Of a stretch of DNA of 64,000 bases, positions 1-64,000 are shown in pieces; within the stretch, counting starts at the first letter, position 1, and each line of letters opens with the position of its first letter. The translations under genes were made by a program, and so were the position numbers. The notes under the pieces were generated by a model that worked only from the letters and a program-made list of their open reading frames with translations, did no database searches and was not told where the DNA came from. Source of the DNA: Candidatus Heimdallarchaeota archaeon (GTDB lineage: Archaea; Asgardarchaeota; Heimdallarchaeia; JABLTI01); NCBI GenBank assembly GCA_019056785.1, contig DXJV01000068.1, forward strand, positions 64,001 to 128,000, read 5' to 3'.

Positions 1-1
1 T

Positions 2-496
2 CAACCGACAGCTGGGGAGTTAACATTATTCAAAAGAAATGTTACTCGAAACAATTATTCTTCTGCAGACCTTTTCGTCATTAGACCGAAAATTGGTTTT
101 TTATTTCAAAGTGTCTATCTACCAGAGAATTTAACAGTAAAAGAGTATTTGGAAGTTCAAACTTCGTTATCAAATATTGGTCTTATTTCTGCTAGAAGCA
201 AGTTCAATGAACTTCTAAGTCAATTTGGAATTTCTTCAATATTAAACTGTAAGCCATCGACTTTAAGCGGCGGTGAAAAACAGCGAGTTGCTTTGGTGGG
301 TTTGTTAGCCAGAGACATTGAGTTGCTTTTACTTGATGAACCAACGGGGTCATTAGATTATGAAAATCGTAAGAACCTTTGGGAGTTAATTTTCAAATTA
401 AAAAAGAAATTAACGATTATTGCTGTAACTCATGATGAATCTATTGTCTCTAAAGTGGATGTGCATCACAAATTAGATTATGGTCATTTGCTTTGA
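2..496 (+). CDS. ABC transporter ATP-binding protein (LolD/MacB-like), 5'-truncated by window edge
   Basis: Frame open from nt 2 (QPTAGEL...IGFLFQ); LSGGEKQRVA signature, LLLLDEPTG Walker B, VTHD H-loop. Confidence 0.9.
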   Translation, partial: QPTAGELTLFKRNVTRNNYSSADLFVIRPKIGFLFQSVYLPENLTVKEYLEVQTSLSNIGLISARSKFNELLSQFGISSILNCKPSTLSGGEKQRVALVGLLARDIELLLLDEPTGSLDYENRKNLWELIFKLKKKLTIIAVTHDESIVSKVDVHHKLDYGHLL

Positions 497-609
497 ATTA
501 GCCACTCTTGTTTTCAGCTTAAAAAAGACAAGAAAATTGTGTTTGTCAATAATTTTTTATAGGAACTTTTTTCTGTCCTTTTACCATCTTTACTCTTAGA
601 TGTGAGATT

Positions 610-1620
610 ATGACACACACAAAAGGGGCAATTGCTACTACAAGTTCTCATTCCGCCTTTTACAACATTATTCCTGGTGCTCTTGAGGAAGGTCTCGAGG
701 CATATGCTATCTGTTTCGACCGCGACTGGGCATTATGGTCGCAATATCCCAAGCTTCTTGAAAAGATTCATGTTATTCGAGTGAAACATTACAATGACGC
801 TGAGAAGATTGTAGGAGCATTCAATTCGATCGAGGAGGATGTAATTATTGTTCCCCACGGTTCCTTTGTGAGATATCTCCCGGTAAAGCACTTAAAACAA
901 CTAACCCACCCCATTTTTGGCGGGATAAAAATTCTAGGTTACGAAGGCGATAGAGATAAAAATGCCGCACTTTTACAAGAGTCAAACATTCTTACGCCCC
1001 GCATTTTCAAAAAGCCGGCTGAGATAGACCGGCCTGTCATGGCAAAACTTCATGGCGCTGAAGGCGGGAAAGGATACTTCATTGCTGCTAATAAAACAGA
1101 ATTTCTTGCAAAGAGCAAAGATAAACAGATTGATTTTATTCAAGAATATGTCAACGGTGTTTCTATTTATGCTCATTATTTCAGCTCACCACTTTACAAC
1201 CGATGTGAACTTCTCGGGTTTGACCGGCGATTAGAATCGAATGCAAATTCGCAATTTCTTCCGCCCTTTATTCCCCCAACTTTTACTGTGGTTGGTAATG
1301 TTCCAATTGTTGTTCGCGAGTCGCTTGTTCCTGAATTCCTGCGAATGGGGCAGAACTTCGCTGCGAAAACAGGCTTGGTTGGACCGTTTTGCCTCGAGAC
1401 AATTGTTACGCCGGACTTGAAAATTTACGTTTTCGAATTTTCCGGGAGAATTGTTGCCGGCACCACCGTTTGGGTTCCTTTTGGGAATACATATGCAAAC
1501 ACTCTTTGGGGCGAACCTATGTATATGGGTAAGCGCATTGCCCGCGAAATTAAGGAAGCTTTCAAGCGTGATAAAATCGCCAATATTATTGTTGATTCAC
1601 CTAATTTGGAGGAATTATAA
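610..1620 (+). CDS. purP: PurP-family ATP-grasp enzyme (formate-dependent AICAR transformylase-like), paralog 1
   Basis: SSHSA, PHGSF, GAEGGKGYF, VGNVPIVVRESL, GPFCLE, FEFSGRIVAGT, MGKRIAREIK motifs; purine cluster. Confidence 0.88.
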   Translation: MTHTKGAIATTSSHSAFYNIIPGALEEGLEAYAICFDRDWALWSQYPKLLEKIHVIRVKHYNDAEKIVGAFNSIEEDVIIVPHGSFVRYLPVKHLKQLTHPIFGGIKILGYEGDRDKNAALLQESNILTPRIFKKPAEIDRPVMAKLHGAEGGKGYFIAANKTEFLAKSKDKQIDFIQEYVNGVSIYAHYFSSPLYNRCELLGFDRRLESNANSQFLPPFIPPTFTVVGNVPIVVRESLVPEFLRMGQNFAAKTGLVGPFCLETIVTPDLKIYVFEFSGRIVAGTTVWVPFGNTYANTLWGEPMYMGKRIAREIKEAFKRDKIANIIVDSPNLEEL

Positions 1621-1623
1621 GAG

Positions 1624-2886
1624 ATGATTAAAAGAGTAGAAATGCAAGAAGTAGTTGAAAGTTACCAATCAAAACCAACTATCGTTATTTTTGGCAGCCA
1701 TTCTGCTATCGAAACGGGCTTAGCATCTAAAAAGATGGGGCTAAAAAATCTGGTTGTTGTCAAACGTGGGCGAGAGCGCCAGTATCTTGCTGAACAAAGT
1801 CATCTTTTTGATGAGGCAGTAGTTCTTGATGATTGGAAAGACATGCTCGAAGCATCTGTCATTAATAAACTCAAGAAGAAAAATGGTCTTGTAATTCCCA
1901 ATCGCTCAATGGTAGTCTACTTGGGCGCTGAGAATGTCGAGAACTCCTTGGACTTGCCGCTCTATGGCAGTCGTGCTATGTTGAAAACTGAGGATCGGAC
2001 GACAAATGAAAAAGCATACATCGATCAATACGGCCTTCTTAAACGGGCAGGTATTCGTACCCCTCGAGAAATTGATAAAAATAATTTAGGAATTGTTGGC
2101 ATAGACAAAGAGGTTCCCGTGGCCCTCGTCAAGGTCCAACAAGCAGGAAATCCTCTGGAACGAGCGTTCTTTTACATCACTTCTGAGGAAGACTATTACC
2201 GGCAAGCCAAAGCATTGAAAGAAAAGGGTTTGATTAATGATCAAACACTCGAAGAAGCAAGAATTGAAGAATTCATTATTGGCCCCTACTTTAATTGTAA
2301 TGGTTGGGCCTCAGGATTAATGAAGAGCAAAGCCACACCGTATGAAAGCCAAAATGGCATTTCTTGGTTGAATCTGGAAAACGATCCGTTTGAAAATCCG
2401 GCGACTGACTGGGATTTTGTTGGTTTTGGTCAAAGGTTACAAACGAACAGTAGCGGCTTTCTCCACTTGCCGGCAAAAATACAACTCCAAATTGGAGAGA
2501 AAATTAAGATAAAGAACGAAGAAATTGGTCATACAATGAGTACGATGCGGGAATCCAAAATGAATGAAGTTGTCGGCTCTATCCCGCAGTTTTTAAAGAC
2601 AGCCGAAGAAGTTTACCCGCCGGGAATGATTGGGTTATTCGGGCTACAAGGTGCTGTCCCCATAAATCCCAAGACAAACCGACCCGAATGGGTTGTCTTT
2701 GATGTAAGCATGCGTGTTCCTGGCGACCCTGCTATTGCCGCAAGCCCGCAAATGAATAGCTTAACAATAAAATATCAAAAATATTTACCAAAAGGTGTTA
2801 CCTACATTACTTCTCCCCTCGACCTTCCTATGATAGAAATTTTACAGGCTTTCAAGACCAATCAACAAACAAAGATTGTCACCTGA
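1624..2886 (+). CDS. purP: PurP-like ATP-grasp enzyme, paralog 2
   Basis: GSHSA, IPNRS, LERAFF, EEIGH, YPPGMIGLFGLQG, FDVSMRVPG motifs; starts 3 nt after paralog 1. Confidence 0.8.
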   Translation: MIKRVEMQEVVESYQSKPTIVIFGSHSAIETGLASKKMGLKNLVVVKRGRERQYLAEQSHLFDEAVVLDDWKDMLEASVINKLKKKNGLVIPNRSMVVYLGAENVENSLDLPLYGSRAMLKTEDRTTNEKAYIDQYGLLKRAGIRTPREIDKNNLGIVGIDKEVPVALVKVQQAGNPLERAFFYITSEEDYYRQAKALKEKGLINDQTLEEARIEEFIIGPYFNCNGWASGLMKSKATPYESQNGISWLNLENDPFENPATDWDFVGFGQRLQTNSSGFLHLPAKIQLQIGEKIKIKNEEIGHTMSTMRESKMNEVVGSIPQFLKTAEEVYPPGMIGLFGLQGAVPINPKTNRPEWVVFDVSMRVPGDPAIAASPQMNSLTIKYQKYLPKGVTYITSPLDLPMIEILQAFKTNQQTKIVT

Positions 2887-2952
2887 AATGCTTTGAATTA
2901 AAAGAAAAAACGAAGAGATGATAAAGTATCTCTTTTAAAAGAGATTCTAACT

Positions 2953-4842
2953 TTAGTCATCCTCTTTTTCTACATCAATGGGTATGTCCGGGATCTTGAA
3001 TTCTTCTTCGAGGTCTTCTTTCTTCTCCTCTTCTTTTTCCTCCTCTTTGACTTCTTCGAGTGTAGGCACTTCTGGAATCTTTAGCGTTTCTTCTTTAACT
3101 TCGGGTTCAGGCTCAACAGGCGGTTCTCCTTCAGGTTGGCTTAATGCACTTTCCTCGATTTTTTCCAGTTTCTCGATGATTTCTTCTTTTTCTTCTTCTA
3201 TCTCCTCTTGTTGCTCCAGATAGAACTCTGTTAACTCATCTTCGATTGTCTGAATGCCCTGGACCACTTGTTGTTTCAGAGCATCTTGCACTTCGATGAT
3301 GTCTTCTTGAAGTTCTCTTAGCTCTTCTCTTTTGGTCTGCAACGAAATCAGCGATAAAAGTTCTTCTTGAGTATCTCTAAGAGTGTGCCAATCCTTGTAA
3401 CGATCAAAGGGATATTGCAATTTTACTCGCGCAACAAGACGTGAGCTATCGCCTTCTATCCAGGTGCTTTTTGACCAAAGGTTCGTTATTTGCTGTTCAC
3501 CTTTGTGTTCTCTATTTCGAAGGTTCCAAAGAATCCGTAAGCGGTCAAAGGTTAAATGATGCATTTTTAACAATTCTTCTGCGCTTTTTTCTTCGAGTTC
3601 TTCCCAGAGGGCCATTTTTTCTTCCCAAGTTCTATTCCGCGACCAGACCATGAGTACAATAAACATTGGGATTACAATAAATGCTCCGATTTGTGATAAC
3701 AATTGATAGCCTGGACTTAAAGCTGTGAGATCCAGAATGGCAATATTAAATCGCGCAAGGATATAGAGTGTATAAGCCGCAATTACTATTATCCAGAGGG
3801 AAACATTAATGTAGATATTTGAAAAGAAACGAATGATAGGGCTTGGTTTAATATAGACCCGGAAGGCATGCCAAGAACGGTCGATAAGGAACCAGGGATG
3901 CTCTTTTCTCTCATCATCTGGCATAAAAGCAAGCTTTTCTTTGGGGACAAACATCGTTTTATAATGGAAGTAATCGAATTGTGCGCCGTCCAATACCCAC
4001 TCACCAGCATCATTCTTAACAAGGAAGATGAGTAATGGAGCATAGTCCATGGGGTGGGAGAAGCGTTCAACAAAGGATTTTTCACCCCTGAGATAGAAAT
4101 CTGCACCGATAAAGAGGATGATTATTCCAAGAAGCAAGGAAAGCCAAGCACTAATAGGTATCAATGCAAAGAAATCTGTTTTCCCGGCTATTTCTAAAAT
4201 GGCGTATTCCAATCCCGTCGTCCAGAAGAGTATACCCGGGACAACAAAACCCACCATACTATCAGGCACCGTTTTCCAATTTTTAATGCCAACAATGTTA
4301 CGTTTTATCATCCCTTCAAATACCGTCCAAATCCCTAGGCAAATGAAGAGGGTGCCAGCAACTAATAACATCAAATATTTAGTCAAAGAATCTGCTGGGC
4401 CAACGGGATAGAGTTCTGAAAACTGCCACAAAAAGAGTGTTGCGATGAAGAAAGGAACGCTTAAGAAAATAAACTGAAAGGGGAATAATTGCCGCGTCCA
4501 AAGAATAAAATATTGCAATGAAAGGGTTTTCGCTTGGGCCGGGCTGGAGGCATCTCCAATTACTCTGAAGAACGTTCCGCCGCCGATTTTCCAGCGCTTT
4601 AATTCAGTTTGTAATTCACGAGTTCGCATGGTTACTTTTGGGCGAAATCGGTGTTCAATCTCGAGAGTTTGATCTGTAAGGTCATAATTGTCTTCTTTTA
4701 GATTAAGATAAACTTCTGCTCCTTCTTCGGGGCGAAGTCTGAAGAGGGCTTTTTTAAGCGTTTCTGTTGGCCAATCATCAAGGCTGTCATAAAACACCTC
4801 TTTCAGATCCTTGATAGTTGGTTCTTGCTCTGTTTCTACCAT
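2953..4842 (-). CDS. Multi-pass membrane protein with coiled coil and very acidic C-terminal tail; possible Vps62/NPP1-like core
   Basis: 629 aa, ~6 hydrophobic segments, E-rich tail; starts 3 nt after purE stop. Confidence 0.75.
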   Translation of the reverse strand: MVETEQEPTIKDLKEVFYDSLDDWPTETLKKALFRLRPEEGAEVYLNLKEDNYDLTDQTLEIEHRFRPKVTMRTRELQTELKRWKIGGGTFFRVIGDASSPAQAKTLSLQYFILWTRQLFPFQFIFLSVPFFIATLFLWQFSELYPVGPADSLTKYLMLLVAGTLFICLGIWTVFEGMIKRNIVGIKNWKTVPDSMVGFVVPGILFWTTGLEYAILEIAGKTDFFALIPISAWLSLLLGIIILFIGADFYLRGEKSFVERFSHPMDYAPLLIFLVKNDAGEWVLDGAQFDYFHYKTMFVPKEKLAFMPDDERKEHPWFLIDRSWHAFRVYIKPSPIIRFFSNIYINVSLWIIVIAAYTLYILARFNIAILDLTALSPGYQLLSQIGAFIVIPMFIVLMVWSRNRTWEEKMALWEELEEKSAEELLKMHHLTFDRLRILWNLRNREHKGEQQITNLWSKSTWIEGDSSRLVARVKLQYPFDRYKDWHTLRDTQEELLSLISLQTKREELRELQEDIIEVQDALKQQVVQGIQTIEDELTEFYLEQQEEIEEEKEEIIEKLEKIEESALSQPEGEPPVEPEPEVKEETLKIPEVPTLEEVKEEEKEEEKKEDLEEEFKIPDIPIDVEKEDD

Positions 4843-4845
4843 GGT

Positions 4846-5283
4846 TTATTTCATCTCCAATTTAACTCTTAATCTTTTTCCGAGGTCGTCATTGTTGAGG
4901 GCAAGAATTCTAATTGCCAGGTGGGCAGCGTTTTTCCCATTATCTATACCCACTGTGGCAACCGGAATGCCCGAAGGCATCTGGACAATGGACAACAATG
5001 CATCCAGTCCGCCCAATTTGGCTGAAACGGGTACACCAATGACTACTCGTTTCGTTTTACTCGCACAAACACCTGGCAAGGCAGCGGCCAAGCCTGCAAT
5101 TGCGATTATCACTTTTGCAGGCGTTTTCGACAAATAGTCATCAAGTTCCTTGGCATTTCGATGAGCTGAAAGAACAACCGCCGTATGAGGGACTTCAAAT
5201 TCTTTCAAAATGGCGACGACTTTTTCAACAATCTCATTATCTGATTTCGAGCCAGAAATAATCGCTACAACTGGTTCCGTCAT
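4846..5283 (-). CDS. purE: N5-CAIR mutase / AIR carboxylase
   Basis: [37 protein letters not shown]. Confidence 0.96.
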
Positions 5284-5350
5284 AATTTTGTTTTCCTCGC
5301 CTTTTTTTTGTATCTTTTATTTGTTTTTTACTATCTTTTAACCTTTCTAG

Positions 5351-6280
5351 TTAATTCTTTCGTAAAAATTTCAATAACTCTCTTCTCGTTTGAGGGCCGC
5401 TTCTTGCGCCAATTTCTTGAATACAGATAGCTGAACAAGCAGCGGCAATTCGCCCCACCTCTTTAAGCGCTCTTTGACGGATGAGGCCATAAAGCATACC
5501 TGCTGTAAATGCATCACCCGCTCCGGTAGTGTCTCGCACCTGAACATTGAAGCTTGGGATCGTAAGGCGCTCTTTATAGGAAAAGAGCATTGCCCCCTCC
5601 TTCCCTTTCGTTACCGCAATAATTCTTCCTTTCTTCTCTCTGGCAAAATTACTGGCAACTTCTGAAATCTCTTCTTCAGTGCACCGGAATATCTGACCAA
5701 ATTCTCTCTGACTTGCAACGAGAAGGTTTGCATGTTGTGCCAGCCGGAAAGCACGGCTTGGGTTTTGGGCGATGAGTGCTCCTGGGCTAAGGGCAAAATT
5801 AATCTCAACCTCACTCTCGAGAAGGGCTTCGATGGCACTAACATTACGTAAATCTGAAAGGGAGACCCATTTAGCCTTCGAAAAGAACTCCACAGGCAAT
5901 TCTTCAGGTGTTATTGTGTCTGCAGCGCCACTATAAGCAAGAATAATTCGTTCACCACTATTATCAACACAAATGTAACAAGAGCCGGTATGTGTTTGCT
6001 CTGAAATAATTAATGTGTCATCAATATGCACTCCTTCTTTCTGCAAGTCATCACGTAACATCGTTCCGAAATAATCATTCCCAATTTTCCCAGAAAAGGC
6101 TGTTTTTAACCCTAAGCGACTACAAAGAACTGCCACATTTGCTGCCGCACCACCTGGAAGCATCTGAAATTCTCGGACAAAAGCCTCACTATCTTTTTCG
6201 GGGAATTCATCAACTTGAGCAATCATGTCAATTAATACTGCACCTATAGAAATGACATCATAGACTTCTGTCAAAGACAT
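5351..6280 (-). CDS. PfkB/ribokinase-family carbohydrate or nucleoside kinase
   Basis: PGGAAANVA, GKIGND, DTTGAGDAF. Confidence 0.93.
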   Translation of the reverse strand: MSLTEVYDVISIGAVLIDMIAQVDEFPEKDSEAFVREFQMLPGGAAANVAVLCSRLGLKTAFSGKIGNDYFGTMLRDDLQKEGVHIDDTLIISEQTHTGSCYICVDNSGERIILAYSGAADTITPEELPVEFFSKAKWVSLSDLRNVSAIEALLESEVEINFALSPGALIAQNPSRAFRLAQHANLLVASQREFGQIFRCTEEEISEVASNFAREKKGRIIAVTKGKEGAMLFSYKERLTIPSFNVQVRDTTGAGDAFTAGMLYGLIRQRALKEVGRIAAACSAICIQEIGARSGPQTRRELLKFLRKN

Positions 6281-6308
6281 TCACATCCTATTTACTTAAA
6301 AGACAAAA

Positions 6309-7766
6309 TCACTCTTTTAAAGTTCTTCTGTTCCTAAACTTTTCTCTTTTTCGTGAGGGGTTGATATCACTTGGTCTATTTGGCAGGGCGAAAAATATTG
6401 GCAAGAGGATAGTCATTCCGCCTATCAGAATAAACATCGGCGTAAGAAAGCCATAGGGTTGAGGGATCGCATCATACAAGAACCCGGCGATAAACCCTCC
6501 GGGAAGCCAACCTATTGAGCGGAAAATGGCAATTGAGTTATAGACCTTACTTTTCCGTTCACGATTGACGTTCGTGAAGAGAGCAATTGTTGAGGGAATC
6601 CACAAGGAGATTGAGATTCCCAGTAACACACGAGCGAGTATCATTATCCAATAAAACCAGGGGAAAAAGGTGAAACAAATAGACAAAATCACCCAACCCA
6701 ATCCGCAGAGCTCCGAAATAAACAAAAAAAGCTTTGCGCCATGCTTGTCGATGAACCGGCCAAAATACATAAACAATAAGACGGTTAAACTGGTGATCAT
6801 TGTTAGAAGGCTGATGTCTTTATCAGTAAATGCGTAGGGGCCAAATAGGTCTTCATCTTGCAGCCCCGCCCAGTGTACGCCCATGGCTATAGACCATAAA
6901 AAGGCGTCCAAAAGAAAGGCAAAGGAAACCTTCAAAACCCACTTGTTTTTAAAAGTCTCAACAAAGCCTTTGAAAAAGTTGCTCTTTGTTTGGGGGAGTA
7001 TTTTTTCGATGTGTTTTTCCGGTGCGGGTTCTTCCTCTTTAGGTTCTGCCGCCATTTGTTCCTTTTTCTCTTTTGTTTTTATTTCCTCTTTTAATAGCTT
7101 TTTTGACGGATCAGTTACCGTTGCGACCATTACTATTGCAATAATTGAATAGACTATTGCCCCATAGAGATAATAATAGGCACGCTCTTGATTGGTGTAA
7201 CTAACGCGCATAACATAGGTAAGAATGAAAATAAGTACTGCAATCAGCACCTCACCAAAGAGTCCAAAAAAGGAGATAAGGGAAGCAATCGCTCCTTTCT
7301 TTTTTTCTCCTGCTGTCTCTGTTAAAATAATATTCGCAGGTGATTCATTAATCGACAATGCTAAGCTTAAAATTAACGAAGCAAAGATCACCCAACCGAT
7401 GTGTTTTGGTGTAAAAATAAAGACTGTGAAAGCAACCGCCATGAGGATTTGACCAAAAACCCATGTGCCTTTATAGCCTATGAAACCATTTAAAAAATCT
7501 GACAGGATTAAACCCAAAACAGCTAAAATCGAAGCGACAGTTGCAACAATACCAAACAACTTTTCAGAATCTTTAATCTCGAGAAAATACAAGCTGTAAA
7601 AAATAAAGTGAATAATATTGGCTGAACTTACAAAAAAAGCGGAGATTGTTAGGAATTGAATATTGCGTTTTCTTTCCTTTTTTGTTAGCAACTGTATCCC
7701 GGCTGTAGGGTCCTCTTGCGTTTTCATTGCGAGTTCTTCATCTTTTAAATACTCAGCCATTTGCAA
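6309..7766 (-). CDS. MFS transporter
   Basis: ~12 hydrophobic helices as 6+6 around a charged loop; GRFIDKHGAK motif-A-like. Confidence 0.88.
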   Translation of the reverse strand: MQMAEYLKDEELAMKTQEDPTAGIQLLTKKERKRNIQFLTISAFFVSSANIIHFIFYSLYFLEIKDSEKLFGIVATVASILAVLGLILSDFLNGFIGYKGTWVFGQILMAVAFTVFIFTPKHIGWVIFASLILSLALSINESPANIILTETAGEKKKGAIASLISFFGLFGEVLIAVLIFILTYVMRVSYTNQERAYYYLYGAIVYSIIAIVMVATVTDPSKKLLKEEIKTKEKKEQMAAEPKEEEPAPEKHIEKILPQTKSNFFKGFVETFKNKWVLKVSFAFLLDAFLWSIAMGVHWAGLQDEDLFGPYAFTDKDISLLTMITSLTVLLFMYFGRFIDKHGAKLFLFISELCGLGWVILSICFTFFPWFYWIMILARVLLGISISLWIPSTIALFTNVNRERKSKVYNSIAIFRSIGWLPGGFIAGFLYDAIPQPYGFLTPMFILIGGMTILLPIFFALPNRPSDINPSRKREKFRNRRTLKE

Positions 7767-7858
7767 GTTCTCCTCAACTGCCCGGGAAAGAAGCTAAGAA
7801 AAGCTTCTAAGGAAAAATTTGTTCAAGGTTTAAATTTTTTCTCTTTTGTTTTCATAAC

Positions 7859-8842
7859 TTAGGTAAGCGAAGCTGCCTTTTGCCTTAGAATCTTTCTGTA
7901 TTTCTTCTGACGATTTAGAACATTCTGAAAATCTTCAGAATTGAGTTCATGAAGTAAATCATAAAATACTTCCCGTTGCGCCATTTCTTCTTCCGGGAGC
8001 CCCTTTATAAACTGCTCATAATCTGGAAATGATCGAAAAAGATTGATCAACCCCTCTATTGACCGACCGGAATAAGCGACCGTTGCAGGCTTCAAGGAAT
8101 ATTCATTCCCATTAAAAGAAACTGCAAGGCCACCATTGTCACGAACAAATTCAAGCATCTGGATGTCAGTAATACTATCACCAACAGCAATTGCTTCATC
8201 TGCCCTCTTTCCAAGAGAAGCCAAAATGTCTTTGACGTACTTACGCTTTCTTCCGCCACCACAAACGATTGTACGCTGAAAAAGTGCTCCGAAAGGCGAT
8301 TGGGGCATTTTTTCGAAGAAGAAACGGTCGAGTTCACTCTTCACAGCGGGTAAGCCTTCTCGAAGATATTTTGGAAAAATCTCTTCAAACAATTCATTTA
8401 AGAGACTTGTATCTTTTGGTTTGAGATGGAAGTCAAGGGTTGTACATCTGACATTCTCAATTGGATGAGCCAATTTTCTCGCAATAGTGTGAGCGTGTTG
8501 TGTATAGCTTGTAGAAATAATGTAAGCGGGGACTTTTTCCTCATGGAGATAATCGAACAATTTCTTAGCGCCGGGCGTTAGCTCTGCGTTCTGAGAAATT
8601 TCAAGCAAGAGCTCTTCATCCCCGTAAGAAACAATTATTGGTGCAATTAATTTGAGTGTATCTCCTGGCCAGTAATCTTTTTTTCTATCTACTAAGAAGA
8701 GCTCATCGTCATAAAGGCTGATCATTTTAAAAAGTTGATAGAAATCTTCTTGCTTTCCTAAGCTCTTGCCAATGGTCGCCAGCACATCGGCTGCGTGATC
8801 TATTGGGCAGAGCGGCCCTTCAAGGTCGAAAAAGATTATCAT
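7859..8842 (-). CDS. HAD-superfamily protein (COG4030/EhaR-like)
   Basis: FFDLEGP motif I, ISTSY motif II, VGDSITDIQML motif IV, SFNGN; start overlaps purD stop. Confidence 0.8.
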   Translation of the reverse strand: MIIFFDLEGPLCPIDHAADVLATIGKSLGKQEDFYQLFKMISLYDDELFLVDRKKDYWPGDTLKLIAPIIVSYGDEELLLEISQNAELTPGAKKLFDYLHEEKVPAYIISTSYTQHAHTIARKLAHPIENVRCTTLDFHLKPKDTSLLNELFEEIFPKYLREGLPAVKSELDRFFFEKMPQSPFGALFQRTIVCGGGRKRKYVKDILASLGKRADEAIAVGDSITDIQMLEFVRDNGGLAVSFNGNEYSLKPATVAYSGRSIEGLINLFRSFPDYEQFIKGLPEEEMAQREVFYDLLHELNSEDFQNVLNRQKKYRKILRQKAASLT

Positions 8843-10176
8843 AAAACATTCAACTCTTTAAGATGAGTGACTCGTTTTTGTATGAGTTCTTCTGTTCCGA
8901 CATCTTTTCGATGGAAGAGTGGGCCGTTTACGAAACTTGTTGCTTTTTCAGCTTTTTTCTCGGCTTCGCTTATGGACTCTGCAATCCCAACAATTGCTAT
9001 TGCTCTCGAGGTTGTGGTAATAATCTTTCCTGGTTCAATTTCATTTACTGAGGAATAGAACAATTCAACTTGTTCCTCTTTTATTTGTTCATAATTGATT
9101 TCAATAGGCTCTTCCTTTTTTGGCGCGACCGGATATCCTTCTGGAACCAGATATTTGCAAACGGTGGCTTTCTTTTCAAACTCTACTTTTATACTTGCCA
9201 AATCACCCTTTATCATTGCCATAAAGATATCGATTAAAGGTGTTTTCAAGAGTGGCAAGACATTCATTGCTTCCGGGTCGCCAAACCGAGCATTAAATTC
9301 GATGAGTTTCAAGCCCTTCGGTGTTAGCATAAAACCACCATAAAGAATGCCGATATATTCTTCTCCCGTTTCTTGCTTGATAGCTTTTGCAGTTTGTTTG
9401 ACAATTTCTAAAGCTTTTTGAACAACTTCGGCCGAGATGAATGGAAGAAGGTGGTCTTCCGCACTATAAGAACCCATACCTCCCGTATTGGGTCCTTTAT
9501 CTCCTTCATAGGCTCGCTTGTGGTCCTGGGCTATTGGTGTGGGAACAACTTGTTCGCCGGCAACAAAACATTGTAATGAGAACTCTTCACCCTCGAGTAA
9601 CTCTTCTATTACAACTGCTTCCCCTTTGTCAAACACTTCTTGACAGTATTTTATAACTTCCTCGAGATTCTTTAAGTGCTCTCCCATCAATTTTACGCCT
9701 TTTCCTCCGGCCAACCCGTCTCGTTTTACTGCCACCTTCCCAACAGCATCAACATATTTGGAAATCTCCTCGAGTGGTGTATCGGGCAGAAAAATCCGAT
9801 AGGCAGGGAGCCCGGCTATATTGTATTTTTGCATTAATTTTCTTGTAAAACTTTTTGATGATTCAATCTTTGCGGCTGCTTTTTTTGGCCCGATAGCCGG
9901 CACGCCCAATTCGTGTAAGAAGTCCACAATACCATCAGCCAAAGGGTTTTCCGGACCTATAACCGCCAATGCTGGTTGGACTTTCTTAACGAAGGCTTCT
10001 AAAGCTTGGAAATCATTCAATTTAGCAAGTTCAATGGCAGTTGCTAAACGTGCTATTCCGGGATTTTTGGCTTTCATAAAAGCGTAGAGTTCTAAATCGC
10101 TTTTTTTCAAGCTTTTGGCAATCGCATGTTCCCGTGCTCCTTGCCCCACAAGCAAGACTTTTATTTTCTCAGCCAT
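8839..10176 (-). CDS. purD: Phosphoribosylamine--glycine ligase
   Basis: GAREHA, GPENPL, DGLAGGKGV, QDHKRAYEGDKGPNTGGMGSY, EFNARFGDPE. Confidence 0.98.
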   Translation of the reverse strand: MAEKIKVLLVGQGAREHAIAKSLKKSDLELYAFMKAKNPGIARLATAIELAKLNDFQALEAFVKKVQPALAVIGPENPLADGIVDFLHELGVPAIGPKKAAAKIESSKSFTRKLMQKYNIAGLPAYRIFLPDTPLEEISKYVDAVGKVAVKRDGLAGGKGVKLMGEHLKNLEEVIKYCQEVFDKGEAVVIEELLEGEEFSLQCFVAGEQVVPTPIAQDHKRAYEGDKGPNTGGMGSYSAEDHLLPFISAEVVQKALEIVKQTAKAIKQETGEEYIGILYGGFMLTPKGLKLIEFNARFGDPEAMNVLPLLKTPLIDIFMAMIKGDLASIKVEFEKKATVCKYLVPEGYPVAPKKEEPIEINYEQIKEEQVELFYSSVNEIEPGKIITTTSRAIAIVGIAESISEAEKKAEKATSFVNGPLFHRKDVGTEELIQKRVTHLKELNVL

Positions 10177-10387
10177 CTTTCTTATCTCTCACAATCCATT
10201 TGTGTTTTACACTACCAACTTCCTCTTTAAAATTTTATTCTCATTTTAAAACCACCTTCACCTTAAACTAAAAAAAGGAAGAAAGAATTGGAAAAGTGAA
10301 TTTGAAATTAGTGCTTTTAGTGTCCTTTAGAGATAGGTGTTGTTATTAGTTGGGATGTTCAAGTATTAGTTACACCAACCATCTGAG

Positions 10388-10717
10388 CTATTCTTCGAGA
10401 AAGAGAAAGTCATCTTTGATGAGTAGACGATAAATGGTGGTGTTTTTAGCCTTTTTAAACCAGCCTGCCAGTGTGCCTGGTTGTTTTAGCAATTCGCCTG
10501 TCTTGAGGTTAAAGATGGCCCCGTGCAAGGGGCATTGGATGGTTTTATCCACCAGTTTTCCCTTTGCCAAATTTCCTTTCAAGTGAGTGCACTTTCGATC
10601 GATCGCATAAAAAGTGTCTTCAACTTTAAAGACAGCGATATCTTTCTTTCCCACTCGGAAAGTTTTAACATTCTCTTCTCCAAATTCAGAAACCGCGCAG
10701 AGTTTTATTTGGGGCAT
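10388..10717 (-). CDS. Rieske [2Fe-2S] ferredoxin
   Basis: CTH...CPLHG ligands; ATG at 10717 chosen as start. Confidence 0.9.
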   Translation of the reverse strand: MPQIKLCAVSEFGEENVKTFRVGKKDIAVFKVEDTFYAIDRKCTHLKGNLAKGKLVDKTIQCPLHGAIFNLKTGELLKQPGTLAGWFKKAKNTTIYRLLIKDDFLFLEE

Positions 10718-10878
10718 TAAATCTTCCACAACTATTCTTTTTACAACTACTAATTATTTTAACAATTAAAATTTTATCCCCAAAAAGGCCCTTAATGAAA
10801 GAAAGTACATTCGAAAATTTACCAAAAGACATTTTAATTGAGAGAAAAAAGCTGCTCGCAATCATACATTAGTAAAGG

Positions 10879-12249
10879 ATGTTCGTTTTAATGGCAGAAG
10901 AATATTTGGACACCCCACTTGATTATGGCGAAGAAGAGATCAATTATTTCATACCGAAAGGTGCCAATGCAAAAGTGCTGGAAATTACAGGTGACTTCCC
11001 AGAAATAACAAATATTGAAGAAGCACTTACCAAAGTTTTAGAACAACCTCTCGATAGCCCTCCACTCAAAGAAGTGATTGCAAAACATTATTCAAAAGGG
11101 AAAACGGTTATCATTCTGGTTGATGACAACACACGACCAAACATACATTCGCGAATTTTGTTGCCGGTTCTCTTTCCGAAATTGCTAGAATATGGTATCG
11201 AGGCAAAAGACATCAAAATTTTGGTGGCGAGCGGAACCCATCGTCCACCAACTGATGATGAAATTGAACGGAAAATTTTAGGAAAAGAAATCTGGGCAAA
11301 ATACCGGGAACATGTTATCATTCACAATTGTGATGAGGGTGTCACTAAAATCGGCGTTTCAACGCGAGGAACACCCATTTATTTGAATAACGATGCTCTT
11401 AATGCGTGCTTAATCATTCCAATGACAGACTCTGAATATCATTACTTTGCAGGTGTCGCTGGAACGGTGAAACAATTTTTCCCGGGTATTGCCGGTCGGA
11501 AAACCATTAGCATCAACCATCCCAAGGCTTTCTCAAAGGAAACAGGATTCAAACCTGAGTGCAGATTAGGAAATACCAAAGGGAACCCTGTCATCCAAGA
11601 CATGAAAGAAATGGTTCAGAAAGTGATGGAGACGAAAGCTGTTTTCTGTATTGACACTGTCCTTCATCAAAAGAAAATTGTTTATCTCAATGCAGGCAAT
11701 ATTGTCTCACTTCATGAAAAAGCCCGCGAAATCCTAAAACCCTTACGCATTATAGAAGTGGAACGTGGTGGAGACCTTGTTATCGTTACTACAGGTGAAT
11801 TGGGCTTAAACCTCTACCAAGCTGGAAAAGGAGTACATGCTGCTTGGAATGCTGCAAAGAAAGGTGGAAAAATCCTGCTCCTTGCACGAGCACAAGACGG
11901 CGTTGGCAACAAAGCTTACCATGAAACTATGCTTGCAGTTAAAGATATGGATTTGGATGAAGCACTCGCGTGGGTAGTGGCAAACAAATGTAGCGAAGAA
12001 ACATTCAAAATTGGCAACCAAAAACCAGTGGACCTTTTACGTATCCTGAAAGAAAACCAAATTGATATGATTACAGAGATGGACCACACTGAACTGAAGA
12101 ACACCTTTAGAATTAATGGTATAGGGATCCAGGGCTCAGTTCAAGAAACATTAAGAAATTACGTGAAAAAATTCCTCGAAGAAAAACCCGACGGCCTTAT
12201 TTACATAATGGCAGATGCAGGCATCTACGTGATGCCGAAAGAAGCATAA
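10879..12249 (+). CDS. larA: LarA-family nickel-pincer racemase/epimerase
   Basis: DDNTRP, SGTHR, HYFAG, NLYQAGK; substrate not determinable. Confidence 0.85.
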   Translation: MFVLMAEEYLDTPLDYGEEEINYFIPKGANAKVLEITGDFPEITNIEEALTKVLEQPLDSPPLKEVIAKHYSKGKTVIILVDDNTRPNIHSRILLPVLFPKLLEYGIEAKDIKILVASGTHRPPTDDEIERKILGKEIWAKYREHVIIHNCDEGVTKIGVSTRGTPIYLNNDALNACLIIPMTDSEYHYFAGVAGTVKQFFPGIAGRKTISINHPKAFSKETGFKPECRLGNTKGNPVIQDMKEMVQKVMETKAVFCIDTVLHQKKIVYLNAGNIVSLHEKAREILKPLRIIEVERGGDLVIVTTGELGLNLYQAGKGVHAAWNAAKKGGKILLLARAQDGVGNKAYHETMLAVKDMDLDEALAWVVANKCSEETFKIGNQKPVDLLRILKENQIDMITEMDHTELKNTFRINGIGIQGSVQETLRNYVKKFLEEKPDGLIYIMADAGIYVMPKEA

Positions 12250-12433
12250 GCTCTTCTTTCCTTTTTCTTTTTTTATTAGTGAAAATCCTTTCATTCTCTT
12301 GAATGACTTTTGTTTAATTCTGATGGGAAAGTTAAAATAACAGATAAAATCCCTTCTGCATAAGGAGCACACGCTAATTTAGCAACAATTGTTCCTTCCT
12401 TAGAATAATCGTTTTAAAAGTGTGTGAAGAAAC

Positions 12434-12694
12434 TTGGCCGATTTTAAATGTGAAATCATTATTGAAGGAAAAAAGAATGCTCGTGACCCTGAAGGGGAAA
12501 CGATCATGCGAGATTTGATGATTAAGCATGGCTATGACATGGTTCACTCTGTTCGTAGCGGCAAAATCTTGAGAGTCAATTTAACAGCCAAAGATGCAAA
12601 AGAAGCAGAGGCTATCTGTTGGAAAATGGTCAATGAGTTGCGAATTTATAATCCCGTAGCTCATTCTTGTACTATTAAGGTCCTAACAGAATAG
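12434..12694 (+). CDS. purS: FGAM synthase subunit PurS
   Basis: DPEGETI, VRSGK, NPV; TTG start; precedes purQ and purL. Confidence 0.93.
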   Translation: MADFKCEIIIEGKKNARDPEGETIMRDLMIKHGYDMVHSVRSGKILRVNLTAKDAKEAEAICWKMVNELRIYNPVAHSCTIKVLTE

Positions 12695-12721
12695 AAGGAA
12701 AGACGCTCGGTGAGTAGTTAA

Positions 12722-13441
12722 ATGCCAATGAAAGTTATTGTCATTCAATTTTCAGGTTCAACTTGCGATCGCGACCTTGTTTATGCCATGCGCGAAATAA
12801 TGGGTTGGGAAGTTGACCTTGTCTGGTATAAAGAAGTGACCCACAAATTAGACAATTATGATGCAATTTTTCTTCCCGGAGGTTTTACTTATGGAGATTA
12901 TCTCCGCGCAGGGGTTATTGCGGCCTATACACCTGTAATGCAAGAAGTGAAGACTCTTGCAAAGGAAGGGATGCCTGTCTTTGGCATTTGTAATGGCTTC
13001 CAGATCTTGGTGGAATCACAATTGCTTCCAGGAGCTTTGATTGGCAATGATACACTTCGCTTCAGTTGCAAGTGGGTCAATCTTCGAGTGGAGACATCCA
13101 GAAGTGCGGCGACAAAGTTAGGGGTAAAAGGCGACCTCTGGCGAATACCAATTGCACATGGTGAAGGGCGGTACTTTATAGACGAAAAGGGATTGAAAGA
13201 ATTAATTGATAATGATCAAATTGTCTGGCGATACGTTAATGAACATAGTGAACCAACTAAAGAAAGCAATCCAAATGGTTCCATTGATAATATTGCCGGC
13301 ATTTGCAACCTCGAGGGAAACGTTGTTGGATTAATGCCACATCCAGAGCGTGCGGCAGAGAGTATTCTCAGTCCCTGGGAAACAGACCATGGGCGGCTTT
13401 ATTTTAAATCCATTGAGAATTTCCATCGGGAGATGATGTAA
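12722..13441 (+). CDS. purQ: FGAM synthase glutaminase subunit
   Basis: [37 protein letters not shown]. Confidence 0.97.
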
Positions 13442-13443
13442 GA

Positions 13444-15693
13444 ATGACGCAAGAAACAGTGAAGAAAAACGAACTAAACCTTACAAAAGAGGAAAAAGAA
13501 GCAGTGTTTACCACTTTAAAACGTGACCTTACGCTCCCTGAAGCAGCAATGTTAGAAGTAATGAATTCTGAGCACTGCAGTTATAAAAGTTCGCGGCCTG
13601 TATTGCCAAAATTACCAACAGAGGGGCCTCAGGTGATTTGTGGTCCGGGCGAGGATGCAGGTGTGGTGGATATAGGTGATGGATTAGCTCTGGTGTTTAA
13701 ACTCGAGTCACATAACCACCCCAGTGCCTTAGATCCTTACAATGGCGCGGCAACGGGCATTGGTGGCATCATTCGGGACATTCTTTGTATGGGAGCTAGA
13801 CCCATTGGGTTGCTAGACAGCTTTCGTTTTGGTCCACTCTCAAATCCACACACAAAATGGTTATTAAAATGGGTGACGAAAGGAGTTGGCGATTATGGCA
13901 ATTGTGTTGGAATTGCAAATGCAGGTGGCGAAATTGAATTTGACCCCTCGTTCCAGGTAAATTGCCTTATAAATGTTGGCTGTTTTGGGGTCATGAGAAA
14001 AGAGGAACTGGCATTAAGTCGCGCAACCACTCCTGGAGACAAACTTATCCTTCTTGGAGGATCAACTGGTCGAGATGGCATCGGTGGTGCATCCTTCGCT
14101 TCTAAAAATATAACAGATGAATCTGAAAGTGATAGAGGGGCAGTGCAAATTGGTGACCCCTACATGAAAAAGCTCATTATTGATGCAACTCTCGAGGCAA
14201 TACAAGTGGGACTAGTGGCCGGTTTGAAAGATCTTGGCGCTGCGGGGGTTACTTGCTCGATTTCAGAAACTGCTGATGCAGGCGGGACTGGCACTGAAAT
14301 AGATCTTGAAAAAATAAGGATACGCGAAAGTGACATGGAACCTTGGGAGATTCTTGTGAGTGAATCGCAAGAACGAATGTTCTTTATCGTTAAACCTGAG
14401 AATGTTGAAAAAATTAGTGCAATATTTAAGAAGTATGACTTACCCTATGAAATTTTGGGAACTGTGACAGATTCCGGGCATTGTGTCGTGAAATATAAAG
14501 GACAAAAAATTGTGGATTTGCCTGCTCATCTTTTAACCAAACCTCCCACAACCAAACGAAAGACAAGAAAACCAAAGTATCTTTCTAAATTGGATCAAAA
14601 ATGGCTTCCCAAGGAACCAAAAGTAGAAGAGTACAATGACCTTTGTCGAAGATTAATGGCAAGCGACAATATCATAAGTAGAGAGTGGGTCTATCGGCAA
14701 TATGATACCGAAATAGGATTGCATTCTGTTGTAAAATCAGGGGAAGGAGACGCCGGTGTGTTTCGGCTCCAAGAATTTGGAACAAAAAGAGGGGTAGCAG
14801 TTACGTTTGATGGCAACTCAAGTCAGTGTTATTTAGACCCTTACAATGGCTCAGCAGCACTTCTTGTTGAAGCGTGCTGTAATATTGCAGCTGTGGGGGC
14901 CAAACCGCTGGCATTTACAGACTGCTTGAACTTTGGCAACCCCGAAGATCCAGAGGTGTTCTGGACATTTGAAAAAGCAGTTGAAGGGTTAGCAGATGCA
15001 GCCAAAGTATTAGAAGTACCATGTGTCGGGGGGAATGTGAGTTTCTATAATCACGACGAAGCTAATAATGTTGCAGTTAAACCTTCACCAGTGGTTTTTG
15101 TTGCAGGCGTTCTTGAAGATGCCACAAAAGCTGTAAATAAAAAACTCAAAGCTGCGGACGAATTTATTTTCCTCGTAGGGGAAACGAAAACAGAACTTGG
15201 CGGTTCAGAATATGCTAAAGTGGCTTATAACTCAGAAAATGGCCTTGTACCACAGGTTGACTTGTCGAAAGCAAAACTAATCATTCAAGACATTATCAAA
15301 GTTATCAAAGAAGGGTTAGTGACTGCTTGTCATGATATTTCTAAAGGCGGCTTTTTTGTAGCATTAACTGAAATGGCCCTAGCCGGGAATCTCGGTTTTG
15401 ATATCAACTTACGACGGATAGTAGCAGATACGGAACGGAGCGACATTAAACTCTTCTCAGAAACACCGGCACGTTTCATTATCACAACAAAAGAAGAGAA
15501 CATTGAGAAAATCATTGCTACGTTTGCTCGACACGAAATCCCTGCCTCCTTCCTTGGGAAAGTGAGTTCTGAAAAACGGCTAGTAATCCAGGACAAAGAT
15601 AAGCAGCTTGTCAATCTTTCATTAGATGAGATAAATCAAGTGTGGAAATATCGTTTGGAAGAAGAGATGGAAGGGAAGAAAGAAGAGAGGTAA
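13444..15693 (+). CDS. purL: FGAM synthase subunit PurL (small type)
   Basis: SEHCSYKSS, ESHNHPS, DLGAAG, SESQERM, GGNVSFYN. Confidence 0.98.
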   Translation: MTQETVKKNELNLTKEEKEAVFTTLKRDLTLPEAAMLEVMNSEHCSYKSSRPVLPKLPTEGPQVICGPGEDAGVVDIGDGLALVFKLESHNHPSALDPYNGAATGIGGIIRDILCMGARPIGLLDSFRFGPLSNPHTKWLLKWVTKGVGDYGNCVGIANAGGEIEFDPSFQVNCLINVGCFGVMRKEELALSRATTPGDKLILLGGSTGRDGIGGASFASKNITDESESDRGAVQIGDPYMKKLIIDATLEAIQVGLVAGLKDLGAAGVTCSISETADAGGTGTEIDLEKIRIRESDMEPWEILVSESQERMFFIVKPENVEKISAIFKKYDLPYEILGTVTDSGHCVVKYKGQKIVDLPAHLLTKPPTTKRKTRKPKYLSKLDQKWLPKEPKVEEYNDLCRRLMASDNIISREWVYRQYDTEIGLHSVVKSGEGDAGVFRLQEFGTKRGVAVTFDGNSSQCYLDPYNGSAALLVEACCNIAAVGAKPLAFTDCLNFGNPEDPEVFWTFEKAVEGLADAAKVLEVPCVGGNVSFYNHDEANNVAVKPSPVVFVAGVLEDATKAVNKKLKAADEFIFLVGETKTELGGSEYAKVAYNSENGLVPQVDLSKAKLIIQDIIKVIKEGLVTACHDISKGGFFVALTEMALAGNLGFDINLRRIVADTERSDIKLFSETPARFIITTKEENIEKIIATFARHEIPASFLGKVSSEKRLVIQDKDKQLVNLSLDEINQVWKYRLEEEMEGKKEER

Positions 15694-15727
15694 TAATCCA
15701 GATAGTTTTCAAACCCACCATTTTTTC

Positions 15728-16231
15728 TCATTCTTTTTCATTAAATCTGTTATCAGCAGAAATGCGAAGCTGTTGGGCCAATTTTTCATCATGACCTTCC
15801 AGCCAGCCGGCCTTCGACCCAGGGAAAACATCAAAATAATGAATATATGGTTTAATATCAAGAAGAGGAGTACCATCAAGAACATCAAGGTTTTTAATGT
15901 AAAGTTTGTTTCCAACAATTTTTTCTAGTTCCACAACGGTAATGCCTATTGCGTTTGGCCTTCGAGGACCCCTAAGAGCGAAAACACCATGAGGAACGTC
16001 TTCTAGATAAGGCTTGGTTTTCAAGTTAAAACCTTTTGCTTTATGAAAATGGTAGAGTAGAATCAGATGAGAAAATGCCTCTAGCCCCTCCAGCCCCTCA
16101 CAAAATTCGTTAAAAAGCTCAATTACGCCTTTCGTTCCGGTAGCAAATTTTGCTTGTATTGGTGTGCCTTGTTGTTCCTTAAAGGGGGAACGAATAACAC
16201 CAATGGGTTTATACTTAATGAATTTCTTCAT
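15728..16231 (-). CDS. tsaA: tRNA t6A37 N6-methyltransferase TrmO/TsaA family
   Basis: PIGVIRSPF, GVFALRGPRRPNAIG, LDGTPLLDIKPY; start moved to ATG 16231 to avoid overlapping purF. Confidence 0.9.
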   Translation of the reverse strand: MKKFIKYKPIGVIRSPFKEQQGTPIQAKFATGTKGVIELFNEFCEGLEGLEAFSHLILLYHFHKAKGFNLKTKPYLEDVPHGVFALRGPRRPNAIGITVVELEKIVGNKLYIKNLDVLDGTPLLDIKPYIHYFDVFPGSKAGWLEGHDEKLAQQLRISADNRFNEKE

Positions 16232-16347
16232 GATACTATTCCACTCGCCGTATTTAGTTAATACAATTGATTTTCCAAAAAAGAATCTAGTGGTTATTTT
16301 GAACATAATTTTTTTCCCCCTCTCAAAAAACGAAAGAGAAAAACAAA

Positions 16348-17847
16348 ATGGCTGCTTCAACGCTATCTAAAAGCTTTAAAAGAACAGTAAAAATAGCTTC
16401 ATATGAGGATGCTTCTTTGTCGATTAAAGACCATTGTGGCATAATTGGTATTCGTACAACTAAACGAATCAATGACCTTGGTTTTTTAATTTATCAAGGA
16501 TTGCTTGCTTTACAACACCGAGGACAGTCCAGTGCAGGGATAACGGTCGTAAATAAGAAAAACATGAAAACCATCTCAGATCTCGGCTTTGTAAAAGATA
16601 TTTTTGATAAGAATACCCTTGCAGCATTAAAAGGGAAATTCGGCATTGGGCATGTTCGCTATCCAACTGCGGGGACAGACTTAGCTGTTGGGATCCAACC
16701 CTTTGGTTTGCTCACGAAACAATTTAAGTTGTCAATTGCTTTTAATGGTACGATTTCTAATTTTGAAGAAGTACGGAACTTCCTCATGGAAGAAGGCTTT
16801 CGCTTTAGCCACGACACTGACACTGAAGTTATTGGCAAACTACTCGATTATGCTTTGGAGCTCCATGATGGTGACCTCTTAAAAGCATGCAGAGTATTGT
16901 ATGACAAACTCGCCGGCGCATTTTCAATTCTCTTTGCAACAAATCGGGGTGAAATGGTTGCCCTTCGAGATCCCCTTGGCTTCAAACCACTGGTTTATGG
17001 AAAATCAAAGGAAGGAGATATTGTTATAGCTTCTGAAACAATCGGGCTATCTATTGTGGGCGCTAAATTTGAAGCTGACGTGAAACCTGGCGAAGCATTA
17101 ATTATCACTGAAAAGAATTTTAAAAAGAAACGGTTAGTTGAACGCAGCAGCTATGCACATTGTATGTTTGAATGGGTCTATTTTGCTCGACCGGATGCGA
17201 TAATCGATGGCATCTCTGCCTATGAAGCCCGAGAGAGAATTGGCCGAGCGCTTGGAAAATTGTTTTTAGAACGCAACTTTCAAGCTGATCTTGTCGTACC
17301 TATTCCTGACTCAGGACGGATAGCCGCCATTGGTTTTGCAAAGGAAACGGGTATTGAATATACCGAAGCACTTATCCGGAATCGCTATATTGGCAGAACC
17401 TTCATTATGCCCCGACAATCAGCTCGGGAAGAAGCCGTGAAATTAAAATTGAATATCATGTCAAATCTCATAAAGGGGAAGAATGTCGTTCTTGTGGATG
17501 ACTCCATTGTTCGCGGCACCACTTCAAAAGGCATTATTAAGATGGTTCGAGATGCAGGTGCGAAAAAAGTCTTCTTGGCGGTAAGTTGCCCCAAACTAAT
17601 TAATCCATGCTTTATGGGGACAGACTTTCCAACAGAGCGAGAGCTGATCGCTTGTGGACGAACTGATGAGGAGATTGCCGAGATTTTAGGGGTAGATGCG
17701 GTTATTTATAACACTGTTCCTTTGCTGGTAGACTCTATCGGTTTTGATAAATGGCCCGAAAATAAGAACCTCTGTCTGGCATGTTTAACGGGGGAATATC
17801 CCATAGATGCACCCATTTCGAAAGCGCTGCACCAACGAGAGTCTTAA
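16348..17847 (+). CDS. purF: Amidophosphoribosyltransferase with propeptide and [4Fe-4S] cysteines
   Basis: HCGIIG, LQHRGQ, GHVRYPT, CMFEWVYFARPD, VDDSIVRGTT, CLAC. Confidence 0.97.
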   Translation: MAASTLSKSFKRTVKIASYEDASLSIKDHCGIIGIRTTKRINDLGFLIYQGLLALQHRGQSSAGITVVNKKNMKTISDLGFVKDIFDKNTLAALKGKFGIGHVRYPTAGTDLAVGIQPFGLLTKQFKLSIAFNGTISNFEEVRNFLMEEGFRFSHDTDTEVIGKLLDYALELHDGDLLKACRVLYDKLAGAFSILFATNRGEMVALRDPLGFKPLVYGKSKEGDIVIASETIGLSIVGAKFEADVKPGEALIITEKNFKKKRLVERSSYAHCMFEWVYFARPDAIIDGISAYEARERIGRALGKLFLERNFQADLVVPIPDSGRIAAIGFAKETGIEYTEALIRNRYIGRTFIMPRQSAREEAVKLKLNIMSNLIKGKNVVLVDDSIVRGTTSKGIIKMVRDAGAKKVFLAVSCPKLINPCFMGTDFPTERELIACGRTDEEIAEILGVDAVIYNTVPLLVDSIGFDKWPENKNLCLACLTGEYPIDAPISKALHQRES

Positions 17848-18000
17848 GGAGAGCAATTATGTGGCAATTTTTGAAACTATAGAAAGCCCCTTGAGATTTT
17901 TTTCCAAGAAAAATAGTTTATAAACTGTTGCGAGAGATTGTTTATAATCTTTCAAAAGCATTTAATATATAGAATTAATACTGAGGTTAGAGTTAAAGCT

Positions 18001-18990
18001 ATGTCAAAAAAAAGAATGACTGCCTATTATACAATCTTTCTTATTGTAAATCTAGTTATCTTATCTATAATACCAATACACACTAATGGAAGTGCGTTCA
18101 TTAGTGTTCATACTAGCTTTGATAGGATCTCTATTACCTCTTCAAAAATGGCGTTCATTATTAATAATTTTCGACCTCAATTCACTTGGTGGCATGATAA
18201 TGTGAGTGCTCCCGATGAGATTTTTAATGTTTTTTTTTTGGGATTGTATGAATATTTTGGCCCGGATGACTATTTATCTGGCACCGGTGAATTGGGAGGG
18301 TTAAGTTACAATTTGGACACGAGCAACTGGGAGTATAAAATCACTGAAACGGTTTCCGAGGTTAAGGTCAATTTAACGCTCACGGGATTGGCAAATGATG
18401 CTTCACTCTCATTTATAATTCACATTTCCGAGCAGGAGCGAGCTTTAACATATACCGGTTATTACATTGCTGCATTTACTGAAGCATGGCTTGAAATTAT
18501 TATCAATAATTGGAAGTTAACACCCGGCGCGAAGGGCGTTGCAATAAAATCTGAAGTATTCGAATCCGCAAATACTTTTGGAACAACTGTTGTTAATGAT
18601 AGCTCTCAAACAATGAATAATCTTGATTCGTTGTATTTTATTAGTTTCCCGGGGACAGCAATTGACAAAGCTTACTTCAAGTGGGTTATGCTTGCTGATT
18701 ATTTCAATGAAACGAACGACTTCTTAATAGCTAAATACCTTGGAAAAGCCTTCTTTAATAACACCTATGACCCGGAATATGCCACTGCAACTCACCTCTG
18801 GCTTTCGTATCCAAAAGTTAGCACCATCCTGACAATTAAGCATAATACGATCTTAGGAGTGTATAAAACAACACCTAGCCCAAGTTATAATGTCGGTGTA
18901 CCACTAGCCTTTGTAGCCGGACTTACGAGCACAATTTTCATTCTTTTAATTGTTAGAAGGAAATGTCGTACAGAAAAATTGCCTTTTTAA
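18001..18990 (+). CDS. Exported beta-rich protein with C-terminal TM anchor (paralog A1)
   Basis: Signal-peptide-like N-terminus (MSKKR...), many N-x-S/T sequons, C-terminal TM + RRK; homologous to 20408..21367. Confidence 0.8.
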   Translation: MSKKRMTAYYTIFLIVNLVILSIIPIHTNGSAFISVHTSFDRISITSSKMAFIINNFRPQFTWWHDNVSAPDEIFNVFFLGLYEYFGPDDYLSGTGELGGLSYNLDTSNWEYKITETVSEVKVNLTLTGLANDASLSFIIHISEQERALTYTGYYIAAFTEAWLEIIINNWKLTPGAKGVAIKSEVFESANTFGTTVVNDSSQTMNNLDSLYFISFPGTAIDKAYFKWVMLADYFNETNDFLIAKYLGKAFFNNTYDPEYATATHLWLSYPKVSTILTIKHNTILGVYKTTPSPSYNVGVPLAFVAGLTSTIFILLIVRRKCRTEKLPF

Positions 18991-19038
18991 CCTTTTTTTC
19001 TTTAGAGACATTATCCTTTTAAGTTATCTTTTAGTAAT

Positions 19039-20229
19039 ATGAATAGAGAAAAAGTAAGAACCGTTACGAGTTATTTGGAGTTAAAACTGTTGGTGGGAAT
19101 CATTAAACAGAAACCTCATTTGACTTTTGCTCTCCTGCTTGTTCTATTTTGTACAATGGTTTTCGTTGAGTTTTATCAACACCCCCTGCAATCAACAGCT
19201 GCAGCAGAAACGCCCCCTATAATTATCAACAATCCTTCCCTCGAAGTAATTCAGGGACATTTTATACTCTATCATACAATGGGACTCAAAATCCAAAATG
19301 ATTATTCCTTACAAGTCATTTCAACACTTGTTGTCGAAAATAATGATTCTCAACCGATTGATTTTTTCATTTTTCTTATTAATAAATCAGTCAATACCGT
19401 TTTTGTGTATGACCCAATTGGCCCATTGAGTTTTACATGGACAAAAAATGATGCTACTCACTCGAGTGCCCTAAATATTTCCATGCGCTATCCCCTATTA
19501 GAAGATGACAAATACGTCCTTTCAATCTCCTATGAAATTGATCCAAGTGCACAAGCCACTTATTTGTTTTTCATCTCGGATTTTGGTGGTTACTACAATC
19601 TGGAATTTCCTCTAATACATTCCATTCGAACAGAACATTTTCAGTTGGAAATTTCTTTGCCGGGAGGGCATCTCTTACTCTCGGGCCCTTCTCCCCGTCC
19701 TGTTTTCCCCTATCCCACAAAAATAGACATTGTAGACAACCATGTTAAATTGATTTGGATTTACAACTCAATTGACCTTAATTATGATTATTCCTACTTT
19801 GTCAGATTCAATAAAACTGCTTTAGGGACTGCACCTGTTATTTATATACAACTTCCCAAAGCCTTCTTTGCTTACTTAACCCTAAGTTTCCTCCTGGGAA
19901 CCATTGCCAGTGGCACAATTTTCTATTTTATTCTAAAGAAGCGCGTCCAACCAACAAAAACCAAATTAGTCAGTTCGCTGTTATCAGAAGCCGAACAAGC
20001 AGTAATTCAAGCAATTAATGAGGAGGGGGGAATGTCCATCCAACGAAAAATCTGTGAACGAACCGGCTTTTCTAAGTCTAAAGTCTCACAAATTTTGCTC
20101 AAACTTGAAGAAAAAGATGTTCTAAAGCGTGAACGGTGGGGGCGAACAAACCGCGTTACCATCACCAATCCTTCCTTCCTTAAAATTGATTTGAATGCCA
20201 AGGAACAAGTGAAAGAAGAACAATCTTAG
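19039..20229 (+). CDS. Membrane-anchored wHTH regulator (R1): signal/TM, extracellular domain, TM, C-terminal winged HTH
   Basis: C-terminal LSEAEQAVI...QRKICERTGFSKSKVSQILLKLEEKDVLKRERWGRTNRV after a TM helix. Confidence 0.85.
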   Translation: MNREKVRTVTSYLELKLLVGIIKQKPHLTFALLLVLFCTMVFVEFYQHPLQSTAAAETPPIIINNPSLEVIQGHFILYHTMGLKIQNDYSLQVISTLVVENNDSQPIDFFIFLINKSVNTVFVYDPIGPLSFTWTKNDATHSSALNISMRYPLLEDDKYVLSISYEIDPSAQATYLFFISDFGGYYNLEFPLIHSIRTEHFQLEISLPGGHLLLSGPSPRPVFPYPTKIDIVDNHVKLIWIYNSIDLNYDYSYFVRFNKTALGTAPVIYIQLPKAFFAYLTLSFLLGTIASGTIFYFILKKRVQPTKTKLVSSLLSEAEQAVIQAINEEGGMSIQRKICERTGFSKSKVSQILLKLEEKDVLKRERWGRTNRVTITNPSFLKIDLNAKEQVKEEQS

Positions 20230-20260
20230 ATGGACAGTGCTATTTTTTTCTTTTGAAGTA

Positions 20261-20323
20261 TTTACCCATTGCAAACCTTATGTAAACCTAACTTGAACCA
20301 TTGTGAGAGATTCTTTTTAATTA
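20261..20323 (+). promoter_or_regulatory. Four tandem 11-bp direct repeats (core AACC/ACC) just upstream of a TATA-like box for 20408..21367
   Basis: TTTACCCATTG-CAAACCTTATG-TAAACCTAACT-TGAACCATTGT with ACC at 20264/20275/20286/20297, then TTTTTAATTA at 20314. Confidence 0.6.
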
Positions 20324-20407
20324 GTTTTATCCCCAATAATTAGTAGAAATAAATCAAACGCTATTCTTATCCAAAAGTAGCCTGTTTAAACGATCGGAGG
20401 AAACAAA

Positions 20408-21367
20408 ATGAACATCCAGAAAAAAGTATCTGTGCTTGGAGGGCTTCTTACATTTGCCATCCTCGTCTCAGCATTAGTACCCACTGTGTCTGCTAAAACA
20501 AACAAAATTCATGTTTCACATGGCTCAGAAGGGATTTTAGTACAAACGGAATATTTAACCTTGAAAATTCTGGATAATAGTCCAAATTTCATTTGGTGGC
20601 TTGGCAATCAGAGCTCTGCAGATGAAATATATCAAGTGAATTTCCATCTAATCCAAGAATTCTTTGGAAGTGACTCAATCCTAGACAACATTACCGAATT
20701 AGGGGGGATTGCTTATATCTTTAAGGGGAATCAATGGTCCGTCGATATAGTTGAGAGCGATGCCGCTGTTCAGGTTACCCTTACTTTAGCAGGACTCTCA
20801 AATGGTGCGATGATCCAATTCATTATTACTGTGTTTGAAGAAGATCAAACATTACCAAACACAGAAATCAAAGGATTGTCAGAGGTTAAAATAGATATCA
20901 TTGTTGATAATTGGCATTTTAGTAAGGACGCTAAAGGATATGCAATCCAAACGATCATTTCGGAAATGCAACATAAACATCAAATGCGCATTCGAAATGG
21001 CACTCAAACTGAAAATGGTAACCACCATCGAACAATGCAATTCGAAAACATAGAACACGGCACAAAGAAAGTCGCTTATTATAAATGGGCAACTTTTGCT
21101 AATGTCTATTCAAACGACACCCTCATTGATACCATTGACGTTGGAACATTTTACTCTATTGATATTCCTCGTATTCCTGGCCCAGCGAGTGGCAGCCCAA
21201 ATGTCTTCTTAACTTATCCTAATTATGGCAATGGGTATAAACTCGTCCACGATCCCTCGGTTGGCGTTTATCCAAACTCCCTGTCAATTCCACTCTCAAC
21301 CATAGCTATTCTCGGGGGTTTGGTAATGATTGTAGCCATCGCTGTAATAATAAAGAAACGAAAATAG
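20408..21367 (+). CDS. Exported beta-rich protein with C-terminal TM anchor (paralog A2)
   Basis: Signal peptide (..VSA|K), PNFIWW, EVKIDIIVDNWHF, YYKWA, LVHDPSVGV, TM + KKRK; GGAGG ribosome-binding site. Confidence 0.85.
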   Translation: MNIQKKVSVLGGLLTFAILVSALVPTVSAKTNKIHVSHGSEGILVQTEYLTLKILDNSPNFIWWLGNQSSADEIYQVNFHLIQEFFGSDSILDNITELGGIAYIFKGNQWSVDIVESDAAVQVTLTLAGLSNGAMIQFIITVFEEDQTLPNTEIKGLSEVKIDIIVDNWHFSKDAKGYAIQTIISEMQHKHQMRIRNGTQTENGNHHRTMQFENIEHGTKKVAYYKWATFANVYSNDTLIDTIDVGTFYSIDIPRIPGPASGSPNVFLTYPNYGNGYKLVHDPSVGVYPNSLSIPLSTIAILGGLVMIVAIAVIIKKRK

Positions 21368-21377
21368 TTTTTCTCTT

Positions 21378-21410
21378 GATGTGGTCCGGGTTGTATGCCG
21401 GGGCCACATC
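21378..21410 (+). terminator. GC-rich hairpin after A2 (terminator or mRNA-stabilising stem)
   Basis: GATGTGGTCC...GGGCCACATC 10-bp stem with one G-U, 10 nt after the stop. Confidence 0.6.
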
Positions 21411-21462
21411 ACCCTCTAAATCAAAAGAATCTTATTGCTAACAGATTTAATATTTATTAGTA

Positions 21463-22560
21463 GTGAAGGTTGATGCTCAAATGATGAAGCTAAAAGCTAT
21501 CCTTATTCATGTTTTCCTCTCATTAGCTCTTCTTACCTCTCTGTCACACTCTCAACATATGAGTTCCCTACCACTGGCTACCCCCTCGGGGGAGCTCAGG
21601 CCACCTTTCTCACAAACAATTAACCTTGCAACGAGTAATAATGAAACCTTGCTCAGCCATGTGATGGAGGTTGATATTCAAATAGATTTCACCGTCAAAG
21701 TAACCTCAACTTTTGTTCTTGCTAATAACAACAGCTATCCCATTTCCAACTTTCTTTTGACTATCAATATGACCATCTTTTCTGTCTTTTGCTCTGACCC
21801 TTTGGGCCCCCTCGATTTTCAATGGATGGTCGCCCCTGAATTTGGCAACCTAATTAATATCTCTATGCGCTTCCCTCTCCTTTCAAATAATATCTACGTC
21901 TTTTCTGTTACATATGTTATAGATCATATAATTTATCATAATGAGGGGTCCTTGGATTATTATGGACTAGACTTTGAGGTAACCCACCCTCGAAACACTG
22001 AAACCTTTGTTCTGGACCTCTCTCTACCAGTGTATGCTACTATTGTAAAGGATGCCCCTTTTGAACCTATTTTCCCCTCAGCTAACAAGATTTACAAAGA
22101 AAATGAAGTTGTGACCGTAGAGTGGCAATTGGACCAACGTATTGCCAATGAAACAGATATCTTCCTTGTTAGATTTGCTTTTGGGGTTGAAAATACCGGC
22201 AATAACTTTCCTTACAATGCCCTTTTTTACCCTCTGACAGTATTATTCAGTCTTCTTGTTGGAGGGGCCATTGTTTTTCTCGTTTTACATTTTAGGAATA
22301 AACCTGTTGAAAAAGAACTTGTAACAGCTCTTCTCACAAATACAGAACAAGAAATCATTAAAGCCATCAATGCAGATGGTGGCATTTCCACCCAAAGAAG
22401 GATCTGTGAAAAAACAGGCTATTCAAAGTCTAAAGTCTCACAAATTTTAACAAAACTTGAAGAAAAAAAGGTTCTTAAACGCGAGCGATGGGGCCGTACA
22501 AATAAAGTCACAATTACAAACAGCTCAATGCGACAACTGGGGATGTTGGAGTCCAAATAA
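21463..22560 (+). CDS. Membrane-anchored wHTH regulator (R2), paralog of R1
   Basis: Same architecture as R1; shares DPxGPLxFxW, INISMRxPLL and SKSKVSQILxKLEEKxVLKRERWGRTN. Confidence 0.85.
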   Translation: MKVDAQMMKLKAILIHVFLSLALLTSLSHSQHMSSLPLATPSGELRPPFSQTINLATSNNETLLSHVMEVDIQIDFTVKVTSTFVLANNNSYPISNFLLTINMTIFSVFCSDPLGPLDFQWMVAPEFGNLINISMRFPLLSNNIYVFSVTYVIDHIIYHNEGSLDYYGLDFEVTHPRNTETFVLDLSLPVYATIVKDAPFEPIFPSANKIYKENEVVTVEWQLDQRIANETDIFLVRFAFGVENTGNNFPYNALFYPLTVLFSLLVGGAIVFLVLHFRNKPVEKELVTALLTNTEQEIIKAINADGGISTQRRICEKTGYSKSKVSQILTKLEEKKVLKRERWGRTNKVTITNSSMRQLGMLESK

Positions 22561-22621
22561 GAAAAGACCATTATACGCGTTAGATACTTTCAAATAAGAG
22601 AAATAGAGTTACCAATACCAA

Positions 22622-23392
22622 ATGCCTCAACAACAATTCACAATCATTCCCGGTGCAGAACCATTTCGTTTAAAGGGTAAAGGGCCGAAAGTCTTACTCA
22701 TCCACGGCTTTACTGCCAGCCCGACAGAAATGCGCCCAATTGGTGATTTCCTCCATTCAAAAGGAGCGGATGTTTATTCTGTTCTACTGGCAGGACATGG
22801 CACGACGCCTGAAGATCTTCAAACTAAGAAATGGCCTGATTGGTGGGGATCAGTAAAGAACGCCTTCGAAACAATCGATGGTTGCGAGTTTGTCATAGGC
22901 TTTTCCACAGGAGCGCTTCTTGCAAGCCGTCTTGCAGTTGAATATCGCGAGCAATTAAAAGGAGTCATTCTTATCTCCACTTTTTTGAAGATAAAACCAT
23001 TAATTCTCTCAAGGTTATCTTTTCTCTTTCCGATAATTAAACGTTTAAAACCATATATCAATAAAAGCGCTGAAACCGAGCAATTTTTCAAAAAGCATCA
23101 TTTGATTAGTTATTTAAAATACCCTATGGCCGCAGTTGAGGAAGCAATAAAATTAGTGAAATTCACTAAAAAACATGTTCTTCCAAGAGTAACCATTCCG
23201 ACACTGGTAATTCAAGGTGCAAAAGACGATCGCATCCATCCCTCAAGTAGTAAACTATTGATGCGTTTACTTTCAACAGAGAATAAGCGCTTAGTTATGC
23301 TTCCCAATTCTCAGCATATAGTTTCTGTTGGACCTGATAGAGAGCTTCTTTTCAATACCATTTATAAGTTTATAAGTACACTCGAGAAGTAA
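22622..23392 (+). CDS. Alpha/beta hydrolase (carboxylesterase/monoacylglycerol lipase-like)
   Basis: HGFTASP, GHGT, GFSTG nucleophile, D...H triad. Confidence 0.9.
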   Translation: MPQQQFTIIPGAEPFRLKGKGPKVLLIHGFTASPTEMRPIGDFLHSKGADVYSVLLAGHGTTPEDLQTKKWPDWWGSVKNAFETIDGCEFVIGFSTGALLASRLAVEYREQLKGVILISTFLKIKPLILSRLSFLFPIIKRLKPYINKSAETEQFFKKHHLISYLKYPMAAVEEAIKLVKFTKKHVLPRVTIPTLVIQGAKDDRIHPSSSKLLMRLLSTENKRLVMLPNSQHIVSVGPDRELLFNTIYKFISTLEK

Positions 23393-23500
23393 ACTGAATG
23401 AAAATTTAATTGCTCTTTAGAAATACTTAAGATTCACTCTATTGCAGAGTTTCATTAAGAACAGCTGCGAGCAAAGGCTTTGAAAAAAGTGGTGGCATAG

Positions 23501-24580
23501 ATGAATAAGAAGAAAGGACTAACCTACAAAGACTCCGGTGTTGATATCTTTGAAGAAGGGGAAGCAATTGACCAAATCTGGCGCCTTCTCCCTAAAACAT
23601 TTCAATTGAACCCGAAAGTGAAATTTCTCCCAGCTATTTCCCATTATGGCGGCATTGTTGATATTGGTATGCCAGATAAATATCTCGTCGTCACTGTTGA
23701 TGGGGTAGGCTCCAAAGTTCTCATCGCTGAGATGTTAGAAAAATACGACACTGTTGGCATTGATTGTATTGCGATGAATGTTAATGACCTCATTTGTGTT
23801 GGCGCTGAACCACTTGTTTTTGTGGACTATTTCGCAATAGAACAACCAAATAGTCACATGGCCTATCAAATCACACAAGGCTTAGTGAAAGGAGCCGAGC
23901 AAGCAAAAATGGTTATTATTGGTGGCGAAACAGCCACTCTTCCGGACATTATTCGAGGTGTAGACGGGAAGGGATTTGACCTCGCTGGTACAGCAATTGG
24001 TATTGTTGACAAAAACAAACTTCTTTTAGGGGACAAAATCCAACCGGGTGATGCCATCTTTGGCATTGCAAGCAGTGGGCTTCATTCCAATGGTTATTCA
24101 CTTGTCCGAAAAGTCTTGTTGGAAAAACATGCAATTACTGACACTGTTAATGGCATTAGCTTAGCAGAAGAGCTTCTTCGCCCAACAGCAATTTATGTTC
24201 AAGAGGTGCTTGAATTAATTGACAAGGTAGAGCTTCATGGCTTAGCAAATATAACCGGTGGGGCTTTTCTTAAGCTTGCACGTCTTTTGCGTCAGTCAAA
24301 AGAAGAGATTGGCGTTCTTCTCAACAACCTTCCGGAACCACCACTCATTTTCAAATTAATTCAATCACTGGGAAACATCTCGAACAAGGAAATGTATCAA
24401 ACCCTTAATATGGGAATTGGCTTTTGCATTATCGCACCGCCAAAGGCTTTTACTAAGATCAAAGAGATTTGTACAAAATATAACAAAACCGTTTATCAGA
24501 TAGGTAAAATTACGAATAAAAAGCAAATTACTATCAAATTGCCTTCTGAAACACTTGATTACCCAACCAACAAATATTAA
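23501..24580 (+). CDS. purM: AIR synthase
   Basis: YKDSGVD, DGVGSK, MNVND, GGETA, SSGLHSNGY, LNMGIG. Confidence 0.97.
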   Translation: MNKKKGLTYKDSGVDIFEEGEAIDQIWRLLPKTFQLNPKVKFLPAISHYGGIVDIGMPDKYLVVTVDGVGSKVLIAEMLEKYDTVGIDCIAMNVNDLICVGAEPLVFVDYFAIEQPNSHMAYQITQGLVKGAEQAKMVIIGGETATLPDIIRGVDGKGFDLAGTAIGIVDKNKLLLGDKIQPGDAIFGIASSGLHSNGYSLVRKVLLEKHAITDTVNGISLAEELLRPTAIYVQEVLELIDKVELHGLANITGGAFLKLARLLRQSKEEIGVLLNNLPEPPLIFKLIQSLGNISNKEMYQTLNMGIGFCIIAPPKAFTKIKEICTKYNKTVYQIGKITNKKQITIKLPSETLDYPTNKY

Positions 24581-24587
24581 TTCCTCT

Positions 24588-25331
24588 CTAAAGAACCAAC
24601 GGCAAATTGTCCTTAGTAATAATTCCTTTGTGAAACGCTGTTGCTATTAAACAGCCACCTACTGCCATTTTTTTAAGTGCAATAACATCAGTAATATTTC
24701 TAACTCCTCCCCCGGCAAAAATTGGTGTCTTAGGTTTTCTAGCTAAAATCTCGAGGAGTGGTTTGCTAATTGGCCCGGTGCTTTTTCCAACCTTTCGAAT
24801 GTCCAAAACAATTACAGCATAAAGTTGCAGCGGCTCAATAAACTCGAGAAGTTCGAGTAACGGCATTTTTTGTAGTCGTTCATTTTTTGCCAGTATTTGT
24901 CCATTCACCAAATCAATACTAACAAGAATTTTCTCACCACCGACGACTTTGACGAGCTCAGAGACAGTCTCGAGTGATTCTATTGTCTCCGTTCCAAGAA
25001 TGACTTTATCCACGCCCCACGAAAACAATTTTATTGCTTCATTAACAGTTTCAACTCCTCCATCCAACATAATTTTCCATCTTTTGTTTTGAGCAATTTG
25101 CCGGATGCTATTTTCATTGCAATTACTATTTTCTGTTTTTTGTATTAGATTAAGATCTGCGATATAAAATGTCTTTAAACCAAGTTTCTCAGCGAAATTA
25201 CTCGCAACAATAAATGGCTCCGGACTTGAGGAAATAATAGATTGCTCTATTGGTCGGTAGTTCTTTCGCTTGCCTGCAACACCGTGAACTACAACACCAT
25301 CTAAAATGTCTAGGACAGGAATAACTTTCAT
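24588..25331 (-). CDS. HisA/HisF-related TIM-barrel protein
   Basis: VIPVLDILDGVVVHG..G.R..YRPI, YIADL, DGG, GGGVR. Confidence 0.8.
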   Translation of the reverse strand: MKVIPVLDILDGVVVHGVAGKRKNYRPIEQSIISSSPEPFIVASNFAEKLGLKTFYIADLNLIQKTENSNCNENSIRQIAQNKRWKIMLDGGVETVNEAIKLFSWGVDKVILGTETIESLETVSELVKVVGGEKILVSIDLVNGQILAKNERLQKMPLLELLEFIEPLQLYAVIVLDIRKVGKSTGPISKPLLEILARKPKTPIFAGGGVRNITDVIALKKMAVGGCLIATAFHKGIITKDNLPLVL

Positions 25332-25444
25332 GAGTAAAGCAACCCGACTTTTAAATTAAATCTTTTTAGGCATTAAGTGAAAAAAGTTTTAATAAGGCTC
25401 GCAACCTTATCATTTCAAAGCATTTTACGGGGCATTCACTATAA

Positions 25445-26701
25445 ATGGACAGGATTCGAAGTGGCTTGTTTTCTGCAATTACTAATGTTCCTTTTCGGGC
25501 TGGGAAATTAGCAATAGAACGTGTCAATAGCCAAACAATGGACTCAAATCCTGCTCTCTGTCTTGTTTTTTTCTCGGAACGGTATGCAGACCCTGAGCTA
25601 GTCCATGGTATCATCCAAAAAATCAACCCTGATGTTGTAGCTGGTTGTTCAACAAATGGAGAAATCGCTGCTGGTTATTGGCGTGAAAGTGTGATCGCCA
25701 TTTCGCTTTCAACAGATTTCATGCGATTTGGTATTGCAGTTGAAGCTAACGAAAAACTGGCTAACGCTAATGATGGAATAGTTTACGAGGATTTCTACAA
25801 GCGAGCATTAACAGACTTACGCAATAAGCTTCTCTTTCAAGAGAACAAAATGGTTCTGCCAGTGAATCCAAAACACATGAACCCAGATTTTGGCTTGTTG
25901 TTTCTTCCAGGAACGGACCCTGACAGCGAACCAAAAGCGAATACCGTTATCCAAGGACTCCGGAAATATCTCGGTGAAATCCCCCTAATAGGGGGGAGTA
26001 TTGGTGATGACTACAATTATGAGAATGGTTATGTTATTTTTAAAGATGAATTTCTCGAGAATCACACATTACTTATCCTTGGCCGGTCCGATTTGGAATT
26101 CTCTATGGCACAAGTCCATGGCTATCACATTAAAAAAGAGTTCACTGTTACAAAAGCGATCAATAATCGCATAGTTTCTCTTAACAATGAACCAGCCTCT
26201 TTGGTTTATTTCCGCGAATTAAATTTACCTGTCGTTGAGATCTCCGATTTACGAGATGAAATTTGTGCTTTGAATCCTTTCGGTATTAAAGATCAATCTA
26301 CAGGAGAACTTCAAATCCTTTTCCCTATGTCACGGGGGAAAGAAGCAAAAGAATTGACTGTTTCTCAAGTAATCCCTGAAGGCGCAACAATCTATTTTAC
26401 CGAAGCAGAACTTGACGCTGCAAAAAAAGCCTCCCTAGATGCAATCAAAAAAGCGTATGTCGATGGCGCCATCAAGGACCCTCGTTTGGGCATTCTCTTT
26501 TCATGTGGGGGACGAAGTACATTCTATTTTGATCGCGCATTAGCAGAGATTGAAGAAATTAAAAAACGCTTCAAATATACAAATATTGGTGGTGCCTACC
26601 TCTATGGCACCCTTTGTGGAAAGAACAATTGGGTTTCAGAAGGCTCCAGTAGTGTTTTGTTGATTGGCAATGAACTCCGTAAGCGCCCGGAAATGAAATA
26701 G
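25445..26701 (+). CDS. Stand-alone FIST (N+C) sensory-domain protein
   Basis: GCSTNGEI, IGGSIGDD, FSCGGR, GAYLYG. Confidence 0.85.
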   Translation: MDRIRSGLFSAITNVPFRAGKLAIERVNSQTMDSNPALCLVFFSERYADPELVHGIIQKINPDVVAGCSTNGEIAAGYWRESVIAISLSTDFMRFGIAVEANEKLANANDGIVYEDFYKRALTDLRNKLLFQENKMVLPVNPKHMNPDFGLLFLPGTDPDSEPKANTVIQGLRKYLGEIPLIGGSIGDDYNYENGYVIFKDEFLENHTLLILGRSDLEFSMAQVHGYHIKKEFTVTKAINNRIVSLNNEPASLVYFRELNLPVVEISDLRDEICALNPFGIKDQSTGELQILFPMSRGKEAKELTVSQVIPEGATIYFTEAELDAAKKASLDAIKKAYVDGAIKDPRLGILFSCGGRSTFYFDRALAEIEEIKKRFKYTNIGGAYLYGTLCGKNNWVSEGSSSVLLIGNELRKRPEMK

Positions 26702-26709
26702 TGGCAATA

Positions 26710-27657
26710 CTATTCTTTCGAAGAAACATTCTCTAGAAAGACATTGGCATTATGCCACCCCTCTCGCCGGAGGATTTCATTTGACATTCGGAGCACCTTG
26801 AGTTTCTTATGAAGGCAAACAAATTTCAACGGGAGGTTGCCAAGCGGTTCACCCATTGAATGAGCGGGGATGGTTTTTACGGCATTTGTTGAAATTACGA
26901 CCTTTTTTCCTCGCAGCACCTCCACTTTAGGGTGTTCAATATGTGTTCCATCTGAGAGTTTCCGTGAAGTGATTAAAGACTCGAACACACCCGTATTGCC
27001 TATAATGACGACATCCAATAGTCCATCGTCAATAATTGCATTGGGGGCGACTAATTTGCCATTGCCAACGCGCTGTCCATTACAAACCATCACTGAAAGG
27101 CACTTTTGATCTCTTACCTCTCGCCCATCATCGATATCAATATGCATGTGACGAGGTCGATATTGAAAGAAGGATTTTACCAAGCTAATGTTATAGCTTA
27201 TTCTGGAGTCTTTTCCGATGACTTTATTTGCTACAACAGCATCAATGCCCGCGCCGGTAACACCAAGGCAATATCTTTCCCCATCATTTATTTCGATGCA
27301 ATCCACGACACGGGTTTGTTTCTCGGTGAGCATTTGTATTATATCGTCAATTTTATTTGTCTGTCGCAGGCTGAAGGCATTATCATTTCCTCTTCCAGCC
27401 GGGATGATTCCCAAGGTTGTTTTAAAACCCGTTTGACCAATTGCGGTAACAATCTCATTAATTGTACCGTCCCCACCATAGGCAACGATGATTTTATGGT
27501 CACTAATAGACTCTTTTGTGATTCTAATGGCGTCATTCCGCCCTTTTGTCCATTCCACTTCAAAATCAAGTTGAGCCTCTTTTAATTTCTTCACGATTGC
27601 TGGCCAAGCTTTTCGTGCTTTTCCACCGAAAGTCACAGGATTACAAATGATTTTCAA
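26710..27657 (-). CDS. Diacylglycerol/lipid kinase family (DAGK/YegS)
   Basis: NP..GG, GGDGTINE, IPAGRGND, GAGIDA, DDGLLDV; probable TTG start at 27657. Confidence 0.9.
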   Translation of the reverse strand: MKIICNPVTFGGKARKAWPAIVKKLKEAQLDFEVEWTKGRNDAIRITKESISDHKIIVAYGGDGTINEIVTAIGQTGFKTTLGIIPAGRGNDNAFSLRQTNKIDDIIQMLTEKQTRVVDCIEINDGERYCLGVTGAGIDAVVANKVIGKDSRISYNISLVKSFFQYRPRHMHIDIDDGREVRDQKCLSVMVCNGQRVGNGKLVAPNAIIDDGLLDVVIIGNTGVFESLITSRKLSDGTHIEHPKVEVLRGKKVVISTNAVKTIPAHSMGEPLGNLPLKFVCLHKKLKVLRMSNEILRREGWHNANVFLENVSSKE

Positions 27658-27923
27658 TTTTAGACACCATCCCAGTGTTATTGGAAGTAGCAATCAGTTC
27701 TGTCAGTTAAGCTACTTTTTCTCAAGAAAGTCTATTACTTTCCGCATTTTAAGTTTTGTCGCAAAAGAAAGCTTCTTTTAGGGACAAAAATAATTTGATA
27801 GTAGAAGATAAAAAAACTCTTAAAGAATTAACGAGTAAGAAAAGAGTATTATTTAATTCACAAATCATAACCAAACCAGAGTAAAAAAAGAGATTCCCAT
27901 AAAAAGGGGGTTAGCAAAGAAAA

Positions 27924-28676
27924 ATGCCCATTGCAAAACAAGTGATGATTCTTACAAAAGAGGGGTTATTACTCTTAGATCATAAATTTAGAACCGACGA
28001 CCATTTTTTTATCGATACAGATTCTGATTTGCTTTCAGGTATGCTTTCAGCCATTCTTTCTGTTGCAAAAGAAATGACCGGCGGGATCGTACAAACAATT
28101 AATCAAGACAAGTACAATGTGCTAGTCAGTGAAGGCGAACATATCTATGTTTTACTTTTTATTGATGAAGGGAGTAAAGAACTGAATAAAATTGCCAAAT
28201 TAATTGCGCGTGAATTTGAAAGCAAGTTTAAAGAAGAACTCGAGGAGCTTATTCCTGATCCTTCTGTCTTTCGCCCCTTTATAACGGAACTTGAAGCAAT
28301 CTACGCACAATTATTTAGAGTAGATGCCGAGCTTCTCTCGAAACTCATTCCGGAAGTAACTACTATAATGAATGTGTCGATTTTCGAGAAGCCTATGAAC
28401 CATCAAGTCTATTCCGGCCCACGCGATTCCTTTGTCAGCGAGTATGAACACAGCTACAATGAATTTATTATCAAATTGATTGAAACACAATCTGACCTCA
28501 CAGAAAAGACACTCGACTTCCCTAAAAGAGCGATCATTGAATTCATGGACAGGGTAATAATCTTAGAGGACTTGGGAACACATGTCTTGACAATCATTGG
28601 TAATGATAGAGATGAATTGATTAACAAAGTTAAAAAGATACGAAAAAAGGCCGGCATGGGAATTACTAGAAAATGA
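27924..28676 (+). CDS. Longin-domain protein with a second longin/roadblock-like domain
   Basis: ILTKEGLLL...LLSGMLSAILSVAKE...IAREFESKF pattern typical of Asgard longin domains. Confidence 0.7.
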   Translation: MPIAKQVMILTKEGLLLLDHKFRTDDHFFIDTDSDLLSGMLSAILSVAKEMTGGIVQTINQDKYNVLVSEGEHIYVLLFIDEGSKELNKIAKLIAREFESKFKEELEELIPDPSVFRPFITELEAIYAQLFRVDAELLSKLIPEVTTIMNVSIFEKPMNHQVYSGPRDSFVSEYEHSYNEFIIKLIETQSDLTEKTLDFPKRAIIEFMDRVIILEDLGTHVLTIIGNDRDELINKVKKIRKKAGMGITRK

Positions 28677-28773
28677 TGCTCTTTTTTCTGAGCAGTAAAC
28701 TGAAGAGTCACAAAACAGTAACCTTTTAAAAGCTAAAAAAGGAAAAAAGAAAAAAAGAATGGTCGGATGAATT

Positions 28774-29322
28774 TTGAGAGATAGACTGAAAAAATTGTGG
28801 CCTGAAATTAGCTGGATAAAAGATGAGCAGCTAAAAGAAGCTGTTTACCAAACATGGGAAAAAGCACTGGAGCAGAGCGTTCTGACTCCTGATGACCTGG
28901 AAACAATTCCCTTCACCTTACTAATCAAAGATTGTAAAGTAACTTTTATGGAACATAAGCGAGCGGTCGTACATATCGCTGTGGAATCTGCAAAAGTGAT
29001 GCAGAAATTCTTCGGTGAGAAATTGCCCATTAATATGGATAAACTCATTGCAGGGGCGATTCTCATTGATGTTGGCAAATTAATTGAGTACGTCAAAAAA
29101 GATGGAAAAGCCATTGTTGGAAAGATAGGTAAACTCTTGCGGCATCCCTTTACAGGAGTAGCGCTAGCGATGAGCTGTGGCGTGCCAGAAGATGTTTGCC
29201 ATATGATTGCTGCACACTCGAAAGAGGGCGACCTCGGAAAAAGAACCGTGGAAGCAATCATCGTTCATCATGCAGACTTTATCAGCTATGAACCATTTAA
29301 AGAAGATGTTTTACGATTCTAA
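28774..29322 (+). CDS. HD-domain protein (HD motif appears as ID)
   Basis: EH...ILIDVGK...RHP...AAHS...HHAD. Confidence 0.8.
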   Translation: MRDRLKKLWPEISWIKDEQLKEAVYQTWEKALEQSVLTPDDLETIPFTLLIKDCKVTFMEHKRAVVHIAVESAKVMQKFFGEKLPINMDKLIAGAILIDVGKLIEYVKKDGKAIVGKIGKLLRHPFTGVALAMSCGVPEDVCHMIAAHSKEGDLGKRTVEAIIVHHADFISYEPFKEDVLRF

Positions 29323-29375
29323 AAAAACAGTGCAAATCGCAGAAACATTACAGACAAAAGGAGCGGAAAGAGCCA

Positions 29376-30044
29376 TTACTTGTGGCGCGTCATCCGTTGG
29401 ATGAACCGCTCAACTCTTTTTCGAGGGAGCCTAACTGGTTTGCGATGTGTGGGAATGGCATAATCCCAATCGTAGTCCAAGACAGTTGATAATGTCTGGC
29501 GCCAGAGAGAAAAATCATCGTGATATTTTTTAAAGACAGGGTGGAGCAGGCCAAATAAGCGCATGAAAAGGTCACCGGCAAGAAGAATACGTTCTTCCTC
29601 TAAGAGAAGACAAAGATGACCAAAAGTATGCCCTGGGGTGTGAATGGCACGAAGCTTGAGTGTAGCGTCAACATATTCATCATGCTTGACTGTGCGAGTA
29701 ATGTGGATAGTGTTACGAGAGGGTTCTGGAAGAAATTCTGAGAAATGTTCAGCAGTATGCTCATGAGCAACAAGCGGTATAGAACGACCGCCAAGAGCCG
29801 AAAGAAGCGCTGGTAAGCCACCAATATGATCTGGATGGCGGTGCGTAAAAACAATTAGTGAAAGACGAGTAAGAGCCTCATCGCCAAGGGCAGCAAAGCC
29901 ATGGAAAAGATGCGTAGCAGAAGGGTCAAGACCAGCATCAACTAAAAGAAGAGACCTATCGGGACGTTCGAGAACAAAAACAGACTCACTTTTGAGAAGA
30001 GAACCAGAAAACGAAACAAGAGTTGGGGAAAAACGGCGAAGCAA
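29376..30044 (-). CDS. Metallo-beta-lactamase-fold hydrolase
   Basis: THRHPDHIGG, TPGHTFGH, AGD, PTH. Confidence 0.88.
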   Translation of the reverse strand: MLRRFSPTLVSFSGSLLKSESVFVLERPDRSLLLVDAGLDPSATHLFHGFAALGDEALTRLSLIVFTHRHPDHIGGLPALLSALGGRSIPLVAHEHTAEHFSEFLPEPSRNTIHITRTVKHDEYVDATLKLRAIHTPGHTFGHLCLLLEEERILLAGDLFMRLFGLLHPVFKKYHDDFSLWRQTLSTVLDYDWDYAIPTHRKPVRLPRKRVERFIQRMTRHK

Positions 30045-30304
30045 GAGGGAATCACCAAAGAAGGAGAGACCCCAGTCCTAATAAAAATATCGTTGGAAAC
30101 AAAAAAGGAAAAAGCTGCTTCAAGAAAACCTAATCTAAAAATAACAATGAGAAAATTATTAGATGACTCTCAAGATAAAAGCCTCTGTTGGCGATCTCTT
30201 TCTTCAAATTGTCTTATCTTAAGAATAAATTAATAAAATAATACTAGACAAGAGTCTTAGATAATAATGGTAATCTCATTTGGAATTCAATGTTAAGTCA
30301 TTTA

Positions 30305-31030
30305 ATGGCGTAAAATCTATTGCTAGATAACAATCTGGTTATCGTTAGAAATCAAGATCCTTTGAATTTGGTGAATCTCGAGTTTTTGCTCTTAATGGTG
30401 TAGATATGGAGGTAAAAAAAAGGAGAGTTTGTGGTTATTCTTGGACCAAGTGGTGTAGGTAAAACAACTCTTCTAAACATGATTGGGGGTATTGATCTTC
30501 CAACGGAAGGGGAAGTTATTGTTGATGATGAACTAATAACTAGTTATAACCTCGAGGCGCTAAATGCTTATAGAAGGAATGATGTGGAGTAGGTGTTTCA
30601 ATTCTTTAATATTGTAGCAAGCCTTCGCGCCTGGGAAAATGTGGGGCTTGCTTTGGAGTTTCAAGGAAAATTGAAGCAAGCAGAAATAAAAGAACAAGCG
30701 TTTAAAATTCTGAAAAAAGTAGGATTAGAAGGAAAAGAAGACCGCTTCCCTAGCCAATTGTCTGGGGGGGAACAACAACGAGTAGCAATTGCTCGAGCGT
30801 TAATCAAGAAGCCAAAGATTGTGGTGGCTGACGAACCCACCGGCAACCTCGACTACTTAACCGGGCAGAGCGTTGCAGAATTAATGCGGGATCTTAATCG
30901 GCAAGAAGGGGTAACCTTTATTGTGGTTTCTCATGATTCAAACATCACAAAGTATGCAGATAGAGTTTTTCATCTTCGCATGGGTAAAATTGAGAGAATT
31001 GATGACCAATCGCAAAAAAATACCCCCTAA
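30305..31030 (+). pseudogene. LolD/MacB-type ABC ATPase, disrupted
   Basis: Walker A GPSGVGKT lies upstream of the tracked ORF; TAA at codon 3, indels including an A8 run at ~30414, and in-frame TAG at 30590-30592. Confidence 0.82.
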
Positions 31031-31092
31031 GTCTGAGGGATAACCATACGGATTATAGTGCTTTTTCTCGTTCTTTCTTCTCTCTCCTTTTT

Positions 31093-32187
31093 CTATCGCC
31101 AATAAAAGTACATTGTTTTTGCTTTTTTCGGGAGTTCTATCCCAGACCAGTTAAAAAGATCGATCCCCAATTTTTTCTTAAAGAAAATGAAATTTGCTTT
31201 CACAAAAGGTTTGGCATTAAAATAAGGGATGTATGGTGTTTGCAAGCCTTTCCAACCTCTTTTAACTGCCTCTTGGGAGAGGAAGTTTGCCAGATCTCTT
31301 ATCTCTTTTTTCCTCAATTTATAAACATGTGCACTATCTAACCAGCCAAAGGGTATCTTTTTGCCAAATCCCGCAAGTAGAAATTCCCATGCAAGGATAT
31401 AGCCATCAACTTGACCATCTGTGTTTTCATGGATAACACAAAGAACATTCGGATTACCCAGCATCCATTTTAGAACTTCTTTCTCAGGAATAATAGAAAT
31501 GTCAGCACGCGCCACAAGCTCTTTTGTTAGGTTAAAGATTTCCTCAAAATCGTCAGGTTGGTAAAGTCGGAACACTGGCGAGTGCACCGGCTTGATTTTC
31601 TCTTTCAATTTAAAAACTAATTTTTCATACCATTTGACTTTCACTACTTGTGCGGCTGCTTCTGTGTCAAAAATACGAATCACATATTTATTTAAAGAAA
31701 CTAATCGCATAAGGGGGATGTTTGTCTCTCGTGCTACAGATTGTGAAGTATCTATTCCGTGTTGTTCGGGCTCATGAAAGGAAAAACCAGCTTCATAACC
31801 TGCTTGTTGCCCAAGCTCCAGCATTTTTTCCCCCATTGTTTTAGCCAAACCTTGCTTTTGATGTTTGGGGTGAACACAAAGCCAGGAGGGAATTGCGCTT
31901 TTGTAAACTTTCCCGTCAATTGAAAGGTTCTTATTAATCGTTCCTAAAAAACCAACTATTTCATTAGTTGGCTTATAAATTGCTCGTACAAAGAGTTCGC
32001 GATTAATGCTGGGCGCACCAAACATTATTCGAAAGGTTGGTTCATTAAAAACAATAGTCGCGCCTTCTTGTTGGGCGGCTTCATCAGCAAGAAAAGCAGC
32101 TGTAATTAGCTCTACAAACCGACCAAAGTCTTTCTCTTCTAATGTAAATTGCTCAATTTTGTAATTCTCGCTTGTTTCTACTGCCAT
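31093..32187 (-). CDS. Tandem-GNAT acyltransferase resembling N-myristoyltransferase
   Basis: IVGFLG...WLCVHPKHQKQGLA; second GNAT half FRLYQPDD...KWML; DLFNW near C-terminus. Confidence 0.75.
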   Translation of the reverse strand: MAVETSENYKIEQFTLEEKDFGRFVELITAAFLADEAAQQEGATIVFNEPTFRIMFGAPSINRELFVRAIYKPTNEIVGFLGTINKNLSIDGKVYKSAIPSWLCVHPKHQKQGLAKTMGEKMLELGQQAGYEAGFSFHEPEQHGIDTSQSVARETNIPLMRLVSLNKYVIRIFDTEAAAQVVKVKWYEKLVFKLKEKIKPVHSPVFRLYQPDDFEEIFNLTKELVARADISIIPEKEVLKWMLGNPNVLCVIHENTDGQVDGYILAWEFLLAGFGKKIPFGWLDSAHVYKLRKKEIRDLANFLSQEAVKRGWKGLQTPYIPYFNAKPFVKANFIFFKKKLGIDLFNWSGIELPKKAKTMYFYWR

Positions 32188-32358
32188 ATTGATTGTCTCC
32201 TAAAAAAAATAACTTGCCAAAGTTAATTGTTCTGTAGATTCAGCGTTAATAAACTTTTTTTGCTGCCTTTTAATCCCACTTTGTCTCTAGTAATTGCTCA
32301 AATTTCTCCCATGTAATTGAAAGGCATTCCCCTTCTAGGTTTTTAAACAGAGGTTCTT

Positions 32359-33090
32359 CTATGGCAGAAAATTAGCAAATGATTGTTGCCGTTGTTGAAA
32401 TAACTCATTCTCAAAATATCTTTCAAGATTTTCTCTTCTACGTAAGATTGTTTGGAGTTTTTCATTGGGGTGACTATGCTGTTGCAAAATTTCAGCAAAT
32501 ATTCGTAAAATATCTCCTTTTATCCCTACAGCTCCATGAATAGTAAACCCTTGTTTGCTCAACTTTGCTACTATTTCACTATTTGCCGCAAGGGAAATGA
32601 CCTTGGGATTTAGTGAAGGGCTAAACGCAACAGTTAGTGTGTTTACCTTTGTTTGCCAATTTGGAAGTGCTTCTAGATAATCTTTACCTAATGCAAGATA
32701 AATCAAGTCATAGTTTTTTGTTCGAATGATCTTCGAAAAATCGCTCTCAATTTCCAGTTGGTTTGCTCGTGTTCTTATCATTTGCTTCCCCATTTTCGTG
32801 AAAGAGCAGTCATACACCGGAATAATCTCTTCTTCTTCTACAAACCCAAAGCCTGCCGAGAGGATGTAAAAGTCCACTTCTGCCAGGCGCCTTAGAATGG
32901 TAATTGCTTTCAAGATATTTTTATGTTGTGCCCCCAAATACATTTCCCGTGCTTTACAAGAGCCTTCCGGTAATTTTTGGCGGAATCGTTCTTTGTCGCT
33001 TTTCGTTGTGAGGTCCTTACAGGTCGGTTGTTTGCTGTGTTTAATTGCTTTTGTTTTGGTACATGAACTGATTACTAATATCTTGACCAT
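32359..33090 (-). CDS. YaaA/DUF6884-like protein
   Basis: SSCTKTK, AREMYLG, ILSAGFGFV, YDCSF, LGKDY. Confidence 0.65.
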   Translation of the reverse strand: MVKILVISSCTKTKAIKHSKQPTCKDLTTKSDKERFRQKLPEGSCKAREMYLGAQHKNILKAITILRRLAEVDFYILSAGFGFVEEEEIIPVYDCSFTKMGKQMIRTRANQLEIESDFSKIIRTKNYDLIYLALGKDYLEALPNWQTKVNTLTVAFSPSLNPKVISLAANSEIVAKLSKQGFTIHGAVGIKGDILRIFAEILQQHSHPNEKLQTILRRRENLERYFENELFQQRQQSFANFLP

Positions 33091-33142
33091 TTTTCTTCCC
33101 AGTATCTAATTCAGGTTTCTCAAAGCCAAAGGCTGCCTTTTT

Positions 33143-34063
33143 TTAATAGTCTTTGAATAGTCCTTTTACACTTAAATATCTTTGACCCGAGTCTGCTAAA
33201 ATCACTACCAGAGATTTACCTTTAAATTCCTCTCTTTTAAGAAGCCGTTCAGCCGCATGACAAACCGCGCCAGAGCTGATACCAACAAGTAAGCCTTCTT
33301 TTACTGCCAGGCGTCTACACATAGCAAATGCTTCTTCCTCCTCCACCAAGAAAATCTCATCGATAAGGTCTCTCTCGAGTGTCTCCGGAACAAACCCTGG
33401 AGCAGTGCCCATAATTCGATGGGGCTTAAAAATCCCTTTTGAAATATACGGTGCTTGTGCCGGTTCGATCGCGATTAATTTCACACTTGCCTTTTGCTCT
33501 TTCAGATATTTTCCTGCGCCACAAATTGTTCCACCGGTTCCTAAACCAGCAATTAGCACATCTATATTGCCTTCTAAATCGCGCTAAATCTCTGGTCCGG
33601 TTGTGAGGTAATGGGCTTTGGGGTTTGATGGTCTCACATGCTGACCGACATAAAAATAGTCGGGATGGTTTGTGAGTAAGTCTTTCAATTTTTCGCGAGC
33701 GCCCTTTGTTCCAAGTTCCGCGGGCGTAAGAATTATCTGTGCACCAAAGGCTCGCATGATCTGTCGTCGCTCAACACTTTGAATTTCAGACATCACAAGG
33801 ATAGCTTTGTAACCTTTGACTGCTGAGATGAATGAAACAGCTATTCCTGTATTTCCACTTGTACATTCAATTACTGTGTCTCCTGGTTTTAATTCCCCTT
33901 CTTTTTCGGCGTCCTCAAAAATCTGTAAGATGGCCCTGTCCTTAACACTCATCGGATTTATAAATTCGCATTTAGCAAAAACTGTTGCTTTGGGAAAAAG
34001 ACGCCCCAATCTTATGAGTGGCGTTTTTCCAATCAATTCTGTAATATCATTAGCAATGTGCAT
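33143..34063 (-). pseudogene. cysK: Cysteine synthase interrupted by a single in-frame TAG (33584-33586)
   Basis: IGKTPL, SVKDR PLP lysine, TSGNTG, TTGPEI*RDL, GTGGT, GISSG; both halves in the same frame. Confidence 0.88.
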
Positions 34064-34081
34064 CTTTTAAAGCCCTTCATC

Positions 34082-35608
34082 TCACAAATAATCTACTTTC
34101 ACGCCCAGCTTCTCAAGTTTTTCCATAATAGCTGGTAATCGTTTTAGAAATCGCTTATAGTTTTTTTGTGCCTCCGGTGTCCAAGCTGTTTCAGCATATG
34201 CAAGAAGGCGTGGGAAAACTTGATAATAAAGGCGTTTCTGGTTTGGTACGCGTTCTGTCCATAAAGGAGCTTCAATTCCGAGAATATTTGTAACATATTC
34301 TTCCTCGAGTTTAGCAGGCACGGGATCAAATTCATAGGCTTTCTTTAAAGAAATTAACGTATATGGATAATCTAGGTAAGTGGATAGCATCTCTGACGAA
34401 ACAACCTTCCCACCTCTTCTAAGAAACTTCATCACTTCTTCTTTGTTCCCAAACCAATGCTGGCATAAAACATCCTCCGGTATTTTAGGATGAATGATCT
34501 GCGACCAGCCCATCAACTGTCGGTCATTTTTCTTTAAAAATTTTGCAAAGTAATTAGTCATGAAAGGTTGTAAGTCATCAACCCCCTCAAGCCCTTCCTC
34601 CTGAATTTTCTTTTGACAAGCAGGGCAGTTTTTCCAGTTGGCTGTTAGGACTTCATCCCCACCAATATGAACTTGTTTGGCCGGAAATAAGCTCATAATT
34701 TCCTGCAAAACATTTTCTAGAAAAGTATAGGTCTCTTTTTCCCCAGCGCAGTAAATGTTCTTGAAAATCCCCCATCGTATTGGCACTCTACTCTGTGTTT
34801 TTTTACAACTTAATTTGGGGTAAGCAGCAATCGCTGCGGATGAATGGCCCGGGATTTCGATCTCAGGAATGATGTCAATGAAGCGTTCTTGTCCAAAGGC
34901 TACAATTTCTTGAATGTCTTCTTGAGAATAATGCCCTCCATACACTTCTGGTTCTACTTCTAATGATTGTTCTCCTCGCTTTCCGAGTACCTTTCTTCGA
35001 GAGCCAATTTCCACGAGTTTAGGGTAACGTTTGATTTCAATTCGCCATCCTTGATCGTCAACAAGATGCCAGTGAAACTTGTTTAGCTTTAAAAACGCCA
35101 TTATCTCGAGTAAACGCTTGACAACCTCTTTCCCCATGAAATGCCTTGCCTCGTCCAGCATGAAGCCGCGCCAGCTAAAGCGGGGATAGTCTCGAATGAT
35201 CACTTTAGGAAGGACCCAGAAACCATCTTTTTCGCTCATTAATTGTCGAAGGGTTTGGATCCCATAAAAAATGCCTTGGGGTGTAGGACTACTTATATGT
35301 ATCACGTTGGACACGTTGTTGATCACATAACCGTCCTCAGGTAAATAGGGGTCATCATTTCTCTCAAGAACAATTTGTTGTCGACTTTTTCGAGCATTTG
35401 TAATTGTAGTTTCTATTTTAAAATGCTCTGTGAAAATTTCTTGTAAATACTTGGTCATTTTATCAAATTGCTTCTCAGCAAAGATTTCTACATCGTCATC
35501 CACTGTGTGGAGTCCAACTGTTTGATTGACAACAACTGGTTTGGGTATTAACGGTAAAAGGGTTCTCGGGGACTCGTTCATAAAAATTCGGTTTGTCTTA
35601 TGAATCAA
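34082..35608 (-). CDS. Beta-N-acetylhexosaminidase (GH20), no signal peptide
   Basis: DYPRFSWRGFMLDEARHF, FHWHLVDDQGW, IPEIEIPGH, HIGGDE. Confidence 0.95.
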   Translation of the reverse strand: MIHKTNRIFMNESPRTLLPLIPKPVVVNQTVGLHTVDDDVEIFAEKQFDKMTKYLQEIFTEHFKIETTITNARKSRQQIVLERNDDPYLPEDGYVINNVSNVIHISSPTPQGIFYGIQTLRQLMSEKDGFWVLPKVIIRDYPRFSWRGFMLDEARHFMGKEVVKRLLEIMAFLKLNKFHWHLVDDQGWRIEIKRYPKLVEIGSRRKVLGKRGEQSLEVEPEVYGGHYSQEDIQEIVAFGQERFIDIIPEIEIPGHSSAAIAAYPKLSCKKTQSRVPIRWGIFKNIYCAGEKETYTFLENVLQEIMSLFPAKQVHIGGDEVLTANWKNCPACQKKIQEEGLEGVDDLQPFMTNYFAKFLKKNDRQLMGWSQIIHPKIPEDVLCQHWFGNKEEVMKFLRRGGKVVSSEMLSTYLDYPYTLISLKKAYEFDPVPAKLEEEYVTNILGIEAPLWTERVPNQKRLYYQVFPRLLAYAETAWTPEAQKNYKRFLKRLPAIMEKLEKLGVKVDYL

Positions 35609-35662
35609 AAATTTTTCTTAGTAGAACATTAAAGAATCACATTGAAATTCACTCTTGCAAGT

Positions 35663-36574
35663 TTAAATGATGTTGACTAATAATACCAGGCCAAGACAGT
35701 CAAACCCCATAAATACTGTAAAAAGATTAAAGACAAAGGTATCGGTTTTCCAGCGCTTTTTCCAAAGCACAAATATGGCAAAGGCTCCTAAAATTGCAGA
35801 GAGACTGATAATTACAGCATATAAAATCAGATTAAATTCATAGAGGAAGACCAATCCAATTAATAACAATTCCGCCAAAAAAGTGAATACTAGGTAAACT
35901 ATTGTTGCTGTTCGTTCACCGAAAATTGTTGAGAAATTCCGGTATTGATATTGCTTATCAAGCTGATAGTCCGGCAACTCGTTTGAAATATGTATTAATA
36001 GCCCAATAAAAACCATCATAGGGATATATCATAAATATTTGAGTTTAAAATTCTCAAAGCTGAGCCAGACCAATCTGGGGACAAGTGGGAAGTCTATCAA
36101 AAACGGAAGAAAACTAAAAACAGTTTCTTTTAGGTACACATTGTAAAGCATACAAATAATGTTAGCTGCCTGGAGATATAAAACGATCCAAAAACCAACG
36201 CGCACGAAGAGCGCCAGGACAAAAGAAAGACATGTAAAAAAATCACATAATAACTAACAGCCGCCCAAAAAGCAACTCGAGGTGAGACTCAGCCAAGAGC
36301 AATAACCTTTTGTTTTCCAAAAACACTGTCCTTTTCTCTATCAATATAGTCGTTCTGTGTGCCAATGAATGCTTGCTGGAAAAAAACCGTTATAGTAGTG
36401 AAGGCCCCATACGGCTTAAATCCATCAAGCACAAAAAAAAGTAAGAACCGCCGTTATAAAAGTGACAAAAAACACCGGCAGTACATGAATCAAACGGATG
36501 ATGCCAAAAAAGCGTTGAACTACTGTGATGTTTGTGTTAGAGTTGTTTGCTTCCAAAGCAACCTCATCAGTCAT
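35663..36574 (-). pseudogene. UbiA-family prenyltransferase, frameshifted
   Basis: Manual translation: MTDEVALE...RLIH...QNDYIDREKD...ALG*VSP, and NELPDYQLD in the tracked 3' ORF; frameshifts in T runs plus a TGA. Confidence 0.75.
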
Positions 36575-36607
36575 TGCTTATTCTCATGATTTTTATTAGT
36601 CCATTTT

Positions 36608-37111
36608 TCATTGCCATTTCATTCGTTTACAGTCCCACTCCCGTAGCATCCTGCCTAATTCGCCTAAATGATGTGCGGTATGTCGTAAAAGGTAAAGAAG
36701 CTTTTCAAAAATGGAACTAAACCATTTAAAACCATCTTTTTCTAATAACTGCTCAAACGACAATGTTTTCAAATATGTTGAGACTTTCTCTTCCATTTCT
36801 TTAAGGTAGTTTTCTAATTGCTCTTTTGTCGGGTAGTCTTTTGCCTTATTTTCTCTTCCTTTCGGTTCCAGCAATTTATTCCAAACCATGCCTTCCGGGG
36901 AATTTCGAATGTAAAATTCTTGTGTTTCAAGGATGTGATAAACAGTCTTCGAATAACTCCAATCGTTCTCAGTTCGATACCAATACTTGTCCGGGACATT
37001 TTCAATTGCTTTCCGAAGCATTTTCCACGTACTTGTAAATTGTGCAAGAAGCCCACTATTAAGCCAAATTGCTTGTTTTTGAGGAAGATCCAAAATGAAA
37101 CACCTCTGCAT
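36608..37111 (-). CDS. DinB/YfiT-family protein
   Basis: YHILE and RHTAHHLGEL histidines in a four-helix pattern. Confidence 0.85.
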   Translation of the reverse strand: MQRCFILDLPQKQAIWLNSGLLAQFTSTWKMLRKAIENVPDKYWYRTENDWSYSKTVYHILETQEFYIRNSPEGMVWNKLLEPKGRENKAKDYPTKEQLENYLKEMEEKVSTYLKTLSFEQLLEKDGFKWFSSIFEKLLYLLRHTAHHLGELGRMLREWDCKRMKWQ

Positions 37112-37265
37112 AATTGAGGGTTTTCTCGATTTTAAGCTTTTGTCCTTATTTTTTAGGCGTCATAACTAACTCTTGACAGAAAGAAAGAGAATCACTATCT
37201 AGAAAAGTTTTTTAACGTCTTAACCAACAGTTAATTACCGAAAGAAATTTTCTCTTTTTGCAACG

Positions 37266-37799
37266 GTGAGGCTCTTGGCAGATAAAACGTCGCTTAAAAA
37301 AAGTCAGAAAGAAGTTAAGCAATATTTAAAGGATTTGAGAAGTGACGATCTGTCGGTGCGGGCAAATGCTGCATATATGCTGGGTGTTTTGGGGAAAAAT
37401 GACAAAAGTGTTAAGCGCTCTTTAACTAAAGCCTTGAAAGACCCAAGTTGGGAGGTTCGAAAATGGGCGGCTCTTTCATTGGGAGAAATTGGTGACAGAG
37501 AAAGCACCCTCATCCCTACACTTATTGAAATACTTAAACGAGATGATAGCACAGAATTCAAATCTCATGCAGCGGTTATTTTGGGCGAGCTTGAAAAACG
37601 CGCAGCTTCGGCAATCCCGGCTTTACATCAGGCGCTACAAGATGAAAATAAGCGGGTGCGTGATTGGGCAATATGGGCTCTGCAGAAAATTTCAGGAGAA
37701 AAACCCAAGTATCGACAACAATTTGAGCTTGAGCGACCGAAATTAAGTGAGCGACTTCGATTTGAAAAGCCAAAGCCGAAACAAAAAATCGTAAAGTAG
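37266..37799 (+). CDS. HEAT (PBS-lyase-type) repeat protein
   Basis: Repeated LxDxxxxVRxxAAxxLGxI units. Confidence 0.88.
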   Translation: MRLLADKTSLKKSQKEVKQYLKDLRSDDLSVRANAAYMLGVLGKNDKSVKRSLTKALKDPSWEVRKWAALSLGEIGDRESTLIPTLIEILKRDDSTEFKSHAAVILGELEKRAASAIPALHQALQDENKRVRDWAIWALQKISGEKPKYRQQFELERPKLSERLRFEKPKPKQKIVK

Positions 37800-37891
37800 C
37801 TGCTATTTTTTCCTTTACGAAAATTCACCCAAGAAAATCTAGAGTAATGTTCTTTTTTTATTAAAGAAAAAGACGCTGGGCGCCCAAGCAG

Positions 37892-38314
37892 CTAAAATTT
37901 GCTTGGACTATAAATGCCTAAAAACCGGTTATAATTCCCAATTAATTTGCCCTTTTCTTCTAGAAATAAAAACCAGTTGTGGATTTCTGCACGCAAAAGT
38001 ACCATATTTGAAGCGAGTGTCTGGCGAGAATCCTCTGCAATATAGAGATTTCTAACAAAGGTGTATCCCATCATTGTATATGCCTCTGAAAAGATTACAT
38101 TTGATATTTGCTCGAGTGTTAGATCCCTGTCAGCGTTCAAAAGAACCCGGACAAATGCTCGCACTTGCCAAGTCATAAACTCTTTATATCTCTTGGCATA
38201 TGGCCCCATCATTGCTTTAATGAACCCTCCAAGCGGGCTATTCGATATATCCGTTCGTTCCAAAGCATAGGGCATAAGAAATTCCTCTAATTCTAATGCT
38301 AGTTTCTCACTCAT
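37892..38314 (-). CDS. Hypothetical protein
   Basis: 140-aa ORF filling the gap; GAGG upstream. Confidence 0.65.
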   Translation of the reverse strand: MSEKLALELEEFLMPYALERTDISNSPLGGFIKAMMGPYAKRYKEFMTWQVRAFVRVLLNADRDLTLEQISNVIFSEAYTMMGYTFVRNLYIAEDSRQTLASNMVLLRAEIHNWFLFLEEKGKLIGNYNRFLGIYSPSKF

Positions 38315-38579
38315 TATTGTCCCTCGAGTTGTTTAACTACTCAAATTGTTGTGTGTCATTTTTTCTTATAAATCTTAGCTAATGTTGATAGCAGTTCTAC
38401 AATTCATTCCGAATCTTTGGAAAGGACGTTTCAAAATCAATGGTGTCAAACTTTTTAACCTTTGATTGTCTTAACATTTAAATTGCCTTCTTCGTTTAAA
38501 ATCTCTGAGGCAAAGTTTTGGGTGTAAGTTTTAAATATACGAAGTCCAAACAATAAACGAACGAATTTGAGGATTTTCC

Positions 38580-41264
38580 ATGGTTAAAGTAACCCCGATG
38601 CAAAGGCAATTCAATACTTTCAAACGAAAATATCCTGACTGCTTAATTCTGTTTCGAGTTGGCGATTTTTTTGAAATGTTCGGTGACGATGCGAAACTGG
38701 GCGCTAAAGTTCTGGGCATCACTCTTACTTCCCGTGCCGGTGAACCCCTTGCAGGAGTTCCGGTAAAAGCTGTTGATGCCTATCTCTCAACACTCGTTAA
38801 GCACGGTTACAAAGTTGTTGTCGTTGAGCAGTTGGAAGACGCCTCAGAGGCAAAAGGAATTGTAAAAAGGGGTGTGGTGCGTGTTCTCACTCCTGGGACG
38901 ATCACAGAAACCACCATGCTCGAATCGAGCGAGAATAATTATATTGTTTCCCTTTTTGAAAAAGGGCATAAGTACGGCTTGGCTCTTGCTGACGTTTCAA
39001 CAGGAGAATTTCGCGTCACCGAATTTACTGGCAAAGATGCAGTTAATGAGCTTGCTATTGAATTAACACGCATTGATCCTTCTGAGTGTTTGCTTCCCGA
39101 AAAACACACTTTCCATGAAAAAATTCTTGAAACACTCGATGGTGTCTTATTTACTCCCCTTGAAAATCACCGCTTCTCTTATGACGCTGCTTATCAATTG
39201 TTAACTGAGCATTTTCAAACGAAAACACTAGAGGGTTTTGGCTGTGAAGATAAACCTTTTGCGGTCTCTGCTGCCGGGGCTCTCTTAGATTATTTGATGG
39301 AAACACAAAAAACAAAACTGGATAATATCCGTCAGCTCTCTTTGTATTCCACTAAGGGTTTTATGGTTATTGACCAGACCTCTTTTCGAAGCCTTGAATT
39401 GACGAAGAATATCCGCGATAATTCTTCAAAAGGAACTTTAATTGAAATCTTAGATAAAAGCTGCACCTCAATGGGTGGGCGGTTTATTCGAAGACTTCTT
39501 CATAGGCCCTTATTGGATCCTAAGAAAATAAATGAGCGCTTAGATGCGGTAGATGAGCTTGTGAAAGATTCTATCGCTCGGAAAGAGCTTCGCGCTGTTC
39601 TCCGAAACATACAGGACTTGGAGCGGCTTTCTAGTCAGATTTCTTTGCGTCGAGCGAACGCCAGAGATATCATCTCAATTAAGAATTCTTTGAAAATAAT
39701 CCCTCAGATTAAACAATTACTGGGAAAACTACATTCGAGCCCTATTGTCAGGCTCTCCACTGAACTTCAGCCACTAGCACCGCTTATTAAGGTGATAGAA
39801 AAAGCTATTAAAGACAATCCATCGGCCGCTTTGAAAGAGGGGAATATTATCAAAAACGGCTTTAATACTGAGTTAGATGAGCTCCGAGTTATCTCAGATG
39901 GCGGTAGAAAATGGCTCTTGAATTACGAACTTGAACAGAAAACAAAAACAGGTATTAAAGCTCTCCGGGTGGAATATAATCGTGTCTTAGGTTATTATAT
40001 ACAGGTTGGGAAGAATTACCTCAATCTCGTTCCGGACTCCTACGTTTTAAAGTCAGAGGTAACAAACGGGAAACGCTATATCACTCCTGAGTTGAAAGAT
40101 TTCGAATCGAAAATTCTAAACGCCAAAGAGCAGATTAATGATTTAGAGTACAAGCTCTTTTGTGAAGTGCGTGAAAAAGTTCACTCGCAAATCGCCAAGA
40201 TCCTCATTAATGCTGAAAAGATTGCCGAACTTGATTGTTACACCACCTTTGCTGAAGTGTCTCGAGAGAACAATTATGTTCGCCCGACTGTGAATAATTC
40301 ATTGAAAATTTCCATTACGCAAGGCCGGCACCCTGTTGTTGAAAAGCTTTTGAGTGACCATCCATTTATCCCAAATGATGTGAAAATGGATAATGCGACA
40401 GACCAATTGCTCATCATTACCGGTCCAAACATGAGCGGTAAATCGACCTTCCTCCGGCAAGTAGCACTCATTACTCTTATGGCTCAAATCGGAAGTTTCG
40501 TTCCTGCTGAGAAAGCTACTATTGGAATTGTTGATCGTATTTTTACCCGCATAGGTGCATCTGATGATATTTCGAAAGGGTTGTCGACTTTTCTTGTTGA
40601 AATGAATGAGACAGCCAACATCCTGAACAATGCGACTAAACGAAGTTTAATCATTCTCGACGAGATCGGACGTGGCACATCGACATTCGATGGAGTGAGC
40701 ATTGCATGGGCAGTAGCAGAATATATTCATAATTCAAAAACGCTGGGTTCAAAAACACTTTTTGCTACTCATTATCATCAGTTGATTGATTTAGAGAGTT
40801 ATCTCCCACGCGTTAAGAATTATCATATTGAGGTCAAGAGAAAAGAAGATCAAATTCTCTTTCTCTATAAAATCATGCCCGGTGGAACAGACAAAAGTTA
40901 TGGAATTCAAGTGGCGAAACTCTCAGGCATGCCTCCACCCGTCATTAATCGCGCTAAGGAAATTCTTCAATTTCTCGAACAACAAAGTAGCAAGGAAAAT
41001 GCTCATGCGCAAAAACCTGCAAAAGGAGTGGTCATTCAAACAGATTTGTTTGGGCAAGTGGCCGGAAACAAACCACTTGCTGAGACATCACTTTCCTCAG
41101 GCATTTTTGCTAAATCGCTTCGAAGTGAAAAGGATCGCATAAATGAGGAGATTGCCGAAGAGCTACTTGAAATTGACATTAACCAACTTACCCCTCTGGA
41201 GGCTCTTAACAAACTGCATGAAGTGAAAGAGCGCCTGAAGGAAAGTTATGAAAGAATGAGTTAA
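38580..41264 (+). CDS. mutS: Mismatch repair protein MutS (MutS1)
   Basis: TPMQRQF, GDFFEMF, TGPNMSGKST, STFLVEM, DEIGRGTST, ATHYH, SYGIQVA. Confidence 0.98.
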   Translation: MVKVTPMQRQFNTFKRKYPDCLILFRVGDFFEMFGDDAKLGAKVLGITLTSRAGEPLAGVPVKAVDAYLSTLVKHGYKVVVVEQLEDASEAKGIVKRGVVRVLTPGTITETTMLESSENNYIVSLFEKGHKYGLALADVSTGEFRVTEFTGKDAVNELAIELTRIDPSECLLPEKHTFHEKILETLDGVLFTPLENHRFSYDAAYQLLTEHFQTKTLEGFGCEDKPFAVSAAGALLDYLMETQKTKLDNIRQLSLYSTKGFMVIDQTSFRSLELTKNIRDNSSKGTLIEILDKSCTSMGGRFIRRLLHRPLLDPKKINERLDAVDELVKDSIARKELRAVLRNIQDLERLSSQISLRRANARDIISIKNSLKIIPQIKQLLGKLHSSPIVRLSTELQPLAPLIKVIEKAIKDNPSAALKEGNIIKNGFNTELDELRVISDGGRKWLLNYELEQKTKTGIKALRVEYNRVLGYYIQVGKNYLNLVPDSYVLKSEVTNGKRYITPELKDFESKILNAKEQINDLEYKLFCEVREKVHSQIAKILINAEKIAELDCYTTFAEVSRENNYVRPTVNNSLKISITQGRHPVVEKLLSDHPFIPNDVKMDNATDQLLIITGPNMSGKSTFLRQVALITLMAQIGSFVPAEKATIGIVDRIFTRIGASDDISKGLSTFLVEMNETANILNNATKRSLIILDEIGRGTSTFDGVSIAWAVAEYIHNSKTLGSKTLFATHYHQLIDLESYLPRVKNYHIEVKRKEDQILFLYKIMPGGTDKSYGIQVAKLSGMPPPVINRAKEILQFLEQQSSKENAHAQKPAKGVVIQTDLFGQVAGNKPLAETSLSSGIFAKSLRSEKDRINEEIAEELLEIDINQLTPLEALNKLHEVKERLKESYERMS

Positions 41265-41296
41265 GCAAAAGGTTCGTTAAGCATTCGAAAGTCTTT

Positions 41297-42352
41297 TCAT
41301 TTTTCTGAATTCTCAGCAAGCTCTTGTACATCCATTGTTTCTTGTTCGTCTTTTGATTCTTCCTCTGTCGTTTCTTTTTGAGCCGCACTATTTCGTAGTA
41401 ATCGTTCTTTTTTTGCGCTATAAGTGGAAAGGATAATTGCACCGATTGAAATTATTACCAAGGCAACAATTTTTCCAGCCATAAGCCCTAACTTATTCTC
41501 TGTGAAATAAAAGTCCCATTCCTCAAAAATTAAAATCCCCCCGAAGACAGGGATGATCATCGCCAAAACTGTGAAAATTGGCGCTACGATAACTGCTTTC
41601 CCTCGTTGATAAGCGACTTGTAGATAGACTGTGGCAACGAAGTTAACAATAATCATAACAAACATCAAGAGCCACCAACTCCAAAGTTGGGAGGACGCTT
41701 GTAATTGTGTTTTATCTCTAAAATCTGCTCCCCCCATAAAGGCTCGGAGTAAAAGCGCCCCAAGTGCATCTGTTATTCCAGCTGAGAGACCAAAAAGAAT
41801 GTCCGCATTTCGATACTTTCTACTGATGCATAAAACGATCAAAAAAATTGATACTGCAAATGCTCCCATTAAAAAAGCAATGGATTCAATTTTGGAAAGG
41901 CGCTCAAGAACATATTCAAAGCGCTCCAAAGGGTTGGTTGAGGGTGGTTCGCTTTCTTCTCTGGGGGTGGTTAGCCCCATTAAAATAATCCCTCCAATTA
42001 TCGCTCCAACACCAAGAAATTCAATTTTAGAAATTGGTTCTTTAAGATAAAAATAGGCAAAAATGATTAATGCCACCATGCCAAAACTCATCAAAGGGGT
42101 AATAATGGATACCGGGGCAAGATCCAACGCAAAAGATAATGATGCCCATTGAATTTGCACTAAGAGAAAACCAATCAACCATGTTTTACAGGTAAGAAAA
42201 TTTTTAATGTTTTGCCAAACGCTTTGCTCATTAATTTTTGGAAGCTTTGCTGCACCTTTTTTTTGCAACCCCATACCAATGTTGAGCATAGAATAAGACA
42301 AAATGCCCAGAAAAATCGCCAAGATAACATCGTTTTTCATCAGATAAAGCAC
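41297..42352 (-). CDS. DMT-superfamily transporter, NIPA Mg2+-transporter-like
   Basis: ~9 TMs, GMGLQKKG, APVSIITPL, YLKEPI, GGILIFEE. Confidence 0.75.
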   Translation of the reverse strand: MLYLMKNDVILAIFLGILSYSMLNIGMGLQKKGAAKLPKINEQSVWQNIKNFLTCKTWLIGFLLVQIQWASLSFALDLAPVSIITPLMSFGMVALIIFAYFYLKEPISKIEFLGVGAIIGGIILMGLTTPREESEPPSTNPLERFEYVLERLSKIESIAFLMGAFAVSIFLIVLCISRKYRNADILFGLSAGITDALGALLLRAFMGGADFRDKTQLQASSQLWSWWLLMFVMIIVNFVATVYLQVAYQRGKAVIVAPIFTVLAMIIPVFGGILIFEEWDFYFTENKLGLMAGKIVALVIISIGAIILSTYSAKKERLLRNSAAQKETTEEESKDEQETMDVQELAENSEK

Positions 42353-42529
42353 CGTTTAAATTTCAAGGTTATTAACTGTAAATGCTAAAGTGAAGTGTTT
42401 TTCTTCCTTTATCTTTTTTTCCTATACAAGATGAAAGTGTAACCCCTTTTGTTCGAATGCTTTTTTCTTCCAAGAAATACTGAATAGTTTAAAAACTGTG
42501 GAAACAATCTTTTTTTAAAGTGAGTAGTA

Positions 42530-44380
42530 ATGGTTTCTCGGAATCGAAGCATTATCCAACTTGACAAAAAAACAGTTAACAAAATCGCTGCTGGCGAAGT
42601 GGTTGAACGCCCTTCTTCTGTAGTGAAAGAATTGGTTGAAAACGCCATAGATGCTCAGGCAACTGAAATTACCATTCAGATTAAGGGTTATGGTTTAGAA
42701 GAAATTCGTGTTATGGATAATGGCATTGGTATGAGTCGGGAAGATGCTAATATTGCTTGGAGGGAACATACAACCAGTAAATTACGAACCATTGATGATT
42801 TGAATTCTCTTTTCTCACTTGGTTTCCGGGGTGAAGCACTAGCAAGTATTGCTTCGGTTTCTGTGCTGGAAATCCTCACAAAACCACGCTCCCAATCAAC
42901 AGGCACTTTTATTCGAGTAAAGGGCGGAGAGCTGGAGAAAACAGAAGAACGTGAGTGTGCACCCGGAACGGCAATTTCTGTTAAGAACCTCTTCTTTAAT
43001 GTCCCTGCCAGACGAAAATTCCTAAAATCTAGAACAACAGAATTAGGGCATATTATTGATGTTGCCACCCGTCAGGCGTTAATTCATCCTGAGATACATT
43101 TCAAATTAATGCACGAAGCAACTATCTTATTACATTCGCCGAAAAGCGATAATCCACTTGACCCTTTCATTGAAATTTTTGGCGTGGAAGACGCAAAGAA
43201 AATGCTTCCAATTAATTACTCAGACGAGGGATTGGAAATCACCGGTTTTACCTCCTTCCCTGAATTGTCACGTTCAACACGTGATTTTGAGTTCTTTTAT
43301 GTTAATAAACGTCATGTGCGCAGTAGACTGCTCTCAGAGGCTGTAGAAGAAGCCTATAAAAGTTTGCTAATGAAGCATCGGTATCCGGTTGTCCTCTTAA
43401 ATCTGGCAATAGACCCATCACAAATTGATGTTAATATCCATCCCACAAAACGGGAGATTCGTTTTGATGATACAAAAAAAATCTTTGGTCTTGTGACAAA
43501 AGCAATTTCTGCTGCCCTGTCCTCCAAAGAACTCTGGCGTGAAATGAGTGCATTAAAGAAAAGGCAAGAACCTGCCGCATCTGAAGTCAAACAAGTTCTC
43601 CTTCCCTTCACACCATTAAAAGAAAGTGCCACGCCTATAAAAGCCCCATCAGAAATTACGGCTGTTCCGTCGCAATCAGAAAGGCAAAGCATCCATGCCC
43701 CCGCTCCCAATTTAGAGCTTCGTTTTAAACCTGGTGACAAGCAACAACAACAACAACAGTTGAAAACCGCCTCAACAATGGTAAAGTTTTCTGAAACATT
43801 CTGGATAAAACCTTTGGGGCAAGCGCTCAAATTATATGCTCTTTGTGAAACAAATGAAGGAATAGCAATAGTTGATATTCATGCTGCTCATGAGCGCATC
43901 CGTTACGAGGAACTCCTACGTCGTTATAAGAAGGCAAAAATAAAGCAGCAAGAATTACTTCAACCAATCACCTTTTCCCTAACAACTGAACAAGCTGCAT
44001 TCCTCCAGGAATACTTGGATCATTTTAAAGCAATTGGTTTGTTACCTGAAAAGTTTGGCGGTAACACCTACATTCTGCGGAGTCTTCCGGTAATTATGGA
44101 CCTTACGCTAACAGAGGAAGATATAACGAATTTAATTGAAGAGGTCCGTTTAGAAATCCCGAAACTCTCTACCTTAAATGCTCGGATTGATTTGCTCCTT
44201 AAAACAATGGCTTGTCATTCAGCCGTACGCGGAGGAGATGCTATTACAACCGAGAAAATCGCTGAAATTTTGCGCCTATTGAGTGCTTGTGAGAAACCTT
44301 ATACTTGCCCCCACGGGCGTCCAACCATTATAAAAATTTCTGAAAAAGCCTTAGAAAAAGAGTTCAGTCGTATTGTCTGA
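42530..44380 (+). CDS. mutL: Mismatch repair endonuclease MutL
   Basis: IAAGEVVERP, GFRGEALASI, DVNIHPTK, DIHAAHERIRYE, ACH, CPHGRP. Confidence 0.98.
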   Translation: MVSRNRSIIQLDKKTVNKIAAGEVVERPSSVVKELVENAIDAQATEITIQIKGYGLEEIRVMDNGIGMSREDANIAWREHTTSKLRTIDDLNSLFSLGFRGEALASIASVSVLEILTKPRSQSTGTFIRVKGGELEKTEERECAPGTAISVKNLFFNVPARRKFLKSRTTELGHIIDVATRQALIHPEIHFKLMHEATILLHSPKSDNPLDPFIEIFGVEDAKKMLPINYSDEGLEITGFTSFPELSRSTRDFEFFYVNKRHVRSRLLSEAVEEAYKSLLMKHRYPVVLLNLAIDPSQIDVNIHPTKREIRFDDTKKIFGLVTKAISAALSSKELWREMSALKKRQEPAASEVKQVLLPFTPLKESATPIKAPSEITAVPSQSERQSIHAPAPNLELRFKPGDKQQQQQQLKTASTMVKFSETFWIKPLGQALKLYALCETNEGIAIVDIHAAHERIRYEELLRRYKKAKIKQQELLQPITFSLTTEQAAFLQEYLDHFKAIGLLPEKFGGNTYILRSLPVIMDLTLTEEDITNLIEEVRLEIPKLSTLNARIDLLLKTMACHSAVRGGDAITTEKIAEILRLLSACEKPYTCPHGRPTIIKISEKALEKEFSRIV

Positions 44381-44650
44381 GCTTTTTCTACCCTTTTTTT
44401 TTCAGTTTCTAGCTGAACCGTTCATGAACAGTTTGTTTGCTTGATAAATTGGTTTTTTAACAAAACGCCTACAAAAAAGACCATGCTGTTGTTTTTTTAA
44501 TTAATTTTTTAGTTAATAAATGCATTAAATCATTAAGGTAAGGAAAAAATATATATGCATACATTCGATAGAAGATTAACACTCAAATAAAGTTCCTTGA
44601 AAAACCAAGGAGCTAAATTTGGACAAAAAATATAGGAAGATGTTCGAATT

Positions 44651-46273
44651 ATGAAGAAGAGTAAAATTATTGCTGCAATATTATTCCTTGCAATGTTTTC
44701 AAGCATATTTGTTGTGGCAAAAACCTACAAACCAATAATTACAACAAATGCTATTACTACTCCTGACATTAGTGACGAACCTTCCGTTGAACCCAAAGCA
44801 TGGACTCCAAAACCCCTTGGAAATAAAGGGATTTGGATCTACAACAACACAGGCGGCGCAATCACCACTGACGGTGATCTTTCAGATTGGGCCACTATCC
44901 CCAGAGATGTTTTCGGCGGTGTAACTGTCTATCTCGCATATGACGCCTCAAATGTGTATGTTGCATGCACTTGGCAGGATTCAACAGAAGATGATGCTCT
45001 AAGTCATTGGAACAAAACCGGAATGCTCAATGGCTCTGCTGTCTGGGAACAATTAGCAGGCGCAGATGACATGTTAGCTATCGGATTCGACAATGGAACC
45101 TACAAAGACACGTGGGTATGGACTCGTTCCATAAGAACCGATGGTGCTCATGCTTATGAGCCAGGTGATGCTGGAACAAAACCATTCTTAAGAAATGCTG
45201 ATGTAAATATTACAAAACCAATATATGACAACTCAACAAATCCAATTGTTGATGATACCGTGCTTCCAAATGGAACAGTTTATGTTGGCTGGTTTGCACA
45301 AGCACCCACAGGAAGCCAGACTGATGTCTCCCTTGCTTATACCTATAACGCAACCGGTCACGAGATGTATGTTGTTGAATTCTCCCGTGCCTTAGACACA
45401 GGTAATCCAGATGATATCGTCCTTAACTTCACTGACTTAACTGGCCAATCATTCTTCGTTGGTGCAGCGAATAAACAAGATTGTTTGTCCATGGATGTCG
45501 CGACTACTGCCTTCAGTTTAGCAGAAGGAAACGAAGCTGCAAGCCTCACATTTGATATCATTCCAAATGCTAATAATGTTGATGGCGCATTGTTGATCCA
45601 TGGTACAGTCTATGATGACTACGCTGGTTGGGAGCTAACTGTTTACTTAGACGGTTGGTCAACCACTTACTACCCAGGCTATTATGACGAGGCTGATGTT
45701 AACCTTGCGACTGGTAATTGGAGCTACTTGTTCTTCTATGATCAATGGGACATGCCCTTAGGTGATGATAAAGTTCATGTAGTATTCTATCCGAAATACG
45801 AAGCCCCAATTCAATTCTACCAAAATGTGACCATTGTAGATAAAGAAGCTCCACAAATCCTCGGTATTGTCGATTTAGCAGAGCGCTATCCAGATGGAGT
45901 ATCCATAAATGAGACAACTTATGTCACTGTTACAGTTGGTCTACAAGACAACTATTGGGAACGAGATGACATTGAAGCTCATCTTTACAGCTATAAAGAT
46001 GATGATGTCGCTCTTATGACTCCAATGGTTCATTTCGATCCTTTTGGTACGACCTTTAGTGCAAACATAACCCTCACATACACTCCTGGTGCGCCAAACG
46101 AATACACCTACTTTGTTGATGCTTTTGATCCAGTACTCAATAAGGTACTTTCACAGAAGTTCTACTTCAAAGTAGTTGCTGAAGTTGGTGCCACACCTGG
46201 ATTCGGCTTTATCGCAGCAATCGTGGGTCTCTTAGGAGCATCCGTTATCATCTACAAGAAATACAAGAAATAA
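44651..46273 (+). CDS. Surface glycoprotein: DOMON/CBM9-like domain, Ig-like domains, PGF-CTERM anchor
   Basis: Signal peptide, DGDLSDW, YVVEFSRALDTG, many sequons, TPGFG + TM + KKYKK. Confidence 0.8.
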   Translation: MKKSKIIAAILFLAMFSSIFVVAKTYKPIITTNAITTPDISDEPSVEPKAWTPKPLGNKGIWIYNNTGGAITTDGDLSDWATIPRDVFGGVTVYLAYDASNVYVACTWQDSTEDDALSHWNKTGMLNGSAVWEQLAGADDMLAIGFDNGTYKDTWVWTRSIRTDGAHAYEPGDAGTKPFLRNADVNITKPIYDNSTNPIVDDTVLPNGTVYVGWFAQAPTGSQTDVSLAYTYNATGHEMYVVEFSRALDTGNPDDIVLNFTDLTGQSFFVGAANKQDCLSMDVATTAFSLAEGNEAASLTFDIIPNANNVDGALLIHGTVYDDYAGWELTVYLDGWSTTYYPGYYDEADVNLATGNWSYLFFYDQWDMPLGDDKVHVVFYPKYEAPIQFYQNVTIVDKEAPQILGIVDLAERYPDGVSINETTYVTVTVGLQDNYWERDDIEAHLYSYKDDDVALMTPMVHFDPFGTTFSANITLTYTPGAPNEYTYFVDAFDPVLNKVLSQKFYFKVVAEVGATPGFGFIAAIVGLLGASVIIYKKYKK

Positions 46274-46455
46274 AGAAAGAACTAATCTTTCTTTTCTTTT
46301 TTTTATCTTTTTTGATTTTTATAGTAAGAGAGGTTAGAAGTTACCAGTAGGTATATTTCAAAAACTAGCCGAACTTTTTAAAGAGAAAAACCTTTTTTCG
46401 GAAGGATTAATAAGAAGTTAGGTATAGTAGTTTCTCTTAATAAAAGGAGTTTTAA

Positions 46456-47628
46456 TTGAAAATGTCCAAACAAACAAAAGGTGCGAAAAGTAGCACCGGC
46501 TCGAAAAAAGCCACAACGCAAAAAAAGAGTTCGTCGACGAAAAAGTCCTCTTCCACCAAACAGACAGCAAAAAGTAAGGTAAGTACTAAGAAAACTTCGT
46601 CAACGAAAAAACAAGCTACTCAAACGAAAAAAGGTTTAGCTACAGTAAAAACCACTGTGAAGAAAAAACCTCAAACAACAAAAAAAGTGGTTAAAAAACG
46701 GGCAACAACCAGGAAAGCAGAAAAAGAGGGTCCCTTAGACTTTTATTTAAAAGCAGGACAAATTTCTATTAAAGTTAAGGAATTATTACGCTCCAAAGTT
46801 AAAATAGGTGCTTCGGTTTTAGAGATCTGTGAAATTGGCGAGGCGAAAATTAAAGAACTGGGTGCTAAATGGGCTTTTCCTTTAAACGTCTCCATAAACA
46901 ATGTTGCTGCTCACTATTCCTCTCCTCCTAATGATGATTTAGTGATTAAAAAAGGCGATGTAGTGAAAGTTGATTGTGGCGTTGAGGTTAATGGTTATGT
47001 TGCTGACACAGCTTTTACTATTTCGTTCAATAAGGACCTTGCAGACTTGGTAAAAGCCTCTCACGAAGCTACGAAAGCGGCTGTGGATCTTATCCGTCCG
47101 GGGATTACCACAGATAGACTTGGGCAAGAGATTGAGGATATTATTCGCTCCTACGATTTCAGACCAATACGGGAGTTGAGTGGCCATCAATTGGACCAAA
47201 ACACTCTTCACGGGCCAATAACAATTCCCAATGTTAAGGGAACAAAAGGAATCAAGCTCGTAGAAGGTCAGGCATTTGCTATAGAGACATTTGCTACAAC
47301 GGGGACAGGGAAACTCGTTAAAGGAGAAAACAAGTGTTTTATTTTTCAATTAAATCCTGTGCAAATTCCTATTCGGCTTGACCCTGCCAGGAAAGCACGG
47401 AAGGTTATTCTTGCAAACTACTCCCATTTTCCATTTACTACACGCTGGATTGCTAAAGAATTAACGGTTTCCGCCGCAAAAATTGGTCTTACCTACCTGG
47501 CAAATAAAGGGCAAATCCATCGCTATCCGGTATTAAGTGACATCCGCGGGTCATTTGTTTCGCAATCTGAGCATACTGTTTATTTGACCGAAAAGAGCAG
47601 GGTAATCACTACACTGGAAAATCAATGA
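46456..47628 (+). CDS. map: Methionine aminopeptidase type II with ~90-aa Lys/Thr/Ser-rich N-terminal extension
   Basis: AAHY, DCGVEVNGYVADTA, SGH, AIETF, SEHT; all metal ligands present. Confidence 0.92.
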   Translation: MKMSKQTKGAKSSTGSKKATTQKKSSSTKKSSSTKQTAKSKVSTKKTSSTKKQATQTKKGLATVKTTVKKKPQTTKKVVKKRATTRKAEKEGPLDFYLKAGQISIKVKELLRSKVKIGASVLEICEIGEAKIKELGAKWAFPLNVSINNVAAHYSSPPNDDLVIKKGDVVKVDCGVEVNGYVADTAFTISFNKDLADLVKASHEATKAAVDLIRPGITTDRLGQEIEDIIRSYDFRPIRELSGHQLDQNTLHGPITIPNVKGTKGIKLVEGQAFAIETFATTGTGKLVKGENKCFIFQLNPVQIPIRLDPARKARKVILANYSHFPFTTRWIAKELTVSAAKIGLTYLANKGQIHRYPVLSDIRGSFVSQSEHTVYLTEKSRVITTLENQ

Positions 47629-47720
47629 GCATGTGTTCTACATACTTTTCCCCTTTTTATCTCCACAAATGTTGTTTAGTTCTAACAAAGCTTTCTTAAA
47701 TTCGGAACGTAAATTAATCT

Positions 47721-48989
47721 ATGTCTAAAGGTGATTATTCTTTGATGCCCACTCTAGCCTTCAAAAAATATTCTTTGCCCAATTTCGATGAATTTCGTAC
47801 AAATCTTCAAGAATTCTTAACAAAACTAGATAGACAAATAAAGCTCCTCAAAGAAGAAGATGCCGCCGGTGACAATTATGGAAAGATAATCCTTTATCTC
47901 TATCAAGGTTTGTTTTCGGTTGTGGATGCAGAGCGAAAATATCGCGCTGGCGATTATGTGGGCGCTGAAGCTGACTATGTTGAAGGGACCAAACTGATTG
48001 GAAGATTTCAAAGAATGAACACAAACTTCCCACTCGAATTTCAACAAGAAGCAGAACGTTTGGATCTGTTTGCTAATGGCCGAAAATCAGAATGTCAGGC
48101 GCTTAAAAAAGGGAGGAGTGTTGATGAGCAAATTGCTTTTTTGCTCGAGGCATTAAATTCTTACACATTAGAAACTGCAATTGTGGAGAAACGAAAAATT
48201 CCACTGGGTGTTTATAATGCAAAAGCACGCGTAAATTTTGTTCAAGGACTGATCAAACGATTGGAAGGGCAAAAAGCCTTTGGCAGTAAAGATTTTTACC
48301 TAGCCAAGAAAAGGCATCTAGAAGCATATCGCCATTTCGTTTTGGCAACCTATTTCAATCCCACTTATTCCCCTTGGATAGCCGAACAGAATAAAACAAT
48401 TAAAAAAGTGATGAATGTCATTATTCGAGAAAAAGCCGCCAAAATTTGGGGAGAAGCATTCGCATTGTCTAGTGAAGGACAGTTTCTTATGTGTAGTGAG
48501 AAATGTTCTCTCGCTTCGAAATTTTATCGTAAAGCAAGTAAAATTGCTACTGAGAAAAAAGATTCGATGTTAATGAATGCCTATTCGCTTATGCTCCGAG
48601 CAAGCATGTATGAAGCAAAAGCAAATGACTTTCTTAAGAATAAAAATGATGCTAAAGGCGCCATCCCCCAATTTAAGTTTGCTATGAAGGCGATGACCGA
48701 AGCTGTAGTGGCTTTACCTCAAATGGAGGATAAGGAAAGCTTGCGCATACGCTGGGAAGCACAATTACAATATTACAAAGGTTATTTCTATCAGACTCAA
48801 GGCATTCATAATCTCGATAACGAAAAGTATAAAGAAGCACTGGAATTTTTCAAGCAAGCATCGGCAGAATTCAAGAAAGGCATGAAAAATGCCGAAGTAG
48901 TAAAGGATAATAACCTCATCCAGCTTTTAAACAAGTCACTGGCCGAAGCCAAAGGTTATATGGGTATGTGTAAAACTGTCTTGGATTAG
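47721..48989 (+). CDS. Alpha-solenoid/TPR-like hypothetical protein
   Basis: Repeated A/Y/F-patterned helical pairs across 422 aa. Confidence 0.7.
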   Translation: MSKGDYSLMPTLAFKKYSLPNFDEFRTNLQEFLTKLDRQIKLLKEEDAAGDNYGKIILYLYQGLFSVVDAERKYRAGDYVGAEADYVEGTKLIGRFQRMNTNFPLEFQQEAERLDLFANGRKSECQALKKGRSVDEQIAFLLEALNSYTLETAIVEKRKIPLGVYNAKARVNFVQGLIKRLEGQKAFGSKDFYLAKKRHLEAYRHFVLATYFNPTYSPWIAEQNKTIKKVMNVIIREKAAKIWGEAFALSSEGQFLMCSEKCSLASKFYRKASKIATEKKDSMLMNAYSLMLRASMYEAKANDFLKNKNDAKGAIPQFKFAMKAMTEAVVALPQMEDKESLRIRWEAQLQYYKGYFYQTQGIHNLDNEKYKEALEFFKQASAEFKKGMKNAEVVKDNNLIQLLNKSLAEAKGYMGMCKTVLD

Positions 48990-49052
48990 AAGAAAAGCAA
49001 TTGTAAAGTCTTAGAAAGGAGCGCAAAAAAGTTAAAAGGAACTGATGAAAAA

Positions 49053-49352
49053 ATGGTTGAACACCCCGAATGTCCTGAATGTGAACGAAAAATGAATTTT
49101 GTTGTGGCAAAATTAACTGATGAAGAGAATCCTGGCTCGGAAGACATAAAGTCTGGTTGGTATTGCCCTGACTGTGGGATTTTCAAGCCAACAGAAATGA
49201 CCGGAGAGATCGACCTCCAGTCACTGGATTTAGATATAAAAGAAGCAATTAGAGTCACATCATCTGCAAATATCTTCATCCCGGATGAATGGGTCATAGA
49301 AGATAAAACAGATGAAGTTAAAAAAATATTAGAAGAAATGGAGGAAAAGTAA
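49053..49352 (+). CDS. Small acidic zinc-finger protein
   Basis: CPEC...CPDCG. Confidence 0.75.
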   Translation: MVEHPECPECERKMNFVVAKLTDEENPGSEDIKSGWYCPDCGIFKPTEMTGEIDLQSLDLDIKEAIRVTSSANIFIPDEWVIEDKTDEVKKILEEMEEK

Positions 49353-49374
49353 AAGGAAGGGCTTTTTCTTCTCT

Positions 49375-49665
49375 TTATCCTCTAAGGGAATCGTTGAGTA
49401 AAAGTTTAGCAACATCGGGGGAGACATCTAAACGTTCGATTAGGGTCTCAACATCTAACTTCGAGCCATTTGGTATCAAGAATTCCTTAATGTAAGAGAG
49501 CTGTCCCTGGTATAAGGGTGATTTTCGGATTTGTTCATATTTTTGAGCGACAGTAGAAGTACTATCGGTTGTTCTAGTCGATTTTTCCATCGAAAAAGGA
49601 ATATTGGTTTGTGATTGCGTGTCTTTCTCCATGGACTCGTTTTCAAGTAGGCGTTTTGCTTCCAT
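49375..49665 (-). CDS. Small hypothetical protein, possible C-terminal HTH
   Basis: 96-aa ORF; DVETLIERLDVSPDVAKLLL. Confidence 0.5.
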   Translation of the reverse strand: MEAKRLLENESMEKDTQSQTNIPFSMEKSTRTTDSTSTVAQKYEQIRKSPLYQGQLSYIKEFLIPNGSKLDVETLIERLDVSPDVAKLLLNDSLRG

Positions 49666-49820
49666 CTGTTTTTCGTCATCTCCAGAGAAAAGGTTTTTTT
49701 TCCAGTAACAAAAAAAGCTGCTTTTGCTTTAAAAAGGAAGGTAATATCTTAGTTTTTGTCATTTGGTAACATTTTAATCTTTGATGTTTCCATTCTTCTC
49801 TATAAGTTACAAAAGGTTAG

Positions 49821-50381
49821 ATGAAAATGAGTACGAGTAGAAGAGCAATCAACACAAGTAACATTTGGACATTTACAATCGGCATTGGCCTTATCCTGTG
49901 GGGGGTAATTTGGCTGGTAGTCAAATTCCGCTTCGGAAAGGATATTACAGGAACACCATGGTTAATACTCATTGGCGGGATAATGCTTATTGCAGCTATT
50001 ACTAACGTTATGAGTTATCGTTATAATAGAGATAAAGTCTTAGGAGCATTGAAGTCCTATCCAAGAGTTAGTCTTGCACAATTGGCATCAGAGCTAAAGA
50101 TGCAAGAAAAAGACGTTAAAAGTATCATTGTAGATTTGCGAACTGAAGGGCAGTTAAAAGCCTCTTTCGATCCTAAAAGTGGTGATGTCATTGTTCTCGA
50201 AGTGCGAGGACAGGCGCCAACAGCAGTTGCAGCTGGCGTTCCCGTAGAGGGGATAAATCCGCAAAAAGTCGATGCTAAAAGTCAAGAAGTAATCCCTGAA
50301 CAGATATATTGTCCCTATTGTGGTTCTTTTGTGAGAAAGGGTGATATGTTCTGCAATAACTGCGGGTCCTCCCTCAAATAG
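49821..50381 (+). CDS. 2-TM protein with PCI-like winged helix and C-terminal zinc ribbon
   Basis: YPRVSLAQLASELKM...DLRTEGQLKASFD; CPYCG...CNNCG. Confidence 0.8.
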   Translation: MKMSTSRRAINTSNIWTFTIGIGLILWGVIWLVVKFRFGKDITGTPWLILIGGIMLIAAITNVMSYRYNRDKVLGALKSYPRVSLAQLASELKMQEKDVKSIIVDLRTEGQLKASFDPKSGDVIVLEVRGQAPTAVAAGVPVEGINPQKVDAKSQEVIPEQIYCPYCGSFVRKGDMFCNNCGSSLK

Positions 50382-50413
50382 CAGCAAAAGATAAGCTGCT
50401 CCCTCTTTTTTTT
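50381..50413 (+). terminator. Hairpin plus oligo-T terminator
   Basis: GCAGC...GCTGC followed by a T8 run. Confidence 0.55.
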
Positions 50414-50459
50414 CTCATAGTAAAGTAAAAGATATTAGATTGAACAGTGCAGTAGTTAC

Positions 50460-50785
50460 AAGATGATGGATTACGCCTTTCCAGAGGGTTGGCGGTAGCT
50501 GGATTTTTTCTTGCAATGACCGCTGATGCAAGGGAAGGCACACACCAGCATCGCCGGAAAGCAGCCATTGACTATTGACGGCTTTAAACGGCTCATTTCT
50601 AAGCTTAAGCTACCGCTCAGCGATGAAGAAAAAGTCAACCCGAGCCGCCTACACAAGAAATGCTGCTTTTCTCGAGAAACCGGTCTCTTTCCCTGCCTCG
50701 AGAGAACACAGTTGAGCTCGAACCATTCTTAACGATGAGACTGGCGTGTTAGTGCGTCAGGGTACAACCGGTTTCTCACTTTTTG
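50460..50785 (+). ncRNA. Candidate structured ncRNA (~320 nt), family unrecognised
   Basis: GC-enriched gene-free gap with nested helices, two UGA-N3-NUGA K-loop-like caps and a 3' T tract; strand inferred from G-U pairs and K-loops. Confidence 0.65.
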
Positions 50786-50874
50786 CTCTTTTGCTGTATT
50801 ATTGGAAAGCATTTTAAAGTCTCAGCTTATCTTATCTCTTAAAATAATATGAATTATTGCTGTTGTTGGTTTGA

Positions 50875-51612
50875 ATGGGCAAATGGCGTGAGTTTAAGTT
50901 AAAAACAAGAGCTTTATACAAAAAAATAATGTTGCCAGTGGGTTCCTTTATCGGGAAGCTTGGTTTAATGCCAAACGTCATTACAATAATTTCAGGTGTT
51001 TTTGCCATTGCTACAGCAGTTATGTATGCTTTACAAGGGCATCTTGTCTCGTTTAATTATTGGTGGGTCCTCGGGTTTACTTTGATGGTAATAACAGGCT
51101 TTATTGACGTTATCGATGGTTCGGTTGCTCGTGCAACAAATAAGACCACAAAGTTCGGAAAAGTGCTCGACCCGGTAATGGATCGTTTTACCGAGTTTTG
51201 TTTTCTCCTTGGAATAGCTATTGGGAAATACACCTATGAACCCTTAAGCTCCACTTTCACAAATATCCTCCCGGTAGGGGCGATTTGTATGTTTAGTTTT
51301 GCCGGTATTGTTTTTGCCAGTTATGCCAGAGCCCGTGGCGAAAGTGTTGCACCTATCACCGTTGAAAGTGTTGGCATCATGGAACGCCGTGAAAAACTCA
51401 TCCTGCTCTATCTTGGCAATATCCTCTATATATGGTGGGAAGTGGCACTCATATTTGCCATTGCTGTCGTAGGTTTATTATCCTTTATTACTACCATTCA
51501 ACGAATGTTCTACATTCGAAAAGCATTGAAAAGTGTGGAGGAGAACAACCAGACAACTACCACAAAAGAAGAGGGAAAAGAAACAATTAAGAAGCAAGAC
51601 AAAGGAAAATAA
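50875..51612 (+). CDS. CDP-alcohol phosphatidyltransferase (archaetidylinositol-phosphate synthase-like)
   Basis: PNVIT, DVIDGSVAR...FGKVLDPVMDR, SYARARGE, GIMERREK. Confidence 0.92.
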   Translation: MGKWREFKLKTRALYKKIMLPVGSFIGKLGLMPNVITIISGVFAIATAVMYALQGHLVSFNYWWVLGFTLMVITGFIDVIDGSVARATNKTTKFGKVLDPVMDRFTEFCFLLGIAIGKYTYEPLSSTFTNILPVGAICMFSFAGIVFASYARARGESVAPITVESVGIMERREKLILLYLGNILYIWWEVALIFAIAVVGLLSFITTIQRMFYIRKALKSVEENNQTTTTKEEGKETIKKQDKGK

Positions 51613-51638
51613 GACAAACAAAAAAGGTGTGAAAACTA

Positions 51639-52280
51639 TTGTCATTCAGAATTGAGCGGTCGCATGTAATCTTTAAACATCTTATTCACGTTGGCCCAGA
51701 AATTGATGCGGAAGCTGTCGCAGACATCGCTTCAAGACGGGATTATACAAAACAAACAAGACAGATCCCAACACCAAAGGGGCCATTAAAGGAATATCTT
51801 TTCCGTTCTAAAACAAATCCTCAATCACTCATAGTCTTTTCCAGAAAAGGTTTTGTTATTGATGCACAGCCAAGTGAAGCAGTTCTTCCCTTGTTTCGCG
51901 ATGCGTATGACTTTTACGAAAAGGTTATGGGAGATACTGCTTTAACCGCAACAATTCTTATGGATGTTGCCGCCAATTTCGAAGTTTTTTCACCACACCC
52001 TGTAAGAGAATTTCTAACAACACCATATACGGCAGACCTTTCAAAATTACGCCTCGCCGGCAGAGAACTCCATTCCAATGGTATCATTCTAGCTTCAGGC
52101 TCGGGAAAATTCCCGGAAGAATTCATTCAAATCATTATTCAACCTTTGCCAAAGGACCCAGAACGGCGATTAGCAATAAGTATGATCTACCGCTCCACAG
52201 AATTAGATGATGCGCTTAAATTTATCGAAAAAATCGAGTCGAATTTAACGAAAACACTCGAGGGAATTGCGAAGATTTAA
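51639..52280 (+). CDS. Hypothetical protein
   Basis: 213-aa ORF; GGTG upstream of TTG start. Confidence 0.7.
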   Translation: MSFRIERSHVIFKHLIHVGPEIDAEAVADIASRRDYTKQTRQIPTPKGPLKEYLFRSKTNPQSLIVFSRKGFVIDAQPSEAVLPLFRDAYDFYEKVMGDTALTATILMDVAANFEVFSPHPVREFLTTPYTADLSKLRLAGRELHSNGIILASGSGKFPEEFIQIIIQPLPKDPERRLAISMIYRSTELDDALKFIEKIESNLTKTLEGIAKI

Positions 52281-52315
52281 GTGTAAAAAAAAGTGCTTTT
52301 ATTTTGTGAGAATCA

Positions 52316-52855
52316 ATGTCCCGACATTCATGGGAGAGAGCTCAGCATGCTGTTGCAAGCTTCTTTAAACAACACTATTTTGCAACACAAGAGGAAGTGC
52401 GGTTGCCAAGTGGCAAACGCATTGATATTATTGCTCGAAAAAAATTCCAGGAGTACTTTCTTCATATCCTTGTTGAGGTTAAAGATTGGGAAAAAGTCAC
52501 ACGGAAACAAGAAAGTCAATTTTGCAACCAAATTATTGATTATCTTATTGAATATTCACTAACCACTGTTCTTAAGTCGTACAAAGGAAACAAATGGCAT
52601 CGTTCAGAGAACAGAATTCATGATAGATTCCTTGGCATTCTTTGTTTAACAAAAAATGCTCATTTTAGTTTTAGAAAGGTTTCAGACCACTTCATCTGAA
52701 AAAACAAAGAAATTCAAGGTATTCCTATCCGGGAGCAAATAGCTCAGCAATTAACAATCTATGTCGCACATTTTGATTTTCTTACAAGCGTTTTCCATGA
52801 GCTGCAAATTCCATTCTATAAGGAACCCCCTCTTTCGGATTGGTTTGTGAAATAA
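52316..52855 (+). pseudogene. PD-(D/E)XK nuclease-like gene with in-frame TGA at 52697-52699
   Basis: ERAQ...RIDII...VEVK; frame stays open 51 codons after the TGA, ending EPPLSDWFVK*. Confidence 0.6.
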
Positions 52856-52973
52856 GCCTGCCTTCTAAGCGGCTTGAGCGAATTTTGGGATAAGATATAA
52901 TAATACAAGCATTTAAAATAGGGAAAGTTGTTTTTTCATTTCCGAGCCACGGTAAAGAAGGTCTAAGTGAGTC

Positions 52974-54908
52974 ATGCCATCAGTGAAAGTTCCGGAAGAA
53001 GTTCTTGAAATATTCCCATATAAGGCTGTTAGAGCCATCCAAGACGAATTGATCACTACGACCTTCCATGCATTGAAAGAGCGAAAGAATGTGGTAATCG
53101 AGGGTGCAAATGGGTTGGGTAAAACCATCGCAGCTCTTACCGCTGTTCTCCCAATTGCCCGTGAAAAAGATTTGCAAATAGTTCACATTTGTCGAACGAA
53201 CAAACAAGCTGACCGCGTTATCTCTGAATTAAAAGAAATAAGTAAAAAAACGCCAATAAGTGGTGTTTCTATCCGGGGGCGGAAAGAAATGTGCCCCCAT
53301 GAGCTTGTTCAAAAACATGCTGATGATGCTGCGACCGCTTCTGTTCTTTGTGGGCAGTTGAAAAAATTGCGAAAATGTGATTACTATAATCGAATGAATG
53401 ATCGCCTCCCTCATTTAAAGAATGCCTTGAAGATTCTTTCAAAAACACCGTCAACGAGCACCGAAATTCTCGAGTTTTGTGAGGAGAGTAGAATTTGCCC
53501 CTATGAACTCATTCTAAAATTAATTGATTCTGTAGAAGTCGTTGCCGCCAGCTATCAATACATCTTTAATCCCAATATCCGGGAAACATTTCTGAATAAA
53601 ATTTCGCGAAGCATGGATGAAATTGTTCTCATTGTAGATGAATGCCATAATATCATCGATACAGCAATTGATATCTCGAGTGAACAGTTGTCACTTTATT
53701 CCATCCGTCAAGCGTTAAAAGAAGCAAAAGCGTTCAATAAAGTAGAGTTTATTCGTTTGTTGCGAGAGCTTATAGCTATCCTGGAAAGCTTTCAGGAACG
53801 TGCAGAATCGGAAAAGCAAATAGACGCGCAAAAGATTCTCCTGCAGCTTTCCCGTGAAGTTGGTGCAACTCTTGATCTTGATTATGCCGACAAGCTCATT
53901 GCTGCTGGCTTCAAAATACAAAAGGAATATCTTGCAAGAAACAAACCCCCCAGATCCTTTCTCCATCGTTTAGGGCGGTTTCTGCGAAAATTCATTCTCA
54001 CTAAAAGTCGGCCGGAATTCCTGCATTTGGTTTCAAATTATCGTACGCGAACAGAGGGGTGGGGAACGAGGTTTGAGGTTATCTCCTTGGACGCGCGGTT
54101 TACGACGAAACGCGTGCTCGAATATGTCTACAATTCCATTCACATTTCTGGAACCATTGAACCTATAGAAGCCTATACGAAAATTGTTGGTTTAGATAAA
54201 TTGCCTCTCGTGACAAAGGTCCTTCCGTCCCCTTATACAAAAGCAAATGTACAATGTTATATTATCAATAAATTAAGTACAAAACTTGCTGACCGGACAC
54301 CTGAGACCTATCAAAAAATGACTGATGTTATTGCTGAAGCTGTCAATAACACCCCCGCTAACTCGGGGATCTTTACCGCTTCCTATGTTGTCCTCGAGAG
54401 TTTATTAGATGCTGGTTTAGAACGAAAGATCCAATTGCCCTTGTTTTATGAAACGAAAAAAATGACTGCAACAGGGAATGACAGATTAGTGAATGAATTC
54501 AAGTCCTTTTCCTCAAAGGGTGGTGCTGCACTAATGGGTGTCTTAGGTGGTAGAAGCTCAGAGGGAGCAGATTTTCCAGGAGAATTGATGAATACTTGTA
54601 TCATTGTAGGTATTCCCTATGCCCGACCAACAACACGAATCGAGGCACAAATAGCTTATCTTGATGAACAATTCGAAAAGAAAGGGCGAGAATTTGGGTA
54701 TATTATTCCGGCGATGCGCCGTGCTTCCCAGGCTGCGGGCCGGCCAATCCGTTCTATAAATGATAAAGGATTAATCATTTTTCTCGATTATCGCTTTGCT
54801 CATACTTATACCTCGAGATTCTTACCTGTTTGGATCAAAGAGAATATGCGTTTGCTTAATTACGAGCCGGGAGTTATAGCGTCTATTGCGCAAGAATTTT
54901 TCAAGTGA
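52974..54908 (+). CDS. xpd: XPD/Rad3-family Fe-S DNA helicase
   Basis: GANGLGKT, four Fe-S Cys (MCP, LC, KC, CPY), DECHN, SGT, SEGADF, QAAGRPIR. Confidence 0.93.
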   Translation: MPSVKVPEEVLEIFPYKAVRAIQDELITTTFHALKERKNVVIEGANGLGKTIAALTAVLPIAREKDLQIVHICRTNKQADRVISELKEISKKTPISGVSIRGRKEMCPHELVQKHADDAATASVLCGQLKKLRKCDYYNRMNDRLPHLKNALKILSKTPSTSTEILEFCEESRICPYELILKLIDSVEVVAASYQYIFNPNIRETFLNKISRSMDEIVLIVDECHNIIDTAIDISSEQLSLYSIRQALKEAKAFNKVEFIRLLRELIAILESFQERAESEKQIDAQKILLQLSREVGATLDLDYADKLIAAGFKIQKEYLARNKPPRSFLHRLGRFLRKFILTKSRPEFLHLVSNYRTRTEGWGTRFEVISLDARFTTKRVLEYVYNSIHISGTIEPIEAYTKIVGLDKLPLVTKVLPSPYTKANVQCYIINKLSTKLADRTPETYQKMTDVIAEAVNNTPANSGIFTASYVVLESLLDAGLERKIQLPLFYETKKMTATGNDRLVNEFKSFSSKGGAALMGVLGGRSSEGADFPGELMNTCIIVGIPYARPTTRIEAQIAYLDEQFEKKGREFGYIIPAMRRASQAAGRPIRSINDKGLIIFLDYRFAHTYTSRFLPVWIKENMRLLNYEPGVIASIAQEFFK

Positions 54909-54924
54909 GTATTTGCTCTCTAAA

Positions 54925-55959
54925 TTATGAGAGATAATCCCAGATTGTCGGCGCATTTTCAGGGTAAAATTGATGAATTTTATTTATATCTACCTTACAA
55001 CAGATCTTCCCATTCGTATCTTGGACACTGCCTGGAATCTTCAAGATACGTCGGATGTCAATGGACACCTTCCGGTCAATGCGTGGGTAGCGATATTTTA
55101 TGATGTGGGTAAAAATCGCGTCTCTATTGTGTTTTTTTCCGAGAAGGCCATCATAAATTTTACTAAAAGGCATGCTCCCTTTTTTGAGATTGTATTGAAG
55201 ACGGTTGATTTGTTCTTTGGTAAATTTGAATGGCGCCGCTTGGAGTTCCTTAACCGTCGCTCTTTGGAAATACGACTTCCCAATCATCTCGAGAATGCGA
55301 TTGCGTAAGGGGATGACATGCTTGAGGTCCTTTTCGACTGCTTGGGTGCGTTTTTCATCTCGAATTAGTGTGAGGTAATTAATAATGCTATTACGCTGGC
55401 TCTGGTTAAGGGTGCCAGCAGTGGGGTCTCTGACCCAGCCATGAAACCCTCGTCTGCCAGAAAAAACCCAGACAATATCTTTAAACCCGAAGTCCTCTCG
55501 GAGCGTTCGGTCAAGAAAAGCAACAGCATCTTGCAACAACGACCAGCAAAACTTACAATACTGCTCTTTACCGCGACAACCACACGTACGGACAAGGTCA
55601 TAGTCATTCAAGTCGAGATCAAAACAGAACTCACGATAGCTCCATTTAATCTTTTGAATGGTGTTATTTTTCGATGGCGGGATTTCATAAACTGCTCCAA
55701 CATAGCTCCGGCGAATGCGATTAGTGGAAAGGAACTCTTTAAGCTCTGTAGAAGTTTTAAATGAAATGTTGCGAATGAACGAGCCGTCTTCCAAGAGAAA
55801 GGCAAATTCGCGCCGATAAAAGCTCGAGAGTCCAATGATTGAAATAAGTTCTGCCGGGTCAAAATAGTCCCGATAATATCGTTGAATATCCTCCACAGTA
55901 ACTTTTCTAGCTTGACTATTACCTCCTGCTTTTATTAGTTGTTCCTTATCTGGAGGCAT
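54925..55959 (-). CDS. priS: DNA primase catalytic subunit
   Basis: REFAF, FDLD, CGC...CKFC zinc site, FSGRRGFHGW, YPRID. Confidence 0.95.
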   Translation of the reverse strand: MPPDKEQLIKAGGNSQARKVTVEDIQRYYRDYFDPAELISIIGLSSFYRREFAFLLEDGSFIRNISFKTSTELKEFLSTNRIRRSYVGAVYEIPPSKNNTIQKIKWSYREFCFDLDLNDYDLVRTCGCRGKEQYCKFCWSLLQDAVAFLDRTLREDFGFKDIVWVFSGRRGFHGWVRDPTAGTLNQSQRNSIINYLTLIRDEKRTQAVEKDLKHVIPLRNRILEMIGKSYFQRATVKELQAAPFKFTKEQINRLQYNLKKGSMPFSKIYDGLLGKKHNRDAIFTHIIKYRYPRIDRKVSIDIRRILKIPGSVQDTNGKICCKVDINKIHQFYPENAPTIWDYLS

Positions 55960-57293
55960 TATTTCCGTACTCCTTTTTTAGATAGAGGGGCGCTTCTTTC
56001 TTTTCCTCCCCTTTCGTCCTCTTTCTCTTCTTTTATGAGATTCAAAGTCTTTGCGGCATATTGCAAATAATTGATCGGATGGCGAATTGGTCTGGCATAT
56101 CTATTATAGCGTAATTGAAACATAATTGCACATGCTTCACTCGGCTTTTTATCCACTACCTTCCGAAGTAAGCGAGTAATCAATTCTTGTTGTTTATTCG
56201 AGGGATTTTTAAATTCTCGGCGCAAACTTTCATCTATCTGTTGGACAGATTGGTGGAGGAAGGTACAATAAGCATTATCCTGGATGCTTTCACATTTGTG
56301 GGCGCTATAATCTGTTCCCCCACCTTCCAACCCATACATGTAGCGAATTTGATACCCCGCTGGGCCACTTACGAATTGCTCATATGTTAAGCCAATATTA
56401 TCAACTGCCCGTTCGTACCAGAAGAGCAGCTGTTCCTCTACTGACATGCCGATATTCTTTAGAAATAACCCAAGCTGCAGTCGTTCTTGATGGGTGATGT
56501 GACCACGATTCATAACCTCGTTATAGAGATCAAGCATGCATTGTGGGAAAAGGCTCTGCCGGGTATAGAGCCGGTAATCTCCCAGGGCAATCCTGTCTGA
56601 CATGGTCCCTACACGATGGATAACTCTCCCTAACTCTTCTCGAAGTTCCTTGATGGGTTCAGCTATTGAAGCGCGGGTAATGCGGTCAAGTGATTCGCCA
56701 GTCTCTTTTATTCTTTCCCGGAGAAGAGCTTCGAAAGCACGTTTGACACTTCCCGTAAAATTGTCAATTGGTGCAATCACCCATCCCTCCTTGAGCAGTG
56801 CGGACCTATTTCCAACCATTTTAGGCGTGCAAGTAAAATGAACACCAATACTGTTATTTCTTCTCGAAGCCATTTTAAATTCTTTAAAGCAAGGCTCCTC
56901 AATATCAAACTTATTCCATAATTCTCTGGGACTAATGACCTTTTCATAGCCGAAAAGATAACGGGCGACTTCTAGTTTTATCTCGAGAGACCGTGATTTC
57001 AAGAACCGCCACTCAAAAAGGTCCCCTTCTTGTTCAATCAGCCACCCCCGAACACGGGGATCTTCCGCAGCAACGATCCGTAAAAGGCCGTGACCAGCAT
57101 ACTCATCATAAATTTCTTTCTCATAGGAGCTGCGATTTATCCCCTCTGCAGGGAACCATCGTTGCTTGTTTACGAATTTTATGATTCGCTCCCGAGCAAT
57201 TTTTGGCCATCGTTCCATATCAATTGTGAATTTTTCTCGTGGAATGGCAACTTCATTAATTTTCTTCACTACCAGCCAATCAGGAGCAGTCAA
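55959..57293 (-). CDS. priL: DNA primase large subunit, eukaryote (PRIM2)-like
   Basis: FPQCM, [30 protein letters not shown], EAC...HPINY; stop overlaps priS start. Confidence 0.93.
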   Translation of the reverse strand: [444 protein letters not shown]

Positions 57294-57434
57294 ATTCTGG
57301 AACCTCTAAAAAGAAATACTACGCTTCACTATAATAATTTGCCTTTTTGTTGTTAATAACTATTCAAACGATTATTAACATTCTGACGAAGAATTTATTA
57401 TTAGCTATTGCTTCCAATTCAACTGTGATGAATC

Positions 57435-57608
57435 GTGCCGGTGGAAATTGACCATAAAGCCTGCGGGAAATGCCTTGGTTGTGCAACAATCTGCCCAGAA
57501 ACGCTCTATTCCCTAGAAAATGACCGGCTTGTTATTGCCGATGGTTGTACGGACTGTGGGTTATGTATTGACTGTTGCCCCGTTAAAGCTATAAAATACA
57601 TTGAATAG
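57435..57608 (+). CDS. 2[4Fe-4S] ferredoxin (57 aa, not in ORF track)
   Basis: Manual translation MPVEIDHKACGKCLGCATICPE...GCTDCGLCIDCCPVKAIKYIE*. Confidence 0.92.
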   Translation: MPVEIDHKACGKCLGCATICPETLYSLENDRLVIADGCTDCGLCIDCCPVKAIKYIE

Positions 57609-57755
57609 TTCGCCTTGTATTTGTCCTTCTTTTCAGCCACCTAGGAAGTTTTTCAGTAAAAAAAAACGCTGTAATTTCCTTGTATTATATACATATTCTT
57701 TGCCTTTTAATGCTGTAAATGACTAATCTAATATGACATAGTTGGAGGATTAATA

Positions 57756-58178
57756 TTGAGTGTAATAGCTACTATTGGAATTATTAGTTTAGGTACGGTG
57801 ATAGGCACCTCTTTGTTCCTCTTTCGGAGAAAGCCCAAGAACAGCTTCTCACTCGAAAGTGAAAAAAAGGAAGTTGTAACATTAACCCTCCGGGGATTGG
57901 GCGACATTGATATGATATGTGAAACCATTAACCGCGGGAATGTTGTTATCTTGGGTGTTAAAGACCTGGCGCGACTGGATATGATCAGATTAAAGCGCTC
58001 CATCCAGCAATTGAAATCTCACATGCGCTCCACCGGCGGGGATATTTTCATGCTCGGGAAAGAGTTTGTAGTTCTCGTCCCTAATACAATGAAACTTTCT
58101 TTCATAAAGAATTTAATTGATAATCCAAATGAAGACGGCCTTCCACCAGAACCCCCAACAGAGGTAGGAACAATTTGA
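57756..58178 (+). CDS. sepF: SepF-family cell-division protein with hydrophobic N-terminus
   Basis: GNVVIL...LKRSIQQLK...GGDI...VVLVP; GGAGG 7 nt before TTG. Confidence 0.78.
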   Translation: MSVIATIGIISLGTVIGTSLFLFRRKPKNSFSLESEKKEVVTLTLRGLGDIDMICETINRGNVVILGVKDLARLDMIRLKRSIQQLKSHMRSTGGDIFMLGKEFVVLVPNTMKLSFIKNLIDNPNEDGLPPEPPTEVGTI

Positions 58179-58585
58179 ATGCAGTGATAGCCTCTCGTAT
58201 TTATAATCTGGTTTCGACTGACCCCGTAAAAATTGCAATTCTAAATTTACTTGCAGATGGCAAATGGCATAAACGATTTGAAGTAGAAATGGTTGCAAAG
58301 GAACTTCGCCCTACAATGGGCCTGGTTGGCATTGCAACAATTTTCAGGATGCTCCAAAATGCTGACAGCGAGTTAATTGAGATTTATGATAATGACTCGG
58401 GTGTCTTTTATCGGTTGAACCCTCAGAGAATGGCTATCATCCGGAAAATCCTAGAGCATCTCCAAAACTCCTCGCGAGAGAAACAAACTTCTTCATCACG
58501 GCAGTTTGCGCTCTTTAAGGAGCGTGTGCGTCTTTCTCGGCAAAAAGCCGAGAAGGTGGATGATGACCTCAAACAGTTCTTGTAA
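58175..58585 (+). CDS. Winged-helix protein
   Basis: DPVKIAILNLLADG...YRLNP (ArsR-like); 4-nt overlap with sepF. Confidence 0.6.
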   Translation: MNAVIASRIYNLVSTDPVKIAILNLLADGKWHKRFEVEMVAKELRPTMGLVGIATIFRMLQNADSELIEIYDNDSGVFYRLNPQRMAIIRKILEHLQNSSREKQTSSSRQFALFKERVRLSRQKAEKVDDDLKQFL

Positions 58586-58617
58586 AAAAAAGCCTAGAAG
58601 TAAATTCATTAAAGGTA

Positions 58618-59886
58618 TTAATCCTTTAATGCCTCTCGTAGCAGCTTCACTAATGAGGCGTCCTTTTTCATTAGCTTCGTGCCAAGTTTAATTTGAGCCC
58701 ATTTGCCTGTGACTGCTTTTGTGAGATCTTCACCCGAAAATGCTTCGACAATATGTTCCATTTGTTCATCGGTTATTACATCTAAGATTTTACGTGCTTT
58801 AGAGCCCAGACTGAACGATTTACCGTAGGCATTGTTCCATTGTTTTTCATAATGCTTTCGCAGAAACTTTTCGGTGAAGTTTTCTTCTTCAAAGGCTTTT
58901 ACAAGGGTTTTGCTTACCATCTCGCCTGCTTCCATTCCATAAGCAATGCCTCCACCAGTTAAAGGATTGACTTGTCTTGCTGCATCACCAACAAGGAGCA
59001 CTCTATCTGTTGCCAATCGTTTTAATGACCCCCCTACTGGAATGGCGCCTATCCGCTCTTCAATTATTTTTGCATGTTTGAATCGCCGCTTTCCCTCTGG
59101 GTGTTTGTAAATAAAGTCATCAAGGTACTCTTTGACACTCTTTTTCCCAAATCCCACACCAACACCTATGCCAACATTTGCAGAATGTTCTCCTTTTGGA
59201 AAGACCCAGAGATACCCTCGGGGAGCAACCTCTGTGCCCATATATAGGTCAAACATTGTTGGCTCATCAATTTCTACACCAACCATTTCATAGCCAACAG
59301 ACGTGTCGAGGTCCTTCGGGTCAATCGGCCCCGCAAGACCAGCATCACGAGCAACGGTACTATAAATACCGTCCGCCCCAACAACCACTGGCGCTTTTTC
59401 AAGTCCTTCTTTTCCTTTTCGTTCGACTTGAAGTGTCACGCCTTCGGAAGGATCAATTTTAATGCTCTTTACTCGAGTATTAATTTGGATATCTGCGCCT
59501 TCTTGAACAGCGCCGATTAACAATTCTTTGTCAAAAACACGCCGGTCAACAATATACCCTTCTCCTGCACCAAGACGGTATTCAATAGTGTTCAGTGACG
59601 GGCTAAATACTCGGAAGCCATCTATTTCGGTCCGAAAAACATATTTTGGTATGTCGAGTTTTAAAATGTCCTCGATGGTGTCTTTTCCCATTGCTTCGCC
59701 ACATTGGACAGGAATCCCAACATGGCTTTTTGCTTCAAGGATTTTTACTTTGAATCCTTCACGGGCAAGAAACCTAGCGGTAGTGGATCCAGCAGGACCA
59801 CTTCCAACTACAATAACATCATATTTTTGACTTGGTGTTTGTTCATTCATTCTTCCTGACATCCAATACTCATCAAATACTCGCAA
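58618..59886 (-). CDS. Digeranylgeranylglycerophospholipid (geranylgeranyl) reductase
   Basis: GSGPAG, CGEA, DRRVFD, GADG, PRGYLWVFPKG, GDAA..VNPLTGGGI; true start likely 59862 or 59850. Confidence 0.93.
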   Translation of the reverse strand: MRVFDEYWMSGRMNEQTPSQKYDVIVVGSGPAGSTTARFLAREGFKVKILEAKSHVGIPVQCGEAMGKDTIEDILKLDIPKYVFRTEIDGFRVFSPSLNTIEYRLGAGEGYIVDRRVFDKELLIGAVQEGADIQINTRVKSIKIDPSEGVTLQVERKGKEGLEKAPVVVGADGIYSTVARDAGLAGPIDPKDLDTSVGYEMVGVEIDEPTMFDLYMGTEVAPRGYLWVFPKGEHSANVGIGVGVGFGKKSVKEYLDDFIYKHPEGKRRFKHAKIIEERIGAIPVGGSLKRLATDRVLLVGDAARQVNPLTGGGIAYGMEAGEMVSKTLVKAFEEENFTEKFLRKHYEKQWNNAYGKSFSLGSKARKILDVITDEQMEHIVEAFSGEDLTKAVTGKWAQIKLGTKLMKKDASLVKLLREALKD

Positions 59887-59933
59887 TTTTTTAAAACCTT
59901 TTTACACTTCTTTACCACAAGGAGAAGGTAAAA

Positions 59934-61382
59934 TTACTCAAGTATTTTGTTCAGTGACAACGCCGGATAGTCCAAAGCGGCAACTAATTCTTGCATACTG
60001 TCTTTCGCCAATTCAACCCTCGAGTAACTTTTCAGTAGTTGGTTCACTTTATCTGTCGCTCGTTGGGCAATGGTTTTCCTTCCGAGAGCTATCCATTCAT
60101 CATTTGTTCCTCTGTCGATTAGCTTGCTGGGGAGATAGTGGTCCTTTCTAAACCACTTTAGGGTATGATCATGGGCGAGTAAGTGAGTGGTCTGCTCATC
60201 AAATTCTGCCAATAAATGTTTTGCAATGGGTTCATCCCGTTGTTGTATTCCTTCGACAAAACGATAGATCATCCCGCAAAGCTCGTTATCTATGACCACT
60301 TTTTGGATGCTCTGAGTTGTCTCAAAATTCAACATTCCCGCACCTGAAATCATGTTCACTCCCTTTATTCCTGCAAGAAGGGCGCCCATACCAGTTTCAA
60401 AGCCGGCTTGCATGTCTAAGATTTTTGTGTCTGACATGCCAAGGTAGGCGTGGGTTGGTATATTAAGGAATTTGCCAATTTCGACATAGCCAAGGTCCAG
60501 TATCATCGTATCAATCGACCCCATAGGTGTAGTACCTTTTCGCATATCAAATGCGGCTGGTGAGCCACCCCAAATGAGCGGCGCACTTGGAGAAACGAGC
60601 TGAGTGATAACTAACCCTGCCAAGGTTTCAGCAGTATGTTGAACGATGGCGCCGAGAATAGTCACAGGCGCATTTGCCCCTGTCATCGGCATCGAAACAA
60701 ATTCTGAAGGAATGCCTGCTTTTGCAGCATCAATTATACTCTGGCAAGTTAAGTCACTCCATTTTAAAGGGGGAGATGGGCATGCATCAAAAATGGCGAG
60801 AGGCTTTTGCTTTAGTTCTTTTTCACTTCCACGGATTGCGACTAGCATTTTCTTCATCGCGGCAAAATTTGTCTTAAGAAAAGTGCCGGTGACAATTGGC
60901 TTGCTGGAAAATATGAGGCTTAAGAATAATCGATATTTATCAGAGAGTTCTTTGGGGACATCGGAACAAATAATGGCCGTACTCTGGGCCTTAATATACT
61001 CGAGTTGCTCGACTACTTTAGTAAACTCAATATAATCTCGTGTAACTGCCGATCGAATTTCGCCTGTTTGATAATCAAGAACAGTTAGTGCCGCTGAACC
61101 GGGGTCAAAACAGATGTTTTCTTTTGTCAAGTCACAGACTTTTTTCCCCTCACGGTCAAAAAGTGGAATAATTGATGGGGCTGTGGAAAGTGCCTTCTCT
61201 ATAAGGTCAGGAGGAAATTTAACCCGATGCTTTTCAATATCAATTTCTGCATCATTCTCTTTTAAAAGTTCGAGTGCTTCTTGGTTCTCAATAAACGCGC
61301 CGATTTCTGCTAAAATCTCTTTTGCTTCACTAATAACCTTCTTCTTTAACTCCTCAGTTAGAACCTGTATCGCCGGCCTCAA
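59934..61382 (-). CDS. Non-pyrrolysine MttB-superfamily methyltransferase (methylated amine:corrinoid)
   Basis: GANAPVT, AETLAG, DMRKG, GMSDTK..DMQAGFE (Met at the Pyl-equivalent site), GAGML. Confidence 0.9.
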   Translation of the reverse strand: MRPAIQVLTEELKKKVISEAKEILAEIGAFIENQEALELLKENDAEIDIEKHRVKFPPDLIEKALSTAPSIIPLFDREGKKVCDLTKENICFDPGSAALTVLDYQTGEIRSAVTRDYIEFTKVVEQLEYIKAQSTAIICSDVPKELSDKYRLFLSLIFSSKPIVTGTFLKTNFAAMKKMLVAIRGSEKELKQKPLAIFDACPSPPLKWSDLTCQSIIDAAKAGIPSEFVSMPMTGANAPVTILGAIVQHTAETLAGLVITQLVSPSAPLIWGGSPAAFDMRKGTTPMGSIDTMILDLGYVEIGKFLNIPTHAYLGMSDTKILDMQAGFETGMGALLAGIKGVNMISGAGMLNFETTQSIQKVVIDNELCGMIYRFVEGIQQRDEPIAKHLLAEFDEQTTHLLAHDHTLKWFRKDHYLPSKLIDRGTNDEWIALGRKTIAQRATDKVNQLLKSYSRVELAKDSMQELVAALDYPALSLNKILE

Positions 61383-61457
61383 AATCGTTCGACCACCTTT
61401 TGCTAATTACTGCTTTCTTTTGTTAAAATCTTTTTGTGTCCTTGCTTTGTACCTACC

Positions 61458-62108
61458 TTATTCACGACGAAAGCTACAATTAAGAAGGTCGCATGTGTGG
61501 CATTCTCGCAAGCCCAGAAGAGGGTCAATTTCAAGGCCAACATTAACAGCAAAAGAAATACTCTTTTGGGGGATCATTAAGAATGAGGATGTTAAGCGAA
61601 CATCAATTTTTTCGGCTGGAAGCAAGTTAAAAATGGTTCTCTGCCCTTCTTCTAAGGGCCAACGGCAATAGCCAGGGCTGAAACGGTGCGTGAACTTTCG
61701 TCCGGGAAATTTTGCTCCAATTTCTTTACAGATAATTTGATAACTTTCTTCAGCAACGGCTTCCGCAGCACACGAAGCAATTGCATCAAGAATAACTGCT
61801 TGCGAAAGTTCGCCTTTATTTATGAGTTTATTACTCTCTTCTTCCAATGCTTTTCCAATAGTGCAAACACATAAAATTGTCCCTTCTGCTTTGGTAAATA
61901 GAAACCTTGGCGACAGCTGTTGGCTCGGGAAGAAATCATACAACGCTTTTGGTTTGATAAATGGTTTGGCAAACTCGAGTAGCTTTTCCACTTCTGTAAG
62001 CAAACTTTTTGGCGGTTCTTTCTGTTCCTCTCTTCCCTTTGCGCTGGTAAGAAGTTGCAGTATTTCCTGAATGGGCAATTGGAAAGGAATGGTTTCAATG
62101 ATCTTCAC
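61458..62108 (-). CDS. Methionine-synthase activation-domain-like protein
   Basis: CTIG, LDAIAS, RFSPGY, MIPQKSIS, C-terminal CxxCxxxxCxFR. Confidence 0.82.
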   Translation of the reverse strand: MKIIETIPFQLPIQEILQLLTSAKGREEQKEPPKSLLTEVEKLLEFAKPFIKPKALYDFFPSQQLSPRFLFTKAEGTILCVCTIGKALEEESNKLINKGELSQAVILDAIASCAAEAVAEESYQIICKEIGAKFPGRKFTHRFSPGYCRWPLEEGQRTIFNLLPAEKIDVRLTSSFLMIPQKSISFAVNVGLEIDPLLGLRECHTCDLLNCSFRRE

Positions 62109-62989
62109 TTGTTCTGCTCCTTCAGCCTATCAGCAATATGCTTAATATAGGTGGGGTTGGTCCCACAACAACCACCAATAATTTGTCCCCCTAAAGAAAC
62201 TATTTGAATGATGTCTGTAGCAAAGGCTTGGGGGCCAGTCGGGTAAATAGTCTCTGTGCCAACCAATTGCGGCCTGCCAGCATTCGGCTTAAAAACCAGA
62301 GGCTTATCTGTCAATTTGCGCATAATTGGCACTAAATCGATCATTTCATCACTTCCGATTGTACAATTTGCTCCAAGAACGTCTGCTCCAGCATTAGTCA
62401 AAGTACTAACGCATTCTTCTACAGTGTTACCCATAATGGTAAAGAATCCCCTTTTGGTCTTCTGAAAGGTTATAGACGTAAAAACCGGGACATCTGAAAC
62501 CTTTTTTACCGCTTTTGTCGCTGCTTCTGCTTCCTTCAAATCGACCATTGTCTCAATAAAAAAGAAATCCACTCCACAATCTGCAAGAATCTCTGCTTGC
62601 TCTAAATAGTTCTCCTCAAAATCCTTTATAGTTGCGCTTCCGACAGGAGGGAGAAATTTGCCAGAAGGACCAATATCCCCGGCTATAAATCGTCCTTTGG
62701 GACAAGCTGCGCGGGCATTTCCTATTGCCTTGCGATTAAATTCTTCAACTTTATCAGCAAAACCATGTGCAGCTAATTTCAATCGCGACGCTCCGAATGT
62801 GTTGCTCAGTACAGCATCTGCTCCTGCTAAAAAATACTCTTTATGAATTCTTTGAATGACTGTTGGTTTTGTGGCGTTCCAACTATCTGGGGGAGTGCCC
62901 GGGGGCAGCCCTTCGGCAATCAGTAGAGAACCCATGCCGCCGTCGAGGAGCAATACCCGTTCCTCTAGTACCTCGAGGATTGATTGCAT
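62105..62989 (-). CDS. Homocysteine S-methyltransferase module (MetH N-terminal-like)
   Basis: DGGMG, NTFGA, IETM, GANC, PNAG.P, GGCCGT zinc ligands. Confidence 0.93.
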   Translation of the reverse strand: MQSILEVLEERVLLLDGGMGSLLIAEGLPPGTPPDSWNATKPTVIQRIHKEYFLAGADAVLSNTFGASRLKLAAHGFADKVEEFNRKAIGNARAACPKGRFIAGDIGPSGKFLPPVGSATIKDFEENYLEQAEILADCGVDFFFIETMVDLKEAEAATKAVKKVSDVPVFTSITFQKTKRGFFTIMGNTVEECVSTLTNAGADVLGANCTIGSDEMIDLVPIMRKLTDKPLVFKPNAGRPQLVGTETIYPTGPQAFATDIIQIVSLGGQIIGGCCGTNPTYIKHIADRLKEQNK

Positions 62990-63005
62990 TTCTCACACCC
63001 ACTCT

Positions 63006-63641
63006 TTAGTTTTTGATTAATTGTTTGGCTAAACGAACTGCTTCAACGGCATTTTCAGCCGTACCATCGGCACCAATTTCTTCCACCCACTTTTTTGTTA
63101 CCGGCGCCCCTCCGACAAGAACTTTGAATCTATTGCGAAGTCCTTGCTCAATCAAGCGGTCTATAAGTTTCTTCTGCCCAACCATTGTCGTTGTGAGCAA
63201 AGAAGAAATGCAAATAAGGTCAGCATCAACCTCGAGAGCTTTTGAGATAAACGTCTCTATAGGGACGTCGTGTCCCAAGTCAAACACTTCGAACCCTTCT
63301 GCAGAAAGCATTGCAGCAACCAGTGTTTTACCAATATCATGAATGTCACCAAAAATTGTCCCGATAACGACTTTGCCAAGCGTTCGCTTTTTCATCTTCG
63401 CCCCCAGCTTTGGTTGGAGGATTGCCATTGCAGCCTTCATAGCCTCCGCACTCCGCATCAACTCTGGAAGGAAAAATTCTCCTTCTTCGAACAAGTCACC
63501 GGCTTTACGAATAGCTTCTGAGAACGCATCAACAATTGCAGGTATGTCCATTCCGGCGGCAATTGCCTCAGATGCGAGTTTTTGTGCAAGAGCCTTGTCA
63601 CCTGTTAAGATTGCTTTTTGGTAGTCGTTTGAAAAAGGCAC
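63006..63641 (-). CDS. Corrinoid (B12-binding) protein
   Basis: FFLPEL, GDIHDIGK (DxHxxG), DLG.DV, SSLLTTTM, GGAP. Confidence 0.95.
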   Translation of the reverse strand: MPFSNDYQKAILTGDKALAQKLASEAIAAGMDIPAIVDAFSEAIRKAGDLFEEGEFFLPELMRSAEAMKAAMAILQPKLGAKMKKRTLGKVVIGTIFGDIHDIGKTLVAAMLSAEGFEVFDLGHDVPIETFISKALEVDADLICISSLLTTTMVGQKKLIDRLIEQGLRNRFKVLVGGAPVTKKWVEEIGADGTAENAVEAVRLAKQLIKN

Positions 63642-63740
63642 TCTTCCTAACCTACTTTTGTAAATGTTTACCTTCTACTGTGGGAAAAAAGCTATTTAGA
63701 CTTTACCTAGAAAGGGGAAGGGAGAAAAAAAAGAAAAAGC

Positions 63741-64000
63741 TTATTCTTTGCTCTTTTTTTCTGCTTGTTGAAGATATTCGAGAACCATCTGATCGACAGT
63801 ATTAAAACCTAGCACCACAGCAAGCTCGTCGAGAACTTTATGTGCATGTTCCCGAATCTGCTCAGAATCATCTTTCTGAGAGATGTCATATAATAAAGGT
63901 ATGAAACTAACGTCGTCAAGCTTGCCTATTGCTCGAGTGGCGATAAATCGAAGTTCTTCACTATATTCCGCGCCTGTACATTTACGAAGAAGCTCTTTCG
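63741..64000 (-). CDS. HEAT-repeat protein, 5'-truncated by window edge
   Basis: Manual translation ...ELRFIATRAIGKLDDVSFIPLLYDISQKDDSEQIREHAHKVL...KKSKE*. Confidence 0.7.
   Translation of the reverse strand, partial: KELLRKCTGAEYSEELRFIATRAIGKLDDVSFIPLLYDISQKDDSEQIREHAHKVLDELAVVLGFNTVDQMVLEYLQQAEKKSKE

Follow-up and report, generated by a model that had tools for sequence, protein, structure and literature searches.

The 64,000-nucleotide stretch of DNA from a Heimdall-group Asgard archaeon that we analysed (hereafter the window) encodes a 364-residue protein, P0001, which is a tandem GNAT protein homologous to N-myristoyltransferase (NMT) across both of its halves. NMT is the closest characterised relative of P0001, and P0001 is a distant but real relative of NMT with the same two-domain fold; it is also one archaeal branch of a prokaryote-wide family of NMT-type tandem GNATs of about 350 residues. 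Both NMT and the N-myristoylation it performs are regarded as hallmarks of eukaryotes, linked to how membrane traffic arose through Arf GTPases, ESCRT-III and the proteasomal subunit Rpt2. For P0001, we propose the function of an NMT-type tandem-GNAT acyl-CoA N-acyltransferase whose acceptor is likely to be the N-terminal alpha-amine of a protein or peptide, rather than the glycine of NMT, a reading to which we would give roughly an even chance.

The gene is an intact ORF without interruption, and has exactly the boundaries given in a preliminary description of this DNA. Its features are:

31093-32187, minus strand: coding sequence of the NMT-type tandem GNAT P0001, 364 residues plus stop (ORF list and translation)
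32197-32260, minus strand: putative own promoter and ribosome-binding site (read from the sequence)
31672-32163, minus strand: N-terminal GNAT half, approximately residues 9-172, predicted to bind acyl-CoA (Pfam, profile alignment and model secondary structure)
31843-31890, minus strand: catalytic strand and CoA loop, residues 100-115 (residue-by-residue alignment to 1iic)
31573-31671, minus strand: inter-domain linker, approximately residues 173-205 (model secondary structure; hhalign to the NMT linker)
31153-31572, minus strand: C-terminal GNAT half, approximately residues 206-345, predicted to bind the acceptor (profile alignment, hhalign and conservation table)
31096-31152, minus strand: C-terminal tail, residues 346-364, ending in the invariant W363-R364 (model superposition and homologue ends)

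The putative promoter and ribosome-binding site comprise an A-rich, TATA-like element at 32246-32260 and a GGAG at 32197-32200, which lies 10 nt 5' of the ATG. A gap of 171 bp separates the gene from a DUF6884 gene on its upstream side. Elsewhere in the window, an Rfam PYLIS_3 match sits within an MttB-like ORF; this ORF has no in-frame TAG, and the window provides no evidence of pyrrolysine use.

When the single P0001 sequence was used to search the PDB with phmmer, all 13 matches were NMTs. A profile of the family placed 36 NMT sequences on top (E-values of 1.7e-12 to 1e-5), with the best non-NMT GNAT appearing only at E 0.015, and paired residues 17-126 of P0001 with residues 56-162 of yeast Nmt1p and, in a second stretch, residues 199-263 with yeast 222-294. 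Comparison with an NMT alignment using hhalign, which extends this second stretch to column 324, gave a probability of 99.5% and an E-value of 3.2e-23 over 277 columns, with both GNAT halves colinear. By contrast with these profile methods, at which level alone the homology of the C-terminal domain to NMT is seen, the Pfam NMT N-domain model makes a marginal pass (26.5 bits against a gathering cut-off of 25, residues 9-118), and Pfam NMT_C (PF02799) gave no match to P0001 at E-values up to 10. The preliminary description had listed four colinear motif matches to NMT, three of which were reproduced by the alignment programs and the fourth by structure superposition. The VGF...WLCVH block was matched to VAF/VGF...FLCVH of NMT by both phmmer and the profile alignment; the block running from R207/D213 to near W241 was matched to LR..KD...EHW by the second profile stretch and hhalign; and HEN.DG..DGY was paired with VEN....I.DF by hhalign. 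The match of the last strand and tail lies out of reach of sequence alignment, and here it is the superposition that continues to the last residue.

An AlphaFold 2 model of P0001 (mean pLDDT 92.6, pTM 0.89) was used for structural comparison. All of the top 50 Foldseek hits of this model were NMTs (E 1e-21, TM 0.72-0.79). When 48,161 chains were searched with VIA-align, independently of Foldseek, NMTs again came first, with Z-scores of 31.8 (338 residues, 2.9 A) and 29.7, followed by MAB_4324 (22.9), Eis (20.2) and HisAT (14.7), so that NMT leads the small-molecule tandem GNATs by 9 Z units; across 50 NMT entries, Z ranged from 31.5 to 33.3. The comparison of NMT with Eis that had been suggested from the sequence leaves NMT far ahead (Z 31.8 versus 20.2).

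Conserved residues are consistent with this picture. The beta-bulge strand P100-S-W102-L103-C-V105-H aligns position by position with I168-N-F170-L171-C-V-H of yeast NMT, in which F170 and L171 serve the oxyanion hole. Within the Asgard family, neither P100 nor V105 varies, and W102 hardly does. V105 is further shared with other prokaryotic relatives and with NMTs, as are P59 and V78-G79-F80 and, in the C-terminal half, R207, D213, L220, G311 and F333, so that the common positions fall in both halves. Other invariant residues of the C-terminal half (W241, G273, G281-W282, W312, Q316 and P318) are specific to the family.

The C-terminus provides a further point of likeness. NMT uses its C-terminal carboxylate as a catalytic base, and it had been suggested that the C-terminus of P0001 be checked for entry into the active site. 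In the predicted model, the last residue falls on the catalytic terminal residue of NMT: residue 364 superimposes on the final residue of NMTs from six species, including human (496), yeast (455), A. fumigatus (492), L. major (421) and P. vivax (410). Structures of engineered truncations served as internal controls, since the deltaC3 and deltaC2 NMTs move the end of the alignment accordingly; against deltaC3 human NMT1, which ends at 493, the alignment terminates at model residue 361. This argument, which is built on the superposition ranges of a predicted model, is joined by the pattern of homologue ends. Trp-Arg forms the last two residues in 111 of 117 family members, the Q316 motif was located in 111 homologues, of which 108 have precisely 49 residues between it and their end, and a common end column is shared by 16/16 Asgard proteins and 62/63 other prokaryotic relatives (78/79 together). 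On the basis of the model, the free carboxylate of R364 is predicted to be the general base. In the mechanism we envisage, acyl-CoA would be held by the N-terminal half, and the acceptor pocket would be formed by the C-terminal half together with the linker. The R364 carboxylate would fold back into the active site and deprotonate the acceptor amine, which could then attack the acyl-CoA thioester while the bulge amides steady the oxyanion. The side chains of the invariant Trp-Arg would probably anchor the tail or touch the substrate. We judge the likeliest acceptor to be the alpha-amine at certain protein or peptide N-termini, and this is the least secure step of the scheme.

We identified 117 homologues of about 362-364 residues, nearly all of them in Asgard archaea. 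Among full-length homologues whose genomes are labelled Heimdall, Loki or Thor, identity is 44-74% and 27 columns do not vary, implying purifying selection. In three Asgard families, 11/11, 27/31 and 11/14 genomes carry the gene. The orthologue in Lokiarchaeum ossiferum, for which an enrichment culture is available, is P0104, and an orthologue is likewise found in closed genomes of 4.4 and 6.0 Mb from the same family. A search for a conserved gene neighbour at four distant orthologue loci ruled out a conserved operon partner in these four genomes, which have no neighbour in common. In one Heimdall genome a PALP gene recurs beside the NMT-type gene, in another GH20 recurs near it, and a Ras/Arf-like GTPase lies just upstream of the L. 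ossiferum orthologue; this GTPase starts Met-Thr-Ala-Ser and lacks Gly2. Because these four genomes show no conserved operon context and the nearest characterised relative modifies proteins, we favour a protein over a pathway intermediate as the acceptor.

A scan of a genome collection showed the wider family to be widespread in bacteria; its known members come from Sigynarchaeota, Thermoplasmata, Anaerolineae, Myxococcota, Aminicenantes and Acidobacteriota, and a single similarity network joins 85 representatives. P0001 belongs to this prokaryotic family by its size, its lack of extra domains, its end column and a mutual profile similarity that exceeds the similarity to NMT. In hhalign comparisons, the Asgard family scores 145-287 against 11 prokaryotic subgroups, versus 173.6 against NMT, which is the top score to NMT among 12 prokaryotic subgroups, and one that the Asgard family shares; P0151, the subgroup that most resembles NMT, has a single member. 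That archaea and bacteria possess structures of the NMT type has already been noted (PMC12219266, Nat Commun 2025).

Phylogenetic analysis placed the eukaryotic NMTs in a separate clade (100/100 support) that excludes P0001 and has a long stem, which joins a poorly resolved backbone of the prokaryotic family tree. The Asgard family likewise forms its own clade (100% support), and groups with a prokaryotic subgroup containing Sigynarchaeota (94/76), not with NMT. In AU tests on a balanced 48-row set, constraining the Asgard family and NMT to form a clade carried no likelihood cost (p-AU 0.73), and a clade of NMT with another subgroup gave p-AU 0.29, so that neither was rejected. The Asgard-NMT clade was recovered in only about 5% of bootstrap trees. 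Since both the Asgard family and NMT sit on long stems, attraction is a risk. In quick trees, NMT fell either beyond every prokaryote or beside a group of long branches; we dropped this placement as evidence against an Asgard sister of NMT when a careful search and the AU tests showed it to be unreliable. Descent of NMT from the Asgard clade is not demonstrable. Of the proposal in the preliminary description that this protein is related to the NMT ancestor, homology to NMT stands, while a specific link from Asgard archaea to eukaryotes is not supported, given the bacteria in the family and the bootstrap frequency of about 5%.

Several observations weigh against the N-acyltransferase reading that we favour: the glycine-ammonium contacts of NMT and its peptide-groove region are replaced in P0001, Pfam NMT_C is unmatched, and bacteria without Arf-like GTPases have close structural relatives. 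Most characterised prokaryotic tandem GNATs modify small molecules, which makes a small-molecule acceptor nearly as likely as a protein, and an earlier caveat that prokaryotic tandem GNATs have other roles was apt. P0001 could accordingly be a small-molecule N-acetyltransferase resembling Eis, MshD, GlmA, HisAT/NAT16 or the clavulanate tandem GNAT, which would use acetyl-CoA on a metabolite, an antibiotic or an amino acid, with its likeness to NMT reflecting no more than shared ancestry of the scaffold, a reading we hold to be a serious if tentative one. Its best Pfam match is Acetyltransf_9 (E 7e-7, within residues 9-129), the N-domain of Eis-type enzymes, which outscores the NMT N-domain. 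Following the bulge strand, Q110-x-x-G113-x-A115 forms the canonical pyrophosphate-binding motif of GNATs, an acetyl-CoA-type loop from which NMT has diverged. Small-molecule enzymes are the next structural neighbours beyond NMT, the predicted-structure clusters closest to the model in the ESM Atlas are bacterial GNATs (TM 0.86-0.87, above 0.81 for NMT), peptide-contact residues of NMT are replaced, and the family is common in bacteria. Against this, the best small-molecule tandem GNAT trails NMT by 9 Z units, and the four loci have no biosynthetic or resistance genes in common around them. The very high conservation from one Asgard class to another also speaks for a fixed acceptor, which could still be a metabolite.

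It is improbable that P0001 is a true archaeal NMT, sister or ancestor of the eukaryotic enzyme, that acts on N-terminal Gly after Met removal. Such an enzyme would fit with NMT being the closest characterised relative by every measure, with the shared C-terminal end point, and with the tie for the best score to NMT and the p-AU of 0.73. However, the grouping with the Sigynarchaeota-containing subgroup and the rarity of the Asgard-NMT clade among bootstraps argue against it, as do the substrate contacts. In yeast NMT, Asn169 and Thr205 hold the glycine ammonium of the substrate; by alignment, both are replaced in the Asgard family, the first by S101 in P0001 (S/A/G across the family) and the second by E132 (D/E/Q/N and others). 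In hhalign, a family-specific segment of 18 residues (approximately 138-155) stands in place of the NMT region lining the peptide groove. An exploratory count covered classic NMT clients in the genome: among the best 13 of 39 Arf-family matches, with starts chosen by eye, one begins with Met-Gly (Met-Gly-Phe-Leu, a point in favour), six with Met-Ser-Phe-Leu/Phe and the others differ, so that Gly2 is missing from 12 of 13, and it is absent from both ESCRT-III proteins (starts again chosen by eye). One published study reported that Asgard Arfs had no predicted myristoylation sites and that membrane binding occurred without myristoylation (PMC11914678). In addition, the gene is missing from most of the Asgard families sampled and broken in two closed genomes. 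Action on N-terminal Gly is unsupported by these data, in view of the replaced Asn169/Thr205 equivalents, the unmatched NMT_C and the single Met-Gly start.

An equally long shot is that the Asgard family is a sister of NMT that acylates Asgard N-termini, with Arf-like GTPases starting Met-Ser-Phe-Leu/Phe before an amphipathic helix as candidates; were this true, enzymatic N-terminal lipidation for membrane targeting would predate eukaryogenesis, with glycine and myristate as a later eukaryotic refinement. Finally, P0001 might retain only the fold and act as a scaffold or binding protein devoid of catalysis, as the broken copies in the closed genomes G015 and G016 might suggest. This is very improbable, as its CoA loop, bulge strand and 27 invariant positions are all intact and its C-terminus ends at exactly the expected place.

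Returning to the N-acyltransferase that we favour, a conserved Asgard protein with an NMT fold and a predicted NMT-style C-terminal device offers an expressible subject for work on pre-eukaryotic N-terminal acylation, and the L. ossiferum enrichment culture and closed genomes with orthologues make in-vivo tests feasible. An alternative question is whether eukaryotes recruited a prokaryotic small-molecule acyltransferase. This significance is tempered by the poorly resolved phylogenetic link to NMT, by the largely bacterial make-up of the wider family and by the NMT-type prokaryotic structures already in print (PMC12219266).

Amongst known systems, Eis and MAB_4324 (3sxn, 7q3a) resemble P0001 as tandem GNATs with an Acetyltransf_9-type N-domain. 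Model residue 364 also pairs with residue 402 of Eis, its last, and the Eis C-terminus, too, returns to the active site. The two differ from P0001 in their lower Z-scores (20-23), and Eis has about 400 residues with a third, SCP2-like domain, whereas the 364 residues of P0001 make up two GNAT halves. P0001 is not of the Eis type: it lacks the third domain, and Eis-related NCBIfam models give 11-16 bits against cut-offs of 463-701 (E 0.005-0.14). HisAT/NAT16 and archaeal Ta0821-type proteins share the double-GNAT fold and an acyl-CoA site in the N-terminal half, but HisAT reaches a Z-score of only 14.7, and in proteins of its type the active site receives a beta-hairpin from the second domain instead of the C-terminus (PMC12219266).

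The uncharacterised prokaryotic double GNATs (groups P0138-P0260, loci L006-L016) are alike in length (about 345-365 residues), in structure (ESM Atlas TM 0.81-0.87) and in their end column, many of them ending in an aromatic or aliphatic residue plus Arg, and their hhalign scores with the Asgard family (145-287) extend above any subgroup's score to NMT. These subgroups are bacterial (Anaerolineae, Myxococcota, Aminicenantes, Acidobacteriota) or archaeal (Sigynarchaeota, Thermoplasmata), and the Asgard family is set apart from them by the invariant residues G42, P100, G144, W241, G281-W282, W312, Q316, P318 and W363.

From NMT itself (EC 2.3.1.97; PF01233 and PF02799; yeast 2p6e/1iic, human NMT1 5o9s), P0001 differs in having only about 13% identity, in lacking the basic N-terminal extension of the eukaryotic enzyme and its first 35 or so core residues, in a Q-x-x-G-x-A rather than an R-x-K-R-L-A/T CoA loop, and in an invariant terminal Trp-Arg where the last residues of NMT vary, as well as in segment 138-155, the Asn169/Thr205 equivalents, the unmatched NMT_C and its position outside the 100/100 NMT clade. 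What the two have in common is a tandem-GNAT fold that superimposes from end to end (Z 31-33, with some 337 residues aligned at 2.8-2.9 A), sequence homology that runs colinearly through each half, the x-W/F-L-C-V-H bulge strand, the terminal residue and R207/D213/F333.

P0001, an NMT-type tandem GNAT (NMT being the eukaryotic N-myristoyltransferase), is the product of the following gene:

31093-32187 (-): P0001 open reading frame, 364 aa, no interruption

When P0001 was used as a single sequence, Pfam identified Acetyltransf_9 (E 7e-7) and the N-terminal domain of NMT (26.5 bits, barely over the cut-off of 25), with no match to NMT_C, and a search of the PDB returned 13 matches, all of them NMTs and all weak (best E 0.012). 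A profile of 30 members of the Asgard family (P0001 and its 117 homologues; alignment A1) placed 36 distinct sequences, all NMTs, at the top of the PDB ranking (E 1.7e-12 to 1e-5), above the best non-NMT GNAT (E 0.015), and aligned with both halves of yeast NMT (17-126 with 56-162; 199-263 with 222-294) and, in a single stretch, with P. vivax NMT (17-267 with 76-311). Profile-profile comparison of the family with 17 eukaryotic NMTs extended over 277 columns (99.5% probability, E 3.2e-23). In addition, P59, V78-G79-F80, V105, R207, D213, L220, G311 and F333 are common to the Asgard family, other prokaryotic relatives and NMT; spread across both halves, these residues fit the possibility that all three groups derive from a single ancestral tandem-GNAT fusion.

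An AlphaFold2 model of P0001, generated with the family alignment (mean pLDDT 92.6, pTM 0.89), was compared with known structures. The best 50 Foldseek matches in the PDB were all NMTs (E 1e-21, TM 0.72-0.79, ~365 columns), and a second comparison, independent of Foldseek and covering 48,161 representative chains, ranked yeast NMT first (Z 31.8; 338 residues, 2.9 Å) and Cryptosporidium NMT next (Z 29.7), with tandem GNATs following after a gap: MAB_4324 (22.9), Eis (20.2), 3ddd (20.1), the clavulanate tandem GNAT (19.1), MshD (15.4) and HisAT (14.7). The profile, profile-profile and structure comparisons thus establish that the resemblance of P0001 to NMT is real. Three of the four colinear motif pairs noted in the preliminary description were recovered by alignment programs; the fourth, comprising the last strand and tail, lies outside the alignments and is covered by the structure.

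NMT is unusual in that its own C-terminal carboxylate takes part in catalysis, and the preliminary description had proposed checking whether the C-terminus of this protein enters the active site. In every superposition, residue 364 of the predicted model coincided with the residue at which the NMT chain truly ends (human 496, yeast 455, A. fumigatus 492, L. major 421, P. vivax 410, C. albicans 451). Engineered NMT truncations in the PDB served as controls for this register: superposition on deltaC3 human NMT1 (ending at 493) stops at model residue 361, and on deltaC2 (ending at 494) at 363. Because of these superpositions, we infer that the C-terminus of P0001 would lie in the active site. Trp-Arg forms the C-terminal end in 111 of 117 homologues, the others looking truncated; exactly 49 residues run from the Q316 motif to the chain end in 108 of the 111 members where the motif was found, and a joint alignment gave the same end column for 16/16 Asgard sequences and 62/63 other prokaryotic relatives.

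An exhaustive profile search yielded 261 representatives with an E of 0.001 or better. Outside the Asgard family these include a large tier of proteins 330-410 aa in length, many of them ending in an aromatic or aliphatic residue followed by Arg, behind which bona fide eukaryotic NMTs rank. Named members of this tier are Sigynarchaeota and Thermoplasmata, and bacteria (Anaerolineae, Bradymonadales/Myxococcota, Aminicenantes, Acidobacteriota) make up the largest subgroup. An ESM Atlas shape search agreed with the sequence search, returning bacterial GNAT clusters first (TM 0.87, 0.86 and 0.81), then clusters of eukaryotic NMTs (0.81) and giant-virus NMTs (0.73). Similarity networks placed 85 representatives, including the Asgard family, in one network and 22 NMTs in another. 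P0151, a member of one prokaryotic subgroup, exceeds the cut-off for both Pfam NMT domains; in hhalign comparisons with NMT its group (173.1) and the Asgard family (173.6) tied as best, the remaining subgroups scoring 112-158, and every prokaryotic subgroup scored 145-287 against the Asgard family. Within a prokaryote-wide family of uncharacterised proteins P0001 forms one branch, a predicted acyl-CoA N-acyltransferase of the NMT-type tandem-GNAT class.

Our literature search found no paper pairing N-myristoyltransferase with Asgard terms. A 2025 study of HisAT/NAT16 (PMC12219266) defines 'NMT-type' double GNATs by a C-terminus at the active site, reports with surprise predicted structures of this type in archaea and bacteria, and tabulates an uncharacterised Thorarchaeota protein among them, so the fold-level observation has already been published; that paper does not describe the Asgard family as such, the invariant Trp-Arg ending or the distribution of the family.

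In a quick 105-row tree the NMT and Asgard clades each received 100% support, the NMT stem being long. A careful maximum-likelihood tree of a balanced 48-row set (LG+C20+F+G4 PMSF, lnL -35101.14) had a backbone without resolution and long stems for both lineages, and grouped the Asgard family with a Sigynarchaeota-containing subgroup (94/76). Constraining Asgard and NMT together gave a likelihood 6.1 units above the quick free tree (p-AU 0.73), and hence roughly level with the careful tree; a constraint joining NMT to the P0151 group was 7.4 units worse (p-AU 0.29). Asgard and NMT came together in ~5% of bootstrap trees. On these AU tests and bootstraps, the 48-row trees do not settle the prokaryotic sister of NMT, and the Asgard family is at most allowed in that position. 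The preliminary description is confirmed in its observation and supported in part in its interpretation: homology to NMT stands, and a specific relation to the NMT ancestor is at most permitted.

A word-indexed search identified 117 homologues, nearly all of 360-367 aa, the full-length ones being 44-74% identical; those named are mostly labelled Heimdall-, Loki-, Thor-, Promethearchae- or 'Asgard group' archaea, and include Lokiarchaeum ossiferum. A survey of 400 genomes from the phylum gave strong matches in the window's own family (11/11), f3 (27/31), f19 (11/14, among them closed genomes of 4.4 and 6.0 Mb), f21 (2/4) and part of f31; numerous other families had none (f5 0/12, f6 0/22, f12 0/19), and f20 gave only weak, paralogue-level matches in 2/135 genomes. 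The window's genome, G000, has one copy, as against 2-4 matches in several congeners, and some genomes carry tandem duplicates, such as G081 of the same genus (C78:12629-13708 and 13855-14934). Broken versions of the gene are found in two closed genomes from a sister family, with two TAG and one TAA codons within the match in one (G015:C1:1011617-1012699) and two separate fragments in the other (G016:C1:1138307-1141232); these broken copies indicate an apparent loss in that genus.

The P0001 gene is separated by 171 bp from an upstream DUF6884 gene. Since this gap contains an A-rich/TATA-like element and, as read from the sequence, GGAG 10 nt 5' of the ATG, transcription of the gene probably starts from a promoter of its own. 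Its neighbours (DUF6884, cysteine synthase, GH20 hexosaminidase, an ABC ATPase fragment, an MBL-fold protein and an HD-domain protein) display no functional theme in the window, and no conserved gene context was found around orthologues in four genomes. In L. ossiferum (locus L004), a 202-aa Ras/Arf-like GTPase beginning Met-Thr-Ala-Ser (5191-5799, +) precedes the NMT-type gene by 200 bp on the same strand, and a CDP-alcohol phosphatidyltransferase follows immediately downstream. Three further genes of the window were noted:

30593-31030 (+): ABC-transporter ATPase, C-terminal part of the domain only (profile positions 65-136 of 137)
33143-34063 (-): cysteine synthase (cysK), one in-frame TAG at 33584-33586
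59934-61382 (-): MttB-like protein, 482 aa, in-frame TAG absent under the standard code

The open frame of the ATPase lacks the Walker A half, so this gene may be truncated or frameshifted. The cysK TAG replaces TGG at the Trp of a conserved Pro-Glu-Ile-Trp motif, and read-through gives a full-length match to TIGR01139 (361 bits, cut-off 351); a recent nonsense mutation or assembly error is most likely. No sign of pyrrolysine use was seen in the window; an Rfam PYLIS_3 match (39.4 bits, cut-off 38; 60338-60437, -) falls within the MttB-like frame, which resembles a non-pyrrolysine MttB-superfamily protein more than the host of a Pyl-decoding element.

As to substrates, 39 matches to the Arf family were found in G000, along with two ESCRT-III genes. 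Among the best 13 of the 39, the N-terminus is Met-Ser-Phe-Leu/Phe in six, each with a basic amphipathic stretch after the start, and Met-Gly-Phe-Leu, Met-Ala-Phe-Ile and Met-Val-Phe-Leu in one each. The six are:

C44:7553-8068: Arf-like, Met-Ser-Phe-Leu/Phe
C75:37054-37545: Arf-like, Met-Ser-Phe-Leu/Phe
C11:43260-43766: Arf-like, Met-Ser-Phe-Leu/Phe
C88:1498-2010: Arf-like, Met-Ser-Phe-Leu/Phe
C31:26847-27347: Arf-like, Met-Ser-Phe-Leu/Phe
C49:47012-47524: Arf-like, Met-Ser-Phe-Leu/Phe

Two Arf-like genes, the last of these and C60:42311-42802, contain internal stop codons. Neither ESCRT-III protein of G000 has Gly2 (0/2). These N-termini agree with a study in which Asgard Arfs are without predicted myristoylation sites and bind membranes without myristoylation (PMC11914678). 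That the conserved small-residue-Phe-Leu start of Arf-like GTPases serves as an acceptor for the NMT-type protein is speculation, and canonical glycine myristoylation by P0001 is unlikely.

We infer, with good support, that P0001 and NMT share a mechanism comprising the CoA loop, the bulge and the C-terminal carboxylate. P100-S-W-L-C-V-H106 of P0001 matches I168-N-F-L-C-V-H174 of yeast NMT position for position, a strand which in yeast NMT bears the oxyanion-hole bulge at F170-L171. The loop that follows differs, being the canonical GNAT Q-x-x-G-x-A in P0001 and R-x-K-R-L-A/T in NMT. Yeast Asn169 and Thr205, which in NMT contact the glycine ammonium, are likewise not conserved, their positions being occupied in the Asgard family by S/A/G and D/E/Q/N, and part of the region lining the peptide groove of NMT is replaced by an 18-residue segment particular to the Asgard family (~138-155, with invariant G144).
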